Source: Telmatocola sphagniphila (lineage in GTDB: Bacteria; Planctomycetota; Planctomycetia; Gemmatales; Gemmataceae). From it: a stretch of 32,000 nucleotides of DNA. Both the position numbers and the translations under genes were made by a program. Positions 1 to 32,000 of this stretch are shown here, piece after piece. Each line of letters opens with the position of its first letter. Within the stretch, counting starts at the first letter, position 1. The DNA lies in the NCBI RefSeq assembly GCF_018398935.1, contig NZ_CP074694.1, positions 150,001 through 182,000 on the forward strand, read 5' to 3'. A model generated the notes under the pieces. The model was not told the DNA's origin, searched no databases, and was given only the letters and a program-made list of their open reading frames with translations.

Positions 1-67
1 ATATGGCTATCGGTTTCTTCATGCGACATTGGGCGATAAGTTTTTCTCTCCTACTTCCGTGCCGTCA

Positions 68-76
68 CCTGCGGCA
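68..76. repeat. Left copy of the 9-bp target-site duplication (cctgcggca) of the IS66-family element
   Basis: An identical 9-mer lies at 1542-1550, and each copy directly abuts an IS terminus. Confidence 0.75.
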
Positions 77-1541
77 GTAACCGCTCACACCTCGTCCTGA
101 GATTATCGGGAATTGCTCTTGCGCTGGGGAATTAATTATCTCATACTCGGGGCATGGAGTCTGTCAGCGAAGAATGGCTTGTTCGCCAAACGCCGGAAGT
201 TCAGGCTGTGCTGCGGATTCTTTTGAACCGCATCGCCGAACTGGAAGCGAAGCTCGGCAAGGATTCCAGCAACTCTTCGAAGCCGCCTTCAACGCAACAT
301 CCCCACGCCAAGCTTTCGAAGCAAGCCCAAAAGAAGGCCAAACGGAAGTCGGGCGGCCAACCGGGGCATCCCAAACACGAACGCTCTTTGGTTTCCGCAC
401 ACGAGTGCGACGGCGTCATTGTTTGTTTACCGGCCGAATGCCGCCGTTGTGGCGAACCTTTGAACGGAACAGATCCCCAGCCTTTGCGTCATCAGGTCTG
501 GGAGATTCCCGAAATCAAGCCTTCGATTACGGAATATCAACTCCATCGTCTGCGCTGTTCGTGCGGCAAGACCACCTGCGGAGAATTACCCCCAGGCGTG
601 CCTGTCGGAATGGCCGGGCCTCGATTGGTTGCTTTGTCCGCTTTGTTGATGGTCTGCTTCCGGCTCTCCAAACGACGCTGCGCCCTGTTTCTGGAACAAA
701 TCCTGGGTCAGGAGGCTTCGGCTTCCTGGATGATCAAACTGCAGAACCGAGCCGCCGAAGCCTTGCAAGCCCCCTACCAGGAGTTGGCCTTAGCCTTGCC
801 TGGGGAAGCGGTCCTCAACGGCGACGAATCGCCCACCAAAGAAGGGCTCGCCAAAGCCTGGACCTGGACTTTTGTAGCCGCGACTTTCAGCGTCTTCGCT
901 CTCCGCACCAGCCGCAAAGCCCAGGTGGTCCTCGAATTCCTGGGCGATTCATTTACCGGCGTTCTAGGCTGCGACCGGGCCAAGATGTATTGGGCTTTCG
1001 GACGCTTGCAGTGGTGCTGGGCTCATTTGCTCCGCGACTTCCAAAGCCTCATCGATCGCCCCTGTCCGGTCGCTCGACGCTTAGGACACGACTTGCAACG
1101 ACAGACTCGGGCGATGTTCGAACTCTGGAATCGCGTTCGGGACGGAACCCTCAGCCATAAAGCGTTCGGCGAACAAATGATCCCCATACGAAGCGAAGTC
1201 GAAGCCTTGCTCTTGCGAGGAAAATTCGATCCGAAGCTGCGTGGCTTTTGCTCCGAACTCTGGAAATACCGGGCTCGGCTTTGGACGTTCGTCGATGTCG
1301 AAGGAGTAGAGCCCACCAATAATGCCGCCGAGCGGGCTTTGCGGCCCGCGGTCATTTGGCGGAAGTTATGCTTTGGAACCCAATCGGCCCAGGGGAGTCG
1401 GTTCGTTGAACGAATGCTGACCGCGATCGAAACTTGTCGTCAGCAGAAACGGAACTCATTCGCCTGGATGACTCAAGCGGTACAGGCTCACTTTGCCCAA
1501 GAGAAAGCCCCTTCTCTCTTGGCCAGGGCGTGAGTTATTAC
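77..1541 (+). mobile_element. Complete IS66-family insertion sequence with a single ORF
   Basis: The terminal inverted repeats begin with GTAA. Positions 77-97 (gtaaccgctcacacctcgtcc) match the reverse complement of 1521-1541 (gtaataactcacgccctggcc) at 14 of 21 positions by eye. Perfect 9-bp direct repeats flank the element, and it encloses one transposase ORF. Confidence 0.8.
154..1533 (+). CDS. IS66-family transposase (TnpC-like)
   Basis: 459-aa ORF. It has an N-terminal leucine-zipper-like segment followed by SSNSSKPPS, a CxxC pair (CRRCGEPL), and a C-terminal TNNAAERALRPAVIWRKLCFGTQSAQG block. All three are typical of IS66 transposases. Confidence 0.9.
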   Translation: MESVSEEWLVRQTPEVQAVLRILLNRIAELEAKLGKDSSNSSKPPSTQHPHAKLSKQAQKKAKRKSGGQPGHPKHERSLVSAHECDGVIVCLPAECRRCGEPLNGTDPQPLRHQVWEIPEIKPSITEYQLHRLRCSCGKTTCGELPPGVPVGMAGPRLVALSALLMVCFRLSKRRCALFLEQILGQEASASWMIKLQNRAAEALQAPYQELALALPGEAVLNGDESPTKEGLAKAWTWTFVAATFSVFALRTSRKAQVVLEFLGDSFTGVLGCDRAKMYWAFGRLQWCWAHLLRDFQSLIDRPCPVARRLGHDLQRQTRAMFELWNRVRDGTLSHKAFGEQMIPIRSEVEALLLRGKFDPKLRGFCSELWKYRARLWTFVDVEGVEPTNNAAERALRPAVIWRKLCFGTQSAQGSRFVERMLTAIETCRQQKRNSFAWMTQAVQAHFAQEKAPSLLARA

Positions 1542-2880
1542 CCTGCGGCACATCCTCCGGTGCCTTCAACGTACCCAGAAAATCAAGTACCGCCTGCTGC
1601 TCATCGGCCTTCAGGGTCTTATACGCTTCCCGGACCACTTTGGCGTCGCCGCCGTGCTTGAAAATCGCGGCCTGCAGCGTGGGAGCCGTACCATCGTGCA
1701 TGTACGGGGCGCTATCGGCCACTCCCCACAGAGCCGGAGTCTTCCATTCAGATGGTTCCGGCATATCCGGGGGCAGAGGCGGCAGTTCCGGACGCTTCGG
1801 GCCATAGCCATCGCCGCCGCTGGGTAGAGGATCTTCCAGCTTGTGCAGGAGGAAATCGGTAAAAATCCCTCTCACGCCGCCGATGTCTTCCAGATGGCAA
1901 ACCGCACAGCCGATCGACTTGAACATCTTCTTGCCGAGGATTGCCGAATCGGCCGCCTTGGCAGTTTCCGGCATTTTTTCGATAGGTTTGGGGAGGGTGG
2001 CCACGAACCCCACCAAAGCTCGGAATTGCTTGCGATCCAGGTCCGGATTCTCGGGCACTGGATATTCCGGATGGCTCAACGGTTGAGCTTGACCCATTTT
2101 CGGATTGCTCAGACCAATTTCGTTGGAGCAGGCCGCGGCTACAAATTCTTCCAGTGTTGCGAACTGTCCCTTCCAGCCGAACTTACCAACCCGGCCATCC
2201 TTCAGAATGCGCGGCCGGCCTTGCGGAATGGCATCGAAATCGAGCTTGAGATCGCTAATCGTCCCCTTGATCAGATTCCGGCGGTAATTTTTCATAATGG
2301 CTTTGTCGGAGACCATATCGGCCCAGCCGGCCCCGAAGAGAGCCGTCGTCTGCACTGACTCAGTTCGCAGCGGATCGAAATCCGGAATCACAATCGGCGG
2401 CGGCGTATAAGTGCAATGTTCGGGATCCGCCGGGGGGGCCGGTGGTTGAATTGTTCGCCCGGGAACGACAGGGAATTTCTTGCGAACCAGTTCGAAAGTT
2501 TCTTTCAGGTTGGTAGCGACCGAACTGGTGTGAATAGTGCCGCTGACGAACTCCCCATCAGGGGTCGAAGGGCTGATACTGAAGTTGCGGACATTCTGTT
2601 TGTTGCCACCACCACCGCCGATGCCGCCCTGGAAATGACAAGCGACACAGGATTTGGCGTTGAAGACCGGTCCCAGCCCGTCGCCGTGAGCCAGCGGATC
2701 GTTGACTTGCCATTCGTGGTTGAACAACTCTTGGCCGAGGGCTTTCTCGGCCGCGCTGGCGGTGGGACCAAAGAAAATCGGCATTCCATCGGAGAATTGC
2801 CAGAGCACAAATGCACTGAACACGAACGTGGATAAGTACAGAACCGCCCGACGCTGTTGTTGAAGAGTCTGTAATTTCAT
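1456..2880 (-). CDS. Di-haem cytochrome c family protein (DUF1111 / putative peroxidase type) with its 3' end altered by the IS66 insertion
   Basis: There are two CxxCH haem motifs (CVACH and CAVCH) and a GLGPVFNAKSC block. The start is taken at MKLQTLQQ (2880), which is followed by a hydrophobic signal or anchor segment. The last 28 codons (from 1541 downward) are read from IS sequence. Confidence 0.75.
   Translation of the reverse strand: MKLQTLQQQRRAVLYLSTFVFSAFVLWQFSDGMPIFFGPTASAAEKALGQELFNHEWQVNDPLAHGDGLGPVFNAKSCVACHFQGGIGGGGGNKQNVRNFSISPSTPDGEFVSGTIHTSSVATNLKETFELVRKKFPVVPGRTIQPPAPPADPEHCTYTPPPIVIPDFDPLRTESVQTTALFGAGWADMVSDKAIMKNYRRNLIKGTISDLKLDFDAIPQGRPRILKDGRVGKFGWKGQFATLEEFVAAACSNEIGLSNPKMGQAQPLSHPEYPVPENPDLDRKQFRALVGFVATLPKPIEKMPETAKAADSAILGKKMFKSIGCAVCHLEDIGGVRGIFTDFLLHKLEDPLPSGGDGYGPKRPELPPLPPDMPEPSEWKTPALWGVADSAPYMHDGTAPTLQAAIFKHGGDAKVVREAYKTLKADEQQAVLDFLGTLKAPEDVPQGNNSRPGQERRGFLLGKVSLYRLSHPGE
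1542..1550. repeat. Right copy of the 9-bp target-site duplication (cctgcggca)
   Basis: Identical to 68-76 and lies immediately outside the right IS end. Confidence 0.75.
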
Positions 2881-3100
2881 GGCAATTCTCTTCGCGACTA
2901 CTGCTCGTAGAAATGTTTTTATGAATGTAATTGGGCCGTGCGGTAAATGCAAGGGGAAAAGCAGATTTGTCTGGGGCTATTTTGGGGCCAAATTTTGTAA
3001 GTGGCCTCGGAGAATTTACTTAAATGAGATTGTGAAGCCCTGAAATCGAATTGCACAACCAGTAGCTAAAATCCCCAATTCGAAAGATCTCCCGATTCTC

Positions 3101-3739
3101 ATGTTCTCCGGGATGGAAGCCGATGAACGACTATTCGATGCTCAGAGGCAGGCTTTCCCGAACCTGAAAGTCTGCCGTTGGATCGAACCGCTTCCGGGCG
3201 ACTCTCTGAGAGCCTATGCTGCCCGCCTGGCACCCCTGGTAGACCCGGGAGAGCCCTGCATTTTGGGTGGAGCTTCTTTCGGGGGAATAATCGCCCAGGA
3301 ACTCTCACGGCATATCCGGGCTCAAGCGTGCATCATTATCGGTAGCATTAGTTCCCCTTCCGGAATCCCTTTGAAATGGCGAATGTTACGGCCGCTGGCG
3401 CACCTGCCTCTGGATCGCTTGAATTCGCTTTTTTATTGGATCTCCAAACTAGGTCGGCCCATAATCCCTTACAACACCCGCCGACGGCTTCTCAAACTGT
3501 CCCGTCCCGAGGCCGCTTTTGTTCTGTGGGCCATGTGCAGCGTTCTGAAATGGCGGCCGCCTTCCGCCCCGATTCCGACTCGCTTGTTTCACCTGCACGG
3601 CGCTCTCGATCGTGTTTTCCCGGTTCACCTCAGCAAACCGGATTTGGTAGTTCCTGCCGGCGGCCACGCATTAACGCTCTTTTGTCCGACGGCCGTTAAT
3701 GACTACATTTCATTCGTGCGGAATGAGGTTGGTGGATAA
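3101..3739 (+). CDS. Alpha/beta-hydrolase-fold protein
   Basis: 212-aa ORF with a GxSxG nucleophile elbow (GGASFGG) in the expected position. No more specific match was recognised. Confidence 0.5.
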   Translation: MFSGMEADERLFDAQRQAFPNLKVCRWIEPLPGDSLRAYAARLAPLVDPGEPCILGGASFGGIIAQELSRHIRAQACIIIGSISSPSGIPLKWRMLRPLAHLPLDRLNSLFYWISKLGRPIIPYNTRRRLLKLSRPEAAFVLWAMCSVLKWRPPSAPIPTRLFHLHGALDRVFPVHLSKPDLVVPAGGHALTLFCPTAVNDYISFVRNEVGG

Positions 3740-3900
3740 CCCGCTCGAGCAGTAAGGTGTCTGAAAGTGATCCTCTGAATTATCAATCGCTTATCACGGG
3801 GGAGACCTGATAATTTCCTTTCCTTTTGCCCTCAAATGCATTGGAATCTACTGGTTGCCAAGTATTCGAATAAAAGTTCCCATCCCGGAGCGATGATTTC

Positions 3901-4431
3901 ATGAGTGAGAATCTTACAGATCCGGACTCCTATCCTGATCCGAACCAGGAGGAATTGGAATATGAACTACAGTCAATTCCTCCCACCAAGGAAAGGGTTT
4001 TCGTAGTGCTGCTGGTCGCGGCCTTATACATCAGCTCCTGCTTTATGACGGCACTGGTATTACTGAAGGGATTTGGTTGGGGGAAAGCGGATGACGGACC
4101 AAGAAACAATCCGATGCTGGGTGGCACGGCATTGATTCTAGGTTGTGTTCCGCCATTTACCGTCCCGTGGTCGGCCAACATCGCTCTATTGATCGGAATG
4201 ATCACCTACGAGCGAAAATATCTGCGAACCGCTGAAGTGTGTGGTTATGTCGCTTTGGGTACAAGTCTTCTAACGATCCTTCTGCCCGTGACGGGAACGG
4301 CAAAACTCAGAGAAGGTTATTTTGTTTGGCAAATGAGCATAATTGTGTTCGCTTATTCCGCCTGGAGTGCTCGAAGTCGATATTCGAAGCTGAGATCTAG
4401 TCTCGCTCTCGAGGACATTAACAGAATCTGA
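3901..4431 (+). CDS. Small multi-pass membrane protein of unknown function
   Basis: 176-aa ORF with an acidic N-terminus followed by several hydrophobic segments. Its C-terminal roughly 60 aa are clearly homologous to the ORF at 17866-18141. Confidence 0.6.
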   Translation: MSENLTDPDSYPDPNQEELEYELQSIPPTKERVFVVLLVAALYISSCFMTALVLLKGFGWGKADDGPRNNPMLGGTALILGCVPPFTVPWSANIALLIGMITYERKYLRTAEVCGYVALGTSLLTILLPVTGTAKLREGYFVWQMSIIVFAYSAWSARSRYSKLRSSLALEDINRI

Positions 4432-4805
4432 CTTAACTTGAATGGGTAAACTGGAAATCTTCTTCCCCGATTCCTAACGGATTGTTCTAATTCGACTTCT
4501 GAGCCCTGGCTATTTACCTAATCCTATCTCTAGGATAAAAGCCATTTTGATAAAAGCCATTTTTGCTTGCTGAGTCATAACACATTTAAGAAGATCATTT
4601 AGCGACGCATCGGAGGCTTTGCGTAGATGCGTCACGGCACGCAATTTGTTGATCCTTAACACTTTATCAACGACTCACTGAAAACTCGCGCTATGCACTA
4701 TTGAATCAGCCCCCGAATCAATCAATCATTTTCAAAAATCACGTTGGCCCCCCGTCCGTCGAAATTTTCAACAGCAACGGTGGCCACTTACCTCTAAGCA
4801 AGCGC

Positions 4806-7163
4806 TCATTCGAAACTCGAATTGATGCGAACTTTGCCCGTCAGGCCTGCCGCTCGGCCTTCCGAATGCTGCACGAAGTCCAGAGCCAATTTGACGATCT
4901 TTTTATCCTTGATTTCCAGTTCCCAGACTACGAAATCCCCCTTGATGGAGTTGCTGCCCCGGCCTTTGCCAAAGAAATCGATACCCGGGGAAGCGCCGCT
5001 GAAGGCGAACCGCTTGGCGTCGTTGTACTCACCAATCTGGAGGAATTCCTGCGAGGGGCCACCCACCTGAAAATTCCAACCATCGACCTGAATGCTCACG
5101 CCGCGAGGCGTCACTTTAACGTCGAGCTTGTCGCCTTCGTAATTGTAGTCCTTCCCCTGGCCGATGAAATCTCCTTTCTCGCTGGAGATTTTCATGTAAG
5201 AGGTCGGTTCCTTGCTCGCTGCCGGCTTTTTGAAGAGATTCTTGGCCGCCTTGGGGTCCTTGACCGCAACGCCCTCCTTCGGAGTGCTGCCCGGTGTGTC
5301 TTTCTTGGCGAGGTCTGGCGACAACGTCACTTTAGGGAGCACGATGTTGCCGGGATTACCCTCGGCGCGGGTCAGATCGATGTCGAAGGCCAGAGCGAGT
5401 TGGACATCGCTGCCGGGAGCCGAGAATTCCGATCCTATGGTCATCTTTGCGAAAGATATGTAACCGCGATTCAAGTGCAGGCCGAACCGGCCGGTGACTT
5501 GGCCATCCAGTCCCTCCTTTTTCGTGCGGCCCTTCACTTGGCCCTCAAATGTCACCACCGCCTGAGGGCTGCCTTCGACGGGTCGGACGCCTTCAAGAGT
5601 GCAGTTCAAGACGAGGTCGACGACTTCGGATTTTCCACCAGTCTTGAGTAGCAGCGGCACCTTGACCGGCCAGCTTTCTCGGGCGCTCAACTTACGGTTG
5701 GGAAGGGTGAAAGTCGCCGCTTCGTAGGCGTTGTAAATCTGAGTGCGGTACTCGGTGACGGCTTCGCGGAGGTCCGCCGAGAGGCGAGGATTCAGATTTA
5801 CCTCGGTCCGCTCGCGAAGTTTGTTGGTATCGTCGATGACGAACCGGGGCGGTGTGCGCTGCAGCAGATTCGCAACTTCAGGATTCGGACGAGCTTTCCG
5901 TCCCCCCTCTTCGATATTCAGACGGGGTGCACCGAAACCCAGAGTCACCAGCGCCCCCTTGGGATTGGGGGAGAACGATTCGAGGATCGGCAACTCCGAG
6001 GATTGAGACAACACGTACTGGCTCTTGCCCCGGGTGAGGGTGAGCGACTGAGTGGCCTTCAACTGAACGGTACGCTCTTTCTGCTCGGAGAGCTTGCAAA
6101 CCAACTCCGCCGGGATCCTTTCGACAGCCTGGGCCGGATCGAACATATGGGGCTCGCCCCGTATCGGATCCCCCGCCGTGAGCACCGCGATCGGCTGCAC
6201 CCACGCGACTTCGCCCGGTGCGAGTTTCGGCAAGGCGATATCCCCCGCCGCGGAATTTTTCGCATAGGGCAATGTTTGGGTTTGTGCATCTTTCGGCGCG
6301 GATCCCAGCGCCTCGGCGGTCTTGCGCGACCAGACTTCGACGCGGACTTCCCGGATTCGTTTGAGCGGATCGAGACACTCGCACTTGACCGGCACACGCA
6401 CCGCTTCGCCTTCGCGGAACGGAACCCCGGCAGTCCAATCGAGGATCCGACCGCTGAATAGAGCCTGAACCAGGCGGACTGGCACGGCGAAATTAATCTG
6501 AGTATTCCGAATCACCGCAACCGAGACGCCGACAACCTGGCCTCGATTGTTGACGACGGGACCTCCAGAATTTCCCGGGTGCATGCCGCCGTTGACCTGA
6601 ACCTGCTCGAGTTGGCCCTTGGCGTTGTTCCGGAGGCTCGAGATCGACGATTCGCTGACTGTTATGCTCTTGCCAAGTTCAGTGCCGAAGGGAAAACCGA
6701 AGATGTAAACTTTCTGCGTCTCCACCAGTTCGGTATTGGTTTCGAGTTGCAGCGGAGTCGGAAGCGTTCCGTTTTCGGGGGCTTCGACTTTCACTAGGGC
6801 CAAGTCGCTCGACCGGTCAACTCCTAGGATCAAGCCTCGCAGCGTGCGTTCGTTGCCTGTGCCGCTGCCGACGATGACTTCGACATTGGCGGGCGGCTTG
6901 CTGCGAGCCTGAAGCATGCCAAGAACGTGAGCGTTAGTGACTACGATTCCCGGTTCCACTGCGAAAAAGCCGCTCCCTTCCGCCGATCGTCCCCCCTCGC
7001 TGCTGACCTTCAGCAGGACGGTGGATTGCTTGACCCGCACGACCGACTCTGGAGCAATGGCGGCGGGGGTATCGGCCGGTTTCTGACCCCGTACCGGGGC
7101 GGCCCAGATCGATGCTAGGGTGGCAGCAACTGAGAGTGCAAAAAGACTGTGGCAGGGGAACAT
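4806..7163 (-). CDS. Secreted trypsin-like serine protease (S1C/DegP-like catalytic domain) with a long uncharacterised C-terminal region
   Basis: It has an N-terminal signal-like sequence (MFPCHSLFALSVAATLASIWAAPVRG). The catalytic triad contexts are TNAHV (His), DLALVKV (Asp) and GNSGGPVV (Ser). About 540 further residues carry no PDZ motif that I could recognise. Confidence 0.8.
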   Translation of the reverse strand: MFPCHSLFALSVAATLASIWAAPVRGQKPADTPAAIAPESVVRVKQSTVLLKVSSEGGRSAEGSGFFAVEPGIVVTNAHVLGMLQARSKPPANVEVIVGSGTGNERTLRGLILGVDRSSDLALVKVEAPENGTLPTPLQLETNTELVETQKVYIFGFPFGTELGKSITVSESSISSLRNNAKGQLEQVQVNGGMHPGNSGGPVVNNRGQVVGVSVAVIRNTQINFAVPVRLVQALFSGRILDWTAGVPFREGEAVRVPVKCECLDPLKRIREVRVEVWSRKTAEALGSAPKDAQTQTLPYAKNSAAGDIALPKLAPGEVAWVQPIAVLTAGDPIRGEPHMFDPAQAVERIPAELVCKLSEQKERTVQLKATQSLTLTRGKSQYVLSQSSELPILESFSPNPKGALVTLGFGAPRLNIEEGGRKARPNPEVANLLQRTPPRFVIDDTNKLRERTEVNLNPRLSADLREAVTEYRTQIYNAYEAATFTLPNRKLSARESWPVKVPLLLKTGGKSEVVDLVLNCTLEGVRPVEGSPQAVVTFEGQVKGRTKKEGLDGQVTGRFGLHLNRGYISFAKMTIGSEFSAPGSDVQLALAFDIDLTRAEGNPGNIVLPKVTLSPDLAKKDTPGSTPKEGVAVKDPKAAKNLFKKPAASKEPTSYMKISSEKGDFIGQGKDYNYEGDKLDVKVTPRGVSIQVDGWNFQVGGPSQEFLQIGEYNDAKRFAFSGASPGIDFFGKGRGSNSIKGDFVVWELEIKDKKIVKLALDFVQHSEGRAAGLTGKVRINSSFE

Positions 7164-7330
7164 GAGGCAATCTCCCGAGGATGAAAAGGCATTAGGCGTA
7201 AGAAGATTTCTATCGGGAAATAACTATGGAAATTCGAAGCAGGCCGGCAGAAAAAAGCGAGAAAATCAAAAATCACCTGGGGGTTTTGGCCAATCCTGAG
7301 CAGCTTCCACTATCCCTGCCTACCCGAACT

Positions 7331-8131
7331 CTACCCTTTCAAATCTCTGACGTATTCCCCAGGCGCTTTCCCCACCACCGATTTGAAATCCCGGATGAAA
7401 TGAGCCTGATCGAAATAACCTAGCCTGGCAGCGAGCTGGCCCAGACGGATTTCGCCCGGGGCGGCCAACTGCTCGGCCGCCTCATGCAGCCGATAACGTT
7501 TGATTACCCACTTAGGACTCACGCCGACATATTGGCTGAACATTCTTTGCAGCATGCGCGGATTCAGCCTGGCTAGCCGGGCGACTTGTTCGACGTGCGT
7601 TATCGAACTATCCCGGGCGATCTGCTCGGCCAGATCGCGCACCAACGCAATTTCGGGATCGGGTTCCGGTAGGATCGATCCGAGATAATCTTCCGCGATC
7701 TCGACGCAAATCTGTTCGTCTTCTTCCGCCAGAATTTTTGAGACGAATCTCACCGCTTTCGTTCCGAACACTTCTCGCAGCGAAATGAGCCGATCGGTGA
7801 TTCGAGTCACCGGTTGGCCCAACAGCGGATAAAAAGTTCCCGGCCGAAATTTGATGCCGAAAACTCGGCCCTTTCCCGCAATTCGCCTTCGAAATTTACC
7901 GTTGGGTATGCCATAAATCTTGGAGCGGTTCTTTTCAATCACCACGTGAATAGTGGGATGCGGAAGCGTCTCAGCCACTTGCGGCTGCTGACCGCGAAGA
8001 TCCCACCAAACTATCCAGTAGTGCTCGATGTAAAAATCGATCCCCGCCGAGGGAAGTAGCCTCACATGATGGGAGTGAGTTCGTCCGGCATTGAGGACGC
8101 CGCGCGGCTGATCCGTTCTCTTTGTGGCCAT
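7331..8131 (-). CDS. AraC-family transcriptional regulator
   Basis: The C-terminus has a double HTH signature (RMLQRMFSQYVGVSPKWVIKRYRL ... LAARLGYFDQAHFIRDFKSVVGKAPGEY). The gene is divergent from 8237-8680. Confidence 0.85.
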   Translation of the reverse strand: MATKRTDQPRGVLNAGRTHSHHVRLLPSAGIDFYIEHYWIVWWDLRGQQPQVAETLPHPTIHVVIEKNRSKIYGIPNGKFRRRIAGKGRVFGIKFRPGTFYPLLGQPVTRITDRLISLREVFGTKAVRFVSKILAEEDEQICVEIAEDYLGSILPEPDPEIALVRDLAEQIARDSSITHVEQVARLARLNPRMLQRMFSQYVGVSPKWVIKRYRLHEAAEQLAAPGEIRLGQLAARLGYFDQAHFIRDFKSVVGKAPGEYVRDLKG

Positions 8132-8236
8132 GCCTCGTCGAGCTTTTTTAGTCGCGTTTTTACAATAAATCGTTTTTCCAATCCGCTATCGTAAGGGCAA
8201 GAAAAGGGAATTGCAAACGAAAGCGAGAACAAACCG

Positions 8237-8680
8237 ATGAAAGAACTGACAATCCGAGAATCGATTCACATTCAAGCCCCGGCTGCCAAAGTCTGGGATG
8301 TGCTTACTCAGCCGGAGTACACCCGCCAGTACATGTTCGGCTGCGCGGCGGTCACCGACTGGAAGGTGGGTAGTCCGCTCGATTGGAAAGGGACTTATGA
8401 AGGCAAAGAGATGACCTTCGTTTCCGGTAAGATTCTGTCGATGGAACCGGGTTACGCTTTGGTCTACACGACGTTCGATCCGAATGTGAATTACAAAGAT
8501 CTGCCGGAGAATTATATGCGAGTCACCTATCGTTTAACGCCTAAGGATCACGGCGTTATGTTGGAGGTTACACAAGGGGATTTCTCGAAGGTCGAGAACG
8601 CCGAGAAGCGTTACACGGAAACAGCCTCGGGCTGGCCGATGGTGCTGGAGAATGTTAAAGCGATCGCGGAAAAGGGGTGA
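8237..8680 (+). CDS. SRPBCC-superfamily (AHSA1/START-like) protein
   Basis: 147 aa. The N-terminal IHIQAPAAKVWDVLTQPEYTRQYMFG pattern and the overall size are typical of Aha1-like SRPBCC proteins. Confidence 0.7.
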   Translation: MKELTIRESIHIQAPAAKVWDVLTQPEYTRQYMFGCAAVTDWKVGSPLDWKGTYEGKEMTFVSGKILSMEPGYALVYTTFDPNVNYKDLPENYMRVTYRLTPKDHGVMLEVTQGDFSKVENAEKRYTETASGWPMVLENVKAIAEKG

Positions 8681-8925
8681 GGGAGACTGCCCCGCATCGG
8701 GGTGGCACTGACCAGTATCGGTAAGAAAAGGGCTATGCCAGCGAGCGAAGAACGGGAAGTGGTCCTCAGCTAAGTTTTACACACAGCGAAGTTCGAAAGC
8801 GCGAGATCAAGATTTGCTAGTTATTCATGGTCTTCCTGGAGATTGGGGAGGATACGAGCTGCCCGGGCGTGAATTTGTTTTGAGTTGAAAAGAGGTCCTT
8901 TGAAATTGAAAATCGAGGATTTCTC

Positions 8926-9238
8926 AATGGCACTGTCAGATAGACAGTGCGACCCAAGCCGTTACTGCACTATGACTTGCATTGATTGAGAAGATTTGCC
9001 AGTGCCATCTCGCCGATTCCAATTTCAGGGTGGAACTAGCTATATGCCAGTGCGTGGGAGAAAAAAGTGCCAGAGAATTGTCACCATCTCAGGCACAAAA
9101 TCGAGCCAGAAGAGCGATTTATCTCAAAATGGCACTGTCAGATAGTCAGTGCCACCCAAGTCTAAAAATAATAATGACTTGCGCCTATTAACAAGGGTTG
9201 CCAATGGCACTCGTCGCCACATTCAAAGCAGAATATGG
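8926..9238 (+). repeat. Composite hairpin-rich repeat block A: X (8926-9033), Y (9034-9125), X' (9126-9238)
   Basis: It is homologous to 12965-13047 plus 14971-15176. The Y cores at 9045-9106 and 14986-15047 match at 59 of 62 positions by eye. X begins with a palindrome (8930-8950, gcactgtc-agata-gacagtgc). The motif GCCAGTGCC or its complement GGCACTGGC recurs many times. Confidence 0.8.
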
Positions 9239-9257
9239 AAAAAACGGCCAATTTATA

Positions 9258-9287
9258 TTGACTTGATGGCCATTTATTCTGTATTAT
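9258..9287 (+). promoter_or_regulatory. Sigma70-like promoter of the five-gene cassette, overlapped by an operator-like direct repeat
   Basis: The -35 TTGACT (9258-9263) and -10 TATTAT (9282-9287) are separated by an 18-nt spacer. The direct repeats GGCCAATTTAT (9247-9257) and GGCCATTTAT (9268-9277) straddle the -35 box. A GGAGG Shine-Dalgarno (9295-9299) lies 7 nt before the ATG at 9307. Confidence 0.55.
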
Positions 9288-9306
9288 TTACTGGGGAGGT
9301 GAGCGA

Positions 9307-9522
9307 ATGGGCGATGCAAAGAAGACGATGACACTGAACTTAACAGAGGCCGAAATGCGGGTTTTAGATGACCTGGCCAAGAAAAAGGAGCTGACGAAGA
9401 CGGCCGTCATCCGGCAAGCCATCCGCCTCTACCAAATGATCGAGGTCAGGATGGCGGCTGGCGAGAAGGTCTTCTTCGAGGACGAGAAGGCCCAGAAGAA
9501 AGCGGAGCTTATGGTCCTATGA
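9307..9522 (+). CDS. Ribbon-helix-helix (CopG/Arc-like) DNA-binding protein, putative antitoxin or autoregulator
   Basis: 71 aa. A beta strand (KTMTLNLTEAEM) followed by two helices (RVLDDLAKKKELTKTAVIRQAIRLY) gives the classic RHH pattern. It has a good Shine-Dalgarno, and its stop overlaps the next start (ATGA at 9519-9522). Confidence 0.75.
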   Translation: MGDAKKTMTLNLTEAEMRVLDDLAKKKELTKTAVIRQAIRLYQMIEVRMAAGEKVFFEDEKAQKKAELMVL

Positions 9523-10148
9523 GCGCCATCCCCATCAAGATCGTCCGGCGTCAAGATAAGGCGCTGGTTGACGCCATTCTCCATACCGAGCTAACGCCGA
9601 AGGTGCTCGGCGATACGGAGAAGGAATGGGGACCAATTCGGCTCGCTGCTGCGAAGAAGCTTCACGCCGCGGGAAAGTTCCAGGGGATACCTCAACACTT
9701 CCATTGGGATTGGGACAGGAAGAGCGGGAAACTGAAGTTGCTTTCCTATCAGAGCCTCGGCATCGAGTGCGCCGGGAAATTCCAAGGCCTGCTCATGGTC
9801 GATCTTGCGGGCAGGGTGGCCAGAATCGATCCCGATGTGGGCAAGCCTCTCGTCTACATCGAGTACCTAGAGGCCGCGCCTTGGAATCTGTCCATGATGG
9901 TTGACACGCCGATGTACTGCGGTATTGGCCCGGTGCTCATGCAAGCGGCGGTGGAACTGAGTTGCGATCAGGGATTTCATGGGCGGCTTGGATTGCATGC
10001 CCTTCCCCAGTCAGAGGGCTTCTATCGAGACGATTACGAAATGCAATGCTGTGGACCTGATGCGTCCTTCGAGGACCTGCCGTACTACGAGATGACCCGC
10101 GTGATTGCGGCACGCTTTACGACAAACTCTAGCGGGGGTGCGGTATGA
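9519..10148 (+). CDS. GNAT-like acetyltransferase-fold protein, putative toxin or effector
   Basis: 209 aa. LVYIEYLEAAPWN, then YCGIGPVLMQAAVE (a GxG of motif-A type), then LPQSEGFYRDDYEM (motif B-like) resembles a GNAT core. It is longer than typical TacT/AtaT toxins. It is translationally coupled on both sides by ATGA overlaps. Confidence 0.5.
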   Translation: MSAIPIKIVRRQDKALVDAILHTELTPKVLGDTEKEWGPIRLAAAKKLHAAGKFQGIPQHFHWDWDRKSGKLKLLSYQSLGIECAGKFQGLLMVDLAGRVARIDPDVGKPLVYIEYLEAAPWNLSMMVDTPMYCGIGPVLMQAAVELSCDQGFHGRLGLHALPQSEGFYRDDYEMQCCGPDASFEDLPYYEMTRVIAARFTTNSSGGAV

Positions 10149-11113
10149 AAATGAACACTAACCCAGAATGGCTGCTCCGGATGGCGGAGAAGGAGGCGAA
10201 TCGGATCATCTCCGTAGGTGGCTTCGTTAACCGCGTGGAGATGAACGTAGGCGTGCAATCTATGCCGGCGATGACGCGGTCCGAATGGACAAAGATTTTT
10301 CCCGTCAGTGTCATGCGAAAACTGCGGTTCTCGCTGCCCGAAGGCGTTAGTGACGTGGAGGCACTTCTCCAATTCTTCGGTGTCGCGTCGCCTGACGCAT
10401 GGCGGTCAAAGTGGGGCGACTATGCCGTCGCCTTCCGTCAAACGCAAAAGTTCGACTTCCATCGCGAAGCTCTTACCGCATGGGTACGAGAAGCAGAGAT
10501 CATCGCTGGCCAGATTCCTCTCGCGGATTTCGATGAGGAAAAGCTTCGAGGATCGCTGGATGAGTTCCGGCGGCTAACTCGTGAGGACACTCAGGTCGGT
10601 CTCGACAGGGCACAGTTGCTTTGTGCTAAAGCCGGGGTGGCGCTTGTCCTCGTTCCAGAATTGCCCGGCACGAGAATCAGTGGGTGTGCCCGGTGGCTGA
10701 ATGATCGTCACGCCATGATCGGCCTGACCGTCCGGTACAAATGGGCCGATCAGCTGTGGTTCACCTTCTACCACGAAGTGGCCCACGTCCTGTTGCATCG
10801 TCGCCGTTTGTTCGTGATAGATAATGCGGCCGATCATATGGGCGACGCCGTGGTCGATCCGGTGATGGCGAAGTACGAGGAGGAGGCGGACCGATTCGCG
10901 GGAGACTTGCTTATCCCGCCCGTTGCGCTTGCCGAGTTCCTCAGTCGCCACGGTGAGACGCTGACGAGCGAAGAGATTCACGCCTTCGCGGACTCTATCG
11001 AGATCGGTCCAGGCATGGTGGTCGGCCGCCTTCAGCACGATGAGATTCTGAAACATTGGCAGGGGAATATGCTCAGGCAAAAGCTTGGGTGGGATTTTGT
11101 CACCGAGGACTAA
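10145..11113 (+). CDS. ImmA/IrrE-family (COG2856, DUF955) zinc metallopeptidase with an N-terminal HigA-like region
   Basis: 322 aa. The HExxH motif HEVAH (nt 10772-10786) sits in the context WFTFYHEVAHVLLH, with a downstream EEEADRFAGDLLIP block typical of this family. The N-terminal LLQFFGVASPDAW resembles the end of an Xre/HigA HTH domain. Confidence 0.75.
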   Translation: MKMNTNPEWLLRMAEKEANRIISVGGFVNRVEMNVGVQSMPAMTRSEWTKIFPVSVMRKLRFSLPEGVSDVEALLQFFGVASPDAWRSKWGDYAVAFRQTQKFDFHREALTAWVREAEIIAGQIPLADFDEEKLRGSLDEFRRLTREDTQVGLDRAQLLCAKAGVALVLVPELPGTRISGCARWLNDRHAMIGLTVRYKWADQLWFTFYHEVAHVLLHRRRLFVIDNAADHMGDAVVDPVMAKYEEEADRFAGDLLIPPVALAEFLSRHGETLTSEEIHAFADSIEIGPGMVVGRLQHDEILKHWQGNMLRQKLGWDFVTED

Positions 11114-11117
11114 CGAC

Positions 11118-11759
11118 ATGATCGGCAAGATTTTCGTCACTAGCAGCGGCTACGATCCGGGCAAAGGCAAGGATGTCAAGGACCCCTACCTGGGGCCGAA
11201 AGCCTCGTTGGGTGCGTGCCGACCTGATTTTCGAGAACAGCTTCAGAAGGATGACCACATCTTCGTCGTGTCCGGAAAGGTCCGGAACGTCGATCAGTTC
11301 GTGATCGGCGGCTTCGCGATCGAGGAGAAAATTACCGCGATGGAGGCGTATGAGCGCTTCCCAGAGCATCGGCTTGTACTGCTGCCGAACGGCCAGGTCA
11401 GCGGGAACGTGATCGTAACCGCCGACGGCAAACAGCACCCGCTCGATCACCACGACCAGTTCGAGCGGCGAATTCAAAACTATCTCGTCGGCACGAACAC
11501 AATTGCCCTCCTGACGCCAGAGGAGATGGAGGAGGGGCGACTCTGGACGCTGGATATTCTTCGTGATGTCTTCGGGATCAAGGGCAACTCGATCCGCGAG
11601 CTTATGGGCCGAAACCGCAACCTGTCTGAACGTCAGGTTCTGAAACTGCGAGATCATTTGGAACGGGTGAAGATCGCTGCAGGTAAGCCGATCGAGCCGG
11701 AGGAGATTGGCCGTGTTCTGAGAATTTCGACTCGCGATGCGATTCGCGTTAAAGCCTAA
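11118..11759 (+). CDS. Hypothetical protein of 213 aa, function unknown
   Basis: The start is taken at MIGKIFV, 4 nt after the previous stop. The N-terminal pattern GYDPGKGK..DPYLGPKASLGACRPDFRE..DDHIFVVSGK loosely recalls Nmad2 / PUA-like beta-barrel modules. I could not verify this. Confidence 0.6.
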   Translation: MIGKIFVTSSGYDPGKGKDVKDPYLGPKASLGACRPDFREQLQKDDHIFVVSGKVRNVDQFVIGGFAIEEKITAMEAYERFPEHRLVLLPNGQVSGNVIVTADGKQHPLDHHDQFERRIQNYLVGTNTIALLTPEEMEEGRLWTLDILRDVFGIKGNSIRELMGRNRNLSERQVLKLRDHLERVKIAAGKPIEPEEIGRVLRISTRDAIRVKA

Positions 11760-11770
11760 GGAGATTATTT

Positions 11771-12961
11771 ATGGTAGTACAAAGAAGTGGCAAAAGTAAG
11801 TCTCAATTCGTTAGGCAGAGAACGTTGTTCGCTCCTGAACTGCCCTCACATGCAGAAGTGTGCGGCCCGGATGTGCCATGTGACATTGCTCCCATCGAGA
11901 AACGGCGTGATGGCGGTACACGCTACTGGTGCCGAGCGCATCGGGCTGACGCCACCGAGAAGGGCGGCAAGCCGGCCAAAAAGTGCTGTGCAGCAGACAA
12001 AATTCCACTCCGGGAAGATGAGATAAAGATTCTCGAACTGGATAAATACTGCGGGGGCGTGGCTCTCTGGGGCGCTGTGCCGGCCGTCTATGACACGACG
12101 CGGCGACCGATGGATAGCGGGATTCACATCCACGCTCGACCCGAGTCGGGTTCAAAGAAGGAGTTGGATTTCACTTTCCGAGCTGTTCGACTCATGGGAA
12201 AGAAACTGCCCGTGGATGGAATCATCGTCAATGAAACCGACGCGATTTACTACATGGTCAGTTCTGTGTTCGGCTACTCAATGAGCTTCGTTTCTTGCAC
12301 TCATTGTAGCTGGCCTCACCTCGACAAGGATTGGTTCAGTGTGAATCCCCACCGCCGACATCTCTGCGCTGGCTGTGGGAAGCATTTTCATGACCGCGTG
12401 AGAGGGATCGGCAATCCGATCATCGGAGTGCGGGATGCCTGCGGAGCAGCCGATCATAAGGTTTCGCCAGCTCCTAAGAATTTCGAGATCAAGCAGTCAG
12501 ATTATCCTGGCGGCCTTCAAATCTGGGGCTCTAACCCAGCATTTCTATGGACGCAACCAAAGGACGAAGAAGAGGGTATTCACGTCCATGCATTTTTGAC
12601 TGATGACCAGGAAGATCCGACTGTGGATGACACATTCTCAGAGGTAATAATCGATGGCGTAGAGCTTGACCCTCACATGGTCCGCGTGCTGATGGCCCAA
12701 AATGTCCTTCCATCGCTGAAGGGGCGAGTTAGGTCGATGGACTGCCCGCATTGTGGCCAACCTGGATTTGATGCAGGCGAAGCAGCCTTCGTACCAGGCC
12801 CGACTCATATTTGCCCAGAGTGCGGCCGTCAATTCCCCACAGTTGGCAGGACCAGGAACGTCGTGGTAAATCCCCTTCCAAAGATATTGGATGACCTTGC
12901 TCGGTCTGCCCCGCGGCCGCCTCAACAGCATCAGCTCGATCTGCTTCCCGAAACTCTTTAG
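11771..12961 (+). CDS. Hypothetical protein of 396 aa with a tandemly duplicated module, each copy ending in a CxxC...CxxC zinc ribbon
   Basis: An AAGGAG Shine-Dalgarno (11758-11763) lies 7 nt before the ATG. The internal repeat has a period of 152 aa. GG..WG at aa 95 and 247, GIH[IV]HA at 117 and 269, the paired CxxC motifs at 176/199 and 325/348, and NP[IL] at 215 and 367 are all in register. Confidence 0.7.
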   Translation: MVVQRSGKSKSQFVRQRTLFAPELPSHAEVCGPDVPCDIAPIEKRRDGGTRYWCRAHRADATEKGGKPAKKCCAADKIPLREDEIKILELDKYCGGVALWGAVPAVYDTTRRPMDSGIHIHARPESGSKKELDFTFRAVRLMGKKLPVDGIIVNETDAIYYMVSSVFGYSMSFVSCTHCSWPHLDKDWFSVNPHRRHLCAGCGKHFHDRVRGIGNPIIGVRDACGAADHKVSPAPKNFEIKQSDYPGGLQIWGSNPAFLWTQPKDEEEGIHVHAFLTDDQEDPTVDDTFSEVIIDGVELDPHMVRVLMAQNVLPSLKGRVRSMDCPHCGQPGFDAGEAAFVPGPTHICPECGRQFPTVGRTRNVVVNPLPKILDDLARSAPRPPQQHQLDLLPETL

Positions 12962-12964
12962 ATC

Positions 12965-13047
12965 GAGAACGGTGGGTGGCACTGGTTACTTGCTGTTTTT
13001 TTTATTGATCTTTGCGAATTGTAGGACTCAATCCTCGTCCAATTTCC
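12965..13047 (+). repeat. Divergent X-type repeat, the left part of composite repeat block B
   Basis: It shares ggcactgg, attgat and the terminal tccaatttc with the X unit of block A (8926-9033). It continues into Y at 14971 once the intron is removed. Confidence 0.6.
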
Positions 13048-13087
13048 GTATAGGGCTAGGAGGAGTATTGGGCTCCCCCTTCCCTCC

Positions 13088-13120
13088 AAACCGGACGGGC
13101 GGATCTCCCGCATCCGGCTT
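13088..13120 (-). ncRNA. Group II intron catalytic domain V
   Basis: The minus strand reads AAGCCGGAUGCGGGAGAUCCGCCCGUCCGGUUU. It has the AGC triad, a two-part helix with a 3'-side bulge, and a GAGA-containing apical loop. It lies 15 nt after the RT stop codon. Confidence 0.85.
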
Positions 13121-13134
13121 TCCGGTCAGTAGTC

Positions 13135-14502
13135 TTACCCCTTGAGGGATTGAGATTCCAGACGATGTGCCTGTTCCAGGGAGAACAGCCCCGCCTCGGC
13201 AAAGTAAGCTTTAGGCCACTTGAAGTTGTCCATCTTTCGGCTTCGACAATCGTGACCCAGACGACGACGCAGTATGCACCGCAGCCGCATTCGAGTCCAT
13301 TTATCCACGTCCCGAAAGATCCTCTTTTTGCTGTGCTTGAAGTATCCGTACCAGCCTCGTAGCGTTACGCTCACGTCGCGGACGATCTGCGACAGGCTAT
13401 CGCCTCTTTTCCGCTTCGTTTTCGCGCGAATCGCATCCCGAAGTTTCTCCAGACTTCGCTTCCGAGGATATATCAGACGTTGTCCTTTATAAACTCCAAA
13501 GCAATAGCCTAGAAATTCGAAACTCTCGATCTGCGTGTCCACCACTCTCGTCTTTTCCGGATGCAGTTGTAGCTTGGCCGATTCGCACCAGCGGCTCAAC
13601 GTCGCCAGGGCTTCTTCCGCTTCCGCTCGACTGCGGCAGACGATCATCATGTCATCCGCGTATCGCACCATCCGAAAACCTAGGGATTCCATCAATTGGT
13701 CCAAAGGATCCAGATACACGTTACTCAACAACGGACTCAAAACTGCCCCTTGCGGGGCTCCCGATTCCGGTTCCCAACTCCCCATCGACGAGAATATCTC
13801 GGCTTTAAGGAATTGCTCCACCAGAGCCAACAGCGTGCCGTCCGCGACCTTTCGCTTCAATAAATCCATTAATTGATCGTGATTGATCGCGTCGAAGTAG
13901 CCTTTAATGTCGACATCCACCAGATGCGTGTAACCTTCCCGCAAGAGTTCATTCACCTCTCGCAAGGCATCCTTGCAGCCTCGACCCGGACGAAAGCCGT
14001 AACTGCCCGAGGCGAAATCCTTCTCGAAGATCGGCTCCAACACCTGGCGAACCGCGCCTTGAACCACTCGATCTCGAACCGTTGGGATACCCAGAGGACG
14101 GCCTTCTTCACTCCCCGGCTTCGGGATCACCGTTCGCCGGATTGCCGAAGGACGGTAGGTGCCGTCCCGTAAAGTTCGTCCCAGGGCTTCCAGGTTCTCG
14201 TCCAAATGATTGGCAAACGCTTCGACACTCACATGATCCACGCCCGCTGAGCCCCCATTCGCCACGACTTTCGCCGATGACGACTTCAGGTTACTCTTCT
14301 TGCACACCTTGTCCATCAAGCTAAACCAGACGCCTCCTTTAACGCCCTCTTCGAGCGCGCTCAACATCCGATCGGTCCATACCGCAGGTTCCGTCCACGA
14401 CCATTGCTCTCGGACCCTACTAACGGTACCCGAGAGTGGGTCGGTTTCTTCTCCGCCTTGTTTAGCCACTGGCACTGACGGCGGTTTCTCTTTCCTGCCC
14501 AT
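13135..14502 (-). CDS. Group II intron reverse transcriptase/maturase
   Basis: It has an RT domain with YADD (RYADDMMIV) and a maturase X-domain (LRGWYGYF), and no C-terminal HNH/En domain. The start is taken at MGRKEK (14502). The longer ORF to 14730 would leave only 240 nt for intron domains I-III. Confidence 0.9.
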   Translation of the reverse strand: MGRKEKPPSVPVAKQGGEETDPLSGTVSRVREQWSWTEPAVWTDRMLSALEEGVKGGVWFSLMDKVCKKSNLKSSSAKVVANGGSAGVDHVSVEAFANHLDENLEALGRTLRDGTYRPSAIRRTVIPKPGSEEGRPLGIPTVRDRVVQGAVRQVLEPIFEKDFASGSYGFRPGRGCKDALREVNELLREGYTHLVDVDIKGYFDAINHDQLMDLLKRKVADGTLLALVEQFLKAEIFSSMGSWEPESGAPQGAVLSPLLSNVYLDPLDQLMESLGFRMVRYADDMMIVCRSRAEAEEALATLSRWCESAKLQLHPEKTRVVDTQIESFEFLGYCFGVYKGQRLIYPRKRSLEKLRDAIRAKTKRKRGDSLSQIVRDVSVTLRGWYGYFKHSKKRIFRDVDKWTRMRLRCILRRRLGHDCRSRKMDNFKWPKAYFAEAGLFSLEQAHRLESQSLKG

Positions 14503-14970
14503 AAACTCCTCGAAATCCACCTTCCTACGTCCCTTCGCTCCGTCGGCATTACCCGATTTCCACGCTACTATGGACGCTCTGACTTCCGACGCACAAGGCA
14601 ATCGCCTTCCCCGGTGCCTCGGATATCCCCGCTTACATTCGATACCTTTCGCACTCCTTCCGCCTCCAACCACATCGGATACCTCCCTCGACTCGCTTGG
14701 GGCTTTATCTCGGGATAATGCCGTCACCATAAGTTCTCCAACTGCTGGCGGACCTCTCGGTCAGTCCGGCTTTGCTAGCTTCGCCCTTAGCCACGCAGGC
14801 TCGCCGGTATCCGCTGCCGAAACGAGTTCACTTTATTGCGGACGAGATGCTCCCCTCGGGTTGCTCCCCACCCCGCCTCACGGCGACGCAGTTACCTTCG
14901 GGTACAAAAGGCCAAGCCTCCTTTCGACAGGGAATCTCACCCTGCTAGTATCGAATAGTCACGGGCGCAC

Positions 14971-15176
14971 GTGGCACTGGCTAACTGCCAGTGCGTGGGA
15001 GAAAAAAGTGCCAGAGAATTATCACCCTCTCAGGCACAAATTCGAGCAGAACGAACGCTTTATTGCAGAAACGCACTCGCAGATGGCCAGTGCCACTCAA
15101 ACCGTTACTGGATAACGACATGCGCTGATTAAGAATGCTTGCCAGTGCCACCCGCCGTCAATTCTCTAGGGTGAGG
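14971..15176 (+). repeat. Right part of composite repeat block B: Y (14971-15062) and X (15063-15176)
   Basis: Y matches 9045-9106 at 59 of 62 positions. It begins with a perfect 8-bp hairpin (14974-14994, gcactggc-taact-gccagtgc). X aligns along its length with 8926-9033 and ends in agggtgagg, which serves as the Shine-Dalgarno for the ORF at 15184. Confidence 0.8.
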
Positions 15177-15183
15177 TGCTACA

Positions 15184-15423
15184 ATGCGATTATGCCCTTG
15201 TTGCGAAGAATATGGTGATCTGTGGGATGTCATATTTACGAATCTTGGCGATCGACGAGCCGTTATGTGCTTCGAGTGCGACTCGGTATGGGATGCTGAG
15301 TATGAAGAACCCACGACTGAATTTACTGATTACGAAACGCTGATGAAAAAAAATGGAGTTGCACCAGACTGGAAGTGTATAGTCAAAGTACGTTGTGTCG
15401 GCACCGGGAAACCTAATACCTAA
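15184..15423 (+). CDS. Small Cys-rich (CPCC...CFEC) zinc-ribbon-like protein, function unknown
   Basis: 79-aa ORF with a GAGG Shine-Dalgarno about 7 nt upstream. Two CxxC-type pairs are present. It lies in an AT-richer segment. Confidence 0.5.
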   Translation: MRLCPCCEEYGDLWDVIFTNLGDRRAVMCFECDSVWDAEYEEPTTEFTDYETLMKKNGVAPDWKCIVKVRCVGTGKPNT

Positions 15424-15556
15424 AGGAACTTGAACAATTGAAATCGATCTTTCTGGCGAAGATGTAAAGATAATCTGTTATGCAATCACATGGAGCCTTT
15501 TCCCACCCTTCTTGCGAAGCTCATCACTAAAGTATTCAGAAGTAGAGCGGCAGAGA

Positions 15557-15811
15557 ATGGAAGCAATTTTCGATGCGCTAAGTAGCTATCTACATGACGC
15601 CGCGGACATCTTTGAAGTCTCGATCAGTAATATCAGATTGATCGCGGGAGATAATGTATTGGCAGACAGTAAAAATGACATTTTGCACATTGTTTTGTGT
15701 TTGCAATCGTTCCAGATCGAAATCGGACATTCGCCAAATGAGGTTTTGGCAATTACTGGTTTGCCTATCGTACGTCTTCAGTCTCTAGGTGAGCGACTCT
15801 CGAAGCTATAA
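15557..15811 (+). CDS. Hypothetical small protein (weak call)
   Basis: The ORF is open from 15512 (TTG), and the first ATG is at 15557. I recognised no motif. It lies in an AT-richer accessory segment. Confidence 0.3.
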   Translation: MEAIFDALSSYLHDAADIFEVSISNIRLIAGDNVLADSKNDILHIVLCLQSFQIEIGHSPNEVLAITGLPIVRLQSLGERLSKL

Positions 15812-16237
15812 AGAGGCGTGTGCGGCGGGTGACCCTGGTAACCCTTTATAATCACCGTAAGTAACTGTCAGGTAATGTTTTGAGTGACACTGACTACTCG
15901 CCCATGCAGTTTTGAATTAGTCCCTTTTTCAAAACGAGTAACCTATTTTCAAAGCCCTGGTTATTCGATTCACGGCATCTCGTAGCCTCTCCAAAACGCA
16001 CCTTGTTGCTCACCTCCCTCTCGTTTACGCTACTGGGTGCGGGGATTGGGATTCAATCCTAGGTTCCATAAGCCTGCCAATCAGGAATGGTGGCTTGCTC
16101 GTCACCGAGCTTGTTACCTTCTAGGAGCGAGCAGCTCTCAAGGACTATCAACTTTACCCCTCAGGAGGTCATCAAAACGAATCAAAATATGTTTATACGA
16201 GAATATGAAAACATGCGTATTTCCCAAGAAATAACCG

Positions 16238-16291
16238 AAGGTCATCAAAATCGCGTTTTCCACTATATGAAAAATGATGATCTGATGACCT
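16238..16291. repeat. 54-bp palindrome-ended repeat, copy 1
   Basis: It matches 25945-25998 at 49 of 54 positions by eye. The termini aaggtcatca and tgatgacctt are reverse complements of each other. A partial extra left arm (aggtcatcaaaacg) lies at about 16166-16180. Confidence 0.75.
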
Positions 16292-16404
16292 TTCCTGGTA
16301 AAACTTTACGGTTCTTCCGTTTTTAGGCGCAACTCTCGGCGAATCGGTCATTTTGGGATAGATTGCAATTTAGAGTACCCTTTACCTGGATCACGGAAGA
16401 GCCG

Positions 16405-17211
16405 ATGACGACGACTACCATTGCCATAGACATGGACGTCCCTGCCGGAGTGAGCGTTGGCGAATACGAACGCGTCGACGGTGGCCACGCCTTTCACGTG
16501 AGTTGGGAGTTGCCCGACAATCTTTGTTGCGAGACTTGCCAGCGAGAGTCTCGGCTTCAATTGGTGGAGAAGAACAAGTTTCTGAGCATCCGCGATCTGG
16601 ATTTGTGGGGTAAGCCGAGCTTTTTCGTGTACCAGGAGGTGTATCACCGCTGCCCGTCGTGCGGTCACCGTCAATCGCTGTTGCCGCCGTTCAAGCGTCG
16701 GGATGTGAAATATACGTTTCGCTTCGAGGAGCAGGTGCTGGTCAGTCTGATCGGGAGCACAGCCGAAGACGTGGCGGTGCGTTTGGGGATTGCCGCGGAG
16801 ACGGTGGAGCGAATCGTCAAGAACCGGATAGAGGACGCCAAGGCGAAGCAGATCGATCCCCAGCGGAAGATCGAGCGTTTGGGTCTGGATGAGATCAGCC
16901 TGCGTAAGGGGCATAAGGGATATGCGACAATATTGACGGACCTGACGAATGGGGAGCGTCCGGAGATTCTGGCTCTGTCCAAGGGTCGCGACGAAGCAGC
17001 GGGGCGAGCGTGTTTGGAGCGTTTGTCGGCCCAGCAACGGTCGGCGGTGCGTTGGCATCATACGGACATGAGCGCGGCGTATTTGAAGGCTTGCGGCGTG
17101 CATTTACCCAACAGCCAGTCGGTGATAGATCGCTTTCACGTCGCCAAGAAATTGGGTGAGGTGGCGGACGATCTGCGAAAAAAAACTATCGAGCCTACAA
17201 GCGAAGTTTGA
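16405..17211 (+). CDS. ISL3-family transposase, N-terminal part (frame 0, ends after the A8 run)
   Basis: It has the zinc-finger-like pairs CCETCQRE and CPSCGH, and DRFHVAKKLGEVADDLRKK is typical of ISL3 transposases. The ORF is open from 16363, and the first ATG is at 16405. Confidence 0.8.
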   Translation: MTTTTIAIDMDVPAGVSVGEYERVDGGHAFHVSWELPDNLCCETCQRESRLQLVEKNKFLSIRDLDLWGKPSFFVYQEVYHRCPSCGHRQSLLPPFKRRDVKYTFRFEEQVLVSLIGSTAEDVAVRLGIAAETVERIVKNRIEDAKAKQIDPQRKIERLGLDEISLRKGHKGYATILTDLTNGERPEILALSKGRDEAAGRACLERLSAQQRSAVRWHHTDMSAAYLKACGVHLPNSQSVIDRFHVAKKLGEVADDLRKKTIEPTSEV

Positions 17212-17720
17212 GCGGGGAAGCCCGCAAGAAGCTGCGTTCTCAGATGCACGACTTCCGGCGTCGTCCCGAGGATTTGAATCCGGAGCAGGTCCAGGCCCTC
17301 GAGGATTTGTTCGAGAAGGTGCCTTCGTTGGGAACGATCTACCATCTGCGTTGGGAGGCGACCAAGATCTTCGATAGTGCCCCGAACCGAGCCGAAGCCT
17401 CGCGACTGTTGGAAGATTGGATCGTCCAGGCCCGCGAGACCGAGATGGATTGGGAGCCGTTCATCACGATGCTCAAGAATAACTGGGAGGGGATCTTAGC
17501 CTACTTCGAGGAACGCAAAAGCAGCGGCCCGGTGGAAGGTCTCAATACCAAGATTCGGGTAGTGCTACGTCGGAGTTATGGAATTCAGAGTCTAACTACG
17601 CTCTGGACGAGAATACTCCTGGACGTGAATTGGGCTGCGAAAAAATTAGGGCCGACCGTTGCGGAGATTCGCGGCTTCGTCAACCAGATCCAGAAGTATT
17701 TCTCTGAATGCTACACCTAG
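17208..17720 (+). CDS. ISL3-family transposase, C-terminal part (-1 frame, no ATG of its own)
   Basis: Read from the A-run, the -1 frame gives KKNYRAYKRSLSGEARKKLRSQ..., continuous with ISL3 transposase architecture. It contains the NTKIRVVLRRSYG motif expected near the C-terminus. Confidence 0.8.
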   Translation: MSGEARKKLRSQMHDFRRRPEDLNPEQVQALEDLFEKVPSLGTIYHLRWEATKIFDSAPNRAEASRLLEDWIVQARETEMDWEPFITMLKNNWEGILAYFEERKSSGPVEGLNTKIRVVLRRSYGIQSLTTLWTRILLDVNWAAKKLGPTVAEIRGFVNQIQKYFSECYT

Positions 17721-17865
17721 AAACGGAAGAGCCAACTTTACGAAATGACGTTAAAATGTATGGTTTTACCGTTCAAAAACTTGCAAGCCTGCTTGGATTT
17801 GGACTTTTTTGGCGAGTTGTGGCAAAAATCGCTGCATCTCGAGTCTCGTTCAGAAATCTTCGATC

Positions 17866-18141
17866 ATGAACCCCGAAAAACTGAATCCGGAAATTGAATC
17901 GCATCTCGCTTCCAAGGGGAGTTTAGAACTCACTTACGGTCTGAAGAAGCTGCAGATCGCTGAAATATTCGGTTTTATTGCCCTGGGATCGAGCATTATG
18001 AGTGTTTCCTTGCCGTTGATGAATGCCACACTACGGGAAGGATAATATGTGTGGCAGTTGAGCAGGACGATATTTGCCTGGGCGGCTTGGAGAGCTCGAA
18101 CGCGGAATACGAAAGGTAAAGAAGGGCGAAAGGCGAAGTAA
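17866..18141 (+). pseudogene. Short paralogue of the 3901-4431 membrane protein, interrupted by an in-frame TAA at 18043-18045
   Basis: TYGLKKLQIAEIFGFIALGSSIMSVSLPLMNATLREG*YVWQLSRTIFAWAAWRARTR aligns with TYERKYLRTAEVCGYVALGTSLLTILLPVTGTAKLREGYFVWQMSIIVFAYSAWSARSR. The same frame stays open to 18141. Confidence 0.55.
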
Positions 18142-18152
18142 TCCAAAGCAGA

Positions 18153-18225
18153 TGACCCTACCGGGATTCGAACCCGGGTCGCAGCCTTGAAAGGGCTGTG
18201 TCCTAGACCACTAGACGATAGGGCC
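18153..18225 (-). tRNA. tRNA-Glu (anticodon UUC)
   Basis: I folded a 73-nt cloverleaf by hand. The acceptor stem is GGCCCUA/UAGGGUC with one G-U pair. The D arm is GUCU-AGUGGUCUA-GGAC. The anticodon stem is CAGCC/GGCUG with loop CUUUCAA. The T arm is CCGGG-UUCGAAU-CCCGG. The CCA end is not encoded. Confidence 0.9.
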
Positions 18226-18448
18226 GTCAATCGGCTGAAAAGAATAGATAGAAGTAGAGAGTGTGAACGTCAAGACAGGGTTCACAATCCGACCCACTTT
18301 CGAGAAAGTTGACCGATACAAACGGCCCGAAAGGTCCGCCGCCAAGAAGGGTAGTATCCCTTGTGGAAAGTGAAAATTCGGCTAGGCGTTTGCTTCTCGA
18401 ACTACAATAACAAGAAGATGAACGTTCAGCACATGAAGGAGCGGAAAA

Positions 18449-18781
18449 ATGGCTAGCCCCAACGTACACGAGTTTAACGAAAGCAACTGGGAAGCCGAAG
18501 TTGTTCAAAGTTCGGTACCCGTTCTGGTCGATTTCTGGGCCCCCTGGTGTGGCCCCTGCCGTCAATTGACTCCCGTGATCGACAAAATTGCCGATCAATT
18601 TGCGGGCAAGGTCAAAGTCGGCAAAGTTAATGTCGATGAAAATCAGGATCTCGGCTCGCAGTACAACATCGCGACGATCCCCCGCTTACTGATTTTCAAG
18701 GGCAGCGCACAACCGGTTCAACAACTGGTCGGCCTGACCAACGAAGCGACTTTGTCGAAAATGCTCAACGAAGTGGTATAA
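18449..18781 (+). CDS. trxA: Thioredoxin
   Basis: 110 aa with the WAPWCGPC active site and a typical TrxA length and layout. Confidence 0.95.
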   Translation: MASPNVHEFNESNWEAEVVQSSVPVLVDFWAPWCGPCRQLTPVIDKIADQFAGKVKVGKVNVDENQDLGSQYNIATIPRLLIFKGSAQPVQQLVGLTNEATLSKMLNEVV

Positions 18782-18804
18782 GGGTCCAAAGACCGTTACC
18801 GAAT

Positions 18805-18835
18805 CTCAGTGGGGCTATCCTGCTGAGGTTTTTTT
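18805..18835 (+). terminator. Rho-independent terminator of trxA
   Basis: A 9-bp stem (ctcagtggg / cctgctgag, including two G-U pairs) with a 5-nt loop is followed by a run of 7 T (18829-18835). Confidence 0.7.
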
Positions 18836-19215
18836 ATCAGTTTTGCTTCCCGCAACTCGGCCAGCCGGTTTTTTCTCATTTCTGCGGCCGAATGTTCCAG
18901 TTTTAACGCTTCTATCAGCCCATCGATATTCGAAAAGCTTCAGTTATCCGCAAAACCGCTCCATTTTAACAGGGGAGATCTGGTACGCTGAACCGGTCGA
19001 AAATGAGGGGTTTTATTTGTCTTATGGGATCACGCTTCGTGGCGTGAGATGACCCAGGTGCGATCCCCGTGCCCACCGGGGATTTTCCATTTTGCCTATT
19101 TTACTGGCTGTTTCAATTCTTCTTCCCAGTCCTTCTCAATTCTCCCAATCCACCAGTCGATGTAATCACTGTGTCTTTCCGATCCGATGGCTCGGTGCGC
19201 TTGGAGTCGGCTTTG

Positions 19216-20826
19216 ATGAGTACCCGCGCGGAATCTCCCAGAATCGCCCTCCTGGAACAATTGAGAGAGGAACTCTCTCGAGGCCGGCACCTCCTGCGCC
19301 AGGAACGACAGCAACTCGAAAGCCAGTATCAGGAAGATCTCGGTGCGCTGGCCATCGCTCGACAGGAAGCCGAAGATCGGGAATATCAGGCCAGCCAGGA
19401 ACGCCGGCGTCTGGTTCGACTTAGGCAGAAATTTCTGGCGCGCTGGAAACGGCACTGGGAATTGAAGCGCATCGAAACGCGGCAGGTTCAAGATACGCTG
19501 ACTAACGAACAGATTAGCTTGCAACTCGAACAGCAGAGGCTGCAGGAACAAAAAGCCCAACTGGAAAACTTCTCCGTCTCCGAAAAAGCCAGAATCCAAA
19601 AAGGCTGGGAAGATCTCTCCGCCGAGGAGCAGGATTGGCGGCTGCGCTGGAAGTTGACCGAAACCGATTTGATCTCCCGAAAAGCCGAGTTGGAAAAATA
19701 CGCCTACTATCTTGTGGAATTAGAGCAGGCTTGGCTCAAGCGGAAGGAAGAAATTCAGTCGCAGTGTCTCAGCAAAGCCCGGGAATTGGTTTCGCTCGAT
19801 CGCCGGATCCTGGCCTTGCGTAATTCGGTCCCCGCACAGCCGGCCGCACTGGAGTATCGCACTGAATCAACCGAAGCCCGTTTATCGGATTCAAATTCCG
19901 ATCCCGTGCCGGAAAAGCTGGTCCAACTCTACCGGGCCCGGGAGTCGTGGCGCAGCGAACAGATCGCCCTCCTGGTCGACCTGGAAGAATTGGGAACGCA
20001 ACTACAGAATCGGGAACAGGAACTCGACCAGCGCGAGCGATCTATCGCTCAGCGAGAAGCCTCAATTCTCGAGACCGAGACGGAACTGGAGCGAAGGCAG
20101 GCCGAGCTGGAGGGCCGGGAAGCCGATTTCAATAATCGGGAGAAAGCCCGGCACAGGGAAAAAGAACTTCTGGAAGATGAAATCCGTCTTCTGCATAAGA
20201 ACCGCAAGCAGATTCAACTCGGACTGACCAAACTCGTCGACGTCTGGACCGAACGGCAATCGACGCTCTTGGTACAAGTTCGCAACGAGCAGGGGCGTTG
20301 CAAGGCGATGCTCGAGGATTGGACCCGCAAACTGGAGCAGGTCGAACAAGAACAGCGACAAGTGCGAGAGACCGCTCTGGCTCAAGCCCGCCAGCAGGTC
20401 GTTCTGGAACAGCTGCGTACGAAGCTCGTCGAGGAGAGCGAAAATCCTCTGGTATCCAAGTATCGGATCGAACGCTACGAACGGCGGCTCGACCGGGCTC
20501 TGCGAAAAGCGACTGCTCGACTCGATGGCCGGCATCAGGAAGTGTTGTCGATGCTACAGGAACTTCGCGAGGCCGAGGCGGGGATGGAAGAACGCTACCA
20601 CTACCTGTTGGCGGATGCGGAAAAAGCTCTGACTGAACTTGCTGAGAGAGAATTGCACCGCCAGGAAGAGGGCTCCCAGCTCGAGCAGCTCGAAAACGAT
20701 CTCGAACACCACAGGAATCTCTGCCAGCAGCAGGAAAAGACCATCCAGCACCTGCATCAGGAGATTGAGCGTATCAGCCGGTTGATGTATCTGAACGATA
20801 ATCGCAGACAGAATAGGGCGGCCTGA
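19216..20826 (+). CDS. Long coiled-coil protein rich in E, R, Q and L, function unknown
   Basis: The start is taken at MSTRAESP, with a GGAG 9 nt upstream. The ORF is open from a GTG at 19069. The composition is heptad-like and highly charged throughout. I recognised no catalytic motif. Confidence 0.6.
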   Translation: MSTRAESPRIALLEQLREELSRGRHLLRQERQQLESQYQEDLGALAIARQEAEDREYQASQERRRLVRLRQKFLARWKRHWELKRIETRQVQDTLTNEQISLQLEQQRLQEQKAQLENFSVSEKARIQKGWEDLSAEEQDWRLRWKLTETDLISRKAELEKYAYYLVELEQAWLKRKEEIQSQCLSKARELVSLDRRILALRNSVPAQPAALEYRTESTEARLSDSNSDPVPEKLVQLYRARESWRSEQIALLVDLEELGTQLQNREQELDQRERSIAQREASILETETELERRQAELEGREADFNNREKARHREKELLEDEIRLLHKNRKQIQLGLTKLVDVWTERQSTLLVQVRNEQGRCKAMLEDWTRKLEQVEQEQRQVRETALAQARQQVVLEQLRTKLVEESENPLVSKYRIERYERRLDRALRKATARLDGRHQEVLSMLQELREAEAGMEERYHYLLADAEKALTELAERELHRQEEGSQLEQLENDLEHHRNLCQQQEKTIQHLHQEIERISRLMYLNDNRRQNRAA

Positions 20827-20972
20827 TTCAAATTGTTCGGTCCGCGGGAGTAGCGGTGGTTTCTTCTCTTCATGCCCCGCCTTTATTCTCCGTCCGGCGA
20901 AAATCTCACTAACATATTCAACTACCTCTGTTTACTCCCGCCCGGCACTCGGGACCTTCCGGTGAAAAGCTG

Positions 20973-22439
20973 ATGCAGCCTGTATCAAATCGCGGCGCCT
21001 GGTTGGCGCTGATTGCCGCACTTTTGGGCTGGATGTTTGATGGCTTCGAAATGGGCCTATTCCCGTTAATCGCCCGCCCGGCCTTGCAGGAACTGATGCC
21101 GGGTTCCGACATATCGCTGTGGTTCTCCATCATTCAAGCCGGGTTTCTCGTCGGGGCGGCCACTGGCGGCGTGCTGTTCGGTTGGCTGGGTGATCGCATG
21201 GGCCGCGTACGTGCTATGACCCTAAGCGTGCTAACCTACGCCTTATTCAGCGGCGTTTGCGGCCTGGCTTCGGCCGCGTGGCAACTGGCAATCTTTCGAT
21301 TCATCGCCTCCCTAGGTATGGGGGGTGAATGGGCATTGGGTGTGGCCCTGGTCATGGAACTCTGGCCGGATAAATCCCGGGCCTGGCTGGCGGGGGTCAT
21401 CGGTTCCGCGGGTAACTTGGGCTACGTGCTGATCGCTCTGATGAGTCTGGTTCTCGGAAATATCACTGGGGAAATTAAATCGCTACTCAAAGCGTTATCG
21501 TTCTCATCGCAGACTATTGAATGGCTAACCGGCAACTCCGGATGGCGAGTGCTAATGCTATGCGCGACCTTTCCGGCGTTATTGACTTTCCTCATTCGTC
21601 TGATGGTTCCGGAATCGCAAAAGTGGGAGAAGGAACGGGAGCGCGGGCATACTCGTAGTGACGGCCGGGATCTGTTGGGAGTGCTGATTGGGGCGTTGGC
21701 CGCACTGGGTATTATTACCATTTGGGCGATAGAAGCTCCGTTTATCGTGCGCTTACCAGCGACTCTTCTACTCCTCGTGGTGGCCGTGTTCGGATATGTC
21801 TATCCCATCCGACGCAATCTGGCACGAAGCGGTCTGGCAGAATCTCTGCAGCGATTGACCACGCGTCGAGTATTGCTGGCCGCCTGCCTCAGTGGCGTAC
21901 CACTCCTGGGCACCTGGGCGAGTGTACAACTGGCTCCGACCTGGATCGACGAAATTACTGGTAAGACAATTAAGGAGTGCCGGGCATTCACACAAGTTTA
22001 TTCAGCACTCGGAGCGACGTTCAGCTGTCTGGCTATCGCCTGGATCGGCGTTTATCTACCCCGGCGATGGACCTACTTCGGCTTATGCATTGCTTCACTG
22101 GGAATCGTCGTCGGCTTTTTTCGCTTCAACACCGGCTATGATTACTCCATGCTCGCGAGTGTCTTCTGCATGGGCGGAATCGCTGCGGCTTTTTACGGTT
22201 GGCTGCCGCTCTATCTCCCGGAACTGTTTCCCACGGCCATGCGAGCCGCAGGGCAAGGGTTCGGTTTCAACTTCGGCCGGATCATTGCCGCCGTGGGGGT
22301 GTTGCAACTGCCGGTCATCAAAAGTCTTTTTGCCGATGGCTATGCTTCGGCCTGTCCTATCCTGGCTTTAGTCTATCTGGTTGGTATGGTGCTGATCTGG
22401 TTTGCCCCGGAGACCAAGGATCTGCCATTGCCGGAATGA
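20973..22439 (+). CDS. MFS transporter
   Basis: 488 aa with about 12 hydrophobic segments and an MFS motif-A-like GWLGDRMGR after TM2. Confidence 0.8.
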   Translation: MQPVSNRGAWLALIAALLGWMFDGFEMGLFPLIARPALQELMPGSDISLWFSIIQAGFLVGAATGGVLFGWLGDRMGRVRAMTLSVLTYALFSGVCGLASAAWQLAIFRFIASLGMGGEWALGVALVMELWPDKSRAWLAGVIGSAGNLGYVLIALMSLVLGNITGEIKSLLKALSFSSQTIEWLTGNSGWRVLMLCATFPALLTFLIRLMVPESQKWEKERERGHTRSDGRDLLGVLIGALAALGIITIWAIEAPFIVRLPATLLLLVVAVFGYVYPIRRNLARSGLAESLQRLTTRRVLLAACLSGVPLLGTWASVQLAPTWIDEITGKTIKECRAFTQVYSALGATFSCLAIAWIGVYLPRRWTYFGLCIASLGIVVGFFRFNTGYDYSMLASVFCMGGIAAAFYGWLPLYLPELFPTAMRAAGQGFGFNFGRIIAAVGVLQLPVIKSLFADGYASACPILALVYLVGMVLIWFAPETKDLPLPE

Positions 22440-22526
22440 ATATGCTTTTTAGGGAATCCTTGTGTAAGCTCGTTCGCTTTTCGGGGAGTGTCTATAATAA
22501 AGTGTCACTCCCGGGATGAGAAAATC

Positions 22527-23780
22527 ATGCTCTATTCGATGGCTAAACGTACACTGCTGGAAACCGATAAGCGACTGCTTTGGAAATTGGCCTGGAACAT
22601 GGGGCTGAAGGGAATGATATCGGTTCAACGGCATAAGAGCCGTCTGAAACGAGGCGAGTATTTCCCGCCCTTTCTGTACGTGTCGATCATCAACTCCTGC
22701 AATTTGCGCTGCCAGGGCTGCTGGGTCGATGTCGCTTCCAAACAGGAGATCATTCAGCCCGAAGCATTCGATAAACTGGTTCGTGAAGCCAAACAAATGG
22801 GGAATGTCTTTTTTGGGATCGTCGGCGGCGAACCGTTCATGCATCCCAAACTGTTCGAGTTACTGGAAAATCATCCCGATTGTTACTTCCAGATTTTCAC
22901 TAATGGCCACTTCATCACCGATGAAAAAGCCAAGCGACTCCGGCAACTGGGGAATGTCACACCGCTCATTAGTGTGGAAGGCTCGGAGATCATCAGCGAT
23001 GAACGCCGGGGCCGGGCAGGTGTGCTAAGCAAAACCATGGAGGGTTTGCAGAACTGCCTGAAGAATAAGGTGATGACCGGCGTCTGTACCAGTCTCTGTC
23101 GAACGAACATCGATGATTTACTGACGGAAAAATGGGTCGATCGCCTGATCGACATGGGAGTACTGTATACCTGGTTCCATGTTTACCGGCCGATGGGACC
23201 GAAGCCGAATTTCGATCTTTGTTTATCGCCGGATCAGGCTAGACGAGCTCGCGAATTCGTGGTCGAGATGCGTGCGAAGAAGCCGATCATAATTGTCGAT
23301 GCCTATTACGATGGCGAAGGCAAAGCCCTCTGCCCGGCGGCCACGGGTATCAGCCACCACATCAATCCGTGGGGGGATATTGAGCCCTGTCCGATCGTTC
23401 AGTTTGCCAAGGAATCGATTCATTCGAAGAATGGCGACCAGCGAACCTTAAGACAGAAGTTTCAGCAATCGACCTTTCTGCACGACTTCCGCCAGCTGGC
23501 TCAGGAGACGACCCGAGGGTGCATCGTGCTCGAGCGTCCCGATCTGCTGAAGTCTTTAGTCGAGAAACACGCGGCCCCGGATACGACGGCTCGAAAAACG
23601 GCTTTGCAGGAGCTAGCGGCTATGGACGTGAGAACCAGCCAGTACAACCCGGGAAATGAGATCCCGGAAAAGAACTGGCTGTATCGGATCGCCAAGCGAT
23701 TCTGGTTTAATGATTTCGGCGTCTATCAGGGCCAAGATCATTCGAAGAGTTCCGCCCCAGCCATTCTGAAGCAAGGTTGA
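22527..23780 (+). CDS. Radical SAM protein
   Basis: It has the CxxxCxxC cluster motif CNLRCQGCW and a GGEPFMHP SAM-binding motif, plus additional C-terminal cysteines (CPAATG...EPCP). The start is ambiguous among GTG 22488, ATG 22527 and ATG 22539. Confidence 0.8.
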   Translation: MLYSMAKRTLLETDKRLLWKLAWNMGLKGMISVQRHKSRLKRGEYFPPFLYVSIINSCNLRCQGCWVDVASKQEIIQPEAFDKLVREAKQMGNVFFGIVGGEPFMHPKLFELLENHPDCYFQIFTNGHFITDEKAKRLRQLGNVTPLISVEGSEIISDERRGRAGVLSKTMEGLQNCLKNKVMTGVCTSLCRTNIDDLLTEKWVDRLIDMGVLYTWFHVYRPMGPKPNFDLCLSPDQARRAREFVVEMRAKKPIIIVDAYYDGEGKALCPAATGISHHINPWGDIEPCPIVQFAKESIHSKNGDQRTLRQKFQQSTFLHDFRQLAQETTRGCIVLERPDLLKSLVEKHAAPDTTARKTALQELAAMDVRTSQYNPGNEIPEKNWLYRIAKRFWFNDFGVYQGQDHSKSSAPAILKQG

Positions 23781-24272
23781 ACGCTCCTCTTCGGATCGCC
23801 TATTCCGATTCTCCTGTTATACAGTGACAGTGTCAAAGGATATCACGCGTCAGTTCTAGAACAACCACGTAGGTCAGCCAAAACAATTTCTCGGCCTGAG
23901 GAACGCATTTGAGAAGGCTTTTTATCAGCTCCTAAGCTTCTTCGAGGTCAAGGAGAGGATTAAATCTGGATTGTCAACGCCTTGTACAGAGAACCTAGCT
24001 CACTTTACATCCGCCGTCCGGAGTTTGACCGGATCCTGTCGAACAGTAAGAGCAGGAACATCTGGATCGGTCCGTGCTCTATTTGATCCTTTTTCAGCGA
24101 AGCTTTTTCGCAGAGCTTCACGAAAGTTATCATTTTTATTTTTGAAGTTATGGTGTAGAATAGTATTGACGAATCGGACGACATTTTGTAGCGTCGTCCC
24201 AAGTGGATTTGAGCCTTCGTATATCTTCTCTCCTTCGGAGGCATGGAACATCGAACCCAAGGGGGCATAACC

Positions 24273-24785
24273 ATGTGGACTCCTTCACCAGAACATCCGC
24301 TTCGTAAAATGTTCGCGGGAATTACCGAGCATGCATTCTTAATCGAACTGGGTGTTACCGACACCAAACTGATTGACTATCTGGCCGATATGCTGACGAG
24401 ATTTCTGCATATGGATTCCGTCTGCAAAATCTCCGGCCGGAATGGTCGCTTTACGGAAGAAGTCAGCGAGATGCTGAAAGAGGCGGAATCGCTACCAGAG
24501 ACAGGCGATACCCGTCGCGAAGTTTATCGCTATATCGGCGATTACACGTTATTTTGGACGGGTTTATATCCCGAGGTGATCCAGAAGAAGGCCGCGAATC
24601 GGTGGGCTTCCGATCATTTCGTCGATTTCTGCCGATCGGGCAAACAATGCTATCTGATCGCTAGCAGCTTCGAGAATGACCCCTGGGCCGAGGAATCGGC
24701 GGTATTGAAACGATTGAGCAACGATTTCGAGCTGTGTGCCTACGGGCTCAATCAGGTACGAAAGGAATTTGAAGAGATTCCCTGA
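24273..24785 (+). CDS. Hypothetical protein
   Basis: 170-aa ORF from MWTPSPEHP. I recognised no motif. Confidence 0.5.
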   Translation: MWTPSPEHPLRKMFAGITEHAFLIELGVTDTKLIDYLADMLTRFLHMDSVCKISGRNGRFTEEVSEMLKEAESLPETGDTRREVYRYIGDYTLFWTGLYPEVIQKKAANRWASDHFVDFCRSGKQCYLIASSFENDPWAEESAVLKRLSNDFELCAYGLNQVRKEFEEIP

Positions 24786-24806
24786 TCGCTATTCCTTTGG
24801 GTGGGA

Positions 24807-24834
24807 CCGAGTCGCTGTTACGACAGCGACTCGG
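24807..24834. terminator. Perfect 12-bp hairpin between convergent genes, a candidate bidirectional terminator
   Basis: The stem is ccgagtcgctgt / acagcgactcgg with a tacg loop. It lies between the stops at 24785 (+) and 24840 (-). There is no clear U-tract. Confidence 0.5.
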
Positions 24835-24839
24835 GTTAA

Positions 24840-25727
24840 CTATTTGCTCACCTTAAGATACTTGTCGAAGAACTCTTTCGACTTACGCGAATTCTCCGGC
24901 GTCAGAACACGTGCGTCATGACCGACACCAGGTACCACTACCAACTCTGCGGGCACTCCCCCTCTTTTTAGGGCTTTGTAGAGAAGTTCGCTCTGGCTGA
25001 CGGGAACCAAAGGGTCCTGGTCGCCGTGCAGAATCAGAAATGGAGCATCATCTTTTGTGATGTGAGAAATCGGGTTGGCCAATCGGGCCAGATCTTTTTT
25101 TTCCTTCACCGATCCGCCGAGTAACCGGCTAATCGGATTGTCGTTACTCAGAAGCGGAGAAGTCAGTGCCTCGAGATCGGTCGGACCGAACCAATCGATA
25201 ACCGCCTGAACGCGTGAGGACTCTTTGGGAAACTTGCCGACTTTGCCTTCCAGTTCCTTCACATCTCCTGTGGTTCCCAGCAAGGCCACCAGGTGTCCGC
25301 CAGCGGAAGCTCCGATCGCCCCGAAATGATCCTTGTCGAGATTGAATTTCGTGGCGTTGCCGCGAAGATAGCGAACCGCGGCCTTGCAATCCTCGATCTG
25401 GGCCGGGAAAACGGCCTGCTTGCTATAGCGGTAGTTGATGCAGGCGACCGCATAACCTTCTTTCAGTAGAGGGTTTACGGGATTATTGCCTTCCTTGCTT
25501 CCTGCTTCCCAACCGCCGCCATGCACCCAGATCACGAGGGGGGTCGGCTTAGCGCTGGCGGGGGGAAGGAAAAGGTCCAGTTTTTCGCGTTCGTGATCAC
25601 CGTAAGCCAGATTCTTTTCCGATTTGGCTTCGCGGCCGGAAGCGTTAGCTTTCGGACTGGATTCTTGTGCGGAACAAAAGGCATTTAACAGAGCTAACGC
25701 ACAGCAAGTTATCAGATAACGGGACAT
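24840..25727 (-). CDS. Secreted alpha/beta hydrolase, carboxylesterase/lipase type
   Basis: It has a signal-like N-terminus, an HGGG oxyanion motif (VHGGGW), a GxSxG nucleophile (GASAGG), and downstream Asp and His contexts (HGDQDPLVP, GVGHD). Confidence 0.8.
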   Translation of the reverse strand: MSRYLITCCALALLNAFCSAQESSPKANASGREAKSEKNLAYGDHEREKLDLFLPPASAKPTPLVIWVHGGGWEAGSKEGNNPVNPLLKEGYAVACINYRYSKQAVFPAQIEDCKAAVRYLRGNATKFNLDKDHFGAIGASAGGHLVALLGTTGDVKELEGKVGKFPKESSRVQAVIDWFGPTDLEALTSPLLSNDNPISRLLGGSVKEKKDLARLANPISHITKDDAPFLILHGDQDPLVPVSQSELLYKALKRGGVPAELVVVPGVGHDARVLTPENSRKSKEFFDKYLKVSK

Positions 25728-25944
25728 CGACTCACCTCGAATTTAGGAGACAATTCATTATTAGAGCACTTTCGAAAATCTTGTGGAAAATTCGAGGAAA
25801 ATCGAGACTCCCCGCTGGATCCAAAAGCAAAACCTGGATGGAATTTGGAGGGGATTCTTGAGATAATTTACTGCCAGGAATAGGGGTATCGTACTGGCTG
25901 ATTCCGCTAAAGAAGTGTTTGAAAATATTCGGGAATTCAACTTA

Positions 25945-25998
25945 AAGGTCATCAAAATCGCATTTCCTACTATCTAAAAAATGATGATCTGATGACCT
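25945..25998. repeat. 54-bp palindrome-ended repeat, copy 2
   Basis: It matches 16238-16291 at 49 of 54 positions. It lies about 180 bp upstream of the 26181 start codon. Confidence 0.75.
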
Positions 25999-26180
25999 CT
26001 CTAGGGGAACGACTGACACCTCAAGATTAAAAATAGATGAAATCCATCGCGGGAGAGGTAAGGGGCTATAAATTCCCGATGCGACTTTTCGAGCGAGTTC
26101 AAAAAGGGTAATGGACAAATCCCCCGTCAACTGCCAAAATGCTCGTAATCGTAATACAAGGCTCCTGCGGAGAATTTCCA

Positions 26181-27056
26181 ATGAAATGGCGTATCGGCAT
26201 GCTCTGCCTGGCCGCGTTCGGTTTCCTCGGCCTGGCCACCGCACAAGATCCCAAGAAAACGGAACAAGCAAAGAAAGATGCTCCGAAAACCGAGCAGAAA
26301 ACCGAAGCCGGTAAAGAAGCCAAAATCAAAGTGTTGGTCTCGCCCGATGCTTCAGTGGAATTGCGAATCGATGGCCAATTAACCCGCTCCACCGGGGATG
26401 TCCGCGAGTTCGTCACCCCGAAACTCGATCCCACCAAAAAATATTCCTACAAGTTCTCTGCTCTCATCGAACCCAATAATTACACCAAAATTACTCGCAA
26501 TCGGGAAATTGAATTCAAAGCGGGCGACGATGTCCTGGTCGATCTGCGCACGAAACTTCCGACCGATGAGGAAGATGTCAAAATCCGTTGGGTCCCCACT
26601 CCAGATGATATCTGCGAAGAAATGGCCAAGCTTGCCAAGATCGGCAAAGACGATGTGGTTTACGATTTAGGCTGTGGCGATGCCATCACCATCCGTACGG
26701 CCGTCAAGAAATTCGGGGCTAAGAAGGGCATAGGTGTCGATATCGATCCCGATCGCATCAAGGATGCCAAGAAAGCGGCCAAGGACGACGGTATCGCCGA
26801 TAAGATCGAAATCCGCGAAGGGGATATTCTGAAGCTCAAGCCGCTCGACGATGCCAACGTGGTGATGATCTACATGTCCGATTACATGATGGATCAACTG
26901 CAGCCGCTGTTTGAAAAGCTCAAACCCGGCAGCCGGATAGTCTCGCATCGATTCGTCATGGCGAAATGGAAAGCGGATAAATCAATCACCGTCACCGGTA
27001 AGGACGGCGATGAATACAATCTCCACCTGTGGATCGTTCCCGAAAAGAAAAAATAA
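26181..27056 (+). CDS. Exported TIGR03000-like domain fused to a class I SAM-dependent methyltransferase (paralogue 1)
   Basis: The signal peptide is MKWRIGMLCLAAFGFLGLATAQDP. The TIGR03000-like segment reads KIKVLVSPDASVELRIDGQLTRSTGDVREFVTP..KKYSYKF. The MTase part has VPTPDD...VVYDLGCGDA (motif I) and later IEIREGDIL. Confidence 0.75.
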   Translation: MKWRIGMLCLAAFGFLGLATAQDPKKTEQAKKDAPKTEQKTEAGKEAKIKVLVSPDASVELRIDGQLTRSTGDVREFVTPKLDPTKKYSYKFSALIEPNNYTKITRNREIEFKAGDDVLVDLRTKLPTDEEDVKIRWVPTPDDICEEMAKLAKIGKDDVVYDLGCGDAITIRTAVKKFGAKKGIGVDIDPDRIKDAKKAAKDDGIADKIEIREGDILKLKPLDDANVVMIYMSDYMMDQLQPLFEKLKPGSRIVSHRFVMAKWKADKSITVTGKDGDEYNLHLWIVPEKKK

Positions 27057-27098
27057 TCCCGTACGATCGCCCGCATTTTACTTCATCGAGAAATTATC

Positions 27099-27956
27099 AT
27101 GAGTCGGTACGTCGCATTACTGGTCTTCCCACTGGTGTTTTTATGTTCTTCCGGGATCTCGGCGCAGGATAAAAAGGCTCCACCCTCACCGCCCGATCCG
27201 CCGACCAAGGCGGAAATGAAGGTCAGCAAGATCCAGGTGATCGTGCCGCCGAACGCCGATGTGGAACTGAGTATCGACGGAAAGAAACTTCGCACCACCG
27301 GTGACGTTCGCGAATTTAAAACTCCCGCTCTGGAAGCCGGCAAAAAATACGAGTATCTGATCGAAGCATTGATCGTTCCCAACAACTACACCAAGATCCG
27401 CCGTCCCCGGAAGGTCACTTTCAAAGCTGGCGAAGATCTGACCATCGACATGACCAAGGAAGATAAAGCGGTCGACAAGATCGAGGTTCGCTGGGTTCCC
27501 ACGCCGGACGATATCGTCGATGAGATGGCCAAGATCGCCAAAGTGACTAAAGACGACGTGGTATACGATCTCGGCTGTGGCGACGGCATCATGTTGATCC
27601 GATCGGTTAAGGTGATGGGGGCAAAGCGAGGTGTCGGCATCGAACTGAAGGAAGATATTGTCAAGCAGGCTAAGGAACGCGTCGAAAAGGAAGGCTTGAA
27701 GGATAAGATCGAAATTCGCCAGGGCGATATTCTGGATGTGAAAGACATGTCGGACGCCAGCGTGGTGATGCTATACATCGGTGATGATTTGGGAGCTCGA
27801 TTGGAGCCGGTGCTCCGTAAGACCCTGAAGCCCGGAGCCCGTGTTGTCTCCCACCGCTTTCTGTTAGGCGGCTGGAAACCCGATAAGACCGTTACCGTTC
27901 AGGGCAAAGACGGCGATGAATATACGATTCATCTCTGGGAAGTGCCGGCCAAGTAG
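27099..27956 (+). CDS. Exported TIGR03000-like domain fused to a class I SAM-dependent methyltransferase (paralogue 2)
   Basis: It has the same architecture as 26181-27056 and is roughly 60 percent identical by eye. The signal peptide is MSRYVALLVFPLVFLCSSGISAQD, and motif I reads VVYDLGCGDG. Confidence 0.75.
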   Translation: MSRYVALLVFPLVFLCSSGISAQDKKAPPSPPDPPTKAEMKVSKIQVIVPPNADVELSIDGKKLRTTGDVREFKTPALEAGKKYEYLIEALIVPNNYTKIRRPRKVTFKAGEDLTIDMTKEDKAVDKIEVRWVPTPDDIVDEMAKIAKVTKDDVVYDLGCGDGIMLIRSVKVMGAKRGVGIELKEDIVKQAKERVEKEGLKDKIEIRQGDILDVKDMSDASVVMLYIGDDLGARLEPVLRKTLKPGARVVSHRFLLGGWKPDKTVTVQGKDGDEYTIHLWEVPAK

Positions 27957-27966
27957 CCAAATCCTG

Positions 27967-27990
27967 CCGGCCCCGATATCGCGGGGTCGG
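27967..27990. terminator. GC-rich hairpin between convergent genes
   Basis: The stem is ccggccccg / cggggtcgg (one G-U pair) with a short loop. It lies between the stops at 27956 (+) and 28023 (-). Confidence 0.4.
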
Positions 27991-28022
27991 TAACACTTCT
28001 CGGTTCTGCGCAGCTCGTTTGC

Positions 28023-28835
28023 TTACTTCTTCAGGACTTCGGGTTTGAAATCGTCTTTTCCGAGTTTCTGATTCGTTTTCACATCATTGAAAAAGTAAGA
28101 GCCGATCAGATTGCCATTCGCCGTCAGTATGGAACCGGTCTGTAACCAGGTTTCTTTGTCGATGTAGATCGTCAGATCGGTCATGCCATCTTCTTCCGGC
28201 GGATTCACCATACGATGAATGACATAGCAGGGTCGGTTTTCAAGTTCGGGAATCGGTCGCTCGCCAAGGAATTCCACATTCAATAAGCCGGCCTGCTGAG
28301 CGGCTTTCCAGGCCGCGTAAGTTCGCTCCTGCCCCTTGGCGATGCCGAACTCGAAGACCGAGTAGCGGGAAGCATCCTTCACATCGGGATGCGACGGAGA
28401 GCGGGAGACGGTCTTCTTGATAAACCCCAGAAGTTTAGGGAGGACGATCAGTTCGTCGTTATTTTCGCCCTGTACAAAGAGGCTGGAGATGGCTTTAGAA
28501 TCGCCGGCTTCCCACTTCATGAGCACGCTATAGGGTTTTTCGCGATAAGCACAGCGGATGATTTCCACAGGCCGAACTTTGCCGCCCAGCCGTTCCTGTT
28601 TGGTCATCACGCAGGTGTAATCCTGAACTTCCGCGCGGTAACGGGCTAGCCCCGCCGCCAGCGCGCGCACGATGTCGGTCTGAACGAGTCTCTCGAACTG
28701 TTCGGGCGAGGGGCGGCCAGCCATGTCGGGTGTGAGTGCAACGATCCCGTTCGCGCTCGGCAGACCGAGGGCTTCCGACTCATTCCGAGGCGCGAAACAC
28801 AGGCATATAGGGAGCAATAATAACAGTCTTTTCAT
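28023..28835 (-). CDS. Exported DUF1571-like (LolA-like fold) protein
   Basis: The start is taken at MKRLLLLLPICLCF (signal). The block YTCVMTKQERLGGKV..EIIRCAYREKPYSVLMKWE matches my recollection of DUF1571 proteins in planctomycetes. Confidence 0.5.
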   Translation of the reverse strand: MKRLLLLLPICLCFAPRNESEALGLPSANGIVALTPDMAGRPSPEQFERLVQTDIVRALAAGLARYRAEVQDYTCVMTKQERLGGKVRPVEIIRCAYREKPYSVLMKWEAGDSKAISSLFVQGENNDELIVLPKLLGFIKKTVSRSPSHPDVKDASRYSVFEFGIAKGQERTYAAWKAAQQAGLLNVEFLGERPIPELENRPCYVIHRMVNPPEEDGMTDLTIYIDKETWLQTGSILTANGNLIGSYFFNDVKTNQKLGKDDFKPEVLKK

Positions 28836-29054
28836 CCAGCCGATTCCTGGCAGGGATTTCGAATGATCTGTCAATGTAAATGTTTTAGCAAGTTGAGGCA
28901 AGTGAATGCTCCCTGCGCAGATTCGGCAGCTTTCCAGGCTTATCGGGTCGTTATTTATTGTGTCTTCAGTTGCAGGTGGGGAAATTCCGATAATTTAGGA
29001 AGCGAAACGTCGGATATTGCGCCTGGTCGAACTCTTCCACTCAAGGACGTGGCG

Positions 29055-30152
29055 ATGCAATGGAGAGTAATCTGCACGAGTATCGTAGCCAGTCTGCTCG
29101 TTCCGCAGCTCGTTTCTGCTCAGGAACCCATCCCAATTAATTCTCTTCAACAGGGATCGTACACCGAGTTTTTGCAGTCGCCCGATCAGTTGCCGACATT
29201 GCTCCCTCCAGTTCGAACGCCGGATTCTACCCCGGCCACGCCTGCGATTACCAATCCGAACGCTCCCGACCTGAAGAACTTCGACCGCAATCGGTTTTAT
29301 CTGCCCGACGCCAACCCGGGAGTCCGCCAACCGCCTTGTCCTTGCCTGCCACTCGGATCTTCCTGGATCTCGGCCGAATATTTGTATGGCATCATTCAGA
29401 AAGAACGCTGGCCGGACGCGAACGGAGCGACCGGAACCGAACAGAATTTTCAACCCGGCCTGCGAATTAACATGGGTCTGTTTCTCGATCGCTGTCAGAC
29501 CGGCGGACTCGATGGCACGCTATTCTTTCTCGGCGAATCGAACACTTCCCTAACGACTCCTGTGGGTAGGCAAGTATTCCTGCTTCAGAGCGACCGGTTG
29601 AATCTTAACGGCGGCGAAGCGAACTGGAGAAAAAATCTCTTCTGCGAAGATGATCGCCGGTACGACTTGCTCGTCGGCTATCGATACTTGCATTTGGGCG
29701 AAACTTACACTTCGGCGTTCTCTGGAACCGACATGCTGCCAATTCCAGTCAGTTCTTTGGGATCGGCGAAGGCGGATAATGATCTGCACCTGGCCCAAAT
29801 TGGCTGGATCGGGGAATGGCGTCGCGGAATGTGGTACCTCGATGTTACGGCTAAGATCGGGCTTGGAGAAAACATCGAAACACTCGATTTTCAGAACCTG
29901 AACTCACCCATCGTCCGGAACACAGGACTACGCAGCAGCCACGCTCATTTTGTGGCTGTACCAGAAGCCGGTTTGAAGTTGGGTTGTCAGTTAACGGATT
30001 ATTGTCGGGCGTACGTCGGATACCAATTCACTTACGCCAGTGAGGTTGCTCGACCACGTACCTATATCGAGCGAACATTGCAGGGCGATACTAAACCCAC
30101 GACCGACTTCTGGATGCAGGGAATCGAATTGGGCTTTGAAGCTCGATTCTAG
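29055..30152 (+). CDS. BBP7-like outer-membrane beta-barrel protein
   Basis: The start is taken at MQWRVICTSIVASLLVPQLVSAQEP (signal). It has a WISAEYLYG motif, alternating-pattern strands, and a C-terminal ...GFEARF ending in an aromatic residue. Confidence 0.55.
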   Translation: MQWRVICTSIVASLLVPQLVSAQEPIPINSLQQGSYTEFLQSPDQLPTLLPPVRTPDSTPATPAITNPNAPDLKNFDRNRFYLPDANPGVRQPPCPCLPLGSSWISAEYLYGIIQKERWPDANGATGTEQNFQPGLRINMGLFLDRCQTGGLDGTLFFLGESNTSLTTPVGRQVFLLQSDRLNLNGGEANWRKNLFCEDDRRYDLLVGYRYLHLGETYTSAFSGTDMLPIPVSSLGSAKADNDLHLAQIGWIGEWRRGMWYLDVTAKIGLGENIETLDFQNLNSPIVRNTGLRSSHAHFVAVPEAGLKLGCQLTDYCRAYVGYQFTYASEVARPRTYIERTLQGDTKPTTDFWMQGIELGFEARF

Positions 30153-30158
30153 CAGGGC

Positions 30159-30455
30159 TTACAATTTTCGAACGACGCTGTTCTCATCGATAGCGATGCT
30201 GGAGTATTCGCCGTTTTCTTTAACGAAATGCAGCATGGGAACCACGATATCGTCTTCGGGAACACGCTGCGTCGCCAGTCCCGTAGCCAGATAGTTCAGC
30301 TGGCGAAAAGTTCCCTTGACGTGCGTCTGCCACTGGCGGGAACCGACTCGCACCGTTTGGACCACTTCGATTTGCTGGCCCGCTTTTAGGGATGTCAACA
30401 ACTCGGCCTGATCGGGATCCAGTTTCTTCGTTGGAAGTTTGACTTCAGTGCTCAT
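30159..30455 (-). CDS. Small hypothetical protein translationally coupled to ilvN
   Basis: 98-aa ORF whose start overlaps the ilvN stop (30452-30455). I recognised no motif. Confidence 0.5.
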   Translation of the reverse strand: MSTEVKLPTKKLDPDQAELLTSLKAGQQIEVVQTVRVGSRQWQTHVKGTFRQLNYLATGLATQRVPEDDIVVPMLHFVKENGEYSSIAIDENSVVRKL

Positions 30456-30949
30456 TCCGATTCTTTCCCAACAGAGTTCCCACGAGCCAGTGCAATGCGG
30501 CCCGTTCGTGCCAGTTCATAAATGCCGTAAGGGCGCATCATCTCGATAAAGGCGTTGATTTTCGATTCCTGCCCGCTGATCTCGATCATCAGCGTATCGT
30601 GGGTGATGTCGACCACCCGGCCGCGAAACATCTCGACGAGCAGGGAGATTTCCGAGCGCTGCTGAGCACTCGATTTCACTTTAATCAGCATCAAGTCGCG
30701 CTCGACATGCTCCTCTGAGGAGATGTCGACAACTTTAACGACGGTGACAATCTTGTCCAGTTGCTTGCGAACCTGTTCGAGGACATTATCGTCGCCGCGG
30801 ATGACGAAGGTCATTCTCGACAGATCGTGCGTTTCCGTTTCACCGACGGCCATACTGTCGATGTTGTAACCCCGGGAAGCAAGCATTCCCGAAATATGGG
30901 CCAGTACACCCGGTTGATTCTGAACCAGTGCGGACAAAATGTGACGCAT
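30452..30949 (-). CDS. ilvN: Acetolactate synthase small (regulatory) subunit
   Basis: It has an ACT-domain N-terminus (MRHILSALVQNQPGVLAHISGMLASRGYNIDSMAVGETE) and a typical length of 165 aa. The start is taken at MRHIL (30949). Confidence 0.9.
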   Translation of the reverse strand: MRHILSALVQNQPGVLAHISGMLASRGYNIDSMAVGETETHDLSRMTFVIRGDDNVLEQVRKQLDKIVTVVKVVDISSEEHVERDLMLIKVKSSAQQRSEISLLVEMFRGRVVDITHDTLMIEISGQESKINAFIEMMRPYGIYELARTGRIALARGNSVGKESE

Positions 30950-31156
30950 TCTTTGCAATTCCTTTTCCCGTTTCTGAAATGATATAAATGTCATCCTCTA
31001 AGGCGAGTCGAATGCCTTCGAACGGCAGGCGGGCTTGAGGGGAAGATTTCCGCCAGACGAGAAAGGTTCGGTAAATGAAGAAAAGTTTCTTCAGGGCGAC
31101 GTTTTGTAAGTTAACTGGCGGGCAGTTAATCCATTTGCCGGGTATCGACTCGATTT

Positions 31157-32000
31157 TTATTCCGCCAACTGGAGTTCGGTGCGGGAACTCTTTGCCTGTT
31201 CGGTTCCACCACGATAAACTTTATTGATTCGTTCGCGGTTCAACGCCAGGGCTTTGTCGAACCTGCTCAACTTCATACCTTCCAAATTCACATCGTGGCT
31301 GGCGAGATTGTTCACGATATCCACATCGAGTTTCATTTCATAGTCGAGCTTTTTTCGCATCACACCGCGGAACGGCCAGATGCCGCCGTGAATGGGCAGT
31401 GGCCAGAAGGACTTGGCGTAAGACCAGGTCGTCACCCGAGTCAGATTCTCATCGACCGGAGTGTAGAACATGAACAATCGCCACTGCACTTTGCTCTTCT
31501 TCGTCGGATCCTTGGGGTCGCTCCACCAGTGATCGTAGATGGTATACAAAGGCGAAAAGTGGGTGGTCCAATCGTCGTTGAACACCCAGCCTTTTTTTAT
31601 CCCAACCAGTACATTGAGAAGCCTGCCCAGGCGTTTGGGGGGGCCCTGATTGATGACGCGAACGGTATTCTCTGTTTGTTCAAAACGGACAGTCACATCC
31701 CGCATGCGATCGAGTTCGTAGCCGAAAACGTCGTGCGTTGTCGGCGTGTGCTCGATCTCGCAGAAGTTATCCATCGAAACTTCCAGCGGGGCGTGAATCG
31801 TGTGCTCCAAGGTGCACATGTGGAACCAACCCGGCATCGAAATTTCCGGGAATTTCGGATTAGATTCTTTCGATTTGACCCAGATCATTCCGTTCGCTTC
31901 GCGAGCTTCGAAATTGGAAGCGCACGCCTGAAGTTTTGGCGTACCTGGGCTTTCCCCCTGGCCATCACATCCGAATGTCCAGCCATGGTACCGGCACATC
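31157..32000 (-). CDS. Rieske [2Fe-2S] oxygenase alpha-subunit-like protein, 5'-truncated by the window edge
   Basis: The visible N-terminal part contains the second half of a Rieske motif (CRYHGW), followed by a catalytic-domain-sized region. The ORF runs off the window end. Confidence 0.65.
   Translation of the reverse strand, partial: MCRYHGWTFGCDGQGESPGTPKLQACASNFEAREANGMIWVKSKESNPKFPEISMPGWFHMCTLEHTIHAPLEVSMDNFCEIEHTPTTHDVFGYELDRMRDVTVRFEQTENTVRVINQGPPKRLGRLLNVLVGIKKGWVFNDDWTTHFSPLYTIYDHWWSDPKDPTKKSKVQWRLFMFYTPVDENLTRVTTWSYAKSFWPLPIHGGIWPFRGVMRKKLDYEMKLDVDIVNNLASHDVNLEGMKLSRFDKALALNRERINKVYRGGTEQAKSSRTELQLAE

Follow-up and report, generated by a model that had tools for sequence, protein, structure and literature searches.

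REP-like mosaic palindromic repeats as the probable nature of two blocks flanking an operon of Telmatocola sphagniphila, one of which houses a group IIC intron

In Telmatocola sphagniphila (Gemmataceae), a five-gene operon lies between two hairpin-rich composite repeats, block A and block B, the second of which is interrupted by an intron. Are these repeats recombination sites that delimit a gene cassette, as an earlier note on this DNA had proposed, or are they dispersed REP-like elements, which the same note had also considered? The whole 32-kb stretch of DNA that was analysed is referred to as the window, and positions are counted from its first nucleotide. The blocks are probably (with a probability of about 0.6) lineage-specific mosaic palindromic intergenic repeats of T. 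sphagniphila that resemble REP, REPIN and BIME elements.

Block A occupies positions 8908–9238 and block B positions 12959–13049 joined to 14971–15176. Once the intron is removed, the two align over about 300 nt and are clearly homologous, the X and Y profiles matching both blocks with E-values of 1e-27 to 1e-32 (nhmmer), which bears out the initial claim of two homologous blocks. The count of 59 identities over the 62 positions of the Y cores (9045–9106 and 14986–15047) was confirmed. The three differences had been placed in or next to a hairpin loop. This holds for two of them (9080 and 9086), which are inside the 12-nt loop of the hairpin 9067–9096, but the third (9100) is 4 nt 3′ of the stem. 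The X units are more diverged than Y, as had been seen: the segments 8919–9007, 9121–9209 and 15062–15150 are 72–74% identical, versus 95% for Y. The higher conservation of Y could also mean that it has a function of its own. The order X-Y-X is that of block A, whereas the left unit of block B is not a full X but a distinct truncated variant, termed W. A further, inverted X copy (X5) had been missed, and there are five X-type units within 7 kb, on both strands.

All units but X5 are on the plus strand. A lone motif remnant, GGGTGGCACTGACCAGTAT, is found at 8698–8716 and is similar to W's left arm (GGTGGGTGGCACTGGTTAC at 12971). Block A starts with X1 (8908–9029; nhmmer E 3.8e-32), an X unit with a short leader, comprising a head hairpin (8929–8951) that folds as DNA with −9.0 kcal/mol (z −5.5), a tail motif GCCAGTGCCA (8998–9007) and a linker leading to Y. 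In Y_A (9030–9106), hairpin 1 (9032–9054) is decayed, with 5–6 of 8–9 pairs left and a folding energy of −1.2 kcal/mol; it is followed by GTGGGAGAAAAAA and then by hairpin 2 (9067–9096; −7.3 kcal/mol, z −3.8). The long-leader unit X2 (9097–9238; nhmmer E 2.4e-29) has a head hairpin at 9131–9153 (−8.4 kcal/mol) and a decayed tail at 9199–9212. Block B begins with W (12959–13049), delineated by alignment, which consists of a motif arm GGTGGGTGGCACTGG, a run of eight T and a linker ending with TCCAATTTCCGT, and in which the head hairpin lacks its right half. The same variant is present at positions 250–335 of the metagenome contig L010. Beyond the intron, Y_B (14971–15047) combines hairpin 1 (14973–14995), with a perfect 8-bp stem folding with −10.2 kcal/mol, and hairpin 2 (15008–15037; −6.8 kcal/mol). 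X3 (15038–15176; nhmmer E 1.2e-30) has a weakened head hairpin (15072–15094) and carries the tail motif GCCAGTGCCAC (15141–15151) within a right outer arm (15142–15158), with which a left outer arm in W, ACGGTGGGTGGCACTGG (12969–12985), is predicted to pair. X5 (15805–15939, minus strand; nhmmer E 1.1e-13) is decayed.

Both blocks are made up of a single palindromic motif, GTGGCACTGGC / GCCAGTGCCAC, which forms hairpins of alternating orientation and nested inverted pairs, together with the second, invariant hairpin of Y. The basic unit is a hairpin of 8–9 bp formed by GGCACTGNC...GNCAGTGCC with an unpaired tetranucleotide at one end, GTGG on the 5′ side of Y hairpin 1 and CCAC on the 3′ side of the X head hairpins. 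The motif GCCAGTGCC, allowing up to one mismatch, occurs 24 times, versus 6.5 ± 2.4 times by chance. Stable folding as DNA was found for 8 of the 10 hairpins, with energies of −6.8 to −12 kcal/mol and z-scores of −3.8 to −6.6, and 91.5% of the pair cells are paired, versus about 30% in controls with the partners displaced by 1–3 columns. In the five Y copies, all substitutions of hairpin 2 are in the loop and the stem is invariant. The loop-adjacent pair alternates between T-A and G-C among the hairpins. Only one covarying pair was obtained, which is not significant (reached by 301 of 500 shuffles). Y hairpin 1 and the following X head hairpin are inverted relative to each other and separated by 74 nt, which contain the invariant hairpin 2; in block B, the arms (14971–14996 and 15071–15096) are 26 nt long and 88% complementary. 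The entire block B, about 290 nt, is enclosed by the outer inverted arms of 17 nt. Folded as a whole, block A has a z-score of −3.4 and block B one of −6.3. On the plus strand, a T-run comes after W; on the minus strand, T-runs come after both Y hairpin 2 and the X head hairpin.

All units of the window are located between called genes, close to gene ends: W begins at a stop codon, X5 abuts that of a small gene, and the remnant at 8698 is 18 nt past that of an AHSA1-like gene (8237–8680). The family extends beyond the two blocks. Contig L001, from the same strain, is the same as the window except for six changes in its first 45 nt, from which a third Y-X variant at its start is inferred. In the related metagenome contigs (JGI) L010/L011 and L012, W-Y-X or Y-X arrangements are found at unrelated loci. 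The unrelated genes that adjoin blocks include an Aldedh fragment and a DUF3309 gene. The L010 block is itself a mosaic, with a W closer to that of block B and parts of Y-X closer to those of block A. Logan contigs of the same strain, assembled from short reads, end at window positions 8934, 9070, 13002 and 15128, all within the blocks. The suggestion of a dispersed REP-like element is supported by the stable alternating hairpins, the copies at unrelated loci, the contig breaks in the blocks and the third variant. No copy was found in the 25 kb of the window outside 8.7–16 kb, so the copies may be concentrated in clusters and not spread evenly.

The features by which REP elements are recognized were compared with these units. 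Short imperfect palindromes (stem of 5–13 bp, loop of 2–20 nt) that fold stably are represented by the 8 hairpins out of 10; the units of the window are extragenic and near gene ends; inverted dimers of the REPIN type and a mosaic of the BIME type are found as the 26-nt arms and the X-Y-X arrangement. REP elements have tens to hundreds of dispersed copies per genome; the copies counted here are the five X-type units of the window, the third Y-X variant inferred from L001 and two other loci in a related strain. Like the REP/BIME elements of Enterobacteria and the REPINs of Pseudomonas, the units are short imperfect extragenic palindromes with an unpaired 4-nt tag at one end, alternate in orientation, pair up as inverted dimers separated by about 70 nt, and are combined in mosaics with other conserved motifs and targeted by mobile elements (PMC1525189, PMC3337134, PMC3733652). 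They differ in their inner spacer, which has its own invariant hairpin, in their planctomycete host and in their tag. The two described REP super-families are defined by GTAG or CGTC tags (PMC3733652); neither was found here, and with its GTGG/CCAC tag the family falls outside both. Neither a RAYT (Y1/HUH transposase) nor any other dedicated transposase was seen within the window.

If the blocks are such repeats, their units would fold as hairpins in single-stranded DNA or RNA, and would be propagated or maintained between genes, close to gene ends, as selfish DNA that is not autonomous. Side effects on transcript ends are probable, given the T-runs after W, Y hairpin 2 and the X head. BOX elements of pneumococcus (boxA-B-C) and Correia elements of Neisseria are modular intergenic elements of 100–300 bp that have a strong fold and inverted repeats at their termini and are able to function as promoters or terminators. 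The T. sphagniphila blocks are likewise composite, modular, folded and intergenic. They differ by having no sequence relationship with BOX or Correia, no visible target duplication, and modules that also occur singly (X5).

The intron of block B is a group IIC intron of 1921 nt (14970–13050, minus strand), recognized by the Rfam model RF00029 and by an RT/maturase ORF. Its boundaries as first drawn were nearly right, except that the 3′ end is at 13050 instead of 13048, which makes the intron 2 nt shorter. The DV/DVI match to RF00029 (13050–13122; 46.6 bits for a gathering score of 40) ends at 13050, and ...CCCTAT is also the end of this intron where it occurs in L010 and L012. The corrected boundary leaves a 3-nt spacer in TTTC-CGT-GTGG, the corresponding nucleotides being AGG in block A and CAG in L010, which are uninterrupted copies. 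The IEP ORF runs from 14502 (or from 14367 in a 410-aa version) to 13135, and a candidate EBS1 (GUGGC) is at 14794–14790. Only the RVT_1 and GIIM domains are found in the IEP, with no endonuclease domain. The protein matches TIGR04416 with 378 bits (cut-off 300). Its best match in the PDB is the GsI-IIC RT (6AR1, 239 bits), with 217 bits for the IIC RT 7UIM, versus 147 bits for a IIB RT (6ME0) and 139 bits for the IIA RT LtrA. Judged by these bit scores, the IEP appears closest to class C RTs.

The window intron sits 3 nt beyond hairpin 1 of Y_B on the minus strand. All four independent insertions sampled, from three organisms or strains, are 3 nt (CAC) past the stem of a hairpin. A lineage of group IIC introns homes to the hairpins of the family, at a site 3 nt beyond the stem. 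IIC introns are known to insert downstream of terminators and of other inverted repeats (PMC1702495, PMC4424553) and are the class known to target attC sites (PMC4424553, PMC7923331); REPs with associated group II introns and IS elements have been described (PMC1525189). A review lists only three IIC target specificities, namely homing sites, terminators and attC, 'other inverted repeats' being mentioned in PMC1702495. The T. sphagniphila intron resembles the known IIC introns B.h.I1 and S.ma.I2 in its RT and X domains without an endonuclease domain, its proximity to IIC RTs, its insertion a few nucleotides 3′ of a DNA stem-loop and its very short exon-binding match (PMC1702495, PMC4424553). 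The target is different. The stem-loop is neither a terminator, with no T-run on the intron strand, nor an attC, but a dispersed repeat unit, and all four sampled insertions use palindromic-repeat hairpins.

The 17-nt arms of block B could also be taken as the termini of a single MITE of about 290 bp comprising the whole W/X-Y-X block, moved by a DDE transposase encoded elsewhere, with two independent insertions flanking the operon by chance. The conserved order W-Y-X(head) in L010 and the IS-rich surroundings (IS66 at 154–1533, ISL3 at 16310–17733) would suit such an element. It is nevertheless unlikely: the sequences at the two ends of block B, ATCGAGA (left) and CAATTCT (right), show no target-site duplication, the left end of block A is a full X1 instead of W and has no matching terminal arm, X occurs alone as X5, and the mosaic composition differs from copy to copy. 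The inverted repeats of ISL3 are unlike the block arms.

The contrast in conservation between Y and X also raises the possibility that Y, or Y with the X head, is a multicopy functional RNA or small-protein gene. It could be an sRNA ending at hairpin 2 and its T-run on the minus strand, where the hairpin followed by six T looks like a terminator, or a short Cys/His-rich peptide initiated at GGGAG-N7-GTG, after which the frame is open in all five copies. Such a gene is less likely still than a MITE. Rfam gave no match for Y even at E = 1, the X body has no apparent conserved promoter, and the T-run is reduced to four T in L010. The GTG-initiated ORF varies in length (25–35 aa) and is frameshifted in L012, and every loop substitution in it is non-synonymous. 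In another frame, two of the three differences between Y_A and Y_B are synonymous, but that frame has an in-frame TAG in L010 and L012. The translated repeat matched nothing among 5.8 billion proteins.

By analogy with the role proposed for IIC-attC introns in cassette formation, the blocks might be single-strand hairpin recombination or insertion sites that gather accessory operons into Gemmataceae arrays without IntI, served by a putative HUH or other recombinase, while the dedicated IIC intron lineage might help to join genes to the blocks. This is improbable.

A single local event, either a target duplication or the integration by homologous recombination of a circle containing the operon and one block, would need no dispersed family and would account for direct repeats with 95% identical Y cores around a 3.7-kb accessory operon, but it has very little probability and is already contradicted by the extra copies (L001, L010, L012), by the mosaic nature of the L010 block, which mixes B-like and A-like parts, and by the very uneven divergence between the blocks, X2 and X3 being about 73% identical and X1 and W barely alignable.

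The operon itself (9258–12961, plus strand) is not part of the repeat and was defined by gene calls and family searches. Its limits are as first described, from a promoter-like site at 9258–9287 (10 of 12 matches) and a first ATG at 9307 to a last stop codon at 12959–12961, which overlaps the start of block B. It encodes an RHH protein (9307–9522), a protein of 209 aa (9519–10148), an M78/IrrE-like protein (10145–11113), a protein of 224 aa (11085–11759) and a conserved protein of 396–397 aa of unknown fold (11771–12961). The M78 peptidase-like protein resembles PD-Lambda-2_B (1.3e-28), and the operon looks accessory or defence-like. Homologous operons are present in the planctomycete contigs L008 and L009, where they are devoid of flanking repeats, an observation that the earlier note had named as one that would speak against its cassette reading.

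According to that reading, block A, the operon, block B, the small genes and X5 would form a cassette array with integron-like or other site-specific recombination sites. As in attC arrays, structured imperfect inverted repeats separate accessory genes, here three repeat units delimiting two gene sets within 7 kb, with block B beginning at a stop codon and a IIC intron of the class known to target attC (PMC4424553, PMC7923331). However, no RYYYAAC...GTTRRRY (R″/R′) pair 50–150 bp apart was found on either strand between 8600 and 16000, and none of the single core matches of this region is within a block. No integrase or recombinase domain, and no IntI, was found in the scanned ORFs of the window, which include all the large ones. 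The operon has five genes and its own promoter-like site, whereas cassettes are mostly single promoterless ORFs that each end in one site; X5 has the opposite orientation to the remaining units, and blocks elsewhere adjoin unrelated genes. attC sites are 57–141 bp long, whereas the blocks reach about 300 bp, some threefold more. With these differences and the repeat-free relatives of the operon, the integron-like cassette reading is largely refuted and is the least probable of those considered.

With the blocks read as REP/REPIN/BIME-like repeats, the bracketing of the operon is that of repeats filling the spaces between genes in an accessory region that is rich in IS elements and adjoins a tRNA-Glu, and is no evidence that a mobile cassette is delimited by the blocks. 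A repeat-gene-repeat layout should not be taken as a cassette system before the dispersal of the repeat is checked. The kind of element would then be a known one, namely REP/REPIN/BIME-like repeats serving as the homing site of a IIC intron, and no new mechanism is opened by the repeats and their intron. A palindromic mosaic repeat family is documented in a planctomycete, a phylum in which such elements are barely described, and an intron lineage with every sampled insertion at hairpins of this family provides a clear case of 'other inverted repeats' as IIC targets, beside terminators and attC. Short-read assemblies of T. sphagniphila break around the operon because of the repeat blocks. Two small genes on the plus strand are placed between X3 and the inverted X5, one of 79 aa (15184–15423) and one of about 84–99 aa (15512/15557–15811). 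Family searches gave no match for either, and both are also called in the Logan contig L007.

Two homologous blocks, each about 300 bp long, do bracket the operon, as the earlier note had read, with block A (8908–9238) aligning to block B (12959–13049 joined to 14971–15176) once the insert is removed. The Y cores (9045–9106 and 14986–15047) are indeed identical at 59 of 62 positions, and the X units are more diverged, with 72–74% identity among 8919–9007, 9121–9209 and 15062–15150 in a repeat search of the window. The repeat search also gave 82% identity between copies over the 130-nt Y-X stretch, and profile searches matched both blocks at E values of 1e-27 to 1e-32. With at most one mismatch, GCCAGTGCC occurs 24 times, against 6.5 by chance. 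Profile search also retrieved a fifth copy of X at 15805–15939, which is inverted and decayed. Two details of the earlier description were revised. The insert is an intron, but its 3′ end is at 13050 instead of 13048: the Rfam match to domains V and VI stops at 13050, and the 3-nt spacer then equals that of uninterrupted copies. Intron copies elsewhere, on the related-strain JGI metagenome contigs L010 and L012, end in ...CCCTAT. The left unit of block B is related to X, but it is a truncated variant, W (12959–13049), with a T8 run; W is also present in L010.

Every unit is composed of GTGGCACTGGC and of GCCAGTGCCAC, its complement. The stems of Y hairpin 1 and of the X head hairpins are 8–9 bp long, with loops of 4–5 nt. 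Y hairpin 1 carries an unpaired GTGG at its 5′ side, and the X head hairpins carry an unpaired CCAC at their 3′ side, so that both are one unit in opposite orientations. The stem of Y hairpin 2 (GTGCC-A-GAG ... CTC-A-GGCAC) is constant across five copies, among which the 12-nt loop varies at three positions. In block B, a Y and an X hairpin form a pair of 26-nt arms with 88% complementarity and a 74-nt spacer, and an outer pair (12969–12985 with 15142–15158) encloses the entire block, the fold of which has a z-score of −6.3. The majority of hairpins were stable upon DNA folding, and pair counting gave 91.5% paired cells, compared with about 30% in slid controls. Covariation analysis across the repeat copies yielded a single covarying pair, without statistical support. 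On the plus strand, W is followed by a T-run; on the minus strand, the X head hairpin precedes a T4, and Y hairpin 2 a T6 in the window and a T4 in L010. These runs make a terminator-like activity of the repeat units possible.

Further copies were sought in other assemblies. Logan contigs from run SRR14506984 have the same sequence as the window, and contig ends of this run fall at window positions 8934, 9070, 13002 and 15128, all within the blocks. The same-strain Logan contig L001 differs from the window at only six positions, all in its first 45 nt (window 9070–9114), and these changes constitute a third Y-X variant, which combines the A and the B version of the junction. Most simply, the start of L001 is a chimeric contig end that stems from a third copy within this genome. 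Contig breaks within the blocks and the L001 variant are what a multicopy repeat would be expected to produce. A degenerate X-hairpin pattern gave two chance matches in unrelated phyla, in a genome contig collection without the source genome. A 20-mer from Y gave two chance matches within a coding region in metagenome contigs; the related JGI copies escaped this pattern owing to mismatches at 2 of its 20 positions. Viral contigs were also scanned for the repeat; these scans either had no match or picked up hairpins of a generic kind in unrelated phage contigs.

The intron (13050–14970, minus strand) has domains V and VI, and its encoded protein (IEP) consists of reverse transcriptase and maturase domains without an endonuclease domain. 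The IEP is closest to solved IIC reverse transcriptases and is identical over 410 aa to QVL32482.1 from Telmatocola sphagniphila, the genome of which encodes three further variants of this protein, QVL31436.1, QVL30272.1 and QVL30339.1. Four independent insertions were recovered. In the window, the intron follows hairpin 1 of the block B Y, in the minus-strand reading (junction GCACTGGCAGTTAGCCAGTGC CAC). It follows an X head hairpin in L010/L011 (GGCACTGGCAATAGCCAGAGC CAC) and in L012 (GGCACTGTCAGATAGACAGTGC CAC), where the remaining X resumes after the intron, and a hairpin of the same type (CCACTGGCATATCCAGTGG CAC) in L013, a contig from another organism with an IEP 75% identical. All four insertions are directly after the CAC, 3 nt past a stable stem, and decayed hairpins carry no intron. 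Group IIC introns are known to insert after terminators or other inverted repeats, a habit matched by the hairpin-adjacent insertion observed here (PMC1702495, PMC4424553). The sequence GUGGC in domain I is a candidate EBS1.

Some peculiarities of the other insertions were recorded. In the related strain (L010 2382–2822, L011 2055–3399), the X unit ends at the intron, and the 3′ exon corresponds to the antisense strand of a gene for aldehyde dehydrogenase, cut short after about 164 codons. The alignment to Pfam Aldedh extends six residues (VALAIA) into the translated hairpin. This junction points to a rearrangement between copies of the intron or, alternatively, to insertion into a hairpin-like site within the gene. 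In L013 (ENA ERZ27315166), from a GC-richer organism, hairpins with a GGCACTG/CAGTGCC core surround the related IIC intron at 180–420 and 2330–2400, together with the X-tail-like GTGCCACCCCGCCGG; the match of the X profile to L013 was not significant (E 0.05). Judging from this contig, the hairpin motif may be older than the Telmatocola family.

With a probability of roughly 0.6, the blocks belong to a lineage-specific mosaic repeat family of the REP/REPIN/BIME type that is also the homing site of a lineage of IIC introns. The repeat elements would occupy the gaps between genes in an accessory region, and the operon would be bracketed for that reason. Described REP super-families have GTAG and CGTC tags (PMC3733652), whereas the repeat presented here, with its GTGG tag, falls outside both. 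The main residual alternatives are that the blocks are a MITE mobilised by a DDE enzyme, or that Y has an independent function.

Coding by the repeat was considered and rejected. At first glance, two frames of Y look coding; a TAG interrupts one of them in L010 and L012, and a frameshift the other in L012. The three full X units (8927–8989, 9129–9191 and 15070–15132) share an open 20-codon frame, MALSD.QC..., with the stop in the same column. Only 3 of the 17 differences between the first and the third are synonymous. As this substitution pattern gives no sign of purifying selection, the X frame is probably a by-product of the palindrome. A protein database search with the six frames of both concatenated blocks, for spurious ORFs in other copies, gave no match, and Rfam had none to the repeat down to E = 1. 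A cassette array or recombination site, proposed in the earlier note, found no support, as attC core sites are absent from both strands of 8600–16000, no recombinase was found among the scanned ORFs of the window (all the large ones), the operon is multi-gene with its own promoter-like site, and the repeat units have mixed orientations.

The operon encodes an RHH protein, a 209-aa protein, an M78/IrrE-like protein that matches PD-Lambda-2_B at 1.3e-28, a 224-aa protein and a 396-aa protein (11771–12961). All five genes recur in the ENA contig L008, disrupted by IS insertions, and three of the five in L009 (Zavarzinella formosa). Neither X, Y nor any other flanking repeat was found in these two planctomycete contigs, a further point against the cassette array. 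Conversely, the blocks in L010/L011 and L012 adjoin unrelated genes. Repeat and operon are therefore considered independent. The 396-aa protein is part of a large family with tight conservation: it has over 1100 homologues, and the 120 listed share 57–84% identity, measure about 397 aa and mostly come from planctomycete-like contigs. Its AF2 model is confident (pLDDT 82.6, pTM 0.82), and no Pfam match or PDB fold match was obtained. It displays an internal duplication, with a Cys/His zinc-ribbon-like motif after each half. As this protein travels with the M78 peptidase matching PD-Lambda-2_B, a role in defence or regulation is conceivable, and the operon (9307–12961) may be an uncharacterised module of either kind.

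The window also holds the planctomycete-specific domains DUF1571 and BBP7, an IS66 element, a frameshifted ISL3 and a tRNA-Glu(UUC) (18153–18225, minus strand), the 3′ end of which points towards the ISL3, the small genes and the operon. The region of these last three resembles an accessory island. As a border of such an island, a direct repeat of the tRNA-Glu 3′ end was sought in the window, and none of at least 12 nt was found. A second, unrelated palindromic repeat is present at 16238–16294 and 25945–26001 (57 nt with 25-nt arms around the core AAGGTCATCAAAA, 89% identity), one of the two being right next to the left inverted repeat of the ISL3 (16310–17733), on its outer side. Shorter GGTCATCAAAA matches are at 16160, 22306 and 27214. 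Two adjacent paralogous SAM-methyltransferase genes (26139–27056 and 27099–27956) share a 103-nt stretch that is 78% identical.

Follow-up and report, generated by a model that had tools for sequence, protein, structure and literature searches.

A peptidase-centred, toxin–antitoxin-like operon of Telmatocola sphagniphila with a candidate anti-phage role

The cassette at positions 9307–12961 of the window, the 32,000-nucleotide stretch of T. sphagniphila DNA that was analysed, is one real, horizontally spread operon. Its conserved functional unit is not the whole quintet of genes but a triad, which encodes an M78 peptidase, a 213-aa protein and a 396-aa protein. We consider the operon to be, with fair probability, a peptidase-hub conflict system derived from toxin–antitoxin (TA) modules and laid out on the PD-lambda-2 plan of head, M78 peptidase and tail, whose role would most likely be anti-phage and abortive-infection-like.

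Layout and surroundings of the operon

The cassette comprises five tightly coupled ORFs on the + strand, as read in the first-pass annotation. They encode a ribbon-helix-helix (RHH) protein (9307–9522, 71 aa), a 209-aa protein (9519–10148), the M78 peptidase (10145–11113, 322 aa), the 213-aa protein (11118–11759) and the 396-aa protein (11771–12961). The junctions that had been described are likewise seen: ATGA start/stop overlaps at 9519–9522 (RHH/209) and 10145–10148 (209/M78), a 4-nt gap (CGAC) between the TAA of the M78 gene (11111–11113) and the ATG at 11118, and an AAGGAG Shine-Dalgarno sequence (11758–11763) that overlaps the TAA of the 213-aa gene (11757–11759) and lies 7 nt from the ATG at 11771.

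The operon was said to have its own promoter, and a consensus scan locates a σ70-like promoter upstream of the RHH gene on the + strand, matching 10 of 12 consensus positions. Specifically, the −35 element TTGACT (9258–9263) is separated by an 18-nt spacer from the −10 element TATTAT (9282–9287). Two boxes, GGCCAA (9247–9252) and GGCCAT (9268–9273), accompany these elements, the whole spanning 9247–9287, and a GGGGAGG Shine-Dalgarno sequence sits between the promoter and the RHH ATG at 9307. The order box, −35, box, −10, Shine-Dalgarno is kept upstream of orthologous RHH genes at loci L006, L008, L009, L010 and L013, and the GGCCA boxes are a putative RHH operator.

Directly 3′ of the 396-aa gene, the consensus scan reveals a terminator-like hairpin with a T-run on the + strand (12965–13010), which coincides in part with an incomplete copy of the flanking repeat. 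The cassette had been described as bracketed by repeats; these are present, with copies at 8919–9007 and 9030–9209 that match 14971–15150 at ~80%, but the full copies enclose the cassette plus the intron rather than the cassette alone, and the sole copy right after the 396-aa gene is short and partial (12969–13000). The group II intron is immediately downstream as claimed, with an Rfam Intron_gpII match at 13050–13122 and a 531-aa reverse transcriptase ORF at 13135–14730, both on the − strand. A tRNA-Glu gene (18153–18225) lies 5.2 kb beyond the cassette. The tract as a whole is rich in mobile DNA, comprising the group II intron, a split ISL3 transposase, the repeats and the tRNA gene.

A conserved triad with interchangeable heads

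The five genes co-occur, in the same order and in several phyla, as expected of a cassette. Together with the conserved promoter/operator, they recur in five other genomes of three phyla, and the identical order is found in an Isosphaeraceae MAG, a member of the Gemmataceae, Zavarzinella sp., a member of the Chthonomonadales, the cyanobacterium Stenomitos and a JGI contig. In addition, at least 25 apparent shared contigs link the match lists of the 209-, 213- and 396-aa families. Such links, with a gene order repeated across phyla, place the arrangement far beyond chance.

All three triad genes are present in 64 of 80 species-level genomes, which span more than 10 phyla and show three gene orders, and just two of the loci with full flanks are without the triad partners. 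The 213- and 396-aa proteins are thus a widespread pair of uncharacterised proteins, nearly always encoded beside such a peptidase. The 213-aa family has 883 homologues and the 396-aa family at least 1100 (503 clusters at 50% identity); the latter gave no match in phage genomes or IMG/VR contigs, and is represented by a single plasmid/chromid record only. Triad neighbourhoods are variable regions, not clearly defence islands, the neighbours differ in every genome inspected, and no integrase or excisionase is consistently associated with the triad in these genomes. Recombinases, DUF932 genes or T4SS genes are found close to some homologous loci.

Four types of head were observed. The majority head pairs a HigB-like protein (Pfam HigB-like_toxin matches as low as 2.9e-8) with an HTH-M78 fusion whose HTH is of the HigA type and which matches PADLOC PD-Lambda-2_B at ~1e-38 over nearly the full profile. 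The RHH + 209 head is a minority form (5 of 80 genomes), a third type contains a protein with sigma-70 region 2 (Sigma70_r2), and a fourth contains a DUF3368/COG2405-type PIN-like protein. At locus L088, RHH + 209 + M78 precedes a PF14350 Beta_protein instead of the 213/396 pair. Each of the two heads exists with each of the two tails, indicating that the 213/396 pair occupies the PD-lambda-2C position. In a second arrangement, the 213-aa gene is found in the upstream 'toxin' position, beside an RmrA-like HTH-M78 gene.

The component proteins

The 322-aa protein is an M78 (ImmA/IrrE) zinc metallopeptidase, and the Pfam match to Peptidase_M78 (7.5e-7) supports the earlier assignment from its HEVAH motif. 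It lacks an HTH domain, as does the peptidase of the Sigma70_r2 variant, and its residues 46–322 are 55% identical to residues 104–378 of an HTH-fused homologue. Its N-terminus bears a head-specific motif, MKMN..WLL..SVGG, common to T. sphagniphila and loci L088 and L087. When PADLOC models were run on all five cassette proteins, the peptidase alone gave matches (PD-Lambda-2_B 1.3e-28, capP 7e-11, RmrA 3e-7), and the other four gave none.

The RHH assignment of the 71-aa protein is supported by Pfam RHH_1 (E 3.2e-5, residues 10–42), and its PHROG matches are repressors. Orthologues with 56–63% identity sit ahead of every 209-family gene examined, and the C-terminal tail (...GEKxxFEDEKAQKKAELMVL) is conserved; the protein is a putative repressor or antitoxin-like partner. 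The 209-aa protein of T. sphagniphila itself has no match in Pfam, PADLOC, NCBIfam or PHROG. Among 32 members of its family, 11 match Acetyltransf_10 (best E 4.3e-4) and 7 match Acetyltransf_1, and the C-terminal half follows a GNAT-like β4/P-loop/α3/β5 pattern (VYIxYLEsAPWN...GIGxxL...GRLGLHAL...sExFY). The GNAT-like reading of the first-pass annotation remains weak, and a PDB profile search returned no match; judged from these sequence patterns, a GNAT fold is probable. An RHH-like gene and an M78-type peptidase accompany the 209 family in every context inspected, with a 4-nt overlap between the 209 stop and the M78 start at five of six loci.

The AF2 model of the 213-aa protein (pLDDT 86.4, pTM 0.81) shows an N-terminal β-barrel and, after it, a helical C-terminal region. 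The suggestion of a PUA/Nmad2-like domain gains support at the family level, where 48 of 49 relatives match Pfam Nmad2 weakly (best 3.9e-4), and from the best-matching PDB structures, which are PUA-like. The top Foldseek matches are EVE (McrB-N 6p0g, prob 0.90), 2eve, ASCH, THYN1 and YTH. The family has many invariant polar residues, including QHxLDHH, C34 and D13/D22/D37.

The 396-aa protein (AF2 pLDDT 84.8, pTM 0.84) is rich in Cys and His. After an N-terminal C/C/H/C cluster come two tandem repeats, each combining a β-rich domain (GGxxxWG...GIHVHA) with a CxxC...CxxC zinc ribbon, consistent with the double zinc ribbon noted earlier. The internal duplication is evident in hhalign (residues 80–225 versus 228–372, 99.4% probability, E 8.7e-22). 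The family has invariant Cys and His residues, and each repeat has invariant His/Asp clusters (GIHVHA, HLDKD). The termini are disordered yet conserved, with an LF motif at the N-terminus and LLPETL at the C-terminus. The protein belongs to no Pfam family and to no detectable known fold, and its model has no Foldseek match with E<0.08 in PDB or BFVD. Neither the 213-aa nor the 396-aa protein showed a nuclease fold or any other catalytic fold.

Proposed function and relation to known systems

We infer a defence role along the following lines. RHH would bind the GGCCA boxes and repress the operon, and RHH, the GNAT-like protein and the peptidase would neutralise one another in a complex. The putatively nucleic-acid-binding tail, with its PUA-like pocket and pseudo-dimeric zinc-ribbon protein, may sense a sign of infection, for which a modified or unusual nucleic acid is a plausible candidate, and may then activate the M78 peptidase. 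Cleavage of the RHH tail, or of a different partner, by the peptidase would release a toxic activity, either of the GNAT-like enzyme or of the peptidase itself, leading to growth arrest. The earlier idea of a protease-gated toxin or abortive-infection module fits the comparative data. Set against this explanation are the sigma-factor head, which is ill-suited to a simple toxin model, the confinement of PADLOC matches to the peptidase, the absence of the 396 family from the phage and IMG/VR sets, and loci that are not clear defence islands.

We regard it as unlikely, though worth weighing, that the 213- and 396-aa proteins are instead a regulated effector, for example a nucleic-acid-targeting or -modifying complex, induced on DNA damage or infection by a CapP/CapH- or ImmA/ImmR-like switch of M78 peptidase and RHH or HTH protein, with the HigB, GNAT and PIN heads as accessory addiction or back-up. 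The capP match, the invariance of this cargo beneath varying heads and the operator-like promoter conserved 5′ of RHH all suit such a switch; the invariant polar residues of the 213-aa protein and the His/Asp clusters of the 396-aa repeats would fit an enzyme, and the second arrangement puts the 213-aa gene in the 'toxin' position. However, the unrelated Beta_protein, which is not the toxic component of PD-lambda-2, can take the place of the tail, three of the four kinds of head belong to classical toxin families, typical swappable effectors, and neither tail protein has a detected catalytic fold.

An IrrE/DdrO- or ImmA/ImmR-like switch serving not immunity but the DNA-damage response, modified-base repair, or the maintenance or induction of an integrated element, with toxin-like heads as addiction modules, appears less probable again. 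The best-known M78 peptidases are those of ICEBs1 ImmA/ImmR and Deinococcus IrrE/DdrO, the T. sphagniphila tract is rich in mobile DNA, some homologous loci are close to the recombinase, DUF932 or T4SS genes mentioned above, and the PUA-like/Nmad2 domain hints that modified bases are recognised. Against this stand the inconstant neighbours and the lack of a constant integrase or excisionase, the absence of the family from phage collections and its near absence from plasmid collections, and the defence function of the nearest architecture studied by experiment. Very improbable, finally, is the accidental juxtaposition of an independent RHH-GNAT type II TA pair upstream of a functionally unlinked three-gene module. 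RHH-GNAT pairs are autonomous elsewhere, as in the type II TA systems TacAT, AtaRT and KacAT, and 75 of the 80 genomes with the 396-aa family are without RHH + 209; yet the 209/M78 overlap, the HTH-less peptidase of the RHH/209 and Sigma70_r2 variants with its head-specific motif, the promoter-like element conserved 5′ of RHH and the presence of an M78 peptidase beside RHH + 209 in every context inspected argue for a linked unit.

The favoured conflict system on the PD-lambda-2 plan shares features with several known systems. As in TacAT, AtaRT and KacAT, a small RHH gene lies directly 5′ of, and is translationally coupled to, an acetyltransferase-like gene; unlike in those systems, the RHH is of the CopG-type RHH_1 (no DUF1778 match at E<=1), and the 209-aa protein is a separate family of weak GNAT similarity that has an M78 peptidase alongside in every inspected context. 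As in ImmA/ImmR, IrrE/DdrO and CapP/CapH (CBASS regulation), an M78 HExxH peptidase is encoded beside a small DNA-binding protein, upstream of cargo, and the peptidase matches capP; the partner here is RHH and not an XRE-type HTH, however, and a GNAT-like gene lies between.

Three-component PIN + HTH + DUF955 (M78) systems were predicted by Matelska et al. 2017 (PMC5499597). Convergent and Bacteroidota triads hold precisely these components, with a COG2405/DUF3368-like PIN gene directly after the HTH-M78 gene, but the published prediction makes no mention of the Nmad2-like or zinc-ribbon protein, and the T. sphagniphila variant has no PIN. RosmerTA (RmrT/RmrA; Millman 2022; Ernits 2023, PMC10440598) established an ImmA-protease antitoxin hub with swappable toxins. 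The likeness lies in an M78/ImmA-domain protein that partners many unrelated toxin-like proteins in variable gene order, and RosmerTA is defensive; in β/γ-proteobacterial and Bacteroidota triads, the peptidase is RmrA-like (PADLOC RmrA 2e-18) and the 213-aa gene takes the RmrT position. In contrast, Rosmer has two genes and the present operon five (four in other variants), and the T. sphagniphila peptidase has no HTH and matches RmrA weakly.

PD-lambda-2 of E. coli ECOR42 is an experimentally validated anti-phage abortive-infection system in which B, the peptidase protein, is toxic, the HigB-like A neutralises B, and C is needed for defence (Vassallo et al. 2022, PMC9519451). Since the PD-lambda-2 peptidase is itself toxic, the roles of toxin for the GNAT and of cleaved regulator for RHH cannot safely be taken for granted. 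A, B and C correspond to PF09907, PF06114 and PF14350. Here, RHH and a GNAT-like protein replace the HigB toxin A, the peptidase lacks the HigA-type HTH of B, and two unrelated proteins, neither matching PADLOC, replace the single P4 β-like Beta_protein C. Both nevertheless have a single operon, a central M78 protein, a TA-type partner upstream and a further component downstream, the PD-Lambda-2_B match of the T. sphagniphila peptidase is exceeded by that of its HTH-fused triad relatives, and the RHH + 209 + M78 head elsewhere accompanies a member of the true PD-lambda-2C family. Contrary to the earlier view, the system thus has a precedent and represents a modular variant of the PD-lambda-2 plan.

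Organization of the five-gene operon and its accessory tract

The cassette is chromosomal in Telmatocola sphagniphila, a planctomycete, and consists of five plus-strand genes (9307-12961), which encode, in order, an RHH protein (71 aa), a GNAT-like protein (209 aa), an M78 peptidase (322 aa), an Nmad2/PUA-like protein (213 aa) and a zinc-ribbon protein (396 aa). An ORF check returned exactly the coordinates assigned by the first-pass annotation, as well as the junctions it had described: ATGA overlaps at 9519-9522 and 10145-10148, a 4-nt gap (TAA at 11111-11113, CGAC, then ATG at 11118), and an AAGGAG at 11758-11763 that overlaps the stop codon upstream of the ATG at 11771. The 209-aa and 213-aa proteins correspond to KIH39_00750 and KIH39_00760, each at 100% identity, and the peptidase to WP_213497371. 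In a consensus scan, a near-consensus promoter (TTGACT, 18 nt, TATTAT; 9258-9287) is present 5′ of the first gene, and a hairpin with a T-run (12965-13000) is present 3′ of the last. The promoter/operator layout TGGCCA-N8-TTGACT-N4-GGCCAT...TATATT is kept across the five-gene loci, as is the overlap between the 209-aa and peptidase genes.

Copies of a hairpin-rich repeat of ~90-180 nt (8919-9007, 9030-9209, 14971-15150 and, in part, 12969-13000) enclose the cassette and a minus-strand group II intron (13040-14970; Rfam Intron_gpII domain V-VI at 13050-13122, RT/maturase ORF of 531 aa at 13135-14730). The repeat core, GGCACTG-N9-CAGTGCC, has 4 matches versus 0.08 expected. The 5′ end of the intron abuts one repeat hairpin (GGCACTG...CAGTGCC, 14971-14996), and this stem-loop is presumably of the kind that class C introns target. 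In the T. sphagniphila genome, the repeats are probably present in multiple copies (MITE- or REP-like), because a short-read contig breaks at them; in an assembly of this organism from short reads, one contig of 3,933 bp carries these five genes and nothing else, consistent with multicopy sequence at either end of the cassette. The idea that the repeats mark an integron-type cassette was set aside, as they are hairpin-rich and multicopy and flank the intron too.

Between the cassette and a tRNA-Glu gene (18153-18225, minus strand) sits an ISL3-family transposase remnant (16363-17720, plus strand), whose two ORFs of 282 and 170 aa represent the N- and C-terminal halves of DDE_Tnp_ISL3 and which is probably frameshifted or inactivated. 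The low-GC stretch (0.45) from the repeat to this remnant holds two small plus-strand ORFs, at 15184-15423 (79 aa, CxxC...CxxC) and 15512-15811 (99 aa), neither with a Pfam match. A minus-strand gene at 4806-7163 encodes a protein of 785 aa, whose N-terminal domain is a trypsin-like peptidase (Trypsin_2, 1e-24) and whose long C-terminal region matched no assignable family. Between this gene and the accessory tract are genes for an AraC-family regulator (7331-8131) and an AHSA1/SRPBCC protein (8237-8680).

Protein families encoded by the operon

The 71-aa protein is a CopG-type RHH protein (Pfam RHH_1, 3.2e-5) and not of the DUF1778 type, for which the Pfam scan gave no match at E<=1. Its gene lies directly upstream of the 209-aa gene and is coupled to it by the first ATGA overlap, as in GNAT/RHH type II toxin-antitoxin (TA) systems. 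The 209-aa protein itself has no significant match in Pfam, PADLOC, NCBIfam or PHROG and belongs to a small family (85 homologues). An alignment of 32 relatives reveals a GNAT-core-like C-terminal half, and a GxG-containing segment with the invariant G137; scanned singly, 11 of the 32 match Acetyltransf_10 (best 4.3e-4) and 7 match Acetyltransf_1. A PDB profile search with the family alignment returned nothing relevant, and hhalign of the family against one GNAT sequence, an approximate query, gave no informative match. Judged from the family alignment, the 209-aa protein is a probable GNAT. In every context inspected, an M78-type peptidase gene lies directly downstream of the RHH and 209-family genes, indicating that these two do not form an autonomous bicistronic module.

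The 322-aa protein carries an HEVAH motif and belongs to the M78/ImmA-IrrE metallopeptidases (Pfam Peptidase_M78, 7.5e-7). In the defence-system library it matches PADLOC PD-Lambda-2_B best (1.3e-28, profile positions 184-377 of 402) and capP and RmrA next; the RmrA models match weakly (best 3.1e-7) and over the peptidase part only. No HTH match was found in the Pfam and PADLOC scans. From residue 46 onward, the peptidase shares 55% identity with an HTH-fused homologue, beginning at residue 104 of that homologue, and its N-terminal motif, MKMN..WLL..SVGG, is common to all peptidases linked to RHH and 209-family genes.

The first-pass annotation had guessed at a PUA/Nmad2-like N-terminus for the 213-aa protein, and this is borne out at the level of the family. 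The window protein has no Nmad2 (PF18753) match at E<=1 in Pfam and nothing significant in Pfam, PADLOC, NCBIfam or PHROG, but 48 of 49 close relatives match Nmad2 weakly (best E 3.9e-4). The AF2 model is confident (pLDDT 86.4), and of its ten best Foldseek matches in the PDB, nine are PUA-like domains of the EVE, ASCH or related types. The top matches include 6p0g (prob 0.90), 2p5d, 2eve, 5guq and 5j3e, as well as THYN1, with YTH lower in the list; E-values are modest, starting from ~0.02. The model thus predicts a PUA-like beta-barrel fold. EVE, ASCH, THYN1 and YTH domains are PUA-like modified-base readers, and the Nmad2/PUA likeness points to recognition of modified nucleic acid. The family comprises 883 homologues.

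The 396-aa protein has no Pfam family and nothing significant in PADLOC, NCBIfam or PHROG, and it is annotated as "hypothetical protein" in the source databases. Its family comprises at least 1100 homologues (503 clusters at 50% identity). An invariant C/C/H/C cluster at the N-terminus is accompanied by a tandemly duplicated module, in which a beta-rich domain (GGxxxWG...GIHVHA) precedes a CxxC...CxxC ribbon; aligned against each other with hhalign, the two halves match with 99.4% probability (E 8.7e-22). The AF2 model is confident (pLDDT 84.8, pTM 0.84), and Foldseek found no related fold for it in the PDB or BFVD. PDB profile searches with the family alignments of the 213-aa and 396-aa proteins gave only matches at the level of chance or of zinc fingers, and no informative domain fusion was seen in ten 396-family members, chosen for divergence or greater length from a representative search of 1.8 billion proteins. 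Two candidate relationships were discarded. A borderline link of the first beta domain to Helicobacter pylori Csd6 (4xzz, E 0.038) was dropped because Foldseek gave no support, and a reading as a two-barrel polymerase-like or HNH-like enzyme, which arose from a weak Foldseek match to RNAP beta-prime and a CxxC..HLDKD..HxxHxC motif, was rejected for want of a supporting score. The termini are predicted to be disordered (residues 1-36 and 385-396) and contain a near-invariant L19-F20 and, at the extreme C-terminus, LLPETL. We infer that the LF motif and LLPETL, together with AELMVL of the RHH protein, could serve the peptidase as docking or cleavage sites.

Recurrence of the triad with exchangeable heads

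We surveyed 80 loci, one genome per species, with all ORFs searched by HMM. The loci span Planctomycetota, Acidobacteriota, Alpha-, Beta-, Gamma- and Deltaproteobacteria, Cyanobacteria, Bacteroidota, Nitrospirota, Gemmatimonadota, Armatimonadota, Eremiobacterota and CPR. The peptidase, 213-family and 396-family genes are colinear, in the order of the cassette, at 48 loci, 5 of which also carry the RHH and 209-family genes. At 14 loci the arrangement is convergent (396 > < PIN-like < M78 < 213), and at 2 it is colinear in the order 396 > 213 > M78 > PIN-like. Four loci show the 213- and 396-family genes only, three of them ending at a contig edge on the peptidase side, and 12 show the 396-family gene only, with full flanks in just 2 (one solo gene and one fragmented gene). 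The sole full-flank locus with an intact 396-family gene and without the other two (L054, 6463-8098) has a NUDIX hydrolase gene immediately upstream and a DUF932 gene downstream. On an Azospirillum chromid, the order is 396 > 213 > ImmA/IrrE > small protein, annotated as "hypothetical" in RefSeq. The triad of peptidase, 213-aa and 396-aa proteins is kept through three rearrangements in more than ten phyla, which is strong evidence that it is a functional unit. The complete cassette, proposed in the first-pass annotation as a single system, also recurs outside the window genome: all five genes are found, in unchanged order, in Isosphaeraceae, Gemmataceae, Zavarzinella sp., Chthonomonadales, the cyanobacterium Stenomitos and one JGI metagenome contig.

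The genes at the head of the triad are exchangeable. In the majority head, the peptidase (370-400 aa) has a canonical HigA-type HTH at its N-terminus, matches almost the entire PD-Lambda-2_B profile (~1e-38), and is preceded by a HigB-like protein of ~114 aa (Pfam HigB-like_toxin, best 2.9e-8). Some planctomycetes, among them Zavarzinella formosa, have upstream of the peptidase a gene for a protein of 205-212 aa with Sigma70_r2 (E 2e-7 to 4e-10; L002/L004 5699-6316, L007 1832-2470, L015 4605-5243), and here too the peptidase is without HTH; this variant suggests a possible transcriptional output, by way of a sigma factor under protease control. The convergent and Bacteroidota arrangements have an RmrA-like peptidase (2e-18), and the RmrA-like HTH-M78 gene is followed by one for a conserved PIN-like protein of ~161 aa, with an acidic pattern (D...GETE...DD) and weak DUF3368 matches (convergent loci L039-L076, for example L059 8063-8581, minus strand; also L074 4411-4908 and L075 7716-8213). 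DUF3368/COG2405 is a PIN family of the VapC group, earlier predicted in three-component systems with HTH and DUF955/M78 (PMC5499597).

Two further loci, with more distant 209-family members, carry the RHH head. In L088, a four-gene operon (5795-8718) encodes an RHH-like protein (69 aa, 63% identity), a 209-family protein (205 aa, 49%), an M78 peptidase without HTH (312 aa, 33%, with the same N-terminal motif) and a Beta_protein (PF14350, 402 aa); IS elements lie on both sides of it. In L087 (3108-8084), RHH-like and 209-family genes precede one for an HTH_19 protein with that N-terminal motif, and the M78 domain is split over two ORFs of 140 aa (HEITH) and 173 aa (E..EAN). L087 adjoins a divergent Multi_ubiq / Prok-E2_E / JAB-ThiF / BubE ubiquitin-like conjugation cluster and T4SS genes.

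Possible function and relation to known systems

PD-lambda-2 of E. coli ECOR42 is an experimentally validated abortive-infection system in which B is toxic by itself and is neutralised by A; C is needed for defence but not for the neutralisation (PMC9519451). In our working mechanism, the operon would most likely be repressed by the RHH protein at the GGCCA boxes, and the RHH and GNAT-like proteins would hold the peptidase and the toxin in check. Recognition of infection-associated nucleic acid by the tail (the 213-aa and 396-aa proteins) would then activate the peptidase, and proteolysis would free a growth-arresting activity. By analogy, the PD-lambda-2 precedent points to the peptidase as the possible toxic component; the HigB, PIN and GNAT families recurring in heads point to the head. 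A more novel reading, somewhat less likely than not, is that the Nmad2/PUA-like and duplicated zinc-ribbon proteins, the latter with no detectable fold relative in PDB or BFVD, are an unrecognised nucleic-acid-sensing or effector pair that replaces PD-lambda-2 C on M78 hubs. Such a pair would define a widespread anti-phage system, with ~900-1100 homologues per protein in at least ten phyla and four interchangeable heads; the head made of RHH and the GNAT-like protein would be a new protease-controlled acetyltransferase toxin.

It is rather unlikely that the 213-aa and 396-aa proteins are themselves the effector and that the M78 peptidase, with RHH or HTH, serves merely as a CapP/CapH-like switch. 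Several observations count against a defence role: the 396-aa family has zero IMG/VR matches, zero phage matches and, among plasmids, a single chromid match, PADLOC matches in the cassette are confined to the peptidase, and the inspected neighbourhoods are variable and not clearly defence islands. A module for a non-immune stress response or for mobile-element regulation is improbable in our estimate. That an RHH-GNAT TA pair lies by chance beside an unrelated triad is highly improbable, being contradicted by the gene coupling, by the loss of the HTH from the peptidase, by the common peptidase N-terminal motif and by the presence of the peptidase in every inspected 209-family context.

ImmA/IrrE-type peptidases are central in the defence systems PD-lambda-2 and RosmerTA (PMC9519451, PMC10440598). 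The loci described here form a natural combinatorial series, in which at least two heads and two tails combine on a single peptidase hub. The series makes it testable how such peptidases sense phage and what they cleave: exchanging Beta_protein and the 213-aa/396-aa pair, or HigB/HTH and RHH/GNAT, should alter trigger specificity or output. Furthermore, the locus reveals two large families that are "hypothetical" at NCBI and each without a Pfam family of its own, in systems that are chromosomal in environmental phyla (such as Planctomycetota, Acidobacteriota and Cyanobacteria), beyond the reach of E. coli-based defence screens. Literature searches found no published description of the triad; the cassette contains two uncharacterised protein families, one of them with an apparently new duplicated beta-domain/zinc-ribbon architecture.

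The cassette belongs to the known ImmA/IrrE-hub, TA-derived systems (PD-lambda-2, RosmerTA and the predicted PIN-HTH-DUF955 modules). At the component level it matches none of these three, and it is therefore rated a variant of this kind. RosmerTA has two genes, with RmrA combining HTH and M78, whereas the window operon has five and a peptidase without HTH. ImmA/ImmR, IrrE/DdrO and CapP/CapH likewise place an M78 peptidase gene beside that of a DNA-binding protein, but theirs is an XRE-type HTH repressor cleaved by the peptidase and the window's an RHH protein. NMAD-containing DefensePredictor systems occur in another context, with nucleotide-metabolism enzymes. The components of PD-lambda-2 are A, PF09907 (HigB), B, PF06114 (M78), and C, PF14350 (Beta_protein, HHpred 100%) (Vassallo et al. 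supplement, PMC9519451). The window peptidase shares the M78 domain of B but is without its N-terminal HigA/Xre HTH; the upstream genes encode RHH_1 and the 209-aa protein, with no RelE/HigB match, in place of the RelE-like A; and neither the 213-aa nor the 396-aa protein matches Beta_protein in Pfam or PADLOC. L088 is of the PD-lambda-2 type but has the window's head where HigB/HTH would be. Taken with the A, B and C families of PD-lambda-2, the L088 context means that each of the two heads occurs with each of the two tails: the HigB-type, HTH-M78 head with Beta_protein in PD-lambda-2 and with the 213-aa/396-aa pair at most triad loci, and the RHH, 209-family and M78 head with Beta_protein in L088 and with the 213-aa/396-aa pair in the window and five other genomes. 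Our conclusion is that the cassette represents a modular variant of the PD-lambda-2 peptidase-hub architecture, in which the RHH/GNAT-like pair stands in for HigB and HTH, and the Nmad2-like/zinc-ribbon pair for Beta_protein.
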